Shown here one piece after another: positions 1 through 64,000 of a DNA stretch of 64,000 nucleotides (position 1 is the first letter of the stretch; every line of letters starts with the position of its first letter). The notes beneath the pieces were generated by a model that saw only the letters and a list, made by a program, of their open reading frames with translations, was not told where the DNA came from and ran no database searches. This DNA is from Oscillospiraceae bacterium (GTDB lineage Bacteria > Bacillota > Clostridia > Oscillospirales > CAG-272): the NCBI GenBank assembly GCA_015063625.1, contig SVTT01000003.1, positions 54,355 through 118,354 on the forward strand, written 5' to 3'. Position numbers and translations under genes: made by a program.

Positions 1-886
1 TCTCCAGCACCTCATGTGCCTTGTAAAGAATGGTTCCGCCGGGCGTTTCGTAAACGCCGCGACATTTCATGCCGACAAGACGGTTCTCCACGATATCGAG
101 AATGCCCACGCCGTTTTTGCCGCCGATCTCATTGAGGGCAAGAATGATCTCCTTCGCGCTCATCTTCTTACCGTCAAGCGCCACGGGAATTCCCTTTTCA
201 AAATCCAGCTCGATATAGGTGGGAGTGTCGGGCGCATCGATGGGAGAAACACCCATCTCAAGGAAGCCCTTGTGCTCATATTGCGGCTCATTGCCCGTAT
301 CCTCAAGGTCAAGCCCCTCGTGAGAAAGATGCCAGAGGTTCTTATCCTTGGAATAGTTGGTTTCACGGTTGATCTTCAGGGGCACGTTGTGCGCCTCTGC
401 GTATTCGATCTCCTCCTCGCGGGACTTGATGTCCCACTCGCGCCAGGGAGCGATGATCGCCATATCGGGGATCAGGTGCTTGAACGCCAGCTCAAAGCGG
501 ACCTGGTCGTTGCCCTTGCCCGTGCAGCCGTGGCAAACGGCATCTGCCTTTTCCTTGATGGCAACCTCTGCAAGCGCCTTGGCGATGCAGGGGCGTGCAT
601 GGCTGGTACCGAGCAGATAGCCCTCATACTTTGCACCCGCCTTCATGGTAGGGATGATGTAATCGTCCACGTATTCGTCGGTCACGTCGAGCACATAAAG
701 CTTGGAGGCACCGGTCTTAAGCGCCTTCTCCTCCAGACCCTCCAGCTCGTCCGCCTGACCCACGTTGACCGAAACGGCAACGACCTCGCAGTTGTTGTAA
801 TTTTCCTTCAGCCACGGGATGATGATGGAGGTGTCAAGACCACCCGAGTACGCCAATACGACCTTTTTGATATCCTTCTTATCCAT
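1..886 (-). CDS. argG: Argininosuccinate synthase (5' part; runs off the window start)
   Basis: Not in the ORF track. Manual reverse translation from the ATG at 886 gives [30 protein letters not shown]...[14 protein letters not shown], containing the [10 protein letters not shown] signature; RBS AAGGAG upstream. Confidence 0.95.
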
Positions 887-942
887 GGTAAACTCCTTAT
901 GTATCCGTGCGGCACCTGCCGCGCTGTGTTAAGCATGCCAAT

Positions 943-971
943 ATCATAGCACGAAGCCCCGACTTTGTCAA
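943..971 (-). promoter_or_regulatory. Sigma-A type promoter of argG
   Basis: TTGACA-17bp-TATGAT with an extended TG on the minus strand. Confidence 0.7.
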
Positions 972-980
972 GCGCTTTTC

Positions 981-994
981 TGAATATTTTTTCA
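981..994. promoter_or_regulatory. Putative ARG box (ArgR/AhrC operator)
   Basis: TGAATATTTTTTCA is one mismatch from TGAATAwwwATTCA and lies just upstream of the argG -35. Confidence 0.5.
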
Positions 995-1171
995 TTTTTC
1001 TGCATTTTATCCAACAGTAACAAACCGAGTCGTCCGCGCCCCGCATCTTTTGGTTATTTCGCTTGTTACATTCCTAAACATAGGCTGAGTTATAGAGGGG
1101 CTTTCGCAAAGCCAACCGATAAGTCCTCTGCATCAATCGATTTTCGATGAATATTGTTTCAAAATATTCAC

Positions 1172-1960
1172 TCAATCATTCAGCCCGTCATCCGAAAAAG
1201 TCAGCTCAGCCGTAAGTGCAAAGTGATCCGAATAGTAAAGACCGTCCTTTCCCTCGTCGGGCACAAGGCGTGTCGGCGCGGCGGAAAGATCGGTAAAAAT
1301 ATAGTCGATCTCGTGGCGCGCACCAGCCGCCCCCTTGAAGCCGTGGAAGGTCGCGCCCACGCCCTCGCTGATGCATCTGCCGCCACGTGTGGCAAGCAGC
1401 TCCTTGGCAAGCAAGAGCTCGGGGGAATCGGGGAGCGCGTTCATATCACCCATGAACACGAAGGGTGCGTCGGTGGCGAGCACGGCACGCGCATTATCCA
1501 GCATACCGAGGTAGCGTGCATCCCTTCCCTTGTGATCAAGGTGCGTATTAAGAACGGTCAGCACGCGATGCTCTCGCTTGCAGTAAAGCTCGGCAACTGC
1601 GGTAATACGGGGGCAGCTGCTTTGATCTCCGCCATAGCGGGAGCCGGGAACGCTCGGCGTATGCGAAAGCCAGAAGTGACGCAGCGACAGCAGCTCAAAG
1701 GCGCCGCGCCGAAGGGCGATCGCCACCGATTCCCCGTCGTAATGCTTTTCCCTTCCGCAGCCCACCACGGTATAGTCGGCAAGCGCCTCCCCCAGCCACT
1801 CGCGCATCTCATCGGTGACCTCCTGAAAGCCAATGATATCGGGGCGCTCGCGCTCCAGCATCGCAAGAATACGGGGCTTGCGCTCCCAGAAGGAATTGGC
1901 GCCGTCGGCAAGGACCGCCGTCCGCATATTAAAGCTCATGACCTTGATACAGCTGTTCAT
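1172..1960 (-). CDS. Endonuclease/exonuclease/phosphatase (EEP) family protein
   Basis: Motifs MSFNMR, PDIIGFQEV, LNTHLDH, MGDMN, IDYIF, SDH. Start placed at MNSCIKV after the AAGGAG RBS. Confidence 0.88.
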   Translation of the reverse strand: MNSCIKVMSFNMRTAVLADGANSFWERKPRILAMLERERPDIIGFQEVTDEMREWLGEALADYTVVGCGREKHYDGESVAIALRRGAFELLSLRHFWLSHTPSVPGSRYGGDQSSCPRITAVAELYCKREHRVLTVLNTHLDHKGRDARYLGMLDNARAVLATDAPFVFMGDMNALPDSPELLLAKELLATRGGRCISEGVGATFHGFKGAAGARHEIDYIFTDLSAAPTRLVPDEGKDGLYYSDHFALTAELTFSDDGLND

Positions 1961-2006
1961 GTGATTCTCCTTACAAAGCAAAATTCGGAAAATTTCCCTT
2001 TACCTC

Positions 2007-2035
2007 ATTATAGTGTCGTGCCGACGGCTTGTCAA
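2007..2035 (-). promoter_or_regulatory. Consensus sigma-A promoter of the EEP gene
   Basis: Perfect TTGACA-17bp-TATAAT on the minus strand. Confidence 0.75.
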
Positions 2036-2043
2036 TAACGTCA

Positions 2044-2072
2044 TTGACAAAACAGCGGCATTGCGCTACAAT
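2044..2072 (+). promoter_or_regulatory. Sigma-A promoter of the ABC transporter operon
   Basis: TTGACA-17bp-TACAAT. Confidence 0.7.
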
Positions 2073-2114
2073 AGAAGCAGAAACGGGCTTAGCACATTGA
2101 CGAAAGGAGCACCT

Positions 2115-2828
2115 ATGGACCAAAAGCTGATCGTGACCGACCGTCTTTCCAAAAGCTACGGCGGTCTTTTTGCCCTGCGTGATCTTTCGCTCTCACTGGA
2201 CAGCGGAAGGATCATCGGGCTTCTCGGACCGAACGGAAGCGGAAAGACCACCCTCATCAAAATCCTTGCGGGGCTTCTGACCCCCACTGCGGGGCGCGCG
2301 CTGATCGACGGCTCGGAGCCCGGAGAGAGGACCAAATCGTTGGTTTCCTATCTGCCCGAGCGCCCCTATTTCAACTCCTACATGACGGTGAGTGAATGTC
2401 TTTCCTTTTTTGAGGATTTTTATGCCGATTTTGACCGCCTACAGGCAGAACGAATGCTGCTCAGCCTCGGCGTTCCCGTCGACGCCAAGCTGAAGCACCT
2501 CTCCAAGGGAACCAAGGAAAAGGTACAGCTCGTTCTGGTGATGTCCCGCCGCGCGAGGCTCTATCTGCTGGATGAGCCCATTGCGGGCGTTGACCCCGCC
2601 GCAAGAGATTACATTTTAAAAACCATTATTTCAAGCCGAAACCCCGATTCAAGTGTGCTGATCTCAACGCATCTCATCGCCGACGTGGAGAGCTTTCTTG
2701 ACGAGTTCCTGCTGATCAACCGTGGGCAGCTTATGCTCTCGGGCGACGTCAAGCGCTTGCACGCCGAGCGCAACATGTCACTTGACCACTACTTCAGGGA
2801 GGTATTTGCATGCTCCGCAAATTACTGA
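2115..2828 (+). CDS. ABC exporter ATP-binding subunit (YhcG/YtrB-like)
   Basis: Walker A GPNGSGKT, signature LSKG, Walker B LLDEP, H-loop STH; RBS AAAGGAG before MDQK. Confidence 0.92.
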   Translation: MDQKLIVTDRLSKSYGGLFALRDLSLSLDSGRIIGLLGPNGSGKTTLIKILAGLLTPTAGRALIDGSEPGERTKSLVSYLPERPYFNSYMTVSECLSFFEDFYADFDRLQAERMLLSLGVPVDAKLKHLSKGTKEKVQLVLVMSRRARLYLLDEPIAGVDPAARDYILKTIISSRNPDSSVLISTHLIADVESFLDEFLLINRGQLMLSGDVKRLHAERNMSLDHYFREVFACSANY

Positions 2829-3652
2829 AATACGACATCAAAAGCCTGAAGCGAATGTGTCTTCCCGCCCTGCTGATCCTTGCGATACTGACGGCCGTGG
2901 CTATCCCCGTCATGGTCCTGTTCGTCAAAGCGACCGAGCGCGTCGCGCTGACGGACGGCAGCTTTTTCGATCAGCTGACCGTTGTCGGCGGTGCCTTCTT
3001 CATCCTTGCCACCGTTTTTGCGTTGATCGCCGCCATCGCCCTGCCCACCATCGGCGTGCTGATCGATTTCTACCGCACGCTGACCACCGACGAGGCTTAT
3101 CTCACCTTCACCCTGCCCGTCAAGCCGCGCCGGCTTCTGCTTTCCAAGCTTCTCAATTCTGCAATATGGAGCGCCGTGATGGGCGCAGCCGCCCTCCTCT
3201 CGGCATTCATCATCCTTCTCACGATAGGAATTGCGGTCGGTGCCGAGGGTGGCTCGGATCTCTCCACCGAGGAGATCCTTCTCCCCGCCGCAGATATCCT
3301 CTCCTCTGCGATCACCAAGATCCTGGCCGTCATTTTTGTCGTCATCAGCTTTATCAACACCCAGCTTCTGTATTTCATGGCAATCTTTTTCGCCTCGGTC
3401 ATCACGCAGAAAAACAAGCTCTTGACCGCTATTGCCATGGTGATCGGCGCCTACTTTTCCTACAGCACGCTCTCGGGCATCTTCTCGCTGATCCTCTCGC
3501 TGATCCTCGGTCTCTCGGGAGCAATATACACGCACCCTTCGCTCGCATCGATCATCACCCTTAGCGTCTATATCCTCTTCCTCTCGGGAATGAGTTATCT
3601 GTTTTTCCGTCTGACCGAGCATATGATGGAGAAAAAGCTGAACCTGGCATAG
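2810..3652 (+). CDS. ABC exporter permease
   Basis: About six hydrophobic segments, N-terminal MLRKLLKYD and a YLTFTLPV motif; overlaps the ATPase gene. Confidence 0.85.
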   Translation: MLRKLLKYDIKSLKRMCLPALLILAILTAVAIPVMVLFVKATERVALTDGSFFDQLTVVGGAFFILATVFALIAAIALPTIGVLIDFYRTLTTDEAYLTFTLPVKPRRLLLSKLLNSAIWSAVMGAAALLSAFIILLTIGIAVGAEGGSDLSTEEILLPAADILSSAITKILAVIFVVISFINTQLLYFMAIFFASVITQKNKLLTAIAMVIGAYFSYSTLSGIFSLILSLILGLSGAIYTHPSLASIITLSVYILFLSGMSYLFFRLTEHMMEKKLNLA

Positions 3653-3659
3653 TCCCCCC

Positions 3660-3703
3660 AAAAAACGAGCGCTCATGACACGGGGTGTCATGAGCGCCTT
3701 TTT
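3660..3703. terminator. Bidirectional intrinsic terminator
   Basis: 13-bp stem GCGCTCATGACAC/GTGTCATGAGCGC flanked by A- and T-runs between convergent genes. Confidence 0.8.
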
Positions 3704-3717
3704 GGGTCATGAAATGC

Positions 3718-3933
3718 TCAGTGCATCTCCTCGATCGCCTCGTCGGAGCGAAAGATCAGAGAAATGCACCAAACGCCTGCCAGCGCCACCGCGGTATAGA
3801 TGATTCTGGCAAGCAAGGAGTCCACACCGCCGCAGAGCCATGCGACAACATCAAACTGGAAAAGCCCCACAGAGCCCCAGTTGAGCGCACCCACAACGGT
3901 CAGGATCAATGCAATACGGTCGATAACGGTCAT
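3718..3933 (-). CDS. DUF378 (YuzA-like) small membrane protein
   Basis: IALILTVVGALNWGSVGLFQFDVV...ARIIY, typical of DUF378. Confidence 0.88.
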   Translation of the reverse strand: MTVIDRIALILTVVGALNWGSVGLFQFDVVAWLCGGVDSLLARIIYTAVALAGVWCISLIFRSDEAIEEMH

Positions 3934-4035
3934 GCTTGTACCTCTCTTTCAAGAGCAGTTTGGCGTTCAAATTGCCCTTTGCCTTTATTGTTTCCTTCTT
4001 TTTTGAGGCAAAACGAGGTAAAAATTTCCGTCTTC

Positions 4036-4064
4036 TTTACACACGCCGAAAAATGTGTTATACT
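4036..4064 (+). promoter_or_regulatory. Sigma-A promoter of the cca operon
   Basis: TTTACA-17bp-TATACT with extended TG. Confidence 0.6.
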
Positions 4065-4097
4065 AATGATATTGAAAAAAACGAAAGGAGAGGGGAT

Positions 4098-5315
4098 ATG
4101 GAAGGCATTGAGGCTGCCATTCCGCGTTACGTGCACGCCGTGCTGGACGCCCTGGAGCGCGCGGGCTTTCGCGGCTATCCCGTCGGAGGGTGTCTGCGCG
4201 ATCTTCTGCTGGGCGTGACACCGTACGATTTCGACGTGACCACCGACGCAATGCCGCAGGATCTGCCGCAGATATTCGGTGATTTTCACACCGTGCCCAC
4301 GGGGCTTTCGCACGGCACCGTCACAGTCCTCTCCGAGGGACATCCCATAGAGGTGACCGCGCACCGCGCCGAGTCGGGGTACTCCGACAGCCGCCATCCC
4401 GATCGCGTGGCATTCGGCGTTTCGCTCGCCGACGACCTTGCAAGACGGGATTTTACCGTGAACGCGATGGCATGGAGCAGGGGGGAGGGCTTGATCGATC
4501 TGTTTGAGGGGAGATCCGACCTTTCCCGACGCATCCTCCGCGCCGTAGGCGACCCTGAGGCACGCTTTTGCGAGGATGCGCTACGCATCCTTCGCTGCTT
4601 CCGATTTGCGGCACAGCTGGATTTTACGGTCGAGCCCGACACCCTGTCGGCAGCAAAAGCGTGCAGGGAGGGGCTATCCCGCATTTCGGCAGAGCGCATT
4701 TTCTCCGAGCTTTGCCGCCTTCTTGTGTCCCCCGCCGCCGTGCGAGGGCTTGCTCTTATGGACGAAGCGCAATGCATCCCCTTTGTCTTTTTCGGCACCG
4801 ATCCCGACCGCGCCGCCTTTGCCCGCCTCATAGAGCTCCCTGCCGACGCAGCGCTCCGCCTCGCGGCGCTGCTTTCGCACGAGCCGACTGAGCGCGTGCG
4901 GCGGCTCTGCCGCGACCTGCGCACATCCAACCGCTTTTCCGACACCGTTTGCGGGTATATCGACTCTCTCGGGGACGAATTACCCTCCTCTTCCTATGCC
5001 GCACGCCGCTTTGTCTGCCATCATTTCCCCTATTTTCGCGAGGCACTGCTGCTGCGGCGTGCGATCCACGGGACCGACGTCACCGATGCCGAGCGTCTGA
5101 CCAACTCGGTATTCCGCGACAAAAGCGCCATCGAGCTTCGCCGCCTTGCCGTCAACGGCAAGGAGCTGCAGGATACCGTGGGGGTTTCTCCCGCCAACAC
5201 CGCAAAGCTTCTTCTGCTCTTACAGGATCTCGTCTGGCAGGATCCCGATCGCAACAAAAAGGCGGTCCTGCTTCGTGCGGCATCGGAAATTCTTAAGAAA
5301 GGAACGCTGACATGA
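4098..5315 (+). CDS. cca: CCA tRNA nucleotidyltransferase
   Basis: VGGCLRD, DFD, DLARRDFTVNAMA and EDALRILR motifs of class II nucleotidyltransferases. Start MEGIE after the RBS. Confidence 0.88.
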   Translation: MEGIEAAIPRYVHAVLDALERAGFRGYPVGGCLRDLLLGVTPYDFDVTTDAMPQDLPQIFGDFHTVPTGLSHGTVTVLSEGHPIEVTAHRAESGYSDSRHPDRVAFGVSLADDLARRDFTVNAMAWSRGEGLIDLFEGRSDLSRRILRAVGDPEARFCEDALRILRCFRFAAQLDFTVEPDTLSAAKACREGLSRISAERIFSELCRLLVSPAAVRGLALMDEAQCIPFVFFGTDPDRAAFARLIELPADAALRLAALLSHEPTERVRRLCRDLRTSNRFSDTVCGYIDSLGDELPSSSYAARRFVCHHFPYFREALLLRRAIHGTDVTDAERLTNSVFRDKSAIELRRLAVNGKELQDTVGVSPANTAKLLLLLQDLVWQDPDRNKKAVLLRAASEILKKGTLT

Positions 5316-6271
5316 GCAACGTCAGATTCGAGGAATTCACCTTCCCCTCCTCAAACAAAAGGGACACCGTTCACGCCTATCTCTTTGCCCCCATCGACAC
5401 GCCGCCCCGCGCCGTCATTCAGCTCTCTCACGGCATGTGCGAATACGTACTGCGCTATGATCTGTGGGCACGTCGCTTTGCCGCCGAGGGCTTCGTCTTT
5501 TGCGGAAATGACCACATCGGTCACGGCAACACCGCCCCTCGCGAGGAGGAGCTCGGCTTCATGGGAGGTGAGGCGGATGCCGACCACCTGGTGGAGGATC
5601 TGCACACCATGTCCTCACTGATGCGCGAGCGCTTCAAGGGGCTTCCTCTTGTGCTCTACGGACACAGCATGGGCTCGTTTGTCGCGCGGCTTTATCTTTC
5701 GCGCTACGGAAAGGAGCTTGCCGCTGCGCTCATCTCGGGCACAGCGGGGCCGGGACAACCCACGGGGCTCGGCAAGGGGCTTGCCGCCGCCATCGAGAAA
5801 GTCAAGGGCGATCATCACCGCAGCAAGCTGCTGACCTCGGTTGCCTTCGGCAGCTACAACAAGCGCTTTGCCAGGGAGAAGGACGAGTTCTCCTGGCTCA
5901 CGCGCGACGAATCGGTGCGGCGCGCTTATGCCGCAGACCCCTTTTGCCGCTTCGTGTTTACCACTGCCGCCTATCAAACGCTTTTCTCCCTGCTTGGCAG
6001 AGCTTCTTCTAAAAAATGGGCACAAACGGTACCGAAAAGCCTGCCCATTCTCATATTCTCCGGCTCGGAGGACCCCGTTGGCGGCAACGGGAAGGGCGTC
6101 AGAAGCGTGACCGAACGTCTTCGCCGTGCAGGACACACCGCCGTGACCGAGAGGATCTACGAGGGCGGACGGCACGAGATGCACAACGAGCTTTGCCGCG
6201 ACGAGGTCTTTGCCGACCTCATGAATTATCTGAATGACGTGTTGAAAACGGAGGACACAGATGACACTTGA
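5312..6271 (+). CDS. Alpha/beta hydrolase (lysophospholipase-like)
   Basis: HGMCEY, DHIGHG, GHSMGS nucleophile elbow, RHEMHNE. Confidence 0.88.
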   Translation: MSNVRFEEFTFPSSNKRDTVHAYLFAPIDTPPRAVIQLSHGMCEYVLRYDLWARRFAAEGFVFCGNDHIGHGNTAPREEELGFMGGEADADHLVEDLHTMSSLMRERFKGLPLVLYGHSMGSFVARLYLSRYGKELAAALISGTAGPGQPTGLGKGLAAAIEKVKGDHHRSKLLTSVAFGSYNKRFAREKDEFSWLTRDESVRRAYAADPFCRFVFTTAAYQTLFSLLGRASSKKWAQTVPKSLPILIFSGSEDPVGGNGKGVRSVTERLRRAGHTAVTERIYEGGRHEMHNELCRDEVFADLMNYLNDVLKTEDTDDT

Positions 6272-6707
6272 CGATATCAAAAGCATCAAGGGTAGGATCC
6301 TCGGTGTTGACTTTGGAGAGGCACGCACGGGACTTGCCCTGTCGGATGCCTCCCGCTTCCTCGCCTCTGCCATCGGTAACATCTCGGGGGGAGGGCTGGA
6401 GCGCTCCGCCGCCGCCATCAAGGAGACAGTCGAGCGCGAGGGTGCGGTTGCCGTGGTGATCGGGCTTCCCGTCAACATGAACGGCACCGAGGGACCGCGC
6501 GCCGAGCGAATACGCCGCCTTGCCGAGATGCTGCGCGAGCTGATGCCGGAGATCCCCGTGGCACTCCTTGACGAGCGCATGACCACCATGGCGGCATCCC
6601 GTTTTCTCAACGAGACCAACACACGCGGCAAAAAGCGCAAGGGTGTGATCGACACCCTGTCGGCAGAGATCATTCTGCAAAACGCGCTTGACCGTCTGAA
6701 GCGCTGA
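6261..6707 (+). CDS. yqgF: YqgF/RuvX pre-16S rRNA nuclease
   Basis: ILGVDFGEARTGLALSD, IGLP, DERMTT, IDTLSA. Confidence 0.92.
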   Translation: MTLDDIKSIKGRILGVDFGEARTGLALSDASRFLASAIGNISGGGLERSAAAIKETVEREGAVAVVIGLPVNMNGTEGPRAERIRRLAEMLRELMPEIPVALLDERMTTMAASRFLNETNTRGKKRKGVIDTLSAEIILQNALDRLKR

Positions 6708-6710
6708 GCC

Positions 6711-7520
6711 ATGGCAGCCAAGCAACAAGCCGCGGAGTGGCGCCGTCTTCTCATCGACAGCACCGAGCTCACCTATCTTCTTACGCGCAAGCAGGTCAAA
6801 AATATCAACCTGCGCATCAGATCGGACGGCACGGTTGCCGTGTCTGCCCACCCGCGCGTGACGATCGACCGCATCGAGCAGTTTATCTGCCGCGAGGCAG
6901 ATTTTATCGGGGCGGCACGGGTACGACTGCAAGCGCGCCGCGCACAGGCTCCTCGCCCCTTGCTGCTGCTTGACGGAGAGCATGTGCCGATCGGAGGCGT
7001 TTTTTATACCGTTAGCCTACAAAAAAGCCAACGGCGCGAGGTGCGCATCGAGGAAGGGCAGCTTGTTCTTTGCCTGCGCGATCCCGAAAGCTATCCTGCG
7101 AGGAAGCGCGCCTTTGACGAGTTTCTTGACCGCGAGGCGCGCGCACTGTTGGAGGAGATGACCCGGCGCGCGCTCCCCCTCTTTTACCCAAAGCCCCCAA
7201 CCATGCCCGCGCTCTTCTTCCGCACCATGAAAAGCAAGTGGGGCGTCTGCCGTCCCACGCAGGGGCGCATCACACTCAATCGCAATCTGATCTATCTGCC
7301 CACAGCACTTGCCGAATACGTGGTCTTTCATGAATTGATGCATTTTGCTCATCCCGACCACAGCCCCGCCTTCTGGGCAGCGCTCGGCAGGCGGATGCCC
7401 GACTGCAAGGAGCGTCGGCGGGCGCTTGCCGAATTTCCCGTCCCGTCCTTTTCCGACGGGCAGGACACGGTTGATGAAAAGCCGCTTCGCGGTGAATCCT
7501 ACCCCTTATCCTATTTCTGA
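6711..7520 (+). CDS. DUF45 / YgjP-like (SprT-family) metal-dependent hydrolase
   Basis: RKQVKNINLRI, MKSKWGVC, EYVVFHELMH (HExxH), HSPAFW. Confidence 0.85.
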   Translation: MAAKQQAAEWRRLLIDSTELTYLLTRKQVKNINLRIRSDGTVAVSAHPRVTIDRIEQFICREADFIGAARVRLQARRAQAPRPLLLLDGEHVPIGGVFYTVSLQKSQRREVRIEEGQLVLCLRDPESYPARKRAFDEFLDREARALLEEMTRRALPLFYPKPPTMPALFFRTMKSKWGVCRPTQGRITLNRNLIYLPTALAEYVVFHELMHFAHPDHSPAFWAALGRRMPDCKERRRALAEFPVPSFSDGQDTVDEKPLRGESYPLSYF

Positions 7521-7535
7521 TTTTGGAGGAAGCTT

Positions 7536-8696
7536 ATGAAGATCACAAACGACATCAAATATATCGGCGTCAATGACCATGAGATCGATCTGTTCGAGGG
7601 ACAGTACGAGGTGCCGAACGGCATCGCATACAACTCCTACGTCATCATCGATGAGAAGATCGCGGTGATGGACACCGTTGACTGCCGCTTTGACAGGCAG
7701 TGGTTGCAAAACCTTGCCGCCGCACTGGACGGCAGATCCCCCGATTACCTGATCGTGCAGCATATGGAGCCCGATCACTCCTCCTCCATCCGCGCTTTTA
7801 CCGACGCCTATCCCGAGGCAACCGTCGTTTCCTCCGACAAGGCATTTACCATGATGAAAAACTTTTTCGGCGCCGACTTTACGCAGCGCCGTCTGGTCGT
7901 CGGCGAGGGGGCACGCCTCTCGCTCGGTCGTCACGAGCTCTCCTTTATCACGGCACCCATGGTGCACTGGCCCGAGGTCATCATGACCTATGACAGCACC
8001 GACCGCGTGCTCTTTTCGGCAGACGGCTTCGGCAAATTCGGTGCGCTGGACGTTGAGGAGGAATGGGATTGCGAGGCAAGGCGCTATTATTTCGGGATCG
8101 TCGGTAAGTACGGCGCGCAGGTAACCTCCGTTCTTGCCAAGGCAAAGACGCTGGACATTGCCATCATCTGCCCCCTGCACGGGCCGATCCTGTGCGAGAA
8201 TCTGGAGCACTATCTGCGCCTTTACGGCATTTGGGCGTCCTACGGTGTGGAAAGTGAGGGCGTTGTCATCGCTTACACCTCGGTCTACGGTAATACGCAA
8301 AGGGCGGTGCTGGAGCTGAAGGAGCTGCTGGAGCAGGGGGGCTGTGCGAAGGTCACACTGCACGACCTGGCAAGAACCGATATGGCAGAGGCAGTGGAGG
8401 ACGCCTTCCGCTACGGCAAGCTGGTGCTTGCCACCACCACCTATAACAACGACATTTTCCCCTTCATGAGAGCCTTTATCCACCATCTCGTCGAGCGCGG
8501 CTATAAAAACCGCACCGTGGCGCTCATCGAAAACGGAAGCTGGGCACCTGCCGCCGCCAGGGTCATGCGCGGCATGCTGGAAGCCTGCCGTGGGCTCACC
8601 TTTGCCGAAACCGCCGTTCGCATCACCTCGGCACTGAACGAGGAGAGCCGCGCACGCCTTGCCGAGCTTGCCGCCGAGCTTTGCCGCATGAATTGA
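7536..8696 (+). CDS. fprA: Flavodiiron protein (FprA family)
   Basis: HMEPDHS, HWPE, SADGFG, PLHG and a C-terminal flavodoxin SVYGNT motif. Confidence 0.92.
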   Translation: MKITNDIKYIGVNDHEIDLFEGQYEVPNGIAYNSYVIIDEKIAVMDTVDCRFDRQWLQNLAAALDGRSPDYLIVQHMEPDHSSSIRAFTDAYPEATVVSSDKAFTMMKNFFGADFTQRRLVVGEGARLSLGRHELSFITAPMVHWPEVIMTYDSTDRVLFSADGFGKFGALDVEEEWDCEARRYYFGIVGKYGAQVTSVLAKAKTLDIAIICPLHGPILCENLEHYLRLYGIWASYGVESEGVVIAYTSVYGNTQRAVLELKELLEQGGCAKVTLHDLARTDMAEAVEDAFRYGKLVLATTTYNNDIFPFMRAFIHHLVERGYKNRTVALIENGSWAPAAARVMRGMLEACRGLTFAETAVRITSALNEESRARLAELAAELCRMN

Positions 8697-8742
8697 AGAG
8701 CAACGCTCGGAGCATACTATACTCTGCAAGGAGGCGAAGCGA

Positions 8743-8907
8743 ATGAAACGATACGTCTGTGAGCTTTGCGGCTGGGTCTATGACGAAGCGAAGGGGCTGC
8801 CCGAGCAGGGTATTGCCCCGGGTACGGCCTTCGATGCCCTGCCCGAGGATTTTGTCTGCCCGCTGTGCGGCGTCGGCAAAGAGGAATTTGCAAAGATCGA
8901 AACATGA
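8743..8907 (+). CDS. Rubredoxin (54 aa)
   Basis: Below the ORF-track cutoff. MKRYVCELCGWVYDEAKG...LPEDFVCPLCGVGKEEF has two CxxCG motifs; RBS AAGGAGG. Confidence 0.95.
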   Translation: MKRYVCELCGWVYDEAKGLPEQGIAPGTAFDALPEDFVCPLCGVGKEEFAKIET

Positions 8908-8943
8908 AAAAGGGCTTTGCACCCGTAGGTGCAAAGCCCTTTT
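8908..8943. terminator. Bidirectional intrinsic terminator
   Basis: AAAAGGGCTTTGCACC-cgta-GGTGCAAAGCCCTTTT between convergent genes. Confidence 0.85.
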
Positions 8944-8944
8944 C

Positions 8945-9295
8945 TTAGCGCGTGGAGAGCACAAAAAACAGCGTGGTCACAAGTGCAAGCCCGATCGAAG
9001 CAGCGATTCCGACGATTCCGAAGGTCCTTGGCTTCTTCTCGCCCGAGCGTGCCAAGGGAATCGAGAGAAGCACACTGACCAGCGAGAGCATCCATTCGGC
9101 AGCGGCGAAGATCACCAAAAACACAATGCCGAATGCTCTGCCAAGACCGTCTGCAAGCTCGCCGGAATCCTTGGGCGTCAGCATAACATCGACCGAAAGC
9201 GATACCGAGAGCACGGTTGCCGCAAGCGCGGCAAGCAGGAAAATCGTGAGAACGATCAACAGGATCCTTTCAACCTTTTTCATCGCATGAAGCAT
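8945..9295 (-). CDS. Hypothetical three-TM membrane protein
   Basis: Three hydrophobic stretches, AAAGGAG RBS, follows azlD in the operon. Confidence 0.7.
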   Translation of the reverse strand: MLHAMKKVERILLIVLTIFLLAALAATVLSVSLSVDVMLTPKDSGELADGLGRAFGIVFLVIFAAAEWMLSLVSVLLSIPLARSGEKKPRTFGIVGIAASIGLALVTTLFFVLSTR

Positions 9296-9310
9296 TCTCC
9301 TTTCAAAAAA

Positions 9311-9622
9311 TTACAGGGGTAAAAATTCGACCAACAAAACGGCAAGGCACGCGGCACCCGCCACCACGGGAAGCTTGCAGCCCCGAAGCCCCAGCACCAC
9401 CGCGACCGCTAATGCCGCCAGCGCCGACAGGGTCGTGGAGGTGGCGGACAGCATGGCGGGAAAGGTCATCACCGACAGCGTAACGTAGGGCACGTAGTAA
9501 AGAAAGGAACGAACGGTCCTGTTTTTGATCTCGCGGCGAATGAGCACCAGGGGCAGCACGCGGATGAGGTAGGTTACACCCGCCATCAGCAGAATGGCAA
9601 GCAGCAGATTTTCCACTCTCAT
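9311..9622 (-). CDS. azlD: AzlD-family branched-chain amino acid transport protein
   Basis: MAGVTYLIRVLP, SFLYYVPY motifs; ATGA overlap with azlC. Confidence 0.85.
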   Translation of the reverse strand: MRVENLLLAILLMAGVTYLIRVLPLVLIRREIKNRTVRSFLYYVPYVTLSVMTFPAMLSATSTTLSALAALAVAVVLGLRGCKLPVVAGAACLAVLLVEFLPL

Positions 9623-10347
9623 ACACACACCTCCCCCCCTTCCTCCCGTACGGGAAAGAGCAGTGCCGCACCGAACGAGATGAGCAGAGTCAGCAAAATG
9701 ATGCGGAAGCCCTCGGTCAACCACGTGAGTGACAGAAGACGGGTCAGCGCCGTCAGCAGCGCACTTGCCGCCATGGAGATCGCGACCAGCCCTGCCAGCA
9801 CGCGGCTTTTACGGGCGGGAGGCAGAATAATGGCGAGGAACATGGCGTAAAGCGCCACACCGAGCGCGCTGGAGGCACGCGCGGGAAGCACGTTGCCCAT
9901 GGCGGCACCGAGAAAGGTGCCGAGCGTCCAGCCGGGAACCGCCACCGCAATGGCACCGTAGCTGTAATAGGGCGAGAGCGTCCCCTGCGTCGCCGAGCTG
10001 ATACCGAAGATCTCGTCGGTCACACCGTAGCCGATCAGAAAACGGTGCAGAAGCGAGGTGGAGGGGGAAAGCTTTTGCGAAAGCGAGCAGGACATCAGAA
10101 GATACCGAATATTGATCACCAGCTGGGTGAAGGCGAGCTCCACGTAGGTGGTGCCCGCACTGATCAGTGCAATGCCCGCCGCCTCGCCTGCGGAGGTGAC
10201 GTTTAAAAGTGACAACAGCGCCGCCATAGGTGCGCTGAAATGGGCAATGCTTGCCTTGATGCCCAGTGCGAATGCCACGGCGAAATAGCCGATGGCAATG
10301 GGCATCCCGTCGCGCATGCCACGATAAAACCAGGATCTGCGATTCAT
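9619..10347 (-). CDS. azlC: AzlC-family permease
   Basis: GMPIAIGYFAV, INIRYLLMS, GVTDEIF motifs. Confidence 0.9.
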   Translation of the reverse strand: MNRRSWFYRGMRDGMPIAIGYFAVAFALGIKASIAHFSAPMAALLSLLNVTSAGEAAGIALISAGTTYVELAFTQLVINIRYLLMSCSLSQKLSPSTSLLHRFLIGYGVTDEIFGISSATQGTLSPYYSYGAIAVAVPGWTLGTFLGAAMGNVLPARASSALGVALYAMFLAIILPPARKSRVLAGLVAISMAASALLTALTRLLSLTWLTEGFRIILLTLLISFGAALLFPVREEGGEVCV

Positions 10348-10406
10348 GTTATGCCTCAAAGAATTTGTTCGACCGGCAACAGCCACATGGGCACTGCCGT
10401 CACCCT

Positions 10407-10435
10407 ATTGTATCGCGTTTTCGCGCTTTCGTCAA
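10407..10435 (-). promoter_or_regulatory. Sigma-A promoter of azlCD
   Basis: TTGACG-17bp-TACAAT on the minus strand. Confidence 0.6.
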
Positions 10436-10563
10436 GCCCTCACGCGATATCTTCGGCACAAGACGCCCCGCATTAAGAATTTGAAGAGAGATCGTGAACC
10501 GAGAGAGAAAGCATTTTAAAAAAAGAGAAAGCCACAGCTTGGATTTTCCAAAAAGCTATTCTT

Positions 10564-10597
10564 AACGGCAGGGGCGCTATTTCAGCACCCCTGCCGT
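10564..10597 (-). terminator. Hairpin/terminator closing the glycogen operon
   Basis: AACGGCAGGGG...CCCCTGCCGTT inverted repeat just past the stop of 10605..11360. Confidence 0.55.
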
Positions 10598-10604
10598 TTG
10601 TAAC

Positions 10605-11360
10605 CTATAAGTAAATCTTATTTTCCTTGCGCGTGGCACAGCGCTCGGCAAGGCGCTCACGGAGTGCCGCGCACGCCTCAGGGGCATTGCTGCGCGCTCC
10701 CGTGGGGCACACCTTCACGCAATGCATGCAGGAAAAGCACCTTTCGGCATCCACGATGCGAACGTCATGCTCGGGAATCGCCTTGACGGGGCATCCGCGC
10801 GCACAGCGGCGGCATCCGATACAGGCATCACTCACCACGGGGCTCATCGGTGCATATTTGACCTCGCGGTAGGGGCGGTTTCCGGGTATCGGGGGCTCCT
10901 TTCGGTCGCCGCTTTTCCATTTTGCCGCAATACGGGTGCCGAATTCGATCAATTCCACCTCATCCTCATCGCTCGGTCTGCCACTTCCGTAGCAGCGGGC
11001 AAGCGAGTGCTCGGTCACCGCCTCCACGCCTGCCAGAACGCGGAATCCGCGCGCGACAAGCAGATCGCGCAGCTCCAGCATGGTATCATCGATCGCGCGG
11101 TTTCCGAAGCTGACGGCAAGCACCGCCGCAGCGCCGTTTCCCTCAAGGCGCGAAAGATTCTCTGCCGCAAGAAAAGGTACTCTGCCACCGTAAGCAGGCA
11201 CGGCGACCACGCAGACGTCCTCGCTCTCAAGCGTGGGGAGCGCGGCACCCTGCCAAAGCAGCTCCACACTCTCTGCCCTGACGCCAAAGGCTCCGGAAAG
11301 GATCCTTGCAACGCGCTCGGTTCCTCCCGTCGGGCTGAAATACATCGTATATACCTTCAT
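10605..11360 (-). CDS. Flavodoxin-like / 2x[4Fe-4S] ferredoxin fusion (EFR1-like)
   Basis: N-terminal YFSPTGGT flavodoxin loop; C-terminal [12 protein letters not shown] and [12 protein letters not shown]. Confidence 0.85.
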
Positions 11361-11363
11361 ATC

Positions 11364-11702
11364 TCACCTGTAATAAACGTAATAGACCACAACAGTGCGC
11401 ACCTTTCCGCCGTGCTCCAGATCGGGCGCGGTAATGACGACACCGTCCTTGGAAAGCAGCTCTGCCGCCTCCATATCGGCGATCTTACAGCGCATCAGCA
11501 CGTCCGAGGATGCAAAGACCAGGAGCTCATCATCCTTGATGTTGAGTCCACCCGATCTGCCGATCACCTCGTCCACGTTGTCAATGCGCTCGGTCACGTA
11601 TTTCACGTGATGACCGCAAATGCGCTGTGCCATGTCATAGCGATAGCGCCTGCTTTTCGGATTTTTACTTTTGGTCAGCTTTTCGAACACGCGTCGAAGC
11701 AT
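11364..11702 (-). CDS. Hypothetical protein (112 aa)
   Basis: Protein-like composition, tightly packed between two same-strand genes; no recognisable family. Confidence 0.7.
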   Translation of the reverse strand: MLRRVFEKLTKSKNPKSRRYRYDMAQRICGHHVKYVTERIDNVDEVIGRSGGLNIKDDELLVFASSDVLMRCKIADMEAAELLSKDGVVITAPDLEHGGKVRTVVVYYVYYR

Positions 11703-13599
11703 GCTTTACCCTCCAGATACGAATCTCTCCCTTTTCAAGTCGAACCGTTCCTTTTTCAGCGACTCTGCCGCAAAGAAGCTCGGTTGCCTCGGCGTCCAGC
11801 GAAACGTCAAAGGGCTGATCACCATTATTTACTGCCACAACGATACGGTTTTTGCTGTTTTTTCGTTCGTAAGCCAGCGCGTTCTCGCTCTCGGCAAGGA
11901 TGGAAAATTCACCATCCCACAGCGCGGTGTTTTTCTCGCGAATGCGGCCGAGCCTTCGGTAAAAGGCAAGCAACTCGGCGTCCTCTCTGCCCCATGGAAA
12001 GGGGCGGCGGCAGAAGGGATCGTGATAACCCTCCATGCCCGCCTCATCACCGTAAAAAAGCGAGGGCACACCGAATACCGTGTACTGCAATGCCGCTGCC
12101 ATCTTCAGTCGGTCCTTGGCAACGCGACGCTCGCGCTCGGTCATGCGCATCACACGCAGCTGGGCATTGGAAAAGCGCCCGTCGTCGGGCTCACCGCCCA
12201 GCACGGTCAGAATACGCTCGGTATCATGCGTGGAGAGCACGTTCATCAGGGAGTGGCAGACCGAGGTGGGATAGGATCCCCAAAGCTCGCGCAGCACCGA
12301 CGTCAGCGCGCTCGCGTCCCCCTCCTTTACGAAGGAAATGATGCCCCGTCTTAGGGGATAATTCATCACGCTGTCAAGCTGTCTTCCACGAAAGTAGCGA
12401 CGGCGCCTGCCATAGGCGATCTTGTCTGCGGCGTTCTCCCAGACCTCGCCGAGCACCACGCCCTCGCCCCCTGTTGCCTCCTTGACACGGCAGCGAAGAT
12501 CGTCAAGAAAGGCGTCGGGCAGCTCGTCGGCAACGTCCAGTCGCCAGCCCATCACGCCCGCCCGCGTATATTTTTCAATGACGCCTCCCTTGCCCACCAG
12601 ATAACGGTGAAGCTCGGGATTGACAAGGCGCAGCTTCGGAAGGATCTCGATCCCCCACCAGCTCTCATACACATCGGGAAATTTGCGAAAATAGTACCAT
12701 GCGGTGTAGGGAGAAAGTGTTGATTGATAAGCACCCTTCTCGGGATAGCTGCCGTATCGGTTAAAATATCGGCTGTCGTCACCCGTATGGTTGAAAACGC
12801 CGTCCAGCATGACGCCCATATTCCGTTTTTTTGCCTCGGCGATCAGATGCTCCAGCGCCTCCATTCCCCCAAACTGCGGGTCGACCGTTTCATAGTCCCC
12901 CGTGTCGTATTTGTGGTTAGATGCCGCCTTGAAGATCGGACTTAAGTAGATCACGCCAACGCCGAGACCCTTCAGATAATCCAGCTTGTCTGCCACGCCC
13001 CAAAGCGTGCCGCCAAAGAACTCATTGTTCTTCACGGGGGCTCCCGGATAGGCGCCGAACTGCTCGATCTCCTCGTGCCAATTCTCATGATAGACCGCGC
13101 CGTCGGGTCGCTCGCCGCCGCGAGGGGCAAAGCGATCGACAAACACGTGATACATGGTACGTCCGCGAAACCACTGCGGCGTATCAAAGCTGTTTTCCGA
13201 CACCAGCAAGCGGAAGCGCCCCGCCGAGCGCGGCGAGAGGGTATAGGTCACGTTATCCTTGGTATCGGTAAAGAGGGTGTCGGCTCCGCGCAGGAAGAGC
13301 AGCTCGTAATAAAAAAGCCCCTCGCCCGCCTCGCCGCAAAGCGCGGAAAGCGAAAGTGTGATACGGTAAAGCTCCTCCCCTCCCTCTCTGGTGACGAACC
13401 GAAGAGGAAGGTCTCGCGCCTGCTCACCGTCGGGCACAAGGCGCAACACCACCGCCGCCGCGCCGAAGGCGCGGTCAAGACGGACGGTGAGGGTCAGCTC
13501 ATCGCGGCAGAAGAACGCCCCCTTATCGGTGGCGTTCTTGCCGTTCACGGTTTTTTCGATGCGCGGTAGCGCGACATCCAAGGGCCGCTTCAGTAGCAT
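11665..13599 (-). CDS. GH13 glycoside hydrolase (neopullulanase/amylopullulanase-like)
   Basis: DGVFNHTG, GWRLDVADE, GEVWE and STHDTER conserved GH13 regions. Confidence 0.92.
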   Translation of the reverse strand: MLLKRPLDVALPRIEKTVNGKNATDKGAFFCRDELTLTVRLDRAFGAAAVVLRLVPDGEQARDLPLRFVTREGGEELYRITLSLSALCGEAGEGLFYYELLFLRGADTLFTDTKDNVTYTLSPRSAGRFRLLVSENSFDTPQWFRGRTMYHVFVDRFAPRGGERPDGAVYHENWHEEIEQFGAYPGAPVKNNEFFGGTLWGVADKLDYLKGLGVGVIYLSPIFKAASNHKYDTGDYETVDPQFGGMEALEHLIAEAKKRNMGVMLDGVFNHTGDDSRYFNRYGSYPEKGAYQSTLSPYTAWYYFRKFPDVYESWWGIEILPKLRLVNPELHRYLVGKGGVIEKYTRAGVMGWRLDVADELPDAFLDDLRCRVKEATGGEGVVLGEVWENAADKIAYGRRRRYFRGRQLDSVMNYPLRRGIISFVKEGDASALTSVLRELWGSYPTSVCHSLMNVLSTHDTERILTVLGGEPDDGRFSNAQLRVMRMTERERRVAKDRLKMAAALQYTVFGVPSLFYGDEAGMEGYHDPFCRRPFPWGREDAELLAFYRRLGRIREKNTALWDGEFSILAESENALAYERKNSKNRIVVAVNNGDQPFDVSLDAEATELLCGRVAEKGTVRLEKGEIRIWRVKHASTRVRKADQK

Positions 13600-16031
13600 T
13601 ATTTTTTACCCGTCAAGCGCTGCAGACCCCAGATGCGATCGGCATATTCGTTGATGCTGCGATCGGCGGCAAAGTGACCTGCCGCGGCAATGTTGACAAG
13701 CGACATGCGGTTCCACTTTTTCTGATCCTTGTAGGTGTCAAGCGCCTTGACGTGTGCCTGACGATAAGATTCAAAATCGGCAAGGCAGAGGTAGGGATCC
13801 GCCACACCGGGACCTGCCAGCAGATACGTCGCGATATCGGCAAAGGATTCGCCCGCAAAGCCGACGTTGAGGAAGTTGACGATGCGTGCAAGGCGCTCGT
13901 TGCTTGCGTAATAAAGAGGCGCGTTGTAGCCCTTGGCAAAGAGCTCCTCGACCTCCTTGCTCGTCAGACCGAAGATAAACATATTCTCCGCACCCGTTGC
14001 CGCCTGCATCTCGACATTGGCGCCGTCCAGCGTACCGATGGTCAGCGCACCGTTGATCATCAGCTTCATGCAGCCCGTACCGCTTGCCTCCTTGCCTGCC
14101 ATGGAGATCTGCTCACTGATCTCGGCGGCGGGAACCAGCACCTCAGCGGCGCTGACATTGTAATCCTCAAGGAAGACCACGCGCAGCTTCTCGGCGATCT
14201 GCGGATTCTGCTCGATATCCTTCTGGATCATGCAAAGCAGCTTGATGATGCGCTTTGCCATGGCGTAGCCGGGGGCTGCCTTTGCACCGAAGATGAAGGT
14301 CTGGGGCTGAATATCAAGGTTGGGGTTATCCTTGAGGTCAAGATAGATACCGATGATATTCAGCGCGTTGAGCAGCTGGCGCTTATACTCATGCAGACGC
14401 TTGATCTGCACATCGAAGATCGAATGGGTGTCCAGTGCCTTGCCGCACTTTTTGGAGAGGAAATTGGAGAATCTCTCCTTGTTCTTATGCTTGATCTCGG
14501 CAAGACGGGCAAGCACGCTCTCGTCGTCGGCGTACTTCAGGAAATCTGCAAGGATCTCGGGATCCTTGCGGTAGCCCTCACCGATACACTCGTCAAGCAG
14601 CTTGGCAAGCATCGGGTTGGAATAGACCAGCCAGCGACGGTGTGCAATACCGTTGGTCACGTTGTCGAAGCGGTCGGGATACATGCGGTAAAAATCCTTG
14701 AAAACGGTATCGACAAGGATCTGGGAATGAAGCTTGGACACGCCGTTGACGGTGTGCGAGCCGATGACCGAGAGATTTGCCATACGCACCTGACCGTAGG
14801 CAAGCACGCTCATCGAGGAGATGCGGTCCCAGTTTCCGGGATAGAACTCCCATGCCTCGCGGCAGAAGCGCTCGTTGATCTCCTTGATGATCATATGGAT
14901 ACGGGGCAGCTTGAGTGCAAACAGATCCTCGTTCCAGGTTTCAAGAGCCTCGGGCATGACCGTGTGGTTGGTATAGGACACCGTATGCGTCACGATATCC
15001 CACGCACGATCCCAGGAATAGCAGTAGTCGTCAATCAGAATACGCATCAGCTCGGGAATACACATGGCGGGATGGGTATCGTTGATGTGGATCGCCACCT
15101 TGTCGGCGAGATTGTCAAGAGTACCGTAGACCGCCATATGGTCGCGGATGATGCTCTGGCAGGATGCCGAAACCAGGAAATACTGCTGCGAGAGGCGGAG
15201 CAGCTTGCCCTCGGTGTGATTGTCGGAGGGATAAAGCACCTTGGCAATGATGTCGGCGGCGTTGCTCTGCTGCATGGCGCGGCTGTACTGTCCCTGTGCG
15301 AACAGACCCATATTGAAGTTCTGAATATCGCGCGCGCGCCACAGGCGCAGCTGGGAAACGGCGCTGCTATCGGCACCCGAGATCATCATATCGTAGGGCA
15401 CTGCCTCCATTTCCTCGCCGCCCTCGTAGCTGATCTGCAATCTGCCGTCACGCCATTCCTCCTTTACGCGGCCGCCAAAGCGAACCTTGTAGACGCGGTC
15501 GGTGCGGGGCACCAGCCACACCTCGCCGCCGGGAAGCCAGACGTCGGGCAGCTCGATCTGCATACCGTCAACGATCATCTGCTTGAAAAGACCGTACTCG
15601 TAGCAAAGAGAAAAACCCGTTGCGGGATAGTCAAGGGAAGACAGAGAATCCATAAAACAAGCGGCAAGACGGCCAAGACCGCCGTTACCGAGGCCTGCGT
15701 CGGGCTCGCATTCGTAAAGATCGTCCAGATCAAAGCCAAAGCTCTTGATCGCCTTTTGGTACTGCTCCTGCAAGCCGAGGTTGCAAAGATTGGTCTTCAG
15801 AGATCTGCCAAGCAGAAACTCCATGCACATATAATACACGCGCTTTGCGCCCTCTTGATTGACCTTGTTTTTGAATTCGCCCCGTTTTTCGGTCAGGATA
15901 TCCTTGATGGTCAGTGCGGCGGCCTTGTAAAGCTGGTCGCGGGAGGCCTCCGCGGGGGTGCAACCGAAATGACGGGAAAGCTTTTCGGTAATGTTCTTCT
16001 TGACTTCGCTTGCATTGGGTTTGTAGTTCAT
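13599..16031 (-). CDS. glgP: Glycogen phosphorylase
   Basis: GLGNGGLGRLAACF, INDTHP, KRLHEYKRQ and the PLP site EASGTGCMK. Confidence 0.96.
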   Translation of the reverse strand: MNYKPNASEVKKNITEKLSRHFGCTPAEASRDQLYKAAALTIKDILTEKRGEFKNKVNQEGAKRVYYMCMEFLLGRSLKTNLCNLGLQEQYQKAIKSFGFDLDDLYECEPDAGLGNGGLGRLAACFMDSLSSLDYPATGFSLCYEYGLFKQMIVDGMQIELPDVWLPGGEVWLVPRTDRVYKVRFGGRVKEEWRDGRLQISYEGGEEMEAVPYDMMISGADSSAVSQLRLWRARDIQNFNMGLFAQGQYSRAMQQSNAADIIAKVLYPSDNHTEGKLLRLSQQYFLVSASCQSIIRDHMAVYGTLDNLADKVAIHINDTHPAMCIPELMRILIDDYCYSWDRAWDIVTHTVSYTNHTVMPEALETWNEDLFALKLPRIHMIIKEINERFCREAWEFYPGNWDRISSMSVLAYGQVRMANLSVIGSHTVNGVSKLHSQILVDTVFKDFYRMYPDRFDNVTNGIAHRRWLVYSNPMLAKLLDECIGEGYRKDPEILADFLKYADDESVLARLAEIKHKNKERFSNFLSKKCGKALDTHSIFDVQIKRLHEYKRQLLNALNIIGIYLDLKDNPNLDIQPQTFIFGAKAAPGYAMAKRIIKLLCMIQKDIEQNPQIAEKLRVVFLEDYNVSAAEVLVPAAEISEQISMAGKEASGTGCMKLMINGALTIGTLDGANVEMQAATGAENMFIFGLTSKEVEELFAKGYNAPLYYASNERLARIVNFLNVGFAGESFADIATYLLAGPGVADPYLCLADFESYRQAHVKALDTYKDQKKWNRMSLVNIAAAGHFAADRSINEYADRIWGLQRLTGKK

Positions 16032-16107
16032 AATTCGTGTTCCTCCAGAGGTTTAGGTATCAAAACGGACATCTACGGATGTCCTGCCGCAGCGCGGCAA
16101 AGATATA

Positions 16108-17541
16108 TCAAAGAGATTGATACATTTCAAGATAGTGGCGTGCTGACTCCTGCCAGGAGAAGTCGGTACGCATGATGCGGCTCATCAGCCTGTCACGGCG
16201 AGCCTCGTCACGCCAAAGGGCGATGGCGGCTGCGGTGCGCTCAAGGAGCTCCTCACCGCTGTAGTTGGCAAAGGTAAAGCCGTTGCCGAAGATTCTTCTT
16301 CCCTGCTCCCAATAGCCCTTGATGGAATCGTAAAGGCCGCCCGTTTCACGCACCACGGGAATGGCGCCGTAGCGAGAAGCGATCATCTGCGAAAGACCGC
16401 AGGGCTCGGTTTTCGAGGGCATCAGGAAGATGTCACACGCAGCATAGATCTGCTTGGCAAGATCGCGGTCATAGCGCAGCAGCGTGCGCACCTTGTCGGG
16501 GAACCGACGCTCCAGCTCGACGAAGAAATGCTCGTAATCGGCATCTCCTCTGCCAAGCACCACCAGCTGAAGATCCTCGCCCCCGATCAGACGTGCGGAG
16601 ATCTCTGCGATGATATCAAGCCCCTTGTGGGCAACAAGGCGGGAGATCACGGCAAGCAGCGGCACATCGCGGCGCGCGGGAAGCCCCAGCGCCGATTGCA
16701 GTGCCAGCTTGTTCTCGGGCTTTTTCGCACGCGTGCGCCAGCTGAAGGGCACGGGAATAGCAGAGTCCCTGGCGGGGTTGTAATACTTATAGTCGATGCC
16801 GTTGAGGATGCCGCACAGCTTGCCGCGGTGATCGTTCAAGACACTGTCAAGCCCCTTGCCAAAGGCAGGGGTGCAGATCTCCTCCGCATAGCGGGGGCTG
16901 ACCGTGCTGACACGGTCGGCACACACGATCGCCGCTTTCATCAAATTGATCGAGCCGCCGAAATCCATCAGCTCATACTGCTCGAAGCCAAGGGCAAACA
17001 CGTCGCCGAGAATGCCGAAGTGATATTGACCCTGATATTCGATATTATGGATCGTAAAGACCGACTTGATGTTGCGGTATTGCTTTTTCTTTGCAAACAG
17101 GCACTTCAGGTAGACCACCGAAAGCGCCGCCTGCCAGTCGTGGGCGTGCAGGACATCAGGGTAGAAATCAAGCTTTTCCATGGCACAGAGCGCCGCCATA
17201 GAGAAATAAGCAAAGCGCTCACCGTCGTCAAAGCTGCCGTATAACGAATCACGCTTGAAGTAGTATTCGTTATCAATAAAATAATATGTCACCCCGTCCT
17301 TTTTGAGTGACTTGACACCGCAGTAAAGCTGACGCCATGCGAGATCGACGGTAAAGACCGCCTCCTCCTTCATTTTGGCACGCCAAGCATCCGAGATCTG
17401 CCCGTAAAGAGGCATGATCACACGCACGTCGGTATCGGGGTCGGCGGCAAGTGCGGCGGGCAGAGAGCCCAGCACGTCACCAAGACCGCCGGTGGCGGCA
17501 AAGGGCATTGCCTCTGCGCCGACAAAGAGAATTTTTTTCAT
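16108..17541 (-). CDS. glgA: Glycogen synthase
   Basis: TGGLGDV, HAHDWQ, EPCGLSQM. Confidence 0.95.
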   Translation of the reverse strand: MKKILFVGAEAMPFAATGGLGDVLGSLPAALAADPDTDVRVIMPLYGQISDAWRAKMKEEAVFTVDLAWRQLYCGVKSLKKDGVTYYFIDNEYYFKRDSLYGSFDDGERFAYFSMAALCAMEKLDFYPDVLHAHDWQAALSVVYLKCLFAKKKQYRNIKSVFTIHNIEYQGQYHFGILGDVFALGFEQYELMDFGGSINLMKAAIVCADRVSTVSPRYAEEICTPAFGKGLDSVLNDHRGKLCGILNGIDYKYYNPARDSAIPVPFSWRTRAKKPENKLALQSALGLPARRDVPLLAVISRLVAHKGLDIIAEISARLIGGEDLQLVVLGRGDADYEHFFVELERRFPDKVRTLLRYDRDLAKQIYAACDIFLMPSKTEPCGLSQMIASRYGAIPVVRETGGLYDSIKGYWEQGRRIFGNGFTFANYSGEELLERTAAAIALWRDEARRDRLMSRIMRTDFSWQESARHYLEMYQSL

Positions 17542-17651
17542 TGGTTGCTCCTTCTATGAAAATCCACAAGGGGGCATGATGCCCCCGTGTGCTTTTGACT
17601 TGTCACAAGCGCAAGAGCGCTTGAACGATCCGGGTTACTTGTGCTCGGCGG

Positions 17652-18785
17652 TCAGACCATCACGCCCTTGCCGATGTAAAAGGGCATGGTTTCGTGGCCG
17701 CACAGCTCTCTGCCGTCCTTGATCACGACGTTCTTATCGGTCACCACGCAGGAAAGACGCACGTTTTCACCCGTCAGGGTATCCTGCATCAGAATGCAGT
17801 TGCTGACCGTGGTACCCTTGCCGACCTTGACGCCGCGGAAGAGAATGGAGTTTTCCACACTTCCCTCGATCACACAGCCGTCGGCGATCAGCGAATTCTT
17901 CACGCATGCCTCGGGCGTGTAGCGCGTGGGCGTGGAATTGCGTACCTTGGTAAAAATGGGCAGATTTCTGCGATAGAAGAGCGAGGTACGCTGAGGGGGA
18001 TCGAGCAGACGCATCGAGCAGCGGAAATAGCTCTCAAGCGAATTGATCCTGGCAAAGAAGCCGTCGTAAAAGTGAGCATAAAACTTGTCTTTCCCGAGGT
18101 TACGGGCAATGACGTCCTTATAAAAGCTCTTATGACCGTGCGAGATGGCATCGTTCACGACACGCTGCAAATAGGTGCGACGCACCAGCCAGATATCCGC
18201 ACAGATCGTCACGTCACCCTGCTCGCCGCTGTACTCGGCAATATCGATGACTCTGCCCTCCTCGTCGATCACCGGCACCTCGGTATGGCTGTCAAGCGGC
18301 TGGATGTCGGTATTGACCTTCGCGGTGATCATGGTGAAATCGGCACCGCTTTTCTCATGTGCGGCAAGCGCCGAGGCGAGATCAACGTTGCAGATCACGT
18401 CACAGTCCGAAAGCACCATCACGTCCTCGGTGCAGCGGTTGATGAAATTCATCACGCCCATCAGCGACTCAAGTCGGGTGGAATTGAATCTGCCCGCCGC
18501 CGCGCTGTCGTAGGCGGTGATGAAGGGGGGCAGGATCTTGATGCCGCCCGTGCGTCGGGCGAGATCCCAGTCCTTGCCGTTTCCGAGATGGTCGAGCAAG
18601 GATTGATAGTTATCGTGGGTGATGACACCCACCTTGGTAATGCCCGAATTCACCATGTTGGAGAGCGCAAAATCGATCAGACGGTAGCGCCCGCCAAACG
18701 GGATGCTTGCCATCGTACGGCGGCTGGTCAGTTCGGGAACGGTGGAATCGTGAATGTTGGAAAAAATAATACCTGCTGCTTTCAT
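17652..18785 (-). CDS. glgD: Glucose-1-phosphate adenylyltransferase subunit GlgD
   Basis: PFGGRYRLIDFALSNMVNSG with a degenerate N-terminal loop; adjacent to glgC. Confidence 0.92.
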   Translation of the reverse strand: MKAAGIIFSNIHDSTVPELTSRRTMASIPFGGRYRLIDFALSNMVNSGITKVGVITHDNYQSLLDHLGNGKDWDLARRTGGIKILPPFITAYDSAAAGRFNSTRLESLMGVMNFINRCTEDVMVLSDCDVICNVDLASALAAHEKSGADFTMITAKVNTDIQPLDSHTEVPVIDEEGRVIDIAEYSGEQGDVTICADIWLVRRTYLQRVVNDAISHGHKSFYKDVIARNLGKDKFYAHFYDGFFARINSLESYFRCSMRLLDPPQRTSLFYRRNLPIFTKVRNSTPTRYTPEACVKNSLIADGCVIEGSVENSILFRGVKVGKGTTVSNCILMQDTLTGENVRLSCVVTDKNVVIKDGRELCGHETMPFYIGKGVMV

Positions 18786-18797
18786 ATTCCTGCCTCC

Positions 18798-19979
18798 TTA
18801 CTCCGAGATGATCGCACCGTCGGCAACGGTTGCATTTTCCCCGACACAGACGCCCTCGCCGAGCACGGCAATTCCCTTTGCCTCGCCGCGCGCCTTGCCG
18901 ACCGTGGCACCCTTGCCGATCTTGACGTCATGGTCGATCATGGAATATCTGACAGTGGCGTTTTCGTACACGATGGTATCACCCATCAGCACCGAATCCT
19001 CCACCACGGCACCCTCCATAATACGCACGTTCTTGCCGAGCACGCAGTTGCGCACCGTGCCGAGGATCTCACAGCCCTCGGTGATCGAGCAGTTCTCCAC
19101 CACCGCACGGGGGCCCACGTACTGAGGAGGCGCATTATCGTGACGCGCGAGAATGCGCCAGTTGTCGGCATTCAGCGGAAGATTGGGGTGCTCTCCGAGG
19201 ATATCCATATTCGCCTCCCAAAGAGAGTCGATGGTGCCCACGTCCTTCCAATAGCCCTCAAAGGAATATGCCATCATCTTCTCGCCTGCGGCAAGCATGG
19301 CGGGAATGATGTTTTTGCCGAAGTCGTTCGAGGAGCTCGGGTCCTTGGCGTCGGCAATGAGATAGTCCGCCAGCTTCCTTCGATTGAAGATGTAAATACC
19401 CATCGATGCCTTGGTGCTGTCGGGATTCTTCGGCTTTTCGGAGAATTTGTAGATGGTGCCGTCCTCATGCGTGCTCATGATACCGAAGCGGCTTGCCTCG
19501 GAGAGGGGCACGTCGATGACCGCAATGGTGCAGTCGGCGTTGGTTTCCTTGTGGTAACGAAGCATCTTGGCATAGTCCATGCGATAGATGTGGTCACCCG
19601 AAAGGATCAGAACGTAGTCGGCATCGTAACGCTCGATAAACTGCAGGTTCTGATAAATGGCGTTCGCCGTGCCGCTGTACCAGTCGGCACCGCTCTTGCC
19701 CTGATAGGGGGGCAGGATCTTCACGCCGCCGTAGTTGCGGTCAAGATCCCACGGAAGGCCCGTGCCGATATATTCGTTCAGCACCAGAGGCTGATACTGG
19801 GTCAGCACGCCGACCGTGTCAAGCCCCGAGTGCACGCAGTTGGAAAGCGGAAAATCAATGATACGATATTTGCCGCCAAAGGTGACGGCGGGCTTTGCCG
19901 TTTTCGAGGTCAGTGCATAAAGACGGCTGCCCTGCCCTCCGGCAAGAAGCATGACCACGCATTCTTTTTTTCTGATCAT
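18798..19979 (-). CDS. glgC: Glucose-1-phosphate adenylyltransferase
   Basis: [36 protein letters not shown]. Confidence 0.96.
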
Positions 19980-20041
19980 GATGAATTCCTCCGTTCGGTT
20001 TGTTACTTGAATGAGTCAATGCAAGGGAAAACGCGAGGGGG

Positions 20042-21943
20042 TCATTTCTTTTGGCGCTTGGGCGTCCTTCTGCGACAGGAGAGAACAAGTGCGCCGAGAG
20101 GAGGCACTGTCAGCACGGCGGATTGCGCCTCGCCGTGCATGGGCACGTCCTCGGTGCGGATATCGCCCGGATTCTCGACACCCGTTCCGCCAAACTCGGG
20201 ACGGTCGGAATTAAAGACCTCTCTCCAGATACCCCGATAAGGAAGCCCCTGCCGGAAGCATTCCCTCTTTACGGGGGTGAAATTCAGGATCACCACCAGC
20301 TCCCGATCCGCGGCATCGCGACGCCGATAGGAGATCAGGCTCTGATCGCAGTTGTCGGCATCAAGCCAGGTAAAGCCCGCCCAGGAATCGTCACGCTGGT
20401 AAAGTGCGGGGCTTTCGAGGTAAAAGCGGTTCAGCGCCGCAGCGTAATGCTGCAGCTGCGCATGCTTCGGGTAGTCAAGCAGGAACCATTCGATCTCGTT
20501 TTCAAAATCCCATTCTCGGAACTGCCCGATCTCGCCTCCCATAAACATCAGCTTTTTGCCGGGATGCGTCATCATATAGGCAAGGAACACGCGGGCTCCT
20601 GCAAATTTGTCCTCGTATGTGCCCGGCATGCGATCGAGAAAGGACTTCTTTCCGTGCACCACCTCGTCGTGCGAGATGGGAAGCACGTAATGCTCGCCAA
20701 ACGCATAGGTGAGCGAAAAGGTGAGATTGCCGTGATTGAACTTGCGATAGATCGGGTCGGTCTGGGCGTAATGGAGCGTATCATTCATCCAGCCCATATT
20801 CCATTTCATTGAAAATCCGAGCCCGCCGTTGTCAAACGAGGTGAGGTTGCCCCACGCCGTCGACTCCTCGGCGATCATCAGCACGTCGGGGAACTTGCCC
20901 CGCATGTGACGATTGAGCTTCTGAAAGAATGCGATCGCCTCAAGTGAACGGTTGTCCCCAAAGACGTTGGGCACCCATTCGCCCGGCATACGGTCATAAT
21001 CCAGATAGAGCATGGATGCCACCGCATCGACACGAAGCCCGTCAACATGGTACTTTTCCGCCCAGAAGGCGGCGTTGGAAACGAGAAAGCACTGCACCTC
21101 CTCGCGCCCCACGTCGAAGCAGCGTGTGCCCCAGCCTCGGTGCTCCATGCGGTCACCGCCCTGATACTCGTAAAGGGGCTGTCCGTCAAATTCGTAAAGC
21201 CCGTGTGCATCCTTAGGGAAATGCGCGGGCACCCAGTCAAGGATGACGCCCACTCCCGCCTCGTGCATGATATCGATAAACCGCATGAAATCGTGCGGCG
21301 TGCCGAAGCGTGCGGTCGGCGCGTAATAGCCGCAGACCTGATAGCCCCAGGAGCCGTCAAAGGGATGCTCCATCACGGGCATCAGCTCCACATGCGTATA
21401 GCCCATCTGCTTGACGTAGGTGGCAAGCTCGGTCGCGATCTCCCCATAGGTAAGGTAGTCGCCGTTCTTTTTTCGCCTCCACGAGCCGAGGTGCACCTCG
21501 TAGATATTAATGGGACGGGACATGGCGGGCTTTTTTGCCTCCCGTCTGCGGTAGGAAAGATAGCTTGCGTCACGCCATTCATAGCCTTCAATATCAAAGT
21601 AGACCGAGGCGGTTTCGGGAGGGCACTCCATATAAGTACCGTAAGGGTCTGCCTTATATCGGTCGCCGTGCGGCGTGTGCAGCTTGAATTTGTAAATGCT
21701 TCCGTTTCCAAAGCGCTCCGACGACACCTCGCCCTCAAATACGCCGCCGTCACTGATACGCGTCATGGGGTCACTTTCAGACCAGTCGTTGAAATCTCCC
21801 ACCACGAATGCCGCTACGGCGTTGGGCGCCCAGACACGGAAGACAAAGCTCTCCCCTTTCTTGTGCACGCCGAGATATGCGTAGCTTTCATAGTTTGTGC
21901 CTTGGTGGAAATAGTAGGGAGCAAGCTCTCCCATTACTGACAT
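20042..21943 (-). CDS. glgB: 1,4-alpha-glucan branching enzyme
   Basis: FRVWAPNA, YEVHLGSW, DWVPAHF, RVDAVASM, AEEST, SHDEVVHGK. Start trimmed to MSVMG after AAAGGAGG. Confidence 0.95.
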   Translation of the reverse strand: MSVMGELAPYYFHQGTNYESYAYLGVHKKGESFVFRVWAPNAVAAFVVGDFNDWSESDPMTRISDGGVFEGEVSSERFGNGSIYKFKLHTPHGDRYKADPYGTYMECPPETASVYFDIEGYEWRDASYLSYRRREAKKPAMSRPINIYEVHLGSWRRKKNGDYLTYGEIATELATYVKQMGYTHVELMPVMEHPFDGSWGYQVCGYYAPTARFGTPHDFMRFIDIMHEAGVGVILDWVPAHFPKDAHGLYEFDGQPLYEYQGGDRMEHRGWGTRCFDVGREEVQCFLVSNAAFWAEKYHVDGLRVDAVASMLYLDYDRMPGEWVPNVFGDNRSLEAIAFFQKLNRHMRGKFPDVLMIAEESTAWGNLTSFDNGGLGFSMKWNMGWMNDTLHYAQTDPIYRKFNHGNLTFSLTYAFGEHYVLPISHDEVVHGKKSFLDRMPGTYEDKFAGARVFLAYMMTHPGKKLMFMGGEIGQFREWDFENEIEWFLLDYPKHAQLQHYAAALNRFYLESPALYQRDDSWAGFTWLDADNCDQSLISYRRRDAADRELVVILNFTPVKRECFRQGLPYRGIWREVFNSDRPEFGGTGVENPGDIRTEDVPMHGEAQSAVLTVPPLGALVLSCRRRTPKRQKK

Positions 21944-22037
21944 AAGACCCCTCCTTTGCGTGGTATTGACCGTCCGTGCGATCCGCACCCCTTTGATGCG
22001 GTCGGACTTTTTCTCTCTATTATAAGATCGTAAGTCT

Positions 22038-22066
22038 ATTATACAACAATGACGCGCAAATTTCAA
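22038..22066 (-). promoter_or_regulatory. Sigma-A promoter of the glg operon
   Basis: TTGAAA-17bp-TATAAT on the minus strand. Confidence 0.65.
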
Positions 22067-22406
22067 TGGGGGATGTTCATATTTTTTTAAATTTTTTTCT
22101 GTTTTTTTGTCACATTTTTGAAAATTGCGATATAACACCGGGGCCATGACCCGCGATTTTCCCTCTCCCCCATCGCATTCTAAACAATAATAATGAAGAA
22201 AGCTCTGCGCGTCGGAACACAAAGCCAACTGTAGCCTGCACGTTTTTGCACTCGTTGAAAAACCTCAAAAAGCGCCTTTTTTCACACCGTTTAAGGGGAT
22301 TTTTCAAATCCACGGGGGGACGGCGCATCGCCTGCACGCCGCAGAATTTCGCGCAAGGCAGACACTCGCCCTGCTTTTCGAACTGTTTTTTGGCGATCTT
22401 CGGCTA

Positions 22407-22435
22407 TTGACAGAGCTTTATATTTCTGTTATAAT
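22407..22435 (+). promoter_or_regulatory. Consensus sigma-A promoter of holB-ricT
   Basis: TTGACA-17bp-TATAAT with extended TG. Confidence 0.8.
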
Positions 22436-22470
22436 ATCATTTCGAAGATATAGAAGAGGGGGAGATGGCG

Positions 22471-23535
22471 ATGACACGGTTTTTTCCCATGCTGACGGGC
22501 AACGAGGCACTCCGTACGCGTATCGGTGCGGATATCGCCTCCGAAAGCTTCTCCCATGCCTATATTCTGGAGGGTCCCTCGGGCAGCGGAAAGCACACGC
22601 TTGCACACGCCATCGCCATGGCAGCAGCGTGCCGTGACCGAAGCCTTCCCGATACGACTCTGCCCTGCCTTTCCTGTCCCACCTGTAAAAAGATCGCCGA
22701 GGGCTATTGCCCCGATGTCATCCTCATCTCCCGTCCCGAGGGAAGAGCGACCATGGGTGTGGACACGGTGCGAAGCATCAGGGAGAGCATCTCTCTTGTT
22801 CCCAACGATCTTGATCTGAAGGTCTATATCATCGAGGATGCACATACCATGACCGTACAGGCGCAAAACGCGCTTCTGCTCACCCTGGAGGAGCCACCCC
22901 CCTTTGTTCTGTTTTTGCTTCTCGCCGAGGATGCGGGCGCTCTGCTTGAAACCGTGCGGTCACGTGCCCCTGTGCTCCGAATGCAGCCCATCGACAGGGA
23001 TACCCTGCACCACTATCTGACCGAGCAAGCACCTCCCGCGATGCGGGGGGCGGCTGCCGCGCTGCTGCGCGACAGCGCAGAGGAATTTGCCGCCCTGCTT
23101 ACGCTCTCGGACGGCAGGATCGGCAGGGCGCTCTCGTTGCTTGACCCCAAAAAGCGCGCACCGCTGATGGAGCGTCGCAGGATCGCCGAAGCGGTGGTCG
23201 AGCGACTTTCCGTACGGGGAGGCTATGACGAGCTGCTGCTGACCATGCTCTCTCTCACACAAAGCCGTGAGGAGCTGAGCGCCCAGCTTACCGTGCTGAC
23301 AAGTGCGCTCTCGGATCTCGTGCTGCTGACCAAAAGCGAGGGGGCACCCCTTTCCTTCTTCACCGACCGTGAACGCGCCGCCGAGCTTTCGGCAAGCTTT
23401 ACCACAGCAAGACTGCTCCGCGCCATCACCGCACTGAACGAGGCAGGCGAAGCGCTTCTTGCCAACGCAAACGTCAAATTGACACTGACCCGCCTGATCG
23501 AACGTCTGATCGCGCGGTCATCAAAAATGGAGTAA
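22471..23535 (+). CDS. holB: DNA polymerase III delta' subunit
   Basis: HAYILEGPSGSGK, Zn motif PCLSCPTC, AQNALLLTLEEPP, ETVRSR. Confidence 0.9.
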   Translation: MTRFFPMLTGNEALRTRIGADIASESFSHAYILEGPSGSGKHTLAHAIAMAAACRDRSLPDTTLPCLSCPTCKKIAEGYCPDVILISRPEGRATMGVDTVRSIRESISLVPNDLDLKVYIIEDAHTMTVQAQNALLLTLEEPPPFVLFLLLAEDAGALLETVRSRAPVLRMQPIDRDTLHHYLTEQAPPAMRGAAAALLRDSAEEFAALLTLSDGRIGRALSLLDPKKRAPLMERRRIAEAVVERLSVRGGYDELLLTMLSLTQSREELSAQLTVLTSALSDLVLLTKSEGAPLSFFTDRERAAELSASFTTARLLRAITALNEAGEALLANANVKLTLTRLIERLIARSSKME

Positions 23536-23537
23536 AC

Positions 23538-25208
23538 ATGGAAGAAAAAAAGAAAAAATTCTCGCAAAAAAAGGATCACGAGGCAGGTGACGCCAGAGGA
23601 CGCATCTCGGTGCGTCCCGGCAATTTTGCACCGCCCGCCGCACCAAGGGGCATGGGAAGCTCTTCCGGTGCCGAGAGGGCAGCTGCGCCCCAGGGCAAGG
23701 AAAACACCCCCCGTTCCGTGAAATCTGCCGCGCCCCAGGGTGAGCCGCGCCGCGAGGGACAGAACGAGCACCGCGGAGGTCGCCACCATCACCGCGGCGG
23801 CAGGGGGCGCCACCATCAGAACGCAGATCGCCAGAATCAACCTCCGCGCGCCGAAAAGGAAGCGCAGGGAGAGCTGAGCGCCTCCAAGGTCGCCGAGGCA
23901 CGCACACAGCAAAAAAGCAATCCCAACAACGCCCCCCGTCGGGATCACCGCGACAAAAACGAGCGCCGCAACGGCAAAAATGAGCAACGCGCGGGCAGTG
24001 CATCCCGTACAGAGCCGCACCGCGAGCGCCGACAGGAAAACGAGCGCCGTCAAAAGAAGGGAGAGCCCACTGCGGAGGTCAAGACCCCCTCCACCGATCT
24101 GCTTGACAGCTCCCTGTTTCGCGACGACACCTTTGAGGGAGGGCTGTTCTCCTCTCTTTCCACCTCGCGAAAAACGCAGGAAAAGGCGCCCGAAAGCGCT
24201 GTGGACACCGCGGAATTTGAGGTCGACATTGCCACAGCCGCCTATCTGGTAGAGGATATCCCCTGCGGCTTCCCCACGCCCGACGGCAAGGCGGTCGAGG
24301 TCATCGGCGTGCGCTTCCGTCATGCGGGCAAGGTCTATTTCTTTGCCCCCGGCAACGAGCGCTTCCGCATCGGCGAGGCAGCCATCGTGGATACCGCAAG
24401 AGGTCCTGAGCTCGGCGAGGTCGTCATGCTCAACCGCAAGGTTGCCGAGCGACAGATCATTCAGCCGCTGCGCCCCGTGCTTCGCCGTGCGACCAAGGAG
24501 GATCTCGCGCACTATGAGGAAAATCAAAAAAAGGAGCAGGAGGCACTCCTGATCTGCTCCGAAAAGATCGCCCGCCACGAGCTTGATATGCACCTGGTCG
24601 ATGCGCAGTACTCCTTCGACAATTCCAAGCTCCTCTTCTATTTCACCTCGGAGGGTCGCGTGGACTTCCGCGAGCTTGTACGCGACCTTGCGGGCGTTTT
24701 CCGTACCCGCATCGAGCTGCGCCAGATCGGCATCCGCGATGAATCAAGGCTCATCGGCGGTCTTGGCATGTGCGGCAGACCCTTTTGCTGCACCACCTTC
24801 CTCTCGGATTTCGGTCAGGTTTCGGTCAAAATGGCAAAGGAGCAGGGGCTTTCGATCAACACCTCCAAGATCTCGGGCTGCTGCGGCAGACTGATGTGTT
24901 GCCTGCGTTACGAGCACGAGGCCTACGCCGCCGAAAGCGCTCTGACCCCCCGCAAGGATGCGCGCGTCAGCACCCCCGACGGCATGGGCACTGTGGTGGA
25001 TTCCTCCCCTCTTGCCGGCACCGTCAAGGTCCGTCTTGACAGTGCGCCGGAGGAAGCACCCGTCACCTATCACCGTGACCGCGTGACCGTGGAAAGCCGC
25101 AAAAAGGAGGCTGCTCCCGCCGCGCAGAGCACAAGGAGCAGTGACGACAGCAAGTCTTCCGATATGGGCGTCACATCCAACGCAGAGCACGCGGAAGAGA
25201 ACGGCTGA
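23538..25208 (+). CDS. ricT: RicT/YaaT (PSP1 domain) protein with a long N-terminal extension
   Basis: VIGVRF, RVDFRELV, RIELRQIG, GMCGRPFCC, ISGCCGRLMCCL; sits after holB. Confidence 0.9.
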   Translation: MEEKKKKFSQKKDHEAGDARGRISVRPGNFAPPAAPRGMGSSSGAERAAAPQGKENTPRSVKSAAPQGEPRREGQNEHRGGRHHHRGGRGRHHQNADRQNQPPRAEKEAQGELSASKVAEARTQQKSNPNNAPRRDHRDKNERRNGKNEQRAGSASRTEPHRERRQENERRQKKGEPTAEVKTPSTDLLDSSLFRDDTFEGGLFSSLSTSRKTQEKAPESAVDTAEFEVDIATAAYLVEDIPCGFPTPDGKAVEVIGVRFRHAGKVYFFAPGNERFRIGEAAIVDTARGPELGEVVMLNRKVAERQIIQPLRPVLRRATKEDLAHYEENQKKEQEALLICSEKIARHELDMHLVDAQYSFDNSKLLFYFTSEGRVDFRELVRDLAGVFRTRIELRQIGIRDESRLIGGLGMCGRPFCCTTFLSDFGQVSVKMAKEQGLSINTSKISGCCGRLMCCLRYEHEAYAAESALTPRKDARVSTPDGMGTVVDSSPLAGTVKVRLDSAPEEAPVTYHRDRVTVESRKKEAAPAAQSTRSSDDSKSSDMGVTSNAEHAEENG

Positions 25209-25248
25209 TATCCCAAAAATATTTTTCGACTTTTTTCTCAAAAGGTAT

Positions 25249-25276
25249 TTGCTTTTTGATAAAAATGTGCTACAAT
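25249..25276 (+). promoter_or_regulatory. Promoter of the ferredoxin gene
   Basis: TTGCTT-16bp-TACAAT with extended TG. Confidence 0.5.
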
Positions 25277-25307
25277 GAAATCACTAATCTGAATGGAGGT
25301 ATGAATC

Positions 25308-25478
25308 ATGGCTTACAAAATTACCGATGCATGCGTTTCCTGCGGTGCCTGTGTTGACGAATGTCCCGTTTCCGCCATCAAGGAAGGCGCTGAGAAGTAT
25401 GAGATCGATGCAGATCTGTGCGTCGAGTGCGGCGCTTGCGAGGGTGCTTGCCCCGTTGGTGCTCCTCAGGCAGAGTAA
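25308..25478 (+). CDS. fdx: Clostridial 2[4Fe-4S] ferredoxin (56 aa)
   Basis: Below the ORF-track cutoff. [24 protein letters not shown]...[19 protein letters not shown]; RBS GGAGGT. Confidence 0.95.
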
Positions 25479-25520
25479 TTGACATATCTGCCGAAAAGCC
25501 GATCTGTCGGCTCTTCGAAG

Positions 25521-25559
25521 AAAGCGGCACGAGGGGTGACCCGTTTCGTGCCGCTTTTT
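25521..25559 (+). terminator. Intrinsic terminator after the ferredoxin
   Basis: AAAGCGGCACGA...TCGTGCCGCTTTTT. Confidence 0.75.
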
Positions 25560-25584
25560 CCATTGAGAGAAAGGAGAATCTTTC

Positions 25585-26355
25585 GTGTGTAAAGGGGATC
25601 GCCCGCCGCTGCGGGAGGACGAGCAGCTCGTTGAGGTCAACGAGCACCTGCGTCTGATTGAAAAAAAGAACGGTCTGCGCTTTGGGACAGACGCCTTCTT
25701 GCTCTCCGCCTTTTGCCGCACGAGGAGCAGTGCCCGTGCGGTCGAGCTGGGGACAGGCTCGGGCATCGTATCCCTCCTGCTTGCCGCACGCCGAAAGTAC
25801 GCCCACGTCACCGCCGTGGAGGTGCAGGCAGAGCTTGCCGCACTTGCCGCGAGGAATGTCGACCTGAACGGCTTTTCAAGGACCGTTTCGGTGCTTTCTC
25901 TTGATGTGCGCGAGCTTTCGTCGCGCACGCTGGGCGGCGAGGTCGAGGCAGTGCTTTCCAATCCACCCTATATGAAGGAGGACAGCGGCTATGCCTCTCC
26001 CCACGACGTCAAGCAGGCGGCACGGCATGAGCAGCACGGTGATATCCGCGATTTTGCCGCCGCTGCGGCAAGATGCCTGAAATACGGCGGCGTTTTTTAC
26101 ACTGTTTACCGCCCGGACCGCTTGGATTCGCTGTTTACCGCCCTACGGGGCGCGAATTTTGCGTGCAAGCGCATGCTTTTCGTACACGACAGCCCCGATA
26201 AGGCACCCTCTATGGTGCTGACCGAGGCAAAGCTCGGTGCCGCCGAGGGGCTGACGGTGCTTCCGCCGCTTTTCCTGCACGACACACCAAACAGGGGTCT
26301 TCCCCGTCCTCTTTCGGCGCGCGCCGAGGAGGTCTATCGCACGGGAGAATGCTGA
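25585..26355 (+). CDS. tRNA1(Val) adenine-N6 methyltransferase (YabB-like)
   Basis: FGTDAFLL, ELGTGSG, NPPY, ARHE. Confidence 0.88.
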   Translation: MCKGDRPPLREDEQLVEVNEHLRLIEKKNGLRFGTDAFLLSAFCRTRSSARAVELGTGSGIVSLLLAARRKYAHVTAVEVQAELAALAARNVDLNGFSRTVSVLSLDVRELSSRTLGGEVEAVLSNPPYMKEDSGYASPHDVKQAARHEQHGDIRDFAAAAARCLKYGGVFYTVYRPDRLDSLFTALRGANFACKRMLFVHDSPDKAPSMVLTEAKLGAAEGLTVLPPLFLHDTPNRGLPRPLSARAEEVYRTGEC

Positions 26356-26424
26356 GCGCTTCGCGCAGCGCCACAGAGCAAGGCAAGCCCTGCGGCTTTC
26401 CGCGATCTCGGTCGGTCAAGGACA

Positions 26425-26991
26425 TCAACCAAGCCCCGTATAGGCAACGATCCCCTCGTAGATCCCGCGCGCGAAAAGCTCGGGACTCTCGTTCATCAGG
26501 CGGGCATCGCGCGCGTTGGTGATAAAGCCAAGTTCCAGCAGTATGGCGGGCATGTCGGTACGCTTCAGCACGTAAAGCGACGGACGGGCAAACACACCCC
26601 GTCGCGGCAGTCCCGTCGCAGCCTGCAGGGCATTTAAAATGCTCTCCGCGAGCGCCGCGGCAGTGCCGCCAAGCGCATATACGAACGCCTCACTCCCGGT
26701 TGCCGCAGAAAGCTCGGATGCATTGGTGTGCAGGCTGATAAAATAGTCTGCACCCCAGTTGTTTGCCTGCTCGGTACGGGCACGCAGGCTGGTCGTATTG
26801 GACGTGCCCAGCTGCGTTTCGGGCGTCGGACGGGAGAGCAGCACCTCATAATTTCCGCTTTGCCGAAGCAGTGCCGCGGTTTCCTGCCCGATACGGTATA
26901 CGATATTTTGCTCTCGAAGCCCATTTCCCTCCGCGCCTGCGTTGGGATTCACGGGATTATGTCCCTGATCGATATAGATCCTGATTGCCAA
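26425..26991 (-). CDS. N-acetylmuramoyl-L-alanine amidase (Amidase_3, catalytic domain only)
   Basis: IYIDQGH, SLRAR, FISLHTNA, LYVL, LLELGFITN. TTG start after AAAGGAGG; no signal peptide or binding domain. Confidence 0.88.
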   Translation of the reverse strand: MAIRIYIDQGHNPVNPNAGAEGNGLREQNIVYRIGQETAALLRQSGNYEVLLSRPTPETQLGTSNTTSLRARTEQANNWGADYFISLHTNASELSAATGSEAFVYALGGTAAALAESILNALQAATGLPRRGVFARPSLYVLKRTDMPAILLELGFITNARDARLMNESPELFARGIYEGIVAYTGLG

Positions 26992-27073
26992 GCGGATGCC
27001 TCCTTTACCGTTTCTATCCCTCATTCTATGCACCGTCACCTCAAAAAGTCACGACCCGAGAAAGGACCACGCC

Positions 27074-27946
27074 ATGTCAAGTGAAGAGAAAAATCGCATC
27101 AACGGCAAAACCCTCTATCTGGTGTCCACCCCCATCGGAAATCTTGCCGATCTCTCGGAGCGCGCGAGGAAAACGCTTTCCGAGGTGGATTTCATTGCCG
27201 CCGAGGACACGCGCAATACCGCCAAGCTCCTGATGGCATTCGGCATTTCCCGACCGCTGGTTTCCTATCACGAGCATAACAAGCGCGAGCGCGGCAGCGT
27301 GATCGTGGAGCGTCTGCTTGCAGGGGAGTCCTGTGCCCTCGTCACCGATGCAGGCACGCCTGCCATCAGTGATCCCGGCGAGGATCTGGTCCGCCTTGCC
27401 GCCGAGGCAGGCATCACGGTGACCGCCGTTCCGGGTGCCGTGGCGGGCATCGTCGCGCTCACGCTCTCGGGGCTTGCCACCGCCCGTTTCAGCTTTGAGG
27501 GCTTCCTGCCCCGTGACAAGGGCGAGCGCCGCGAGCGACTTCTGGAGCTTTCGCGTGAAACGCGGACCATGCTTGTACACGAGGCACCTCACCGCCTGCG
27601 CGCCACGCTCTCCGAGCTTTCGGATGTGCTCGGCGAGGAACGCGCGATCGCCGTGTGCCGCGAGCTGACCAAGCGCAACGAGGAGATCCTGCGCACCACG
27701 CTCTCGGGCGCCGTTGAGCACTATCGCACCGCCGAGCCGCGCGGAGAATACGTGCTGGTGATCGCAGGGAGCGAGAGAGGGCACACCGACACGCAAGAAA
27801 ACAGTCTTGCAAGCACGCTCTCCCCTGCCGAGCATGTCGCATACTATGAAAAGCAGGGGCTTGCTCGCATGGATGCCATCAAGGCGGCAGCCAAGGATCG
27901 CGGCATCCCCAAAAACGAGCTTTACCGCACGTTGCACCGCAGCTGA
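27074..27946 (+). CDS. rsmI: 16S rRNA C1402 2'-O-methyltransferase
   Basis: LYLVSTPIGNL, AAEDTR, DAGTPAISDPG, RELTK, PRGEYVL. Confidence 0.95.
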   Translation: MSSEEKNRINGKTLYLVSTPIGNLADLSERARKTLSEVDFIAAEDTRNTAKLLMAFGISRPLVSYHEHNKRERGSVIVERLLAGESCALVTDAGTPAISDPGEDLVRLAAEAGITVTAVPGAVAGIVALTLSGLATARFSFEGFLPRDKGERRERLLELSRETRTMLVHEAPHRLRATLSELSDVLGEERAIAVCRELTKRNEEILRTTLSGAVEHYRTAEPRGEYVLVIAGSERGHTDTQENSLASTLSPAEHVAYYEKQGLARMDAIKAAAKDRGIPKNELYRTLHRS

Positions 27947-27988
27947 CAGACGGTGGATCGCACAAAAGAGAATATTTTGTGAATCCCC

Positions 27989-28017
27989 TTGATTTTTCGG
28001 TCGGCTTGTGCTACAAT
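27989..28017 (+). promoter_or_regulatory. Sigma-A promoter of asd
   Basis: TTGATT-17bp-TACAAT with extended TG. Confidence 0.55.
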
Positions 28018-28062
28018 GCTGTTATTATTTTGATACTATTTACCGCAAAAGGAGATTCCCCC

Positions 28063-29139
28063 ATGGCAAAACGGACAGTCGGCGTGATCGGCGCCACCGG
28101 CATGGTCGGTCAGCGTTTTCTGACCCTGCTTGACAACCACCCTTATTTTGAAGTGACGGCTCTTGCCGCCTCCGCACGCTCGGCGGGCAAGACCTACCGT
28201 GAGGCAGTGGGCGACCGCTGGAAGATGAAAACACCGATGCCAGAGGCATATGCCGACATGAAGGTGATCGACGCCGCAAACATCGAGGAGATGAAGCAGC
28301 GCTGCAATTTCGTCTTTTGCGCCGTCGATATGAAAAAGGAGGACATCCGCGCGCTGGAGGAGGCTTATGCCAAGGCGGAGATCCCCGTGGTTTCCAACAA
28401 CTCGGCACACCGCTGGACGCCCGACGTCCCGATGGTGATCCCCGAGATCAACGACGCCCACCTTGCCGTGATCGAGGCACAGCGCAAGCGCCTCGGCACC
28501 AAGCGTGGCTTTATCGCCGTCAAGCCCAATTGCTCGATCCAGTCCTACGTGCCTGCTCTGACAGCACTGCTGGAGTTTGAGCCCTACGAGATCGTGGCAA
28601 CCACGTATCAAGCCATCTCCGGCGCGGGAAAGACCTTCCGCGAGTGGCCCGAGATGATCGACAACGTCATTCCCTACATCGGCGGCGAGGAGGAGAAGAG
28701 CGAGCAGGAGCCTCTGCGCGTCTGGGGCAAGGTGGAAAAGGGCGAGATCGTCAAGGCGGCGGCACCCGTTATCACCACCCAGTGCATCCGTGTGCCTGTC
28801 AGCGACGGTCACACGGCTGCCGTGTTTGTCAAATTCCGCAAAAAGCCCACCAAGGAGCAGATCCTTGCCGCATGGAAGAGCTTCTCGGGAAAGCCCCAAT
28901 CGCTGGGTCTGCCTCACGCTCCCGAGCAGTTCATCACCTACTTCGAGGAGGATAACCGCCCTCAGGCAGCGCTTGACCGCGATCTTTACGGCGGTATGGG
29001 CGTTTCGGTCGGCAGACTGCGCGAGGACACGGTCTACGACTGGAAGTTCGTAGGTCTTTCTCATAACACCCTGCGCGGCGCGGCGGGCGGCGCTGTGCTG
29101 ATCGCAGAGCTTTTGCACCGCGAGGGCTACTTCGACTGA
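28063..29139 (+). CDS. asd: Aspartate-semialdehyde dehydrogenase
   Basis: GATGMVGQRF, KPNCS, QAISGAG, RVPVSDGH, HNTLRGAAG. Confidence 0.95.
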   Translation: MAKRTVGVIGATGMVGQRFLTLLDNHPYFEVTALAASARSAGKTYREAVGDRWKMKTPMPEAYADMKVIDAANIEEMKQRCNFVFCAVDMKKEDIRALEEAYAKAEIPVVSNNSAHRWTPDVPMVIPEINDAHLAVIEAQRKRLGTKRGFIAVKPNCSIQSYVPALTALLEFEPYEIVATTYQAISGAGKTFREWPEMIDNVIPYIGGEEEKSEQEPLRVWGKVEKGEIVKAAAPVITTQCIRVPVSDGHTAAVFVKFRKKPTKEQILAAWKSFSGKPQSLGLPHAPEQFITYFEEDNRPQAALDRDLYGGMGVSVGRLREDTVYDWKFVGLSHNTLRGAAGGAVLIAELLHREGYFD

Positions 29140-29220
29140 GCACACCGACCCGACACCGCAAAAAGGAGGCTGTCGCATTTCGGCAAAACTGTCTGCGATC
29201 TGCCCGCTCCTTGGCATAGC

Positions 29221-29265
29221 AAAGGGGCTGCCTCAAATGCATGTGCATTTGAGGCAGCCCCTTTT
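29221..29265. terminator. Bidirectional intrinsic terminator
   Basis: AAAGGGGCTGCCTCAAATGCA-tg-TGCATTTGAGGCAGCCCCTTTT, a long perfect inverted repeat between asd and the infB operon. Confidence 0.85.
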
Positions 29266-29268
29266 CCT

Positions 29269-29427
29269 TTACCATTCGGGCTCGTCCGGCAGGGCGGGAT
29301 CGCCCGGCTTGGCGGTCTGTCCGCCGCCTTCTCCCGCAGGAGGTGTGTCCACAGAGGAAACAAGGATATCACGAGGCATGATCCAAAAAATTTCAATTGT
29401 CGGCATACGGTACTCGTTTTTCATCAT
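29269..29427 (-). CDS. Small 52-aa peptide with a YxxPxxE...DIL motif
   Basis: Not in the ORF track. MMKNEYRMPTIEIFWIMPRDILVSSVDTPPAGEGGGQTAKPGDPALPDEPEW; RBS GAAGGAGGG; stop lies immediately before the terminator. Confidence 0.72.
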   Translation of the reverse strand: MMKNEYRMPTIEIFWIMPRDILVSSVDTPPAGEGGGQTAKPGDPALPDEPEW

Positions 29428-29455
29428 TTTCCCTCCTTCAGCGCCACAGCACCCA

Positions 29456-29881
29456 TCACTTGATGGCGACGCTCATATTTTTCATGCGCTCCATGGCAGA
29501 GCGAAAAACCGTCTTGTCGTTTTCGTGCGTGAGGCTTTCCTCGGCGATCTCCAACGGGATCCATTCGACCTCGGCGATCTCGCCCTCACGCGCCTTGATA
29601 TTGGCATCGGTGGTAAATGCCAGAAAATACACCACTTCCTTCATGACACCGGGTGTCGGGCTATAGGAAACCGTGGCGCGAAAATCCGAAATAATGGCAA
29701 TACGGGATGCCGTTTCCTCCATGACCTCACGCAGTGCGGTGGCGTATTCGCTCTCGCCCTCCTCCACGTGACCCTTTGGGAAGGAACGGTGTCCTCCCGC
29801 CTTATGACGGATCATCAACACAAAAAATTTTTCTCCCTCGCGGCGCACCACCAGTGCGCCGCAGGATTTTTCCCAGGTCAT
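29456..29881 (-). CDS. NUDIX hydrolase (Ap4A hydrolase-like)
   Basis: EKSCGA; Nudix box FPKGHVEEGESEYATALREVMEET. Confidence 0.9.
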   Translation of the reverse strand: MTWEKSCGALVVRREGEKFFVLMIRHKAGGHRSFPKGHVEEGESEYATALREVMEETASRIAIISDFRATVSYSPTPGVMKEVVYFLAFTTDANIKAREGEIAEVEWIPLEIAEESLTHENDKTVFRSAMERMKNMSVAIK

Positions 29882-29929
29882 TGAACAAAAGCCTCCTTTG
29901 ATCGGAAAACGCGTCAGGATGATCCGTCA

Positions 29930-32824
29930 TCACTGACGGATCTCCTCCATCACAAAGGCCTCCAGAATGTCGCCGACCTTAATATCGTTAAAGCGGTCAA
30001 GTCCCACACCGCATTCATAGCCGTCAGCCACTTCCTTGACGTCATCCTTGAAACGACGCAGCGACGAGATCTTATCCTCAAAGATCACCACACCGTCACG
30101 CACCACGCGGATCTGAGAGGCGCGGGTGATCTTGCCATCCTGAACATAGGAGCCCGCGATCATACCGACGTTGGGCACGTGGATGGTCTGACGCACCTCG
30201 GCGTGACCAAGCACGACCTCCTTGAACTTAGGCGCAAGCATGCCCTTCATGGCAGCCTCGATCTCCTCGATGCATTCGTAAATAATACGGTAGGTGCGGA
30301 TATCCACCTTTTGTCTTTCGGCAGAATCGATCGCGATCTTATCGGGACGGACGTTAAAGCCGACGATGATGGCGTTGGATGCCGCCGCCAGCATAACGTC
30401 GCCCTCGATGATGCCGCCCACCGCGGAGTGGATGACACGGACCTTGACCTCCTCGTTCGACAGCTTTTCGAGCGACTGCTTGACAGCCTCGGCAGAGCCT
30501 GCCACGTCCGCCTTTACGATGATGTTCAGCTCCTTGACGCCCTCCGAGATCTGTGCAAACAGATCGTTGAGGTTGGCACGGGCATTTGCCTTGAAGCCCT
30601 CCTCCTTCGCCTTGTCGCGGCGCTGGTCGGCAAGGGTTCTTGCCATGCGCTCGTCCTCGACGGCGGCAAACTCGTCGCCTGCCTCGGGAACCTCGGCAAG
30701 ACCGACGATCTCAACGGGAACCGAGGGCCCCGCCTCCTTAATGGTACGGCCGGTATGGTCGTTCATGGTACGGACACGGCCAACAGCGGTTCCTGCGATC
30801 ACGATATCGCCGCTGTGGAGCGTACCGTTCTGCACCAGCACGGTCGCCACGGGTCCGCGACCCTTATCCAGCTTGGACTCAATGATAATGCCCTTGGCGC
30901 GGCGGTCGGGATTCGCCTTCAGCTCCTTCATATCGGCAACCAGCAGCAGGCTCTCCAGCAGATCGTCAATACCCTCGTGCTTCAATGCGGAGATCGGCAC
31001 GCAGATCACGTCGCCGCCCCACTCCTCGGGAACGAGGTCGTACTTGGTCAGCTCCTGCTTAATGGCATCGGGGTTTGCACCCGGCTTATCCATTTTGTTA
31101 ATGGCAACGACGATGTCGATGCCTGCCGCCTTGGCATGATTGATCGCCTCGACGGTCTGGGGCATGATGCCGTCATCGGCAGCCACCACCAGGATGGCAA
31201 TATCGGTCGCCTTGGCACCGCGCGCACGCATGGAGGTGAACGCCTCGTGTCCGGGTGTGTCAAGGAAGGTGATATCTCTGCCGTTGATCTTGACGCGGTA
31301 AGCACCGATGTGCTGGGTGATACCGCCCGCCTCTCCTGCCGTTACGTTGGTATGGCGGATCGCATCGAGCAGCGAGGTCTTACCGTGGTCAACGTGACCC
31401 ATGACGCAAACGACGGGAGCACGGTCCAAGAGATCCTCTGCCTTATCCTCGCTGTCGTCAAACAGCTTCTCCTCGATGCTGACAACGACCTCCTTGGTCG
31501 CCTCGACACCAAGCTCGGATGCGATCAGGAACGCCGTATCAAAATCAATGGTCTGATTGAGGGTCACCATCATCCCCATCATCATCAGCTTCTTCACGAC
31601 CTCGGCGGGCGCGATCTTCATACGGGAGGCAAATTCGCTCACCGTGATCTCCTCGGGCAGCTGAACGTGAAGTGCCTGCTTGGTGGCGGGCGCGGATGCC
31701 TTTTTGGCATTCTTTTTGCCGGCGGTCATGGCATGCGTGCCCACCTGCTTCTTGAAGCGCTGATTGCCGCCGCGTGCATCACGCACGGCATCGGGCACAA
31801 AATTGTCAAGACGCTCATCGTATTTTGCAAGATCCACGCTGGAGCCGCGCATATCCACCACACGGGTGGCGCCCCTGCTCTTCTGTGCACCGTCACCGCC
31901 CTTGGGCGTCTGACCGCGCGTGATGACCTGAGGACGGAACTGCTCGCGGACGATGCGTCCACCCCCCTCATCCTTATCGCGGAAGCCGCCGTCACGGCGA
32001 GGTGCGCCGTGAGCTGCGGGACGTGCCGCGCCGCCGCGGTTATTGTTCTGAGGCTGACCTCCGAAGCTCGGCTTCATGCCGCCAAAGCTGCCGGCACGGC
32101 CAAAGCCTGTGCCCCCCTGGGGTACGCGGTCGCCCGCGCCTCTGTTGAAGGATGTGCCGCCCTGAGGTGCACCGTCATGACGGGATGCCTGAGGACGGGC
32201 GTCGGCACGGGGTGCGGCAGCGGCAGGCGCTGCGCCGCGCTGGGGCATGGTGGCACGCAGATTCTGCGGAATATTATAGGTACGCGGAGAGGGACGGGCG
32301 GGTGCCGCAGGTGCCGCCTTTTCGGCGGAGGGAGCCCTCTGCGGTGCCGTCGGCTCTTCTTTCTTCTCCTCGGGGGCAGCCTTGACAGGCGCCTCCTCCT
32401 TTTTCTGCTCTGCCGCCTTAGGCGCTTTCTGCACGGGGTTCTCTTTGGAGGGAGGGGTATCCTTGACAGCTTCGGTCTTCGGTGCGGACTTCACCCCGTC
32501 AGCTGCCTTTTCTTTCTGGTCTTTCGCCGCAACGGATGCGGATTCCTTCTGCCTTGCGGGCTTTTCCTCCGCCTTTTTTGCCGTTTCGGCGGGTGCTGCC
32601 TTTTCGGGCGCCTTTGTGGGAATATAGGTATCCCCAAAGAGATAGTCGTCAATGCCCGAAACCTGCTTGTTTCGCGTCAGCGCCTCAAACAGAATGTCAA
32701 ATTCGCGAGGCTCCAGTGCCTTTTGTGTCGTTTTGCACTCGATGCCCTTTCCGGTCAGTATTTCGGTAATGTCCTTGCTTTTGACACCGAGATCCTTTGC
32801 CAATTGTGCTACTTTAAAAGCCAT
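29930..32824 (-). CDS. infB: Translation initiation factor IF-2
   Basis: [35 protein letters not shown]. Start trimmed to MAFKV. Confidence 0.97.
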
Positions 32825-32912
32825 ATTTCCTCCTTGTCTTCCGCCGTCCGTGCGGAACACCTTCCAAAGTTTGGTCGTGTTACCTGCTGCCCTTGGGCAG
32901 TGTCATCTCAAC

Positions 32913-33248
32913 TTAAGTTTCATCAAACAATGCACCGATCGCCGATGCAAGGTGCGGGTCGGTCACGCCGACAGCGGCAACCGCGCCCTCTCTTTTGCCG
33001 ACCGCCAACGCCAGCGCAGCGGTATCGACCTCAAGCCGAACCAGCCGTACGCCGTAATAGGCTGTGCGATCAAGTATACGCTTTTTCGTGTTGGGGGAAG
33101 CGTCACACGCGAGCGCTACCAGCAGCGGCGTTTTCCCCCGCGTCCCCTTTCGCATTGCCTCGCAAAGCAGGGGAACGCCGACGGTCAGTCTTCCCGCCCT
33201 TGCGGCAAAGCCGAGCAGCGAGAGTGCCCTTTTGTCATTCTCCCTCAT
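32913..33248 (-). CDS. ylxQ: L7Ae/YlxQ family RNA-binding protein
   Basis: LSLLGFAARAG, DASPNTKK, LALAVGK; conserved position before infB. Confidence 0.85.
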   Translation of the reverse strand: MRENDKRALSLLGFAARAGRLTVGVPLLCEAMRKGTRGKTPLLVALACDASPNTKKRILDRTAYYGVRLVRLEVDTAALALAVGKREGAVAAVGVTDPHLASAIGALFDET

Positions 33249-33516
33249 GTGCCGTCAGCTCGCTTTCCATGGCTGCAAAGACACCGTCCGGGATCTCGCA
33301 CTCAAGGCTTCGGGAAAGGCGTCTGGTGCGGCGCGCTTTTTCAAGGCAGGCAACATTCCTGCAAATATATGCGCCTCTCCCCGATTTTTTGCCGGTGAAA
33401 TCGAGCGTGACCTCACCCTCGGGGCTTCTGACCACACGCAGCAGCTCGCTCTTCGCACGCCGTTCATTGCAGCCAAGGCATTGACGCTCGGGGATCTTTC
33501 TCTTTTTTTGTTCCAT
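33235..33516 (-). CDS. ylxR: YlxR / RnpM RNA-binding protein
   Basis: PERQCLGC, KSELLRVVR, GRGAYIC. Confidence 0.92.
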   Translation of the reverse strand: MEQKKRKIPERQCLGCNERRAKSELLRVVRSPEGEVTLDFTGKKSGRGAYICRNVACLEKARRTRRLSRSLECEIPDGVFAAMESELTAHEGE

Positions 33517-33536
33517 TTCTAACACCGTTTACGGGG

Positions 33537-34577
33537 TTATTCTGCTTTAATATCGATCTTACAGCCGGTCAGTCTTGCGGCAAGACGGGCGTTAAGGCCC
33601 TCTCTGCCGATGGCGAGCGAGAGCTGCTCGGGCTCTACCAGCACGCGGCAGCTGCGCTCACCGGTCATCTCGACCGAAAGAACGCGTGCGGGAGCAAGTG
33701 CCGCGGCAACGAATTCCTCAATGCTCTCACTGTATTCGATGATATCGATCTTCTCACCGCGCAGCTCGTCAACGATGCCTGCGATACGCATGCCGCGGTT
33801 ACCGATGCACGCGCCGACAGGATCCACATCGGCATCACGGGAATAGACAGCGACCTTGCTGCGCACGCCCGCCTCGCGGGATACGCCCTTGATCATCACG
33901 ACGCCGTCGGTGATCTCGGGGATCTCCAGCTCGAACAGACGGCGAACCAATCCCGAATGAGAACGGGAAAGAGTCACCAGCGGTCCGTGTGCCTCCTTGT
34001 TGACCTCCATCACGAAGACCTTCACACGGTCGTCGACCGCAAATTCCTCTCCGGGGATCTGCTCGCTGCGAAGCAGAACGGCACGCCCCGTGCCCGTGTC
34101 AAGCACCACGTTGCCGTTGACGGGGTCGATCTTGCTGACGGTGGCAGTGATGATCTCCTCACGCTGGCTCTCGTATGCCTCCTGCATCACCTTGCGCTCA
34201 CCCTCACGGATGCTCTGAATGATGACCGACTTGGCAGCGGCGGCGGAAAGACGGCGGAAGTTTTCGGGCTTGACCTTGATCTCGATCAGCTGACCGAGGC
34301 GATAACGCTTGGAAAGCGCCTTGGCGTCCTCAAGCGAGATCTCCTGCTCGGGGTCTGCCACGGTTTCCACCACGGTCTTCTGCTGAAAGACACGCACATC
34401 ATCCTTTTCAAGGTCAAAGGCAATGCGCACGTTGGCGTTATTGCCGTACTCCTTATGATATGCCGAGACGAGAGCCGCCTCGATCTTTTCGATCATGTAC
34501 GCCTGGGGAATACCCTTTTCCTTTTCGAGGAGCTCGAGTGCTTTCACAAACGATTCCTTGCTGCTTTTACTGCTCAT
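33537..34577 (-). CDS. nusA: Transcription termination factor NusA
   Basis: S1 and KH domains; REAGVRSKVAV, DPVGACIG, LSLAIGREG. Confidence 0.95.
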   Translation of the reverse strand: MSSKSSKESFVKALELLEKEKGIPQAYMIEKIEAALVSAYHKEYGNNANVRIAFDLEKDDVRVFQQKTVVETVADPEQEISLEDAKALSKRYRLGQLIEIKVKPENFRRLSAAAAKSVIIQSIREGERKVMQEAYESQREEIITATVSKIDPVNGNVVLDTGTGRAVLLRSEQIPGEEFAVDDRVKVFVMEVNKEAHGPLVTLSRSHSGLVRRLFELEIPEITDGVVMIKGVSREAGVRSKVAVYSRDADVDPVGACIGNRGMRIAGIVDELRGEKIDIIEYSESIEEFVAAALAPARVLSVEMTGERSCRVLVEPEQLSLAIGREGLNARLAARLTGCKIDIKAE

Positions 34578-34633
34578 GGCTATATCCTTTCATAACTATG
34601 TTCGTCTTGTTGATGCGGTACCTTACGGCTCGG

Positions 34634-35101
34634 TCAGAATTCAAAAACCGTGGTCAGCTTTGCGATCCTGTCACGGGGAAAGCTTTGGAGCTCTCCCTCG
34701 ACCGTCAGCAGAACAGCGCCGCTCTCATCTCTGCCCTCCAAGATCCCGCAAAAGCTTTTTTTGCCGTCAACGGGTGCAAAGAGGCGCAGCTCCACCGTTT
34801 CCCCGAGCGAGGCATCGATGTGTGCATCGGTACGAAGCTCGCGCTCGATCCCGGGCGAGCTGACCTCAAGGTCGTAGGCGGTATCGATGGGGTCTGCCTC
34901 GTCAAGAAGAGGATCAATGGCGCGGTGCATCCGTTCACAGTCCTCGATGGTAACGCCCTCGTCGCTGTCAATGGTGACACGAAGAATACGGCGCGCACCC
35001 TCCTTGACAAACTCCACGTCCCACAGGATCAGTCCAAGCTCGCTTGCGGTAGGCTCGACCAGTGCACGGACGGCTTCCGCAATGTTCTTCACTCCTGCCA
35101 T
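34634..35101 (-). CDS. rimP: Ribosome maturation factor RimP
   Basis: EDCERM, YDLEVSSPGIEREL. Start MAGVK after AAAGGAG. Confidence 0.94.
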   Translation of the reverse strand: MAGVKNIAEAVRALVEPTASELGLILWDVEFVKEGARRILRVTIDSDEGVTIEDCERMHRAIDPLLDEADPIDTAYDLEVSSPGIERELRTDAHIDASLGETVELRLFAPVDGKKSFCGILEGRDESGAVLLTVEGELQSFPRDRIAKLTTVFEF

Positions 35102-35120
35102 GATTGCTCCTTTCTGATTC

Positions 35121-35152
35121 AAACAAGAGGAGCAGGTCCTGCAACCTGCTCC
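35121..35152 (-). promoter_or_regulatory. rimP leader attenuator hairpin
   Basis: GGAGCAGGT-tgcagg-ACCTGCTCC followed by TCTTGTTT, between the promoter and the rimP RBS. Confidence 0.6.
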
Positions 35153-35176
35153 ATCCCACATCTTCATACTGCAAGT

Positions 35177-35205
35177 AGTATACCATTCTTTTTCGCTTTT
35201 TGCAA
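35177..35205 (-). promoter_or_regulatory. Sigma-A promoter of the rimP-nusA-infB operon
   Basis: TTGCAA-17bp-TATACT with extended TG. Confidence 0.7.
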
Positions 35206-35306
35206 TAGGAAATCAAAATTTTTTTATTTTTTTTGCAAAGTTCCGCTTTTGAAAGCATTTTTGAAGCTCTTTCCTTGCATTTTTCACAAATCCTTCATCT
35301 AAACTG

Positions 35307-35335
35307 TTTACAACCATCATAAACTATGTTATAAT
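35307..35335 (+). promoter_or_regulatory. Sigma-A promoter of the yybS-gdpP-rplI-dnaB operon
   Basis: TTTACA-17bp-TATAAT with extended TG. Confidence 0.65.
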
Positions 35336-35376
35336 AATATAATAGCAAACTGTTTTAATCCTCGAAAGGAGCCGAC

Positions 35377-36552
35377 ATGAACCAAGGCGCACTCAACAAA
35401 AACGATATTCTCTGCTGGCGCGAGCTCACGGTCCTGCCCGACGGGGGCAAGCTTGCCGCCATCGGCGCGCTCAGCTTCTTCTCCTGCCTTGTGGTCCCGT
35501 TTTTGCAAAGCACGGGTGTCGCACTGCTTTATGCCCTCGCCTGTGTATTTTTCCTTTATACGCTTACCCACTCGATCGGCAGCATCCTCGTGCCCGCCCT
35601 GCCCGTTTTCCTGATCTACTATTTCACCTCCAGCATTCCGCTGACGGTGGGCTTCATCGCCATTCTGATGGGGGGCATGTCGGGCGCCTTTGTCATCCTT
35701 TGCTGCCGCAAGCACAAAAAGGACTACCTTTGGATGCTCGGCGCGGCGGCTGCGCTGCTGCTTGTGCTTTTGATGAAGGGAGATCCGCTGAACGCTCTGC
35801 TCGTGCTGCTTCCTCTGCCCGGTGCGCTGGCTGCCGCCCTTCTGTTCTGGCGCTGCACGCCTCACACCCCCTCGCTCCTGGTGATCGCAGGTGTCGTGTC
35901 AGCCACGCTGGCAACGGCGCTGGTCGTCACGCTTGCCGCGACGGACAACCTTACCGCAAATCCCCTCCTCCTGCTGGCAAACGGCATCTCGGATGCCGTG
36001 ATCGCCACCATGACTGAGGCGCGCGCGCTTTATGCCGAGCTTGGCATCAGCATTGCCATCTCGGATGCCGAGATCGCCGCCACCGCCGCCTCGATCGTCA
36101 ATCTCCTCCCGGGACTTTTCCTCGCGATCTCGACCGTCACGGCATTCTTCATCTGGCGCCTTTTCATGCAGCAGCTGCTGTATACCGGTGTGCTTCCCCG
36201 TCTGCCCATGCGTCTGGCGGTGCTCACGGTCAGCCCACTTGCGGCGGCACTCTTCATTCTTTCCTATCTCGTCGGACTCTTCGCGGGAGGCTCCGCCTCC
36301 ATGGCGGGCGCAGTTGCCGAAAACCTTGCCCTCGTGCTTGAGCCGGGACTGGCATTGGTGGGCATCTCGCACCTCTTTGGCAGAGGAAGACAGCGCGGAT
36401 GTCTTTCCACGCTCATTCTGTTCGGTCTGATGTATCTGCTCTGGGTCAACCCCATGACGGCATTTGCTCTCGGCGCCTTCTTTGGCGCGATCAGCATTCT
36501 CTTTGCCCGTTTTCTTCCCCACTCCAACCAAGACAACAAAGGAGATAAGTGA
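35377..36552 (+). CDS. Multi-pass membrane protein (YybS/DUF2232-like)
   Basis: Many TM segments; conserved position directly upstream of gdpP with a TGATG overlap. Confidence 0.75.
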   Translation: MNQGALNKNDILCWRELTVLPDGGKLAAIGALSFFSCLVVPFLQSTGVALLYALACVFFLYTLTHSIGSILVPALPVFLIYYFTSSIPLTVGFIAILMGGMSGAFVILCCRKHKKDYLWMLGAAAALLLVLLMKGDPLNALLVLLPLPGALAAALLFWRCTPHTPSLLVIAGVVSATLATALVVTLAATDNLTANPLLLLANGISDAVIATMTEARALYAELGISIAISDAEIAATAASIVNLLPGLFLAISTVTAFFIWRLFMQQLLYTGVLPRLPMRLAVLTVSPLAAALFILSYLVGLFAGGSASMAGAVAENLALVLEPGLALVGISHLFGRGRQRGCLSTLILFGLMYLLWVNPMTAFALGAFFGAISILFARFLPHSNQDNKGDK

Positions 36553-38738
36553 TGCAAAAACATTCCGAGCCAAGCTATCGCACAAGTGTCGCACTCCCCC
36601 TGCTGATCCTCTTTCTCTTAGGGCTGATCTTCTTCGGCACTTATATTGCCGCAGGGCACTTCTCGGCGGCGCCTCTTCCCGTCAGCAGAGCGCTGATCTT
36701 TCTCGGTGCATACGCTGCCACAGCACTCGTATCCTGTCTGTTCTTCCTTTTAAAGGAGCGCAAGCAGAGAAACGAACAGATCCTTTCCGAAACACTGAAC
36801 ACCAAAATGCACAATATGTTCAAATACGCGGTCGGACTTCCCTATGCCATCGTGGACGAGCAGGGACGCGTGCGCGCCATGAACAGCGCCCTGCAAAAGC
36901 TGCTCGGCATTGACGATCCCTTTTACCGCGGCTCGGTTTCGGATTTCTGCGGCGGTGTTTCGCTGCAGGAGATCGTTCGTGCGGGTATCAAGGGAGAGGA
37001 GTCCCGCACCGAGGTGGGCCGCCTGACGATGGACGCCATCCTCGCCGCCACCGACGACACGCAAAAAAGCGCTGAGCCCGTGCTGCGCAACATGGAGGAC
37101 GGCACCATTGTTTCTCTCTTTGAGGGGGGACGCTTCGTGGCGCGCGCCTATGCGGTAGAGCTCAACGAGCGCGTCAATTATCTCGTCACCTTTACCGACG
37201 CCTCCGAGCTACTCGATCTCAAGGAAAAAATGGACCGCGATATGCCCGCCGTCGCCTATATCGACGTTGACAACCTTGAGGAGCTGACCCAGTACACGCA
37301 TGTCAACTACCGTGACGCCTCGCGTCAGGTCGACGATATTCTCATCCAGTGGGCAGCGAGCCTCAACGGCTATCTGCGCGAATACGAGCGTGACCGTTAC
37401 GTTCTCTTCTTTGCACAGGAGAAGCTACGCCTTTGCGAGGAGGACCGCTTCAGCGCACTGCTTGACCGCATCAGGGACATCCGCCTTGGCGAATACGGCA
37501 TCCCCGTCACGGTTTCGGTGGGCATCTCGCTTGCCGACACCTCGATGGCAGAGCGCGCCAAGGAGGCAAGCTCGGCACTCGATATGGCATTGCAGCGCGG
37601 CGGTGACCAGGTTGCCGTGCGCCGCCGTGACGGTATTCGTTACTACGGCGGTCAAACCAGACCCTTCCAGCGCCGCACCAAGGTGCAGTCCCGCGTGGTC
37701 GCAAGCTATCTGCTCACCAAGATCTCGGAGGCGGATAACCTCCTCATTATGGGTCATCATAACCCCGACTTCGACTCGATCGGCTCCTGCGTAGGCATCG
37801 CGCAGTTCGGTCTTCTTGCAGGCGTCCCCACCAAGATCATCATGGATCTTTCCAACTCCAACTACCGCATTGCGACCGAGCGCCTGTGCGCCTCGCGTAC
37901 CTACAGCGAGATGTTCGTTTCGGCACACAAGGGGCTTGATCTGATCCGGTCGGGCACACTGCTCATCATCGTGGATGCCAACAACTTCAACATTCTCGAA
38001 TCCAAGGAGGTCGCCGACAACGTCAGGCAGGTGTCGGGCAAGATCGCCATCATCGACCACCACCGACAGACCGGCGAATATCACTTTGAGCCTGTCGTCA
38101 ACTACATCGACCCCAGTGCCTCCTCTGCCGCCGAGCTGGTGACCGAGATGCTGGAGCAGAGTGAAAACAGCTACAACGTGACCAGCGACACCCTGGTTTC
38201 GGACGAGGTAGCAAGCGTGATCCTTTCGGGCATCATGCTGGATACCAACGGCTTCACCCGTAACACGGGCAGCCGTACGCTGGATGCCGCCCGCTATCTT
38301 TACGGCAAGGGCGCCAATGCAGAGTACGTGCACACCTTCTTCAACCAGGACTACTCGGATTACGTCTGCGAGCGCAGCTTCTCAAGCTGCACACTGATGC
38401 ACGGAAACACCGTGGGTCTTACCTGGAGTCAGGGCACGGGCAGAGGCCCGGAGGACAAGATCGCCGCGGCGAAGGAGGCGGAGCGCCTTCTCAACGTCAA
38501 GGGCGTTTCGGCATCCTTCGCCCTTGTGGTCGTCAACAACGTGGTGCACATCTCGGGTCGCTCGGACGGCTCGGTCAACGTGCAGCTGATCCTCGAAAAG
38601 CTCGGGGGCGGCGGCAGATATGACTCGGCGGGCGCAGCCCTCTCCGACGTATCGCTTGACGCCACCATCAACGATCTGCGAGAGGCGATCGAGTCTTATT
38701 TTGAGGAATCCGAGGAAGGTCGCCGCAGTACGACCTGA
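36552..38738 (+). CDS. gdpP: Cyclic-di-AMP phosphodiesterase (GdpP family)
   Basis: Two TM segments, PAS-like region, degenerate GGDEF (RGGDQ), MGHHNPDFDS, IIDHH, DHHA1 domain; precedes rplI. Confidence 0.9.
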   Translation: MQKHSEPSYRTSVALPLLILFLLGLIFFGTYIAAGHFSAAPLPVSRALIFLGAYAATALVSCLFFLLKERKQRNEQILSETLNTKMHNMFKYAVGLPYAIVDEQGRVRAMNSALQKLLGIDDPFYRGSVSDFCGGVSLQEIVRAGIKGEESRTEVGRLTMDAILAATDDTQKSAEPVLRNMEDGTIVSLFEGGRFVARAYAVELNERVNYLVTFTDASELLDLKEKMDRDMPAVAYIDVDNLEELTQYTHVNYRDASRQVDDILIQWAASLNGYLREYERDRYVLFFAQEKLRLCEEDRFSALLDRIRDIRLGEYGIPVTVSVGISLADTSMAERAKEASSALDMALQRGGDQVAVRRRDGIRYYGGQTRPFQRRTKVQSRVVASYLLTKISEADNLLIMGHHNPDFDSIGSCVGIAQFGLLAGVPTKIIMDLSNSNYRIATERLCASRTYSEMFVSAHKGLDLIRSGTLLIIVDANNFNILESKEVADNVRQVSGKIAIIDHHRQTGEYHFEPVVNYIDPSASSAAELVTEMLEQSENSYNVTSDTLVSDEVASVILSGIMLDTNGFTRNTGSRTLDAARYLYGKGANAEYVHTFFNQDYSDYVCERSFSSCTLMHGNTVGLTWSQGTGRGPEDKIAAAKEAERLLNVKGVSASFALVVVNNVVHISGRSDGSVNVQLILEKLGGGGRYDSAGAALSDVSLDATINDLREAIESYFEESEEGRRSTT

Positions 38739-38800
38739 TTCGGGTGAAAACCGATATCACTCACATCAGTCACATATTCTGTATTTGAAAGGATAGCATC

Positions 38801-39247
38801 ATGAAAGTCATTCTCACCGCCGACGTCAAGGGACAGGGCAAAAAGGATCAGCTCGTGGAGGTCTCTGACGGTTACGCACGCAATTTTCTCTTCCCCCGCA
38901 AGCTCGCCATTCCCGCCAACAATCAGTCCATCAACGAGCTGAAGGGCAAGGAATCCGCAAAGCAGCACAAGATCGATACCGAGCGCGACACCGCAAGGAA
39001 GGCAGCCGCAAGGCTGGAGAGCATTTCGCTGACCTTTAAGGTCGGCGCGGGTGCCGACGGGCATCTCTACGGCTCGGTGACCGCCAAGGATATTGCCGAG
39101 CGTCTCCAGAAGGAGCACGGCATCACGGTCGACAAGCGCAAGATCTCCCCCTCCGATCCCATCAAGGCGTACGGCACCTACGAGCTGGACGTTCGCCTTT
39201 ATACCGACGTCACGGGCAAGATCCGCCTGACCGTCACCGAGCCGTAA
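38801..39247 (+). CDS. rplI: 50S ribosomal protein L9
   Basis: MKVILTADVKGQGKK, VSDGYARNFLFP, LYGSVT. Confidence 0.97.
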   Translation: MKVILTADVKGQGKKDQLVEVSDGYARNFLFPRKLAIPANNQSINELKGKESAKQHKIDTERDTARKAAARLESISLTFKVGAGADGHLYGSVTAKDIAERLQKEHGITVDKRKISPSDPIKAYGTYELDVRLYTDVTGKIRLTVTEP

Positions 39248-39260
39248 GGAGTCAACTTCT

Positions 39261-40622
39261 ATGGACGACATCATGAGAACCGACGGGGATCTTGTGCGCA
39301 AAATGCCCTGCTCTCTCGCCTCCGAGAGGGCGCTGCTCGGCTCGATCCTCATCGATCCCGCCTCGATCACCGATATTCTTTCCACCGTGGGCGCGGATGA
39401 TTTTTACATTGCCGAGCACAAGCAGATCTTTCTTGCAATGCGAGAGCTGTTTGACGCCAGCCAGGAGATCGATCCCGTCACCCTGATCGACACACTGGTC
39501 CACAAGGGCGTCTACGAAAAGGCGGGTGGCGAGGATTACGTACGCTCCCTGCTGGAGGCAACGCCCAGCGCCATGAACATCGCCGACTACGCCCGCATCG
39601 TCAAGGAGGAGAGCACCCGTCGCCGCATCATTGCGGCATGCAGTGAGATCTCGGATATGACCTATGGCGAGCAAGAGGGCGTTTCGCATATTTTAGACTA
39701 CGCCCAGAGCCAATTTACCGAGATCGCGCAGGGGCGCGATTCGCGCAGCTTCCGCCATATCCGTGACGTGCTGCGCAACTTTCTTGACAACCTGCACCGT
39801 CTTTCCGCCGACAAGGATGCCGCCTCGGGCACCCCGACCGGCTTTTCGGGCGTTGACCGCCTTCTGGTCGGCATGGGCGAGGCAGACCTCGTGCTGATCG
39901 GCGCGCGTCCCGGCATGGGTAAAACCTCCTTTGCCATGAACATTGCCACCAACGTCGCCATGTCCACCGGAAAAAAGGTTTGTATCTTCTCGCTGGAAAT
40001 GTCGGGCGAGCAGCTGGTTTCCCGTATGATCGCCAGCGAAGCACTGGTGGACAGCTACAGCCTGCGCTCGGGTCAGATCAACGACGATGACTGGAAAAAG
40101 ATCGCCGATGCCGCCATGCGCCTGTCGAACACCGATCTTCTCATCGACGACACATCGGGCATCACCGTCACCTCCATGAAGGCAAAGCTTCGCCGTGTGG
40201 AGAACCTCGGGCTCGTGGTCATCGACTACCTGCAGCTGATGGAAAGCGAGCGTCGCTCGGACAACCGCGCCCTTGAGGTAGGCGATATCTCCAGAGGACT
40301 GAAGCTGATGGCAAAGGAGCTCCGCGTTCCCGTGATCTGCTGTGCTCAGCTCTCGCGCGGACCCGAAAGCAGAACCGACAAGCGTCCGCAGCTCTCCGAT
40401 CTGCGCGATTCGGGCGCCATCGAGCAGGATGCCGACGTGGTCATGTTCCTTTACCGTGATGAGTATTATAAGACAGACCGCGATCCCAACCAGAAGGAGG
40501 GCAACGTGGCAGAGGTCATCATTCAGAAGAACCGCCACGGCTCGACCGGAAACGTCAAAATGGGCTGGATCGGAACCTATACCAAGTTCCGCACCATCGA
40601 CAACGAGCACGAAGAGCCGTGA
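39261..40622 (+). CDS. dnaB: Replicative DNA helicase
   Basis: GARPGMGKT, FSLEMS, IDYLQL, SDLRDSGAIEQDAD, KNRHG. Confidence 0.97.
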   Translation: MDDIMRTDGDLVRKMPCSLASERALLGSILIDPASITDILSTVGADDFYIAEHKQIFLAMRELFDASQEIDPVTLIDTLVHKGVYEKAGGEDYVRSLLEATPSAMNIADYARIVKEESTRRRIIAACSEISDMTYGEQEGVSHILDYAQSQFTEIAQGRDSRSFRHIRDVLRNFLDNLHRLSADKDAASGTPTGFSGVDRLLVGMGEADLVLIGARPGMGKTSFAMNIATNVAMSTGKKVCIFSLEMSGEQLVSRMIASEALVDSYSLRSGQINDDDWKKIADAAMRLSNTDLLIDDTSGITVTSMKAKLRRVENLGLVVIDYLQLMESERRSDNRALEVGDISRGLKLMAKELRVPVICCAQLSRGPESRTDKRPQLSDLRDSGAIEQDADVVMFLYRDEYYKTDRDPNQKEGNVAEVIIQKNRHGSTGNVKMGWIGTYTKFRTIDNEHEEP

Positions 40623-41971
40623 TGAGCACCAACAAAAAAAACCAACTCGCAGGCTTCAAGGACCCCTGGCGTCTGGCATCCCTCCCCGAGGGAGCCCCAC
40701 TTGCCGTCGCGCTCTCGGGCGGCGCCGACTCGGTCGCTCTGCTCTCGCTGCTGTGTGAGCATGAGGGCGTGCACGCCGTGCACGTGCACCACGGCATCCG
40801 CGGCGAGGAGGCAGATCGCGACGCGCACTTTTGCGCCGCACTCGCAAAAAAGCTGGGCGTGCCCTTTTCCCTGCTTCGGGTGAACGTCCCACAGCATGCC
40901 AAGGAAACGGGAGAGAGCCTTGAAACCGCCGCGCGCAACGCGCGCTACGCCGCGCTTGCCGCCTGGATGAGGCGAGAGGGCATCTCCCTGCTCGCCACCG
41001 CCCATCACGCCGACGACCAGCTCGAAACCATGCTTCAGCATCTTCTGCGCGGAAGCGGCACGAGAGGGCTTTGCGGGATCCCCGCAGCACGCCCCATGGG
41101 CGAGGGGCTTTGGGTCGTCCGCCCCCTGCTTTCGGTATCAAAGGAGGCACTGCTTGCTCTTCTGGCAGAGCGCGGACTCTCCTACGTGACAGACAGCACG
41201 AACGGCGAGCCCTGCTGTGAGCGCAACCGATTGCGATTGCAGATCATTCCTCTTCTGAAGGAATTAAGACCCACCGCGCCCCTCGACGCCGCACACTGTG
41301 CCGAGCGATTGGCACAGGATGAAGCATATCTTGACGGCATCGCCTCGGATTTTTTGCGGCAAGAGGGCAGAGAGCCCTCGGTTGCGGCACTGCGCGAGCT
41401 TGCCGATCCGATCCTTGTCAGAGTCCTGCGTCGCCTGATGCCGAGCCCTCCCACGGCAAGGCACATTGATCTCATCCGCCGACTGCTTGACACCGAAAGG
41501 CGCCATGCTGACCTGTCGGTCCCACCGCATACGGTGGTCAGCGTGGAGTCGGGCAGACTGCGCATCCGCGAAAAGTCCCCCTCCTTGGGGCAGCCCTTCC
41601 TTCTTCCCGTTCGCCCGGGTGAGAACCGCATTCCGCAAACCGGCGCACTGGTGATCCTCGGGGCATGTCCGGAGGAGCTGCATGCCGCCGCAGCGCATAC
41701 CTATCGCTATACCACACGCATCGATCTGAATACCGCAGAGATCAACGGAGCACTCATGCTGCGTCCGCGCCGTCCGGGCGATGTGATCCTCTCACACGGT
41801 ATGCATAAGGCGGTCCGCCGCCTCGCGGGGACGCTGGAGCTCCCCCCTCGGGTACGGGCAGAAATGCCCCTGCTCGTTGACGACAGGGGTGTACTGGCAG
41901 TGCCCTTTGGCGCTCTGCGCGACGGCGCGGGCACGGACACGGATACCCACGTGACCTTTTACTTCAACTGA
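40622..41971 (+). CDS. tilS: tRNA(Ile)-lysidine synthetase
   Basis: ALSGGADS, ARNARY, TAHHADDQLET, VRPLL, RNRLR. Confidence 0.93.
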   Translation: MSTNKKNQLAGFKDPWRLASLPEGAPLAVALSGGADSVALLSLLCEHEGVHAVHVHHGIRGEEADRDAHFCAALAKKLGVPFSLLRVNVPQHAKETGESLETAARNARYAALAAWMRREGISLLATAHHADDQLETMLQHLLRGSGTRGLCGIPAARPMGEGLWVVRPLLSVSKEALLALLAERGLSYVTDSTNGEPCCERNRLRLQIIPLLKELRPTAPLDAAHCAERLAQDEAYLDGIASDFLRQEGREPSVAALRELADPILVRVLRRLMPSPPTARHIDLIRRLLDTERRHADLSVPPHTVVSVESGRLRIREKSPSLGQPFLLPVRPGENRIPQTGALVILGACPEELHAAAAHTYRYTTRIDLNTAEINGALMLRPRRPGDVILSHGMHKAVRRLAGTLELPPRVRAEMPLLVDDRGVLAVPFGALRDGAGTDTDTHVTFYFN

Positions 41972-41999
41972 TGTTTAAAAAGAAAGGCTTTTGTGTAGG

Positions 42000-42551
42000 A
42001 TGAATAAGGATATCGAAAGCATTCTCGTCAACGAATCCGAGCTGGATGCGCTGACCGAGCGACTCGCCGCCAGAATCGACGAGGATTACAGAGATACGGG
42101 CAGGCCGCTTGTGATGGTCTGCATCCTCAAAGGCTCTGTGATGTTTTACGTCGACCTGATCAAAAAGATCAGGCGACCCGTGGAGATGGAATTTATGAAG
42201 GTTTCCTCCTACGGCGCGGGAACGGCAAGCTCAGGCTGTATCAATCTGCACCTGGATCTGAAGCGTACCGATTACCCCTCGCTTGACGTCATTCTCGTGG
42301 AGGACATCGTGGACAGCGGAAGAACGCTCTCCATGCTGACCGCGCTCTTCAGGGAGCGCAAGGTACACAGCATCGCCACCTGCACGATGCTTGATAAGCC
42401 CTCCCGCCGCGAGGTGGACTTTGCCCCCGACTATGCAGGACTTTCCATTCCCGACAAATTCGTGGTGGGCTATGGACTTGATTACAATGAATATTATCGG
42501 GACCTGCCCTACGTGGGCATTCTGAAGCCCGAGGTATATACCAATCACTAA
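42000..42551 (+). CDS. hpt: Hypoxanthine phosphoribosyltransferase
   Basis: ILKGS, VEDIVDSGRT, FVVGYGLDY. Confidence 0.95.
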   Translation: MNKDIESILVNESELDALTERLAARIDEDYRDTGRPLVMVCILKGSVMFYVDLIKKIRRPVEMEFMKVSSYGAGTASSGCINLHLDLKRTDYPSLDVILVEDIVDSGRTLSMLTALFRERKVHSIATCTMLDKPSRREVDFAPDYAGLSIPDKFVVGYGLDYNEYYRDLPYVGILKPEVYTNH

Positions 42552-42565
42552 TCCCCGGAGGAAGC

Positions 42566-44626
42566 ATGAAAAACCATATCAAAAGCATCATTTTTTACGT
42601 GTTGCTCATTGCGCTGATCATCGGCGCGGTCGCAACCATCTACCGCAGCACCGAAAAGGAAAAGATCGTTCTCGGTGACGTCGTGACCTATTTTGAGCAG
42701 GACCGCGTCGTATCCTTCGTCATCGACAAAAATTACAATATCACCATGTCGGTCATCAGGACTGACGAGGGGGGCGGACTCGTGCAAAACGCCGACGGCA
42801 CCTGGAGCACGGAGGAGATCTCCTACCGCCTGCGCTCGGTGCAGACCTTTGAGGACTATTGCAACGACTACGTCAAGAGCAACAGCAACCTCAGATCCTT
42901 TGATATCGAGCCCGAGGCATCCTACCCCTGGTGGATCAGCCTTCTTCCCTCGCTGATCGTCATCATCCTTCTGGTCGCGCTCTGGTTCTTTATGATGAAC
43001 TCCGCGGGCGGTCACGGCTCCAAGATCAACAGCTTCGGCAAGGCGCGTGCCAAGACGGCAAGCGACACCAAGGAAAAGACCACCTTTGCCGACGTGGCAG
43101 GCTCCAACGAGGAAAAGCAGGAGCTTGAGGAGATCGTAGAATTCCTCAAGGATCCCCATAAATTCACAAGGCTCGGTGCCAAGATCCCCCACGGCGTACT
43201 GCTGGTGGGCCCTCCCGGCACGGGTAAGACACTGCTTGCCAAGGCGGTTGCCGGCGAGGCGGGTGTTCCCTTCTATTCGCTCTCCGGCTCTGATTTCGTT
43301 GAGCTTTACGTCGGTGTGGGCGCTTCCCGTGTGCGCGATCTGTTTGAGACCGCAAGAAAGACCCCTGCCAGCATCATCTTCATCGACGAGATCGATGCCG
43401 TGGGCAGACACCGCGGCGCGGGTCTTGGCGGCGGTCACGACGAGCGCGAGCAGACCCTCAACCAGCTGCTGGTGGAAATGGACGGCTTCGGCTCTCACGA
43501 CGGCATCATCGTCATGGCGGCAACCAACCGCCCCGACATTCTTGACCCCGCATTGCTCCGCCCCGGTCGCTTTGACCGTCAGATCACGGTCGATGCCCCC
43601 GACATCAAGGAGCGCGAGGCGATCCTTGGCGTTCACGCCAGGAACAAGCCTCTCGAGGATGCCGTCAGTCTTGAAACCGTTGCCAAAAAGACCGCCGGCT
43701 TCACGGGTGCCGATCTTGCCAATCTGCTGAATGAGGCGGCACTGCTGGCAGCACGCCGCAACAAGAGCCTGATCGGTATGGACGATATCGACGATGCCTT
43801 TATCCGCGTGATCGCAGGCCCCAAGAAAAAATCCCGCGTGATGAGCGATCGTGAGCGCAGAAACACCGCCTTCCACGAGGCGGGCCACGCCATCGTGGCA
43901 CAGCTTCTCCCCTATCTTGACAACGTCCACCAGATCTCCATCATTCCCTCGGGCAGAGCGCTCGGCTACACCATGAGCCTGCCTGCCGAGGACAAATACA
44001 GCGTTTACAAGCAGGAGCTGAAGGAGCGCATCGCTGAGCTGCTGGCAGGTCGCGTTGCAGAGTCGCTGGTGTTCGGCGACATCTCGGGCGGCGCCTCCAA
44101 CGACATCGAGCGTGCCACCAACATTGCCCGCAAGATGGTGACTCAGCTCGGCATGTCCGACAAGCTCGGCCCCATCAAGTACGGCACGGCTGACAGTGAG
44201 GTCTTCCTCGGTCGTGATTTCTCCAGCGGCACCGACTATTCGCCTGCCGTTGCCGCCGTGATCGACGAGGAGATCAAGGCACTGATCGACGAGGGCTACG
44301 CCACCGCCGAGCGTCTGCTCCGCGAAAACCGCGGGAAGCTTGACTTTGTGGCAGAATTCCTGCTGAAGCACGAGATCATGGACGGCGACCAGTTTGCCGC
44401 TGCCATGGAGGAAGGTGCTACCATGGAAACGCTTGAGGCAATTGCCGCCGACAAGAAGCGCCGCAGCGAGGAGGAAAACGCAGAGCGCGAGCGCCGTAAC
44501 CGCGAGGCTGCTGCGGCTACCGAGGCGGCTGATGCATCCCCCGAGCTTCCCGATTTCAAGGACCCCACCGAGAACGATCGGAAAAACGAAGTGGCTGACA
44601 ACGACCGCGACGAGTCCGACCGCTGA
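42566..44626 (+). CDS. ftsH: ATP-dependent zinc metalloprotease FtsH
   Basis: Two TM segments, [26 protein letters not shown]. Confidence 0.97.
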
Positions 44627-44680
44627 CCGCCTTTGCAGGGCGGCGCGGCAGCGCGTCGCCCATCAAAAGAAAGGATACCT

Positions 44681-47647
44681 ATGAAGGAAGCAAGACTTGG
44701 CATCGACATCGGCTCCACCACCGCCAAGGTGGTGCTGGAGCGCGATGGCAACATTCTTTACGAATGCTACGAGCGACATTTCTCACAAGTTCGCATTAAA
44801 ACGCTGGAGATCCTTTATCGCTTACAGGATAAGATCGGCAGCTCCCCCTTAAAGGTCGCCATCTCGGGATCGGCGGGTCTGGGGCTTGCGCGTGCGGCAG
44901 AGCTGCCCTTCGTGCAGGAGGTCTTTGCCACGGGGGAGACCGTCAGACGCATGCAGCCCGACACCAACGTGGTCATCGAGCTGGGCGGCGAGGACGCCAA
45001 GGTCATCTTCTTTGACGGCGGCACCGATGAGCGCATGAACGGAACCTGCGCAGGCGGCACGGGCGCATTTATCGATCAGATGGCGACCCTGCTTGACCTC
45101 ACGGTCGAGGAAATGGACGCCCTGAGCCTTGAGGCGACCCGGATCTATCCCATTGCCTCGCGCTGCGGCGTATTTGCCAAGACCGATATTCAGCCCCTCC
45201 TCAACCAAGGCGCCGCCAAGGCGGATATTGCCGCCAGCATCTTCCGCGCCGTGGTCAATCAGACCATCGCGGGACTGGCACAGGGGCGAAAGATCGAGGG
45301 CAAGGTCATGTTCCTCGGCGGTCCCCTCTCCTTTAACGAGGGACTTCGCCGCCAGTTCCTGAAGGTTCTGAAGCTCTCCGAGGAAAACGCCGTGTTCCCG
45401 TCCTATGCCCGCGTTTCGGTGGCACTCGGTGCGGCGTTTTACGCCGCAGGACTTACGCAGTCCTATACCTTTGACGAGCTGATCGAGCGCGTGGAGCGCT
45501 CTGCATCGGTCAAAACCGACACCTCCCGTCTACCCCCCCTCTTTCTCGACGAAAAGGAATACGCCTCCTTCTGCGAGCGCCACGGTGCCTCCACCGTTGA
45601 GAGTGCCGACGCCGCTGTCTACGAGGGCAACGCCTATCTCGGCATCGACTGCGGCTCCACCACCACCAAGCTGGTGCTGATGAGCGAGGATAAGAAGCTG
45701 CTCTATACATATTACGACTCCAATAAGGGCAACCCCGTGGGGATCGTCAAGGAGCAGCTTGACGCCGTCTACCGCCTGTGCGGCGATCGTATCTGCATTG
45801 CCGCCAGCGCGGTCACAGGCTATGGAGAGGAGCTGATCCGCCACGCCTTCCGCCTGGATCACGGTCTGGTAGAAACCATGGCGCACTTTACCGCCGCGCG
45901 TTATTTTAACCCCAACGTCGATTTCATTCTTGACATCGGCGGTCAGGATATCAAATGCTTCAAGATCAAAAACGGTGCCATTGACAGCATCATGCTCAAC
46001 GAGGCGTGCTCCTCTGGCTGCGGCTCCTTCATCGAGACCTTTGCCAAATCGCTTGGCTATGATGCTGCAAGCTTCGCAAAGCTTGCCCTTTACGCCTCCT
46101 CCCCTGTCGACCTCGGCTCGCGCTGCACGGTCTTTATGAACTCCTCGGTCAAGCAGGCGCAGAAGGACGGCGCCACCGTGGGGGACATTTCGGCAGGTCT
46201 TTGCGCCTCGGTGGTCAAAAATGCCATTTACAAGGTCATCCGTGCAGGCAGTGCCGACGAGCTGGGGGACAACATTGTGGTCCAGGGCGGCACCTTCCTC
46301 AACGATGCCGTGCTCCGCAGCTTCGAAAGGGAGCTTGGAAAGCCCGTCATCCGCCCCGCCATCGCAGGTCTGATGGGGGCTTACGGCGCCGCACTCTTTG
46401 CCAAGGCAAACGCGCCCGCCGTAACCGCAACCCTCACCCCCGATGAGCTTGCCTCCTTTACCCATTCCTCAAAGGCGGCAGTCTGCCGCGGCTGTACCAA
46501 CAACTGCAACATCACCGTCAACACCTTCTCGGACGGTGAAAAATTCATCTCGGGCAACAAGTGCGAAAAGGGTGCCGGCAAGTGCCCCTCCGAGAACCCG
46601 CTGCCCGACCTGCACGCCTACAAGAGAGGGTTGTTTGCCGCCATGACCCCCAAGGAGGGCACACGCGGCTTTACCGTGGGCCTGCCCCTCGCGCTCGGCA
46701 TGTACGAGCTCGGTCCCCTTTGGTATACACTGTTTGACGCGCTGGGCTTCGGCGTGCGCTTTTCCGGCTTCTCCAGCCGAAAGATCTACGCCAAGGGGCA
46801 GTACAGCATCCCCTCGGATACGGCATGCTATCCTGCCAAGATCATGCACGGTCATATCGAGCAGCTGATCGAGGACGGCGTCGACGCCATCTTCTACCCC
46901 TCGCTGACACGGAACGTGGACGAGGGCGTATCGGACAACCACTACAACTGTCCTGTCGTCGCCTATTACTCCGAGCTTCTCAAGCACAATATGGATTCTC
47001 TCTCGGGTCTGCGCTTTTTCTATCCTTATTTAAACATTAACGACGAAAAGCAGCTGACCGCAGAGCTCCTTGACTTCCTCAACCGCGAATTCGGCGGCTT
47101 TACCAAAAAAGAGGTCGCGCAAGCCGTACGGGCGGCTTACACCGCCTACGAGGCACACATGGCAAGCATTCGCGTCGAAGGCGAGCGCGCCGTCAAGCGC
47201 GCTCGCGACGAGGGCAAGCGACTCATGGTGCTGTGCGGCAGGCCCTACCATATCGACCCCGAGATCGGGCACTGCATCGACCAGCTTGCCACCACGCTCG
47301 GCTTCGTGGTGGTCAGCGAGGATTCGGTAGCACATCTTGCCTCCTCCCCCATCAAGGTCAGCGTCCTCAACCAATGGACCTATCACGCACGCCTTTACAA
47401 CGCGGCACGCTTTGTCACCGAAACCAAGGGGGCTGAGCTGGTGCAGCTGGTTTCCTTCGGATGCGGCATTGATGCCATCACCACCGACGAGGTGCGCACC
47501 ATCCTTGAGGAGCAGGGCAAGCTTTATACCCAGATCAAGATCGACGAGATCACCAATCTCGGTGCCGTCACCATCCGTCTGCGCAGCCTGATCGGCGCGC
47601 TGGAGCAACAGAAAAAGGAGGGCGCGGAATGGCAACGCAAAGAGTAA
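44681..47647 (+). CDS. CoA-substrate-specific enzyme activase (two BcrAD/BadFG domains plus a DUF2229-like region)
   Basis: GIDIGSTT/GIDCGSTT, ELGGED/DIGGQD, CAGGTG/CSSGCG, ACYPAK. Confidence 0.88.
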   Translation: MKEARLGIDIGSTTAKVVLERDGNILYECYERHFSQVRIKTLEILYRLQDKIGSSPLKVAISGSAGLGLARAAELPFVQEVFATGETVRRMQPDTNVVIELGGEDAKVIFFDGGTDERMNGTCAGGTGAFIDQMATLLDLTVEEMDALSLEATRIYPIASRCGVFAKTDIQPLLNQGAAKADIAASIFRAVVNQTIAGLAQGRKIEGKVMFLGGPLSFNEGLRRQFLKVLKLSEENAVFPSYARVSVALGAAFYAAGLTQSYTFDELIERVERSASVKTDTSRLPPLFLDEKEYASFCERHGASTVESADAAVYEGNAYLGIDCGSTTTKLVLMSEDKKLLYTYYDSNKGNPVGIVKEQLDAVYRLCGDRICIAASAVTGYGEELIRHAFRLDHGLVETMAHFTAARYFNPNVDFILDIGGQDIKCFKIKNGAIDSIMLNEACSSGCGSFIETFAKSLGYDAASFAKLALYASSPVDLGSRCTVFMNSSVKQAQKDGATVGDISAGLCASVVKNAIYKVIRAGSADELGDNIVVQGGTFLNDAVLRSFERELGKPVIRPAIAGLMGAYGAALFAKANAPAVTATLTPDELASFTHSSKAAVCRGCTNNCNITVNTFSDGEKFISGNKCEKGAGKCPSENPLPDLHAYKRGLFAAMTPKEGTRGFTVGLPLALGMYELGPLWYTLFDALGFGVRFSGFSSRKIYAKGQYSIPSDTACYPAKIMHGHIEQLIEDGVDAIFYPSLTRNVDEGVSDNHYNCPVVAYYSELLKHNMDSLSGLRFFYPYLNINDEKQLTAELLDFLNREFGGFTKKEVAQAVRAAYTAYEAHMASIRVEGERAVKRARDEGKRLMVLCGRPYHIDPEIGHCIDQLATTLGFVVVSEDSVAHLASSPIKVSVLNQWTYHARLYNAARFVTETKGAELVQLVSFGCGIDAITTDEVRTILEEQGKLYTQIKIDEITNLGAVTIRLRSLIGALEQQKKEGAEWQRKE

Positions 47648-48915
47648 TATTTACCAAAGAGATGAAGCGGGATTACACCATTCTCCTGCCCAATATGCTG
47701 CCCATGCATTTCAGACTGCTGGCAAAAATGCTGCAAGCGCGCGGCTACCGTGCAGAGCTACTGGAAACCTCGGATCACGAGATCATCGAATGCGGTCTGA
47801 AGTACGTACATAACGACACCTGCTATCCCGCGCTGCTCATCATCGGACAGTTTATCAACGCTCTGCAAAGCGGCAAGTATGACGTCAACAAGACCGCACT
47901 GCTGCTCACCCAGACGGGTGGCGGCTGCCGTGCCTCCAACTATATCGCCCTGCTCCGCAAGGCACTGCAAAAGGCAGGGCTTTCACAGGTGCCCGTCATC
48001 TCGCTGAACATCTCGGGGCTTGAAAAGAACCCCGGCTTCAAGCTGACCCTCTCACTCGGAAAGGAAATGCTTTATGCCGTCTATTTCGGTGACCTTCTGA
48101 TGAGCCTTGTCAACCAGTGTCGCCCCTACGAGATCACAAAGGGCAGCACACAGGCTCTCGCCGACAAGTGGGTGGCGCGCCTTTGTGATGAGCTGGGTGG
48201 CGGCAAAAAGGTCAAATACGACTTTATCAAGCAGCGCTACGCCGATATTCTGCGCGATTTCGAGCTGAATCTCCCCCGCACCGCCGAGAAAAAGGTGCGT
48301 GTGGGCATCGTTGGCGAGATCTTTGTCAAATTCTCCCCCCTTGGGAACAACGACCTTGAAAGCTTTTTGGTCGGCGAGGGTGCCGAAACCGTGATGGCAG
48401 GCCTTCTTGACTTCCTCATGTACTCGGTCAACACCGCCGTGGTGGACACCCGACTCTACGGCATGAAAAAGGGCAAGGGCAGGCTGATGAGGTGGGCATA
48501 TGATTATCTGCACAAAAAGCAGCTCGATTTCATTGCGCTCTACAAGGAGCACAGCCACTTTATTCCTCCCTCCGATTTTGAAAGCACGCGTGCCGCTATC
48601 AAGGGCTATATCAGCGAGGGCGTCCAAATGGGCGAGGGCTGGCTGCTCACCGCCGAAATGCTGGAGCTGATCGAGAGCGGCGTCAAGAACGTGGTCTGCA
48701 CCCAGCCCTTCGGCTGCCTGCCCAACCACATCGTGGGCAAGGGCATGATGAAGATCATTCGCGAGCATCACCCGGGCGTCAATCTGGTCGCCATCGACTA
48801 TGACGCGGGCGCCTCGCGCATCAACCAGGAAAATCGCCTCAAGCTTATGCTTGCCAATGCAAATTTGCAGTTGCAGGAAGAAAAAAAGGAGGAGGACACT
48901 CTTCTCACGGTCTAA
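47629..48915 (+). CDS. 2-hydroxyacyl-CoA dehydratase-like partner of the activase
   Basis: CYPALL, QTGGGCRASNY, VGEIFV, GEGW, QPFGCLPNH. Confidence 0.85.
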   Translation: MATQRVIFTKEMKRDYTILLPNMLPMHFRLLAKMLQARGYRAELLETSDHEIIECGLKYVHNDTCYPALLIIGQFINALQSGKYDVNKTALLLTQTGGGCRASNYIALLRKALQKAGLSQVPVISLNISGLEKNPGFKLTLSLGKEMLYAVYFGDLLMSLVNQCRPYEITKGSTQALADKWVARLCDELGGGKKVKYDFIKQRYADILRDFELNLPRTAEKKVRVGIVGEIFVKFSPLGNNDLESFLVGEGAETVMAGLLDFLMYSVNTAVVDTRLYGMKKGKGRLMRWAYDYLHKKQLDFIALYKEHSHFIPPSDFESTRAAIKGYISEGVQMGEGWLLTAEMLELIESGVKNVVCTQPFGCLPNHIVGKGMMKIIREHHPGVNLVAIDYDAGASRINQENRLKLMLANANLQLQEEKKEEDTLLTV

Positions 48916-49262
48916 GGCTTCCTCTGCAAGATGTCATAAGGGTGGGCATATCGTGACAACAGAATAGCAATTGCCCCCGCCGATTCGGCTGTTCCTCAGG
49001 ATGACCGAGTCGACGGGGGCAATGTTATGGCGAAGTGACGGCAAAGCATAAAAAACGGACAACTCTCGCCGCGAAGGTCAATCAGCCCGATCAGTCATAC
49101 CGTCCCCGAGATCAGCAAAACACGTGCAACCGTGCTTTTTTTGATGCCGATCACGTGCGCGTGAGAGCACCGCACCGCCCCACATGCCAAAAATATACCG
49201 TGCGCGACATTTTCCCCTTCTGCATATACTCATAGTAGTACCATGCGAAAGGAGAAATTTTC

Positions 49263-49478
49263 ATGCAACTGGACCGCGCCGCATTGCAAAAAATGCTGAT
49301 GCTGAACGACCGCCAGCTTGAGATCATCATCAGAAAGCTGGCACAGGAATACGGTCTTGACCTCAGTGCCTTTCAGATCAAGCCGGGTGATATGGTGGGA
49401 CTGCGTCTGGCACTCCAAAATGCCAGCGATGAGGATCTGGTGAAGCTGGGAGAGCAGTTGAAAAGGGGGAAGCCTTGA
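49263..49478 (+). CDS. Hypothetical protein (71 aa)
   Basis: AAAGGAG RBS, helical composition, first of three closely packed ORFs. Confidence 0.7.
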   Translation: MQLDRAALQKMLMLNDRQLEIIIRKLAQEYGLDLSAFQIKPGDMVGLRLALQNASDEDLVKLGEQLKRGKP

Positions 49479-49753
49479 ACGTGCAGGAGCAGAGCATGCC
49501 GCCCGAGGAGCCGTCCGGCATGCCTGAGGAGGATTTTTCAAGGCTGCTTGAAAGCATCAGCACCATGGCACCCTTGGTACGCGGCGTGCTGGGCTCCTCC
49601 CCCCAAAAGGGAGATCGATCCCCCGCTGCCAGAGGTCGGGAGGGCTTACTGCTCGCACTCAAGCCCTATCTCTCGCCCTCGCGGTGCGCGGCGGTGGATT
49701 ATTTCATTCGACTTGACCGCATCAGCGAGCTCCTCCGAGCCACGCTTTCTTAG
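49475..49753 (+). CDS. Hypothetical protein (92 aa)
   Basis: TTGA overlap with the upstream stop; the LLLALKPYLS motif recalls uncharacterised clostridial small proteins. Confidence 0.7.
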   Translation: MNVQEQSMPPEEPSGMPEEDFSRLLESISTMAPLVRGVLGSSPQKGDRSPAARGREGLLLALKPYLSPSRCAAVDYFIRLDRISELLRATLS

Positions 49754-49762
49754 GGAGGTGTT

Positions 49763-50212
49763 ATGTACATTCAGTCCGGAACGTCCTCAGGTACTTTACA
49801 CGACGGAGATTCGCCGCCCGTGATCCCGCCAAAGGGATATAGCGGCAATGCCTTCAGAAGGCAAGAGACGGTTCCCGAGTCACCGCCTGCATCCGCCGAA
49901 AACGAGGTGGAGGCGCCACCGTCTGCCATACCGTCCGACACAGATCTGCACGCACCGCCGCCAAGACAAGACACCGAGGGGAAGGAGGAAGGGACAGCAC
50001 CGGTCGGGGGAAGGGTGAGCAGCGGGGGGATCCTCTCCCGTTTTCCCTTTCTCTCCTCCCTTTTCCCTCCCCCTCGCCACCCGAAGGAGCGACAAAGGGA
50101 GAGCAGCCTGCTCGAATGGCTGCCTATCATTTTGTTCGTGCTCTTTACGCTTGACGAGCGCGAGGATCACGACATTCTGCCCATTCTGCTGCTCCTGCTT
50201 CTGTGGGATTGA
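49763..50212 (+). CDS. Hypothetical Pro-rich protein with a hydrophobic C-terminus
   Basis: GGGAGGTG RBS; PPKGYSGNAF N-terminal motif; DILPILLLLLL C-terminus. Confidence 0.7.
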   Translation: MYIQSGTSSGTLHDGDSPPVIPPKGYSGNAFRRQETVPESPPASAENEVEAPPSAIPSDTDLHAPPPRQDTEGKEEGTAPVGGRVSSGGILSRFPFLSSLFPPPRHPKERQRESSLLEWLPIILFVLFTLDEREDHDILPILLLLLLWD

Positions 50213-51047
50213 CGCGAAGCAGCATGCGCCGATAGCGCGGCAGCACCAGCGGATCACCCGAGGTCAGCATACAGTAGCCCCGTGAATCGGGCGAGCGAGC
50301 AAGCCCTGCCTCGCGGAGACGGCGGGCGAGCTGGCGTACCGTGCCCGCGGCGCCGTCAAGGATCGGCACGCGTCCTTGAAAAAAGCTGTCAATATCATGA
50401 CGGGCAAAGGGAAAATGCGTGCACCCCAGCACCACGGCATCGGGTGTATTTTTGCCCGTATACGGGGCAAGCAATTCCGAAAGATAGGCAGTCATTCGAG
50501 GGCTTTCCATCGCTTCCTCCTCCACCAGCCGCACCAGCAGAGGTGCCGCGAGAGGGAGGATCTGTGCCCTATCCCCAAAGCGCGCCAGCATTCTCGAAAA
50601 CCGCACCTCTGCCAGTGTGGTGCTCGTGGCAAGCACCAGAATGCGCGGATGCTTGGCAACCGCAAGCGCCGGGCGAAGCGCAGGCTCCATGCCGATGATG
50701 GGTGTATGAGGATATGCGGCGCGCAACGCGTCTGCCGCCACGGCAGTGGCGGTATTGCAGGCGATCAGCAGTGCCTTGCAATGGCACAGCAGACGTTTGG
50801 CGTGTGCCGTCACGATGCCGCGCACAGCCCCCGGATCCTTTTCGCCGTAGGGGCTCATAACTCCATCCCCGAAATACAGGAAATTCTCATGCACAAGCCG
50901 CCTTCTCGCCTCTGCGAGAACGGCAATGCCCCCAACGCCGGAATCCAGTACGGCGATGGGGGCGTTCCTTCCCTTTTGGACAAGCACGCCCCCCCGAACA
51001 ATTCGGGGGGGCGTACCGTTGATGCATTCCTTTCCACTCATTTGCAT
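50145..51047 (-). CDS. murI: Glutamate racemase
   Basis: DSGVGG, PYGEK, ACNTA, LGCTHF (both catalytic Cys). Start uncertain: ATG 51047 or GTG 50987. Confidence 0.92.
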   Translation of the reverse strand: MQMSGKECINGTPPRIVRGGVLVQKGRNAPIAVLDSGVGGIAVLAEARRRLVHENFLYFGDGVMSPYGEKDPGAVRGIVTAHAKRLLCHCKALLIACNTATAVAADALRAAYPHTPIIGMEPALRPALAVAKHPRILVLATSTTLAEVRFSRMLARFGDRAQILPLAAPLLVRLVEEEAMESPRMTAYLSELLAPYTGKNTPDAVVLGCTHFPFARHDIDSFFQGRVPILDGAAGTVRQLARRLREAGLARSPDSRGYCMLTSGDPLVLPRYRRMLLRVNPTEAGAAEWAECRDPRARQA

Positions 51048-51212
51048 ACTCCTTCCTGAAGGTGCTGTGAGATCGAAAAACCCGAAGGATGTCGAGCGCA
51101 GGATCTTTGCAAAGCGTCATTTGCTCATCAAAACGCTCCGAGTGAAAGCAGCGTTCAAGAGCCGCCGTGTCGCACGGGCACGGATCTGCCGCAAGTCGGC
51201 ACGCAGGCGCTC

Positions 51213-51779
51213 TCATGACTCCGCCGTCAGCAGATATCCCACGCCCCGTACCGAGCGAATGCGTGATTTTCCGTCAAAGGCAAGCTTGCGCCGCAGGCGA
51301 TAGATCAGCACCTGCAACACGTTGCTGCCTCCGCATTCATTACCAAGTGCGTCAAGCAGTGCCTGCGCGGTCACGACCCTTCCGCGATCCCGCAAAAGCA
51401 GCGTCATCATTTTTTCCTCGGAGGCGCTAAGGGCGATGCGGCGACTCCCGCAGATCAGATACCCCGACACCGTATACATCTGCTCCCCCGCTTCTCGGTC
51501 GCGATGGGCAAGCCCGTGCAGGAGCTCCTGTAATCGCTCGGTCGGGTAGGGAACGGGAAGGATCGGAAAGGAGGGAGATCCTCGCCCCGACGTCGGCGCA
51601 CCCTCCGAAAAACCGATCACCGCCGCGCCCGTGCCGTTTGGGAGCGCCGCGGGAGGATGATCGAGGTCAAGCAGCCAAACCGAGGCTTCCTCGGGCTTGG
51701 CGCGTGAAAATCCACCCCGTATAAGCTCTAATTCGAGCATACGCTCAAGCGTTTTATCGTTTGTCAGAAGAGCGATCAT
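51213..51779 (-). CDS. OmpR-type winged-helix regulator with a degenerate receiver-like N-terminus
   Basis: C-terminal LSASE...NVLQVLIYRLRRKL...IRSVRGVGY. Confidence 0.82.
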   Translation of the reverse strand: MIALLTNDKTLERMLELELIRGGFSRAKPEEASVWLLDLDHPPAALPNGTGAAVIGFSEGAPTSGRGSPSFPILPVPYPTERLQELLHGLAHRDREAGEQMYTVSGYLICGSRRIALSASEEKMMTLLLRDRGRVVTAQALLDALGNECGGSNVLQVLIYRLRRKLAFDGKSRIRSVRGVGYLLTAES

Positions 51780-52801
51780 GCTTCTGCCTCCATGGCGCAA
51801 AGCGCATCAAACACACGCGCAAGATCCTCTACGTGCTCGGCATGCATCAGCGTGTCCCTTGCCTCTGCGGATCCGCGCACGCCCTTGGTATACCATGCCA
51901 TGTGCTTGCGCGCCTCGGCAATGCCGATGCGCTCGCCCTTTCTTCTGACGAGATCGGCGGCGTGAAGCAATGCCGTGTCAAGGCGCTCACGAAGCGTCGG
52001 CGCCTGATAAGGGATGCCCTTGAAAAAGGAGATCAGCTCGGTAAACAAAAAGGGATTTCCGAGCGCCCCTCTTGCGATCATCACACCGTCACACCCCGTG
52101 TCCTCTATCATATGCCGCACATCGTCGATTGAGAACAGATCTCCGTTTCCCACCACAGGGATCTTCACCGCCCGCTTGACGTCGGCGATGATGCCGTTGT
52201 CACTGGAGGGCGCATAAAACTGCTGTCTGGTTCTGCCGTGCACCGTGACAAGATCGGCGCCTGCCTCCTCCATCCGCTTGGCAAAATCCACGGCGTTGCG
52301 GGAATGCTCATCCCACCCCGCACGCATCTTGACCGTAACGGGCAGATGCACTGCCTCCTTGACGGCGCGCACGATCGCTGCGGCGCGTAATGGCTCACGC
52401 ATCAGTGCACTTCCCTCGTGGTTTGACACCACCTTTGCTACGGGGCAACCCATGTTAAGATCGATCGCAATGGGTGCCGCCTCGCTCTCGTTGTCCCGAT
52501 ATGCGCCCGATTCGATCAAAAGCGCCGCCTCGCGCATAAATTCGGGCTCACTGCCAAACAGCTGGATCACCATAGGTCCGTCACTTTTTCTGACGGTGGC
52601 AAGGCCTGCGGTGCGGGCAGGGGCACTTCCCCTGCCCTTCTGCTCATAGCAAAGTGCCTTTGCCGAGATCATCTCGCTCACGGTGCACTCAGCTCCCGCG
52701 CGGTAGCAAATGGCGCGAAACGAGGGGTCGGTCACCCCTGCCATCGGGGCAAGCATGACGCCGTTTGAAAGAACAGTCTCCCCGAGTATCAGCGGCGCCA
52801 T
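51776..52801 (-). CDS. dusB: tRNA-dihydrouridine synthase
   Basis: LAPMAGVTD, DLNMGCP, TVKMRAG, VHGRT, GNGD, GVMIARG. Confidence 0.94.
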   Translation of the reverse strand: MAPLILGETVLSNGVMLAPMAGVTDPSFRAICYRAGAECTVSEMISAKALCYEQKGRGSAPARTAGLATVRKSDGPMVIQLFGSEPEFMREAALLIESGAYRDNESEAAPIAIDLNMGCPVAKVVSNHEGSALMREPLRAAAIVRAVKEAVHLPVTVKMRAGWDEHSRNAVDFAKRMEEAGADLVTVHGRTRQQFYAPSSDNGIIADVKRAVKIPVVGNGDLFSIDDVRHMIEDTGCDGVMIARGALGNPFLFTELISFFKGIPYQAPTLRERLDTALLHAADLVRRKGERIGIAEARKHMAWYTKGVRGSAEARDTLMHAEHVEDLARVFDALCAMEAEA

Positions 52802-53448
52802 CAGCTGTTGTAAAGGCGTACGATACGGCACGCCTCCGCGTGGATCCTGCGGCAAAGCTCCTCATCAAAGCCTGCGGCGATCCCGGGATCGGCAATACTT
52901 CTCGGAGAGATCATACGCTTGCGCCCCGTCAGCATATAAAAGATGGTCACAGCGGCGATATAGCTGCCAAGCGGTGTGGCATGGTTGCCATCCTCACGGT
53001 ACAGGGCGTCAGCCTGCTCGTGCTGGAGGATCCGACTGAACACCTCACCCACGGGGGCGAAGCGGCAACCGTGGTTACGGCAGAAGGAAAGGTAGGCATC
53101 GGTCATCACGTGCTGGGATTTGCGGTCATCGCGGCACGCCCAGGGCATGTAAAGATAAAACCGCGCTCCGCTTTCCTCGGCAAGACGCTTCAGCTCCTCC
53201 GCACCCACACGAAAGCTCGCCGGATCAAAGCTGCTTGCCTGGTCTTGTGCGATCACCACATCGTATCCGCCATAACGGATGTTAAAAAGCACATCGTGCT
53301 TGGTCGTATGATAAACAAGCGACTTCCCGCCCGTCGTGGAAATGGTGACGTGAGGTCTTGTCCCAACCGCCTCAAGCAGCTTCAGAACAGTTGCCCCAAG
53401 ATCGTTGTAATAGGTATGACTGTTGCCGATAAATAACAATTTCATCAT
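52801..53448 (-). CDS. SGNH/GDSL hydrolase-like protein
   Basis: LFIGNSHT (block I) and EDGNHAT (DxxH, block V). Confidence 0.75.
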   Translation of the reverse strand: MMKLLFIGNSHTYYNDLGATVLKLLEAVGTRPHVTISTTGGKSLVYHTTKHDVLFNIRYGGYDVVIAQDQASSFDPASFRVGAEELKRLAEESGARFYLYMPWACRDDRKSQHVMTDAYLSFCRNHGCRFAPVGEVFSRILQHEQADALYREDGNHATPLGSYIAAVTIFYMLTGRKRMISPRSIADPGIAAGFDEELCRRIHAEACRIVRLYNS

Positions 53449-53477
53449 GTCATTGCTCCTTGCTGTTTCTTTCCTTT

Positions 53478-53506
53478 ATCATAGCACAAAAGGGGCACAC
53501 CGTCAA
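53478..53506 (-). promoter_or_regulatory. Sigma-A promoter of the SGNH-dusB operon
   Basis: TTGACG-17bp-TATGAT with extended TG. Confidence 0.6.
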
Positions 53507-53773
53507 GCAAAAATGGGAGGAAGCGCCCAAATCAAATTCCTGTCGGGAGGTGCGGTACAAAATATGTAAAGCCCCCTTCGGTTTGGCTTTTCATCGCAAA
53601 TTATCAAGAAAGCTCCCCCAAAAAGACGGCGTTTGACCGCATCATTGTCATCCTGCTTTTTTTCTCTCCCGTGCCGTCGTTTTTTCCCGACCGAATGGGG
53701 CTTGACCCCGCGTGGGTTGCCGTGATAGCATGATGACAACTGCCCATCCGGGCAAAAAAAGGAGGAAAAAAAG

Positions 53774-54487
53774 ATGAAGATTTGGAAAATGCTTGGCTGC
53801 CTTGCACTCTTGTGCATCATGATCTGCGGATGCGCTGCGCTTGGCACCACCACGGCTGCCCAAACGGGCGGCGAGGAACAGGAAAACGCCGAAGGCGGCG
53901 AGGAAGTGACGGGGGGGCAGTCCAACCTGTCAGCTCCGGAGCAGAGCACGCCGCAGGGCAGCGTTACGGTAACGCCCACCTACAGCGAGGGGCTTCGCTT
54001 CCGCAGCAACGGGGATGGCACCTGCGCCCTGTCGGGCATGGGCAGCTGCACCGCCAGCTGTCTGCTGATCCCACCGAAAAGCCCTTCGGGTGACACTGTG
54101 ACTGAGATCCTTCCCTTTGCGCTGAAGGACAGCATCATCGGTGCGATCGAGATCCCCGCGGGGGTCACCACGCTTTCTGCCGATTCCTTTTCGGGATGTG
54201 CGCGCCTTGCCTACATCCGCGTGGCAGCAAACAACACCAGCTTTGCCGAGCACGACGGCGTGCTTTACAGCAAGGATCTTTCCACGCTGATCTACTGCCC
54301 CAGTGGCAGAAGCGGCGCCACGCTGAATCTGCAAAAGAGTCTGCGTCGCATCCGTGCAGGCGCCTTTGCCGAGTGCACCACCCTCACCACGGTGGTCTTC
54401 GCGGGCACGACCTCGGAGTGGCACCAGGTCATCATCGGTGACCTGAACCAGCCCCTTTACGATGCCGGCTTCCGCTTTGAAGAATAA
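53774..54487 (+). CDS. Secreted/lipoprotein with BspA-type leucine-rich repeats
   Basis: Signal peptide with Cys (ICGC), acidic linker, LRR_5-like IPAGVTTLSADSFSGC and DGVLYSKD. Confidence 0.78.
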   Translation: MKIWKMLGCLALLCIMICGCAALGTTTAAQTGGEEQENAEGGEEVTGGQSNLSAPEQSTPQGSVTVTPTYSEGLRFRSNGDGTCALSGMGSCTASCLLIPPKSPSGDTVTEILPFALKDSIIGAIEIPAGVTTLSADSFSGCARLAYIRVAANNTSFAEHDGVLYSKDLSTLIYCPSGRSGATLNLQKSLRRIRAGAFAECTTLTTVVFAGTTSEWHQVIIGDLNQPLYDAGFRFEE

Positions 54488-54522
54488 CCTCCAAACGAAA
54501 AAACTCCGCAAGCGAGTCGAAC

Positions 54523-54567
54523 AAAAAAGGAGCAGACATACAAGACTTCCTTGTATGTCTGCTCCTT
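54523..54567 (-). terminator. Intrinsic terminator between convergent genes
   Basis: 18-bp perfect stem AAGGAGCAGACATACAAG/CTTGTATGTCTGCTCCTT with a T-run on the minus strand. Confidence 0.8.
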
Positions 54568-54679
54568 CTGCTCTGCGGATGAACCGATGCCGCTTGTGCG
54601 TAAACGAGCCATCACGCTTTGGCGCTCGCCGTGATTTCTCATCGGCACGCCCCTGCCTCATAAAGCGGATCGCCGCCTT

Positions 54680-55396
54680 TCAGGATGCATCCTCGTAGTT
54701 GGTGTCCTCGCGGAGGGTCGCCATGGCATCACTGTCAAGATAATCCGTGGGGTCGACCTGCAAGCCGCCAACCGTCATCTCCAGGTGCAGATGGGGCTCC
54801 TCGGCGATCTCCACCATCGCGCTCTCACCGACGGTGCCGATCACGTCACCTGCCTTGACGGGTGTGCCGACGGCAATGCCGTCGGGCATCTCGCCCGAAA
54901 GATTCTTGTAGATGGTATAAGCATCACCGCCGTGCTTGACCGCCACGCAGCGGCCCATGCTGAAATCATCCCAGATCTGAGAGATCACGCCATCTGCCAT
55001 CGCCGAAACCGAAGCGCCCGCCACGGTAGAGATATCAATACCGAGGTGTGTGCGGTAATCCTTCATCGTGGGAGAAAAGACCTGCACGGAGGCATCGTGC
55101 TCCTTGGCAAGGACCCCCGAAACGGGCAGAACAAAGCGACCGGGCAGAACGCTTGTCTGCTCGTCCTTGTCATCAGGCTCCTGCGTGTCGGGATCTTCAC
55201 TGTCATCGGGATCCTCCACACCGGTGGGCTCACTTCCCTCGTCCTCAATGGGCGGCATCTCCTCCGGGGTGCGGTTGGCGATCACCGTGGTGACGATAAT
55301 GGCGGTCAGCACCAGCAGCATGACCAGCACGGTAACCGCAATAGCGCGTGCGCCTTTATCCTCACGCAGCTTCAAAAAGAACTTGTTTTTCTGCAT
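54680..55396 (-). CDS. Membrane-anchored M23/LytM peptidase, SpoIIQ-like
   Basis: N-terminal TM, acidic linker, HLGID and PHLHLE Zn motifs, FSPTM..YRTH; forespore-type promoter upstream. Confidence 0.82.
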   Translation of the reverse strand: MQKNKFFLKLREDKGARAIAVTVLVMLLVLTAIIVTTVIANRTPEEMPPIEDEGSEPTGVEDPDDSEDPDTQEPDDKDEQTSVLPGRFVLPVSGVLAKEHDASVQVFSPTMKDYRTHLGIDISTVAGASVSAMADGVISQIWDDFSMGRCVAVKHGGDAYTIYKNLSGEMPDGIAVGTPVKAGDVIGTVGESAMVEIAEEPHLHLEMTVGGLQVDPTDYLDSDAMATLREDTNYEDAS

Positions 55397-55426
55397 TTTT
55401 GCTACTCCTTTTCTTTGTGCTGCTTC

Positions 55427-55455
55427 TATTTTTGCCCTCTCGGGGCAATTTATAC
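55427..55455 (-). promoter_or_regulatory. Putative sigma-F/G promoter
   Basis: GTATA-14bp-GGCAAAAATA versus the B. subtilis sigma-F consensus GYATA-15-GGnnAnAHTR. Confidence 0.5.
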
Positions 55456-55527
55456 AGAAAAGGAAGCAAAAAACAAAAAACAGACCACCCGTGCGGCATG
55501 CGGTCGCACGGGCGGTCAAAATTCCGA

Positions 55528-56910
55528 TCATTTTCTCTCGTTGATCGGGATGTAATCGCGGTGGGGAGTGATACACTTATAGGCGGGACGGATGATCCGC
55601 TTGGCGGTCAGGTATTCCTCGATACGGTGCGCACACCAGCCCGACACGCGCGCAATGGCAAACAGGGGGGTATACATGCACTCGGGGATGTTGAGCATGC
55701 GGTAGATGAGCCCCGAGTAAAGGTCCACGTTGGCACACATCTGCTTTTCCACACCCTTGTACTTGCGGAAGATCTGGGGGGTCAGACGCTCGATGGATTC
55801 AAGCAGGGCAAAATCCTCGCCAAAGCCCTTCTTCTCGGCAAGGCTGTGCGCATAACGCTTGAGCATGCAGGCGCGGGGGTCGGACTTGGTATAGATGGCA
55901 TGCCCCATGCCGTAGACAAGACCGCTGCCGTCACCCGCCTTGCCCTCCATGATCTTCAGAAGGAAGGAGGTCAGCTCGTCATCATCGCGAGGATCGCGCA
56001 CATTTTCCTTGATGCAGTCAAACATCTCCTGCACCTTGATATTGGCACCGCCGTGGCGGGGACCCTTCAGGGAGCCAATGGCAGCGCCGATCGCCGAATA
56101 GGTATCGGTGCCCGAGGAGGAAAGAACGCGGCACGCGAAGGAGGAGTTATTGCCGCCGCCATGCTCTGCGTGCACGACAAGGCAAAGATCAAGCAGCTTT
56201 GCCTCCTCATCGGTATAAGATTTATCGGGGCGCATCATGCGCAGGAAGTTCTGTGCCGTGGAAAGCTCGGGACGGGGGTTGTGCAGATTCAAGCTGTGCC
56301 CGCCGAACACATTACGGTAGACCGCATAAGCATGCGCTGCGATGACGGGAATGCGCGCCACCAGCTGCATGCTCTGGCGAAGCATGTTGGCAAGCCCGGT
56401 GTCATCGGGGTTTTCATCATACGCATAGAGCGAGAGCACGCCGGTTGCCATCTTATTCATGATGGAGCGCGAGGGCGCCTTCATCAGGATGTCCTCGTCA
56501 AAGCGTGCGGGCAGGGATTCGTAGCCGCTGATCAGTTTGGTAAAATCGGCAAGCTGCTTCGCGGTAGGCAGATGACCGAAAAAGAGAAGATAGCAGCACT
56601 CCGCAAAGCCAAAGCGGTCCTCCTTCACAAAATTCTCACAAAGGGTGGACATGCGGTAGCCGCGGTAATAAAGCTCACCCTCAACAGGGGTTCTCTCACC
56701 CTCGTTGATGATATAGCCGTGCGCATTACAAACACGGGTCACACCCGCCATGACGCCACTGCCGTCGGGCTCACGCAGACCGCGCTTGACGTGATAGCTG
56801 TCAAAGGCGGTGGCAGGGATCTGGTACGCGCTCATGGATTCCTCCACAAACTCGCGCAGCAGCTGATCTCTTTCGGCATCATTTGCAAATTTTTGATCAA
56901 AGGATTGCAT
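55528..56910 (-). CDS. gltA: Citrate synthase
   Basis: HAEHGGGNNS, GPRHGGAN, GMGHAIY, ANVDLYSG. Confidence 0.93.
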   Translation of the reverse strand: MQSFDQKFANDAERDQLLREFVEESMSAYQIPATAFDSYHVKRGLREPDGSGVMAGVTRVCNAHGYIINEGERTPVEGELYYRGYRMSTLCENFVKEDRFGFAECCYLLFFGHLPTAKQLADFTKLISGYESLPARFDEDILMKAPSRSIMNKMATGVLSLYAYDENPDDTGLANMLRQSMQLVARIPVIAAHAYAVYRNVFGGHSLNLHNPRPELSTAQNFLRMMRPDKSYTDEEAKLLDLCLVVHAEHGGGNNSSFACRVLSSSGTDTYSAIGAAIGSLKGPRHGGANIKVQEMFDCIKENVRDPRDDDELTSFLLKIMEGKAGDGSGLVYGMGHAIYTKSDPRACMLKRYAHSLAEKKGFGEDFALLESIERLTPQIFRKYKGVEKQMCANVDLYSGLIYRMLNIPECMYTPLFAIARVSGWCAHRIEEYLTAKRIIRPAYKCITPHRDYIPINERK

Positions 56911-56945
56911 GGGAAAGCACCTCGCTCTCGAAGGATTTGGGTTAT

Positions 56946-56974
56946 ATTATAGCATATGCACGGGATTTTTGCAA
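56946..56974 (-). promoter_or_regulatory. Sigma-A promoter of citrate synthase
   Basis: TTGCAA-17bp-TATAAT with extended TG. Confidence 0.7.
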
Positions 56975-57028
56975 GACGCAAACGAAAAAAATTCATTTTT
57001 TCACAAAATCTGTCATTCCATGAAAGAG

Positions 57029-57067
57029 CAAAGGGTGCCCCTGCCGTTAAGGCAGGGGCACCCTTTG
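57029..57067 (-). terminator. Intrinsic terminator after rubrerythrin
   Basis: 17-bp perfect stem CAAAGGGTGCCCCTGCC/GGCAGGGGCACCCTTTG. Confidence 0.8.
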
Positions 57068-57077
57068 TCGGTCGGGA

Positions 57078-57611
57078 TCAATAATTCTCGGCACGAACCT
57101 CAAAAAAGCTCTGCGGATGTACACAAACGGGGCAGATCTCGGGGGCCTTTTTGCCCATCACGAGATGACCGCAGTTGCGGCACTCCCACATGATCTCCTC
57201 GCTCTTGGCAAACACTGCCTGCATCTCCACGTTCTTCAGAAGTGCGCGGTAGCGCTCCTCATGTGCCTTTTCGATCTTTGCAACGGCGCGGAATTTCGCG
57301 GCGATCTCGGTGAAGCCCTCCTCGTCAGCCTCCTTCGCAAAGGTGGCATACATATCGGTCCACTCATAGTTCTCGCCTGCGGCGGCAGCGGCAAGATTCT
57401 CTGCGGTATTTCCGAGCTCGCCGAGAAGCTTGAACCACATCTTGGCGTGCTCCTTCTCGTTCTCGGCAGTCTTTGCAAAGATCGCGCTGATCTGCTCATA
57501 GCCCTCCTTTTTAGCCACGCTGGCAAAATAGGTATACTTGTTGCGCGCCTGACTTTCTCCGGCAAACGCCTCCATCAGATTGCGTTCGGTCTTGGTTCCC
57601 TTGAGTTCCAT
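57078..57611 (-). CDS. rbr: Rubrerythrin
   Basis: [27 protein letters not shown]; C-terminal CRNCG/CPVC rubredoxin domain. Confidence 0.96.
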
Positions 57612-57633
57612 GCTGAAAATTCTCCTTTTTAAA

Positions 57634-58005
57634 TTATTTTTGTTCTGCTTGCTCACAACATGGGCAAACGGTGTGTAAAATCAGGTCGTAGGAAAGAACG
57701 GGCATTGCCAAATGACGCTGCAAAACGGCAGCAAAATCACCCAGCTCGGCATCAATGAGTCTGCCACAGACCGTGCAAAGCGCATGCTCGTGCACCGTGG
57801 GGGTCTTGTCGTAAAAATCAGCACCCGTAGGGGTGGGGATCCTGCGGATCAGTCCCGCCTCGGTCAGGGCGTGCAGATTGTTATAAACGGTTGCCAGCAC
57901 GATACCGGGATACACCTGCCTCACGCGGCGATAGATCTCGTCTGCCTGCAAATGCCCTTCGGATTCTCGCAGCACCCGAAGCACTGCTGCTCGCTTCGGA
58001 ATCAC
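57634..58005 (-). CDS. perR: Fur-family regulator, probably PerR
   Basis: [27 protein letters not shown]-terminal CPCC; upstream of rubrerythrin. Confidence 0.85.
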
Positions 58006-58019
58006 AGCGCCACCTCCTT

Positions 58020-58034
58020 TTAGAATGATTCTAA
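58020..58034. promoter_or_regulatory. Per/Fur box
   Basis: Perfect 7-1-7 palindrome TTAGAAT-G-ATTCTAA between the promoter and the RBS. Confidence 0.75.
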
Positions 58035-58038
58035 ATAT

Positions 58039-58067
58039 ATTTTAATCATTTTAGAGGTGTTTGTCAA
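58039..58067 (-). promoter_or_regulatory. Sigma-A promoter of perR-rbr
   Basis: TTGACA-17bp-TAAAAT. Confidence 0.7.
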
Positions 58068-58118
58068 GAGCATTTTCTAAAAATTAGAACAATTTTATTT
58101 TATCGACTTCCGATCAGC

Positions 58119-59489
58119 TTATTTGCCAACGCAGAAATGTGAAAACAGCTCGGCAATGATATCCTCGTCCACCTCTCTGCCGTTGACACCGCCCAGCGCC
58201 GACATAGCAAGCTCCGCCTCCACACACACAGCATCCAGCGAAATGCCCTCATGCAGTGCCTCAAGGGCACGGTCCAGCGCCTCCGCGGCGCGCACGAGCG
58301 CCGCGTGCTGTCTGGCATTTGCCACGATCGCATCATGGCGGATATCCAACCCCTCCTGCAAATACAGGCGCTCCACCAGCTGCTTAAGGGGCTCGATCTC
58401 CCCCGTCGCGGCGCTGATCTCCACCACATGGGAGATTGATGCGAGCAGTGTTCTGTCAAGACGAGGCGTGCGATCCTGCTTGTTGAGGACCGCCACGACC
58501 GTCCCCTCAACCTTTTTCAGGCGCTCGATCAATGTCAGCGTACCCGCATCAGCCTCCCTTGAGGCATCAAACACGGCAAGCACCAGCTCGGCGCGCCCGA
58601 TCGCTTCCTCGGCGCGGTCCACGCCGATGCGCTCAACGGCATCCTCGGTTTCGCGCAGTCCCGCCGTATCGGACAGACGCAGGGTGACCGCACCGAGGCT
58701 GACGGTTTCCGAAAGCACGTCACGCGTCGTACCCGCAACGTCGGTCACGATGGCTGCCTCGCGCCCGACCAGTGCATTATATAAGGTAGATTTCCCCGCA
58801 TTGACAGGTCCGCAGATGACGGTATCCACTCCGTTTGCCACCGCATAGCCCGTCCGCCAGGTGGCGGCAAGCGTGCGTACGTCGTGCAGCAGTGCCGAAA
58901 GCGCAAGAGAAAGCTCCTCGGTGCCCATGGAATTGAGATCCTCGTCGGGGAAATCCACCTTGGCAAAAATATCGGCAAGAATGTGGCAGGCGCGCTCGTA
59001 AAGTGCCTGGACGGCATGAGAAAGCCTGCCCTCCATGCCTGCGCGTGCCAGGGCAAGCCTGCCCTCGGTGTCGGCATCAAGCAGTGCGCCAAGCGCCTCT
59101 GCCTCAGTCAGCTGCATCTTGCCGTTCATCAGCGCTCTTGCCGTAAATTCACCGGGGCTCGCAGGCACAGCGCCAGCCTCCAGAACGGCACAAAGCACGG
59201 TCTCGGTCAGCAGTGGACCGCCATGACAGGAGATCTCTGCCACGTCCTCACCCGTAAAGGAATGGGGGGCGGCGAAAAAAAGCGCAATGCCCTCGTCAAG
59301 AACCTCTCCCGTGGGGCGTCTGATCTCGCCGAACGCGGCGTGTCGGGGATGCGCCACGGGATCTCTTCCCCGTGGGCAAAACACCCTTTGGAGAATTTCC
59401 CGCGTGCTCTCCCCCGAGATGCGGATCACGGCAATGCCGCCCTTTCCGCGCGGCGTAGATACGGCGGCAACGGTATCGATAACGCTCAT
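58119..59489 (-). CDS. mnmE: tRNA U34 modification GTPase MnmE
   Basis: GGIAVIRISG, SFTGED, GPVNAGKS, AGTTRD, DTAGLR, C-terminal FCVGK. Confidence 0.96.
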   Translation of the reverse strand: MSVIDTVAAVSTPRGKGGIAVIRISGESTREILQRVFCPRGRDPVAHPRHAAFGEIRRPTGEVLDEGIALFFAAPHSFTGEDVAEISCHGGPLLTETVLCAVLEAGAVPASPGEFTARALMNGKMQLTEAEALGALLDADTEGRLALARAGMEGRLSHAVQALYERACHILADIFAKVDFPDEDLNSMGTEELSLALSALLHDVRTLAATWRTGYAVANGVDTVICGPVNAGKSTLYNALVGREAAIVTDVAGTTRDVLSETVSLGAVTLRLSDTAGLRETEDAVERIGVDRAEEAIGRAELVLAVFDASREADAGTLTLIERLKKVEGTVVAVLNKQDRTPRLDRTLLASISHVVEISAATGEIEPLKQLVERLYLQEGLDIRHDAIVANARQHAALVRAAEALDRALEALHEGISLDAVCVEAELAMSALGGVNGREVDEDIIAELFSHFCVGK

Positions 59490-59511
59490 AAAAGCTCCTT
59501 TCAAAGGCCGG

Positions 59512-59557
59512 AAAGGGCACGGTGAACGCCGCAACGGCGCACCTCACCGTGCCCTTT
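59512..59557 (-). terminator. Hairpin/terminator between jag and mnmE
   Basis: AAAGGGCACGGTGA...TCACCGTGCCCTTT inverted repeat. Confidence 0.6.
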
Positions 59558-59561
59558 GTCA

Positions 59562-60254
59562 TTAAAATTCGCCGAACTCGTCGCGGCTGTCGCGGCGGGC
59601 GGTGCTCTCCACACCATCGGTATCGAGATACATCACGACCTTGCGGTTGTTCTCGCTGCCGATCGAGTTGGTCGAAACGCCTGCGATGTGCTGCACCTCG
59701 GAATGAATGATGCGACGCTCATAAGGATTCATGGGCTCCAGCATCACACTCTTTTTGTAGCGCAGGACCTGCTCTGCCTTCTTGCGGGCAAGCACGCGCA
59801 ATGCCTCCTCGCGCTTGGCGCGGTAGTTCTCCACGTCAACGGTGATGCGGCAGAAGTCGCGCTTCTCGCCTGCCACCTTCTTGTTGGCGGCAAGGTTGGC
59901 AAGGTACTGGAGCGAATCCAGCGTATCGCCGTGGTGACCGATCAGCACGCCCACGTCCTTGCCCTCAACACGGATCAGCTTGTTTTCATCATCGCTCTCC
60001 ACCAGCGTCACGGTCGCCTCAAGGCCCATGCCCTTCACCAGATCCTTGATGAAGTCTACGGCAACGGCAGCACCCTTCTTGTGATAGACCGCAGAGATCT
60101 TTGCAGGAACGGCACCAAAGCCGAGGAAGCCCTTCTTCGGCTCCTCCAGAACGGTATATTCAATGGCAGAGGCGTCGGGAGCGCCAAGCTCGGCAACCGC
60201 CTTGGCAACGGCATCCTCCACGGTTTTCGCGGTTACGGTAATTTCCTTTTTCAC
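59562..60254 (-). CDS. jag: Jag/EloR (KhpB) RNA-binding protein
   Basis: Jag_N (KTVEDAV, KGFLGFG), KH (LIGHHGDTL), R3H (ERRIIH). Confidence 0.94.
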   Translation of the reverse strand: MKKEITVTAKTVEDAVAKAVAELGAPDASAIEYTVLEEPKKGFLGFGAVPAKISAVYHKKGAAVAVDFIKDLVKGMGLEATVTLVESDDENKLIRVEGKDVGVLIGHHGDTLDSLQYLANLAANKKVAGEKRDFCRITVDVENYRAKREEALRVLARKKAEQVLRYKKSVMLEPMNPYERRIIHSEVQHIAGVSTNSIGSENNRKVVMYLDTDGVESTARRDSRDEFGEF

Positions 60255-60264
60255 TGTCTTATCC

Positions 60265-61863
60265 TCACTTTTTCTCGTCGTCCTTGCGATCGTCCTTCAT
60301 GGGCGCGCGCATATCGTTCTTCTTTTCCTCCTGCCCGGCAGGCTGCTCGCTCTTCGCGGGATCCTCCTTCTTCTCGGGCACGGAGGGGGGCAACGGCTCA
60401 TCGTCATCATCGATATGATGGAGCGATCTTACCTTTTTGCCACTCGGCGAGGTGCGCTCACCGGCAGGCTTTTTCTCATGCTTGGTCTTGCCCTTCAGCT
60501 CACGCTCTGCCGCCTTATAATCCTCCTCGGTGAAGGTGGGAAGCGGCATTGCCTTGTGAATAACAAACTGCTTTACAGTGGAGATGATGCACTTGAAGAT
60601 CCAGTAGATACCGACCGCAGCAGGCACGATGAAGGTGATATACACGCTCATCAGGGGCATGGTGATGTCCATCATGTTGTTGGAGCAGCCCATCTGAGGA
60701 TCGGTGGTCACAGGCTGATAGGTGAACTTGCGGGTCAGCTTCATGCTGGCGAAATAGAAGGCAAAGGTCAGCACAGGGATCAGCAAAAGCACAAAGGGCT
60801 GACGGAAGCCGGGAATGATGCCCATATTAAGACCGAAAAGGTTAAAGTTCAGCTCGGGCAGATTGTTGAGCGCGTTGAAGCACTCCTCACGGTTGGCAAA
60901 GAAGGCAAAATTACGAAGTCCCTCCAGCTGACCGCCGCCGAGCTGAGAAAGCAGCTCGATGGTGCCCTTGCCCGTACCGAGCTCAAGACCCAGACCGCCT
61001 GCGGCGCGCGCCGCAGTGCAATAGGTGGAAAGCGCGGAGGAAAGGCTTTCGGCAAGACCCAGCACATAGCGGAGCGGATCGATCACGATATTATACAGCG
61101 CGATCACGATGGGCATCTGGATAAGCAAGGGCAAGCAACCGCCCATGGGATTATAGCCCTCATCCTGATAGAGCTTCTGGATCTCCTGGTTCATCTTCTG
61201 CATGGTGACCTGATCGTTTCTGCCCTTATACTTGTTGCGGATCGCCATTTCCTTGGGACGCAGCCTTGCCTGCTTTCGCGAATTCTTCTGCTGTCTGATA
61301 CCAAAGGGAAGCATCAGGAGCTCGACCACGATGGCAAAGAAGAACAGACCAAGCACGTAAAGACCGCCCGTCATCTTGGTCAGAAGCTGCACGAACTTGC
61401 CGATCAGCACAAGCAGCGTATCGATGGGGCCGTTATCAACGGTCAGATCCACGACCTCCGCCATACGGGTCACGATACCCGTTACCTGCTCGGCAGTCAA
61501 TGCATTGTAGAATTCATCAAATTTCAAAATAGAGGGGTCGTCAGCGGGCTTGACGAGCAGAAGTGCCGCCTTTGCACCCTCAAGGCTGACGCCGGAGGGG
61601 TCGGGCGCGGGCAGGTGATTGTCGTCAAAACCGGGGGCGCTCATGTTATAGCCCCGCGAGGCAGCCACAAACTTCTCGCGCGCCTCGCTGCTCTGGGGCA
61701 GGATGCGTGCAAAATAGGTTTCGGCGTCCACGTCTGCGGAGGTCCAGGAGGAGTTGATCTTTTCTTCCTGCTTTACACAGCCGGAAAAAGCGACCAGCGC
61801 CGTCATGGCAAGCAAAAGCGCCATGGCAATCGAGAGCACTCTCGACATCGTTTTCTTTTTCAT
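60265..61863 (-). CDS. yidC: Membrane protein insertase YidC/SpoIIIJ
   Basis: Lipobox [23 protein letters not shown]; conserved operon position. Confidence 0.92.
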
Positions 61864-62240
61864 GGATGATTTTCCTTTCTTTCGGAGATCTCGTTCGGGG
61901 TATCCTCCCCGTTCATCTCACGATCGGACGCGATATTCTGAACGTCCTCGTCGGGACGCTCGCTGCCGTCCTCGCAGCAGTCGTTCGGTATCGGTATCAC
62001 ACGCGGACCGCGGTAACGCAGTCCCTTTTCCGGCACGGGATCGTATCCGCCCACACAGTAAGGGTTGCAGCGGAGCACACGCCACACCGTCAGGATCAGT
62101 CCCACGAAGAAGCCTCGCTTTTCAAAGGCCTCGATGGCGTAAGCCGAGCAGGTGGGGGTAAACCGACAGCACGGATTCCTCTTCAGCGGTGAGAGATACC
62201 TTCTGTAAAAGCGTATCAGCAGGATGCAAAGATGCTTCAT
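61860..62240 (-). CDS. yidD: Membrane protein insertion efficiency factor YidD
   Basis: [22 protein letters not shown]. Confidence 0.94.
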
Positions 62241-62623
62241 GCCTTTTTCTCTTCAAGCATGCCGAGCACGCGGAGCGCGCGGCGCATTTCCCTTTCGACC
62301 TCGGGGGTCTTCTTTCCCTTGATCTCCTCTCTTGCCACCAGCACAACAAGAAAGCCCTTTTTGATCGGCTCCCGTTGACAGATCAGACGGTAGGACTCCC
62401 GCAGCAAGCGCTTGGCACGGTTGCGGGGAACGGCGCCTCCCAGCTTTTTGCTGACCGAAAGTCCAACGCGGTTCAAATACTGCTTTTGGGGATTTGCCAG
62501 CATCAGTCGCTTTGCAGCATAGTCGCGCAGCACATAGACCGCCAGCATCCTACCCACAAAGCGCGTGCCCCTTTGAAAGGCCTTGTTGTAAAGGTGATGT
62601 TCCTTGATCGCATAATTCTTCAT
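62237..62623 (-). CDS. rnpA: Ribonuclease P protein component
   Basis: [21 protein letters not shown] (RNR motif). Confidence 0.95.
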
Positions 62624-62679
62624 GCTTCACTGTCCTTTGCTTCCGTCAAAAAAGTTTTTGCAAAAAATGCCCCATAACG

Positions 62680-62720
62680 AAAAACGCCGATGTCCGTGGA
62701 AACGCCGCAGACATCGGTCG
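62680..62720 (-). terminator. Intrinsic terminator between rpmH and rnpA
   Basis: CCGATGTCTGCGG...CCACGGACATCGG followed by CGTTTTT on the minus strand. Confidence 0.6.
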
Positions 62721-62744
62721 GTTTTCTATGTGGGCGTATCAGAC

Positions 62745-62879
62745 TCAGTAAGTCAGTCTCTTTCTGCCTTTTGCGCGTCTTCTCTTCAGAACGTTTCTGC
62801 CGTCTGCAGTTCTCATTCTTTTTCTAAAACCGTGCTCTTTCTTTCTCTGACGCTTTTTGGGTTGGTAAGTTCTGAGCAT
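62745..62879 (-). CDS. rpmH: 50S ribosomal protein L34
   Basis: Not in the ORF track. [44 protein letters not shown]; RBS AAGGAGGTG. Confidence 0.97.
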
Positions 62880-62961
62880 AGTGGCACCTCCTTCAAATTA
62901 TGGAATCGGAAGCGTGTTTTGGCAATGAGCCTCAGGAACGCTTTTTACAGTGACATCATAT

Positions 62962-62991
62962 ATTATATACACAAGTCACCGAAATTGTCAA
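62962..62991 (-). promoter_or_regulatory. Sigma-A promoter of the rpmH operon
   Basis: TTGACA-18bp-TATAAT. Confidence 0.7.
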
Positions 62992-63065
62992 GAGTTTTTT
63001 TTATTTTTGCCGTTTTTTTTCATTTTTTGAGCGAAACACAAACAAACGCCCCTCTTTTGGAGGAA

Positions 63066-64000
63066 TTATTGTGCAAGTCGCGGCATGGATGCTCCAAAGG
63101 AAAGGTCACAGAAGATGGGGCAGTGGTCCGAGCCGAGGAAGGAATATTCCTCGGTCAGCATCCCCATCGCAAGCACCTGATAGCAATTGCGCGCCGCCAT
63201 ATTGCCGTAAATATGGTCGATCGCCATGATCTCGTAGTTCCCGTTGATCGACTGGGGATCCACCCAGATCCCGCGCTCCTCACTATAGGTCGAATAGCCG
63301 TGATTGGTGCGCATGGTCAGCTTAGCACCCGAGGGAGCCGCATCATTGAGGTTGTAGAAGGGATATGCCCCTTGGTTCATTGTGGCAAGACTCACGTAAC
63401 CGTTCGCTCCGCGCGAGTTGTAGTCACCGCCGTAAAGAATCGGGATCGTGCCTGCCGCAATACCGTGCTCCGCGGCAAATGCCGCAGCGGCGGCGCCGAG
63501 CTCATCTCTTGCCGCAGCCATCTGCACGCAGCGCCCGACGTCATCCTGGAACACATTGTTCTGCCACCAAAGATGGGTCGAGCCCACCATGAAGACCTCT
63601 CCCGTCGCCTTGACACGGAAGATCGCCCAGTTGACACCCTTGGAGGAATCCCTTGCCTTTTGCTTGATCTCGGCAGGCGTGTAGCCGTAAAGAAGATCCG
63701 GATACTCGGTATAGCTGAGTGTGTCAAACTGCAAATAGCCGCATTCCAATACGTCCAGCTTATCCGCGCGGTAAAACAGTGGGGTACGGCGCTGATTTTC
63801 GCTCCCCTCGTAGCCCGGCACCACGATCTCGGTATAGAGAGGCGCCAGCATCTCGCTCATGCCTGCGGCGCGCACAGCAGGTGAATATTCCTGCAAGCCG
63901 AGCACGTCGGGCAGATACTCATAGTAAAGCTCGACCAGCATGCCAACGCGCTGTGCCACGTCACCCTCGCTGCCGCCGTAGACGTTATTGAACATCACAC
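63066..64000 (-). CDS. EEP-family (endonuclease/exonuclease/phosphatase) domain protein; N-terminus probably outside the window
   Basis: FNNVY, PDVLGLQE, STHL, GGDYN, IDHIY, SDHCP. Confidence 0.82.
   Translation of the reverse strand, partial: VMFNNVYGGSEGDVAQRVGMLVELYYEYLPDVLGLQEYSPAVRAAGMSEMLAPLYTEIVVPGYEGSENQRRTPLFYRADKLDVLECGYLQFDTLSYTEYPDLLYGYTPAEIKQKARDSSKGVNWAIFRVKATGEVFMVGSTHLWWQNNVFQDDVGRCVQMAAARDELGAAAAAFAAEHGIAAGTIPILYGGDYNSRGANGYVSLATMNQGAYPFYNLNDAAPSGAKLTMRTNHGYSTYSEERGIWVDPQSINGNYEIMAIDHIYGNMAARNCYQVLAMGMLTEEYSFLGSDHCPIFCDLSFGASMPRLAQ

Follow-up and report, generated by a model that had tools for sequence, protein, structure and literature searches.

What does the short open reading frame (ORF) behind the infB-NUDIX operon encode and, if it encodes the peptide precursor that it resembles, where is the machinery that would process it? 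The ORF lies in a 64,000-nt window, the whole stretch of DNA analysed here, from an Oscillospiraceae bacterium. The initial annotation, made from the letters alone, had described a bipartite peptide carrying a YxxP motif of the kind found in lasso-peptide leaders. Judged by its sequence, the 52-aa ORF is a genuine gene and not a chance ORF. We consider it probable that its product is an 'orphan' LPP-type precursor, unlinked to its enzymes, from which a linear phosphorylated RiPP would be made. The LPP type is known from Bacilli such as Paenibacillus alginolyticus, where lppA-K-B-S-D-N specify it (Popov et al., Nat Commun 2026, PMC13381572).

The peptide gene and its family

The ORF, its predicted parts and the elements around it are listed below.

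29269..29427, minus strand: predicted LPP-type precursor ORF, 52 aa, span including the stop codon (51 aa from the second ATG)
29432..29436, minus strand: Shine-Dalgarno GGAGG, spaced 4 nt from the first ATG (29427) and 7 nt from the second (29424)
29456..29881, minus strand: NUDIX hydrolase gene, directly upstream and in the same direction (Pfam NUDIX 3.2e-18; context only)
29359..29427, minus strand: predicted leader M1-V23 (about M2-V23 if the second ATG is used), from invariant K3, Y6, P9 and D20 and analogy with LppA
29401..29412, minus strand: putative RRE-binding Y6-x-x-P9, invariant in the family
29353..29355, minus strand: Ser25, predicted phospho-acceptor, invariant in 49/49 aligned sequences; acceptor role by analogy with LppA
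29272..29358, minus strand: predicted core S24-W52, 29 aa, net charge -5; boundary by analogy with LppA
29272..29301, minus strand: last ten core residues, DPALPDEPEW, kept among syntenic orthologues
29221..29264, no strand assigned: perfect 20-bp hairpin, putative two-way intrinsic terminator, from folding energy and shuffles

The translation of the ORF was identical to that given in the initial annotation. The strong ribosome-binding site (RBS) reported there corresponds to the GGAGG, which is enclosed by GAAGGAGGG at 29431..29439, and the distance of 28 nt to the NUDIX stop codon (29456..29458) was also recovered. The second ATG is the likelier start on sequence grounds, because family members start with MK and the 51-aa form is the one held in public collections. 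The NUDIX gene itself was found in 37/40 same-genus genomes.

The hairpin starts 3 nt past the stop codon of the peptide gene. Its free energy was calculated as -46.5 kcal/mol (z = -8.85) on the minus strand and -41.7 kcal/mol on the plus strand, and 0/200 shuffles folded equally well. The U-tract that follows it on the peptide strand is weak (UUUGCUAUG) and that on the opposite strand is better (UUUUCCUUU), suggesting a two-way terminator common to the convergent plus-strand gene that ends at 29139. The perfect hairpin and its distance from the ORF were thus correctly described earlier, with the qualification that the element is shared and weak in its U-tract on the peptide's own strand. The hairpin was not listed by a simple terminator scan, the loop and stem limits of which presumably exclude it.

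Searches with the single sequence returned little. In public collections, a word-indexed search matched only the peptide itself, in its 51-aa form, and a search of the genomes of 60 relatives gave E values of 0.04-0.6 only, the matches of which were inspected by hand. Neither the peptide nor 8 relatives matched Pfam or NCBIfam models, except for one chance match to DUF3720 at E 0.011, and a protein atlas search returned only 'hypothetical protein' clusters at a score of 0.89, below the meaningful level. No paper on the Clostridial peptide family was found in a literature search.

A profile search revealed 468 representative relatives at E<=1e-3, counted after clustering at 50% identity. Almost all are 32-60 aa long and align from residue 1. 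The recurrence of similar mini-proteins in gut Clostridia, stated in the initial annotation, is borne out. The profile recognised the ORF in its own genome at E 1.4e-13, so that the bipartite make-up and the Y..P / DI..S motif lie far above chance. This genome has three family copies, the present one on contig C16 and paralogues on C22 and C26, and the present copy has the best profile score of the three. The initial annotation had named an absence of such homologues or paralogues, together with that of ribosome footprints and peptides, as the result that would speak against it; homologues and paralogues were found, and they keep the N-terminal motif. One further own-genome match (L002:1498-1641 on contig C1, E 0.16) was discarded: it has a TTG start and no RBS, lies in a tandem-repeat region and was absent from the profile search.

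The family consensus is MKxxYxxPxxE(I)x6DI(I)TxS, behind which the tail is acidic and hypervariable, and the motif is present in 145/147 short representatives among the best 150. In an alignment of 49 sequences, the invariant residues are K3, Y6, P9, D20 and S25; columns average 23% identity, and conservation is limited to the first 25 residues. The predicted leader ends with the stretch D20-I21-L22-V23, in which I21 is nearly invariant in the family. The present copy has V23 where 103/145 members have Thr and 4/145 have Val, R19 where Glu is usual, and a spacer with Trp and Pro. Family tails have a median length of 19 aa and a mean net charge of -5.1, often end in an aromatic residue and contain Cys in 5/145 members; the present peptide has none.

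An RBS (a GGAGG-like site) and a terminator were present at 7/7 relatives examined. Downstream of the NUDIX gene, a family peptide occupies the slot in 5/30 same-genus loci (4 of them in the genomes of other species), and the slot is empty or differently occupied in the remaining 25/30. All 5 peptides in this slot share a C-terminus of the DPAxPDxxW type at an overall identity of about 38%. That this end is kept despite such low identity argues for selection on the core. Together, these results suggest that hundreds of unannotated genes of 35-60 aa, carried by Clostridia of gut and rumen, belong to a single precursor family that can be searched for by a simple signature.

A kinase-RRE-peptidase cassette on another contig

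The YxxP motif had been taken to call for a PqqD-like RRE, with processing by machinery encoded elsewhere. The genome contains one discrete PqqD/RRE gene, on contig C10, and this gene is flanked by a kinase gene and a peptidase gene in a single operon.

L021:731-1441: HprK/PEPCK-fold kinase (NCBIfam ScmC/HprK-related matches; structure model)
L021:1441-1704: discrete PqqD-type RRE (Pfam PqqD 3.5e-16; best NCBIfam name lasso_PqqD_Bac)
L021:1688-2161: SipW-type Ser/His/Asp signal-peptidase-like protein, 158 aa (structure match, invariant residues)

The kinase gene ends where the RRE gene begins, and the RRE and peptidase genes overlap. The kinase model (pLDDT 96.8) matched PEPCK and HprK/P structures, and its P-loop residues G101, G103, K104 and T106 are invariant. 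The peptidase has no Pfam match above threshold (Peptidase_S24 at E 0.17). With Foldseek, its model (pLDDT 93.4) matched only structures of the S24/S26 clan, human SEC11C (7p2q_A) first, and its invariant residues are G33-x-S35-M36, H73-R74 and G88-D89; annotation pipelines label such a protein at best 'S24/S26 family peptidase'. No exporter or nucleotidyltransferase gene follows the cassette in this genome, which has two NTP_transf_5 genes elsewhere. All three precursor genes lie off the cassette contig.

A second RRE in the genome was rejected as a partner of the peptide, as it is part of a radical SAM SCIFF maturase that has its own SCIFF peptide alongside. A precursor of the SCIFF/ranthipeptide type was rejected for the same reason and because the present peptide lacks Cys.

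Since the peptide alignment has no conserved stretch of even 7-10 columns, related loci were retrieved by alignment of the kinase. Of 80 kinase loci in public genomes, 53 contained PqqD, 49 an S24-like gene and 13 a family peptide; 27/80 had no PqqD within the flank. The cassette is also present in Ruminococcus flavefaciens strain Y1. These loci yielded 14 peptide matches, compared to about 1.0 expected from family density (~14x). Beside the kinase, the peptide gene usually lies on the same strand and directly upstream, and adjacency was observed in genomes G062, G055, G118, G172, G075 and G213. In other Clostridia, family peptides thus adjoin the cassette; genes near PqqD were among those for which the initial annotation had proposed to look. 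An ABC transporter gene comes after the peptidase gene in 10 of the clustered loci, and 6/13 precursor-bearing cassette loci include NTP_transf_5; some relatives' cassettes add a radical SAM/SPASM enzyme.

Peptide and cassette also co-occur. Among 201 genomes of the order, the kinase was present in 41/44 peptide-positive and 28/157 peptide-negative genomes, figures inflated by relatedness among the genomes. Three of the 44 peptide-positive genomes had no detected kinase, and 28 kinase-positive genomes had no peptide at E<=1e-3. Of the 17 taxonomic families in which peptides occur, 16 have the kinase as well. All of this, from the gene family and its cassette through the protein folds to adjacency and co-occurrence, was observed computationally.

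Binding of the leader by the RRE was addressed by complex prediction. The RRE with peptide residues 1-32 scored 0.46, compared to 0.02 for the best of 3 controls, which passes a mark also passed by 116/157 solved complexes and 2/215 mismatches, in a range (passing scores <=0.60) that holds only 18/157 solved complexes and both of the passing mismatches. The runs agreed in at least 92% of contacts, with a partner pLDDT of at least 59. This model lends weak support to RRE binding of the leader, and the pass may reflect likeness only, since RRE-leader complexes have already been solved. The RRE columns that correspond to N33, D70 and F74 of LppB are conserved or carry conservative replacements. 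The RRE of this genome has His at the position of the Tyr-bonding Asp70 of LppB; among 19 aligned RREs, this column holds D 10 times, H 5 times and another residue 4 times. Two lasso RREs, TbiB1 (5e-10) and TfuB1 (5.4e-9), match the RRE profile better than LppB does (1.4e-4).

Proposed maturation and alternative readings

The following maturation scheme, in which the order of steps, the acceptor and the cleavage position are modelled on published LPP, would account for these observations. The leader (about M2-V23) would bind the RRE (L021:1441-1704) through Y6-x-x-P9 and the following beta-strand, and the RRE would present the bound peptide to the products of the two flanking genes. The HprK/PEPCK-fold kinase (L021:731-1441) would phosphorylate Ser25. 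The SipW-type protein with Ser35, His73 and Asp89 (L021:1688-2161) would remove the leader at or beside V23|S24, D20-I21-L22-V23 being the stretch predicted to be presented to the peptidase, and an acidic core of ~29 residues ending in Trp would be released. The C10 cassette would also serve the paralogous precursors on C22 and C26.

In LPP, leader cleavage is RRE-dependent and performed by a Ser/His/Asp peptidase, LppS (residues S29, H68 and D93). LppA is cleaved after T-1, with a hydrophobic residue (Phe) at -3 and the phospho-Ser at +3, and its conserved Ser just past the cleavage site is polyphosphorylated in an LppK-dependent manner (all as described in PMC13381572). By this analogy, the leader of the present peptide probably extends no further than V23, and the phospho-acceptor is likely to be Ser25, mirroring the LppA Ser. 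A placement of Ser25 as the last leader residue is accordingly less likely. A cut after the invariant Ser would follow the -3/-1 rule of signal peptidases (T/A/S at -3 in 128/145), and cleavage at S25|V26 is possible; this model was demoted in view of the LppS cleavage site and the phosphorylated Ser of LppA given above.

How probable are other readings of the same data? The least probable is that of a chance ORF in G+C-rich DNA between the NUDIX gene and the terminator. The ORF is indeed short, without a Pfam or NCBIfam match, and the single-sequence search found only itself; the profile E value, the 468 related representatives, the RBS, the two paralogues and the syntenic orthologues with conserved ends all speak for a gene, and frame-specific conservation argues against a non-coding repeat. 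Hardly more probable is a paeninodin-type lasso precursor, cyclised by a cyclase encoded elsewhere. The leader does resemble paeninodin-type and rumen lasso leaders of the form MKxW/YxxPxxExL... (Table 3 of PMC7533575), the best NCBIfam names of the RRE are lasso PqqD chaperones, and a Thr two before a small residue, together with downstream acidic residues, could formally fit the lasso rule. However, at 93.7% completeness of the assembly, the best match to the B2 model PF13471 (E 0.03, no match being above cut-off) is a frame with two stop codons, and the lasso cyclase model scored 204 against a cut-off of 525 on the genome's Asn_synthase protein. The only strong PF00733 (Asn_synthase) match is the housekeeping AsnB (TIGR01536, 454 bits compared to a cut-off of 267). 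Neither a lasso cyclase nor B2 was present among 40 neighbouring proteins from the 13 precursor-bearing cassette loci of relatives, and the Bacillota paeninodin-type leaders described in PMC13381572 use WxxP, with RREs that discriminate against YxxP. The RRE that the YxxP motif had called for is present, but the machinery is not of the lasso kind, neither a cyclase nor a transglutaminase-like protease having been found in the genome.

Two readings that accept a real gene deserve more weight, although we regard both as unlikely. According to one, the peptide is a former precursor that is drifting; its gene would be transcribed only because it ends the infB-NUDIX operon, and processing would have ceased. 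Val for Thr at position 23, Arg for the usual Glu at position 19, the spacer with Trp and Pro, the slot that is empty or otherwise occupied in 25/30 same-genus loci and the weak own-strand U-tract are as expected of such decay. An open frame, a strong RBS, all five invariant residues and the best profile score of the three copies are not, and four other species keep the syntenic gene with DPAxPDxxW despite low identity. Slightly more probable, and still unlikely, is a real small protein the N-terminus of which serves another purpose, such as docking or an export tag, and is not a substrate of the cassette; the co-occurrence would then reflect shared gut-Clostridia ancestry. Most copies are unlinked (7/98 peptide matches lie on the kinase contig within about 6 kb), another partner is conceivable at the 18/39 precursor loci where the peptide gene lies 6-35 bp behind a long ORF, 27/80 kinase loci have no nearby PqqD and the RRE-leader prediction is weak. 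What tells against this purpose is the peptide-kinase adjacency at about 14 times chance, usually on the same strand and directly upstream, and the kinase in 16/17 peptide-bearing taxonomic families. In addition, YxxP is an experimentally established ligand of such an RRE type (PMC13381572), and an invariant Ser a few residues past a conserved Thr mirrors LppA. The reading as an unlinked LPP-type precursor is thus the one that we favour.

Upstream hosts of the precursor genes differ: infB-NUDIX here, elsewhere EF-G and RNase H and, very often, giant surface-protein genes, with the precursor gene immediately behind. Rather tentatively, and with more doubt than confidence, we propose that in Clostridia of gut and rumen a single minimal kinase-RRE-peptidase cassette acts in trans on a dispersed, fast-evolving library of precursors located at the 3' ends of unrelated operons. 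If so, production of each phosphorylated acidic peptide would keep pace with expression of its host operon, giving a trans-acting RiPP organisation with multiple substrates, which has not been reported for LPP. More speculatively still, the NUDIX hydrolase might trim a pyrophosphate- or nucleotide-linked Ser on the present peptide. Scattered, multi-copy precursors away from a small cassette are an arrangement that cluster-based genome mining misses by design.

Comparison with known systems

Paeninodin-type phosphorylated lasso peptides of Bacillota, credited to Zhu et al. in 2016 and Zyubko et al. in 2019, reportedly come with a kinase, a B1 RRE, a nucleotidyltransferase and an ABC exporter. 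As far as they have been described, they share with the present family an MKx(Y/W)xxPxxE-type leader to be bound by a discrete PqqD RRE, an HprK-like kinase for a Ser of the precursor, and the same accessory genes. In contrast to them, the present system has neither a cyclase nor a transglutaminase-like B2; its predicted leader peptidase is a serine signal-peptidase-like protein, and its leader motif has Tyr rather than Trp. The pairing of an HprK-like protein with a PqqD-like protein is also seen in Scm and HprK-related-kinase-A cassettes (TIGR04352/04353), and the kinase and the RRE matched ScmC (TIGR04249, 1.3e-9) and ScmD (TIGR04248, 1.8e-4), both below curated cut-offs. Scm cassettes centre on radical SAM/SPASM enzymes and Cys-containing peptides, whereas the present cassette has no radical SAM enzyme and the tails rarely contain Cys. 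The peptidase shares with SipW/SEC11-type (archaeal/ER-type) signal peptidase I its fold and an invariant Ser/His/Asp that replaces the bacterial Ser/Lys dyad. Unlike those enzymes, it is small, its gene forms an operon with those of an RRE and a kinase, and it is predicted to cut an RRE-presented leader, not a secretion signal.

The closest likeness is to LPP as described in PMC13381572. In both, the precursors are short, with a YxxP leader, a conserved Thr closely followed by a conserved Ser, and C-termini that are hypervariable. A discrete PqqD-type RRE is common to both, as are an HprK-like kinase and a SipW-type Ser/His/Asp peptidase, and a macrolactam cyclase is found in neither. S35, H73 and D89 of the present peptidase are set beside S29, H68 and D93 of LppS, LppS and LppK being compared by description. 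An MsbA-like ABC exporter and NTP_transf_5 are also found in many relatives' clusters, although both are absent from the cassette of this genome, which is reduced to K-B-S where LPP adds LppD and LppN. The leaders differ in their spacing. The LPP consensus is YxxPxVLxHQxIxFETxxS; in the YxxPxxE(I)x6DI(I)TxS of the present family, the Tyr-Thr distance is longer by 2 and the Ser stands at +2 from the Thr, not +3, and the hydrophobic residue at -3, the Thr and then the conserved Ser are kept. No LppA leader was matched at E<=10 by the family profile in the PDB sequence set. Cores are short here (median 19 aa) and strongly acidic, whereas the LppA core is 45 aa long and rich in Gly, Asn and Lys. 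Precursors are multi-copy here and mostly unlinked to the enzymes, whereas the LPP precursor is encoded in the cluster. From these sequence features, the assignment to the LPP type is the most likely one, as a form set apart by its leader spacing, its acidic core and its reduced cassette.

LPP was defined from Bacilli only, and Clostridia have 0 occurrences in the main text of PMC13381572. Its Supplementary Data 1 places Clostridial peptidases in clusters #4 and #9, under 'RRE others', with an LPP RRE count of 0 and the precursor given as 'ND'; the short motif of a Ruminococcus peptidase in the supplement had no match among the proteins analysed here. The peptides of the present family likely supply the substrates for such Clostridial kinase-RRE-peptidase cassettes. 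The peptide system that the initial annotation had named as a candidate for an undescribed one is therefore probably only partly so, its kind having been published in 2026; to the Clostridial branch, left open in PMC13381572, the present analysis adds likely precursors.

The peptide gene and its family

The initial annotation had placed a small ORF, read here as a predicted RiPP precursor, 28 nt past the stop of a NUDIX gene and 3 nt ahead of a perfect terminator. On computational analysis both spacings held, and the terminator is a perfect 20-bp hairpin. The ORF translates as MMKNEYRMPTIEIFWIMPRDILVSSVDTPPAGEGGGQTAKPGDPALPDEPEW.

Features around the peptide gene
29139, + strand, end of a convergent 386-aa gene
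29221..29264, 20-bp hairpin
29269..29427, - strand, peptide ORF
29432..29436, - strand, Shine-Dalgarno sequence GGAGG
29456..29881, - strand, NUDIX gene upstream of the peptide (Pfam 3.2e-18)

The Shine-Dalgarno sequence lies 4 nt from the first ATG and 7 nt from the second. The second is the likelier start, because members of the peptide family begin with MK and a 51-aa form is present in public protein collections. The hairpin folds at -46.5 kcal/mol (z = -8.85; none of 200 shuffles folded equally well), and its U-run, weak on the peptide strand, is better on the other one; it is therefore a bidirectional terminator that also serves the convergent gene. Two convergent units end here: a minus-strand unit of a gene that we take to be infB, followed by the NUDIX gene and the peptide, and the plus-strand 386-aa gene, presumably an aspartate-semialdehyde dehydrogenase.

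Single-sequence searches with the peptide returned almost no relatives. Hand inspection of weak genome matches yielded seven small ORFs in related genomes, all with a GGAGG-type ribosome-binding site (RBS), a terminator hairpin of their own and the motif MKxxYxxPxxExxxxxxxDIxxxS followed by an acidic tail. A profile built from the first eight sequences was searched against 1.84 billion proteins (E<=1e-3) and matched 468 representatives; nearly all of them measure 32-60 aa, with the alignment beginning at residue 1. The family has no match among the Pfam or NCBIfam models. Five residues, K3, Y6, P9, D20 and S25, were the same in all 49 sequences of an alignment, and I21 was almost invariant. 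Among the best 150 of the 468 representatives, less three long proteins, 145 of 147 carried the motif. Of these 145, 103 had a Thr two residues ahead of the invariant Ser. Their tails had a median length of 19 aa and a mean net charge of -5.1; Cys occurred in 5/145, an aromatic residue in the last five positions in 94/145 and Trp in 40/145. Besides the copy in the window (contig C16), the genome itself has one on C22 and one on C26; all three come with an RBS and a terminator.

The precursor follows a long ORF at a distance of 6-35 bp, with at least 330 aa of that ORF falling within the locus, at 18 of 39 distinct precursor loci (L006, L012, L029, L031, L035, L037-L040, L042-L044, L048, L050, L054-L056 and L058). 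Four of the 18 ORFs contain Flg_new_2, LRR_5, Big_2 or aBig_2 surface repeats, a 3-keto-disaccharide hydrolase domain occurs in one, and the remaining 13 match nothing in Pfam. The C22 paralogue likewise sits behind a long ORF (at least 487 aa) without a Pfam match. Other upstream genes among the 39 loci include EF-G (three), RNase H (three) and NUDIX (two), and the copy in the window falls within this minority of housekeeping-operon settings. The NUDIX gene was found in 37 of 40 same-genus genomes, with a family peptide downstream in 5 of the 30 loci examined; all five peptides share a C-terminal DPAxPDxxW motif at an overall identity near 38%. The peptide gene is thus accessory and fast-evolving, with both of its ends conserved. 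At L118 (genome G023) and L120 (G020) an 85-aa ORF replaces the YxxP peptide in this slot; it has a lipoprotein-type signal (…LTAFIAC…) and a Gly/Asn/Asp-rich tail ending DPGDWEPQN, which is similar to the acidic cores with terminal Trp seen in the precursor family.

Candidate processing machinery in the genome

We searched all 28 contigs of the assembly (1.76 Mb, 93.7% complete) for PqqD-type leader-binding domains (RREs) and obtained two matches above the cut-off. One is an RRE fused to a radical SAM enzyme that NCBIfam identifies as a SCIFF maturase. It was set aside as a partner of the peptide, since the maturase adjoins a SCIFF peptide of its own, and the two form a complete SCIFF system.

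SCIFF locus, contig C28 (L022)
1223-1405, + strand, SCIFF peptide with six Cys (78.9 bits against TIGR03973)
1468-2841, + strand, SCIFF radical SAM/SPASM maturase (764 bits against TIGR03974)

The other match is a discrete 88-aa PqqD protein on contig C10 (Pfam 3.5e-16; top NCBIfam name, lasso PqqD chaperone), within a three-gene operon whose frames overlap or abut. The kinase of this cassette (237 aa, GTGKST P-loop) matches the NCBIfam ScmC and HprK-related kinases at scores below their cut-offs, and its AlphaFold model (pLDDT 96.8) matches structures of PEP carboxykinase and HprK/P. The third protein, a peptidase-like one of 158 aa, has no Pfam match above threshold. Its alignment shows invariant G33-x-S35-M36, H73-R74 and G88-D89, and its model (pLDDT 93.4) matches S24/S26-clan structures only, with human SEC11C first, followed by lambda cI, LexA, UmuD, SpsB and LepB; some public records name its relatives 'S24/S26 family peptidase'. 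Within the 93.7% complete assembly no transglutaminase-like B2 protease scored above the cut-off, and the sole strong Asn-synthase match is the housekeeping AsnB. A weak look-alike of the peptide on contig C1 was rejected; it abuts three head-to-tail repeats of ~177 bp (L002:897-1559) that show as a thrice-repeated unit of ~59 aa in ORFs of both strands.

We predicted the complex of the cassette RRE with residues 1-32 of the peptide. It scored 0.46, compared to 0.02 for the best of three controls; contacts agreed by at least 92% between runs, and partner pLDDT was at least 59. Of 157 solved complexes, 116 reach the mark that it passed, as do 2 of 215 mismatches; at scores of 0.60 or below, those that reach it are only 18 of the 157, together with both passing mismatches. 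Because solved RRE-leader complexes exist, the pass may reflect likeness only. The modelled complex weakly supports binding of the leader by the RRE.

Association of the peptide family with the cassette

Across 201 genomes of the order, the peptide profile matched 44 (E<=1e-3; 1-9 copies each) and the kinase 69. The kinase was present in 41 of the 44 peptide-positive genomes (exceptions G117, G163 and G177) compared to 28 of the 157 peptide-negative ones, an odds ratio of 63 that ignores the kinship of the genomes and is hence overstated. Sixteen of the 17 taxonomic families with peptides also have the kinase, and a family peptide adjoins the kinase gene in six genomes (G062, G055, G118, G172, G075 and G213).

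A pattern scan of public genomes gave at least 600 matching stretches, the best 80 of which were taken as kinase loci; they come from MAGs labelled Clostridia, Eubacteriales, Oscillospiraceae, Acutalibacteraceae, Ruminococcus or Lachnospiraceae, and from Ruminococcus flavefaciens strain Y1. Among these best 80, a PqqD gene follows the kinase in 53, and an S24-like gene is present in 49. Thirteen have a family peptide in the flank, and in nine it immediately precedes the kinase gene in the same orientation. The 14 matches in total compare with ~1.0 expected in the 0.79 Mb examined (from 98 matches per 78.6 Mb in positive genomes). In 27 of the best 80 the 6 kb around the kinase gene contain neither a PqqD nor an S24-like gene, and housekeeping genes come after it (L137, L139, L140, L143, L144 and L150 among them); either the partners of these HprK-like kinases are encoded elsewhere or the kinases have another role.

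We scanned 40 of the 104 larger ORFs at the 13 precursor-bearing loci, leaving out cassette genes and shadow ORFs. ABC exporters occur at L133, L152, L153, L154, L157 and L174, and NTP_transf_5 nucleotidyltransferases at L153, L157, L159, L174, L182 and L184; no cyclase or B2 protease was found among the 40. At four of the 13 loci, all on contigs of public Clostridia MAGs (L133, L134, L154 and L155), the next gene 3' of the precursor encodes a radical SAM/SPASM protein of the peptide-maturase kind (451-517 aa, without a specific NCBIfam family), which suggests a cross-linked sub-variant. Giant repeat proteins also precede the precursor at the cassette loci L152, L159, L174, L184 and L187.

Comparison with linear polyphosphorylated peptides

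The linear polyphosphorylated peptide (LPP) pathway was defined in Bacilli (Popov et al., Nat Commun 2026, PMC13381572). In that paper, the precursor LppA carries the motif YxxPxVLxHQxIxFETxxS; LppB is a discrete RRE (PDB 9x8z); LppK, an HprK-like kinase, places several phosphates onto Ser3 of the core; and LppS is a SipW-type peptidase (S29/H68/D93) whose cut after Thr-1 requires presentation of the leader by LppB. The clusters described there contain an MsbA-like exporter and an NTP transferase and lack a cyclase. The enzyme set equals that seen here: a kinase, a discrete RRE, a SipW-type peptidase and no cyclase. The paper focuses on its largest similarity cluster, mainly Bacilli, and the terms Clostridia, Ruminococcus, orphan precursors and radical SAM do not occur in its main text. 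Its Supplementary Data 1 places Clostridial peptidases, such as those of an uncultured Ruminococcus, Desulfosporosinus and Anaerocolumna, in clusters #4 and #9, under 'RRE others' with an LPP RRE count of 0 and the precursor ND. By eye, the peptidase of our genome shares the stretches YPRGTSM, FVLHR and GDNQ..EYGIKREQ with the Ruminococcus entry of that supplement.

By analogy with LppA, the leader would span about M2-V23, with Y6 and P9 docking on the RRE and I21-L22-V23 standing in for Phe-3, Glu-2 and Thr-1. The core would then be S24-W52 (29 aa, net charge -5) and the family-invariant Ser25 the phospho-acceptor; both the cleavage and the phosphorylation site are predictions. The RRE profile of the Clostridial cassettes matched four solved RREs.

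RRE profile of Clostridial cassettes against solved RREs
TbiB1, E 5e-10
TfuB1, E 5.4e-9
PbaB1 (9x90), E 1.3e-6
LppB (9x8z), E 1.4e-4

In the Clostridial RRE alignment the columns matching LppB N33 and F74 are conserved. LppB D70 hydrogen-bonds the leader Tyr in the published account (PMC13381572), and the matching column holds D in 10 of 19 sequences, H in five (including our genome) and other residues in four.

Compared to LPP, the spacing from Tyr to Thr is two residues longer in the Clostridial family and the conserved Ser is one residue nearer the Thr. Instead of long cores rich in Gly, Asn and Lys, this family has short acidic ones, and its precursors are scattered. In contrast to LPP clusters, the cassette of our genome has no exporter or nucleotidyltransferase. 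Both NTP_transf_5 genes of the genome are located away from it, one within a membrane-protein ORF of at least 875 aa (C28:54139-54876; L203:1114-3738, - strand) and one in a 389-aa protein beside a 421-aa dehydrogenase-like ORF (C14:25635-26351; L204:1393-2559, + strand). Given these differences in spacing, core, scatter and cassette, we do not class the peptide as a plain member of the LPP group.
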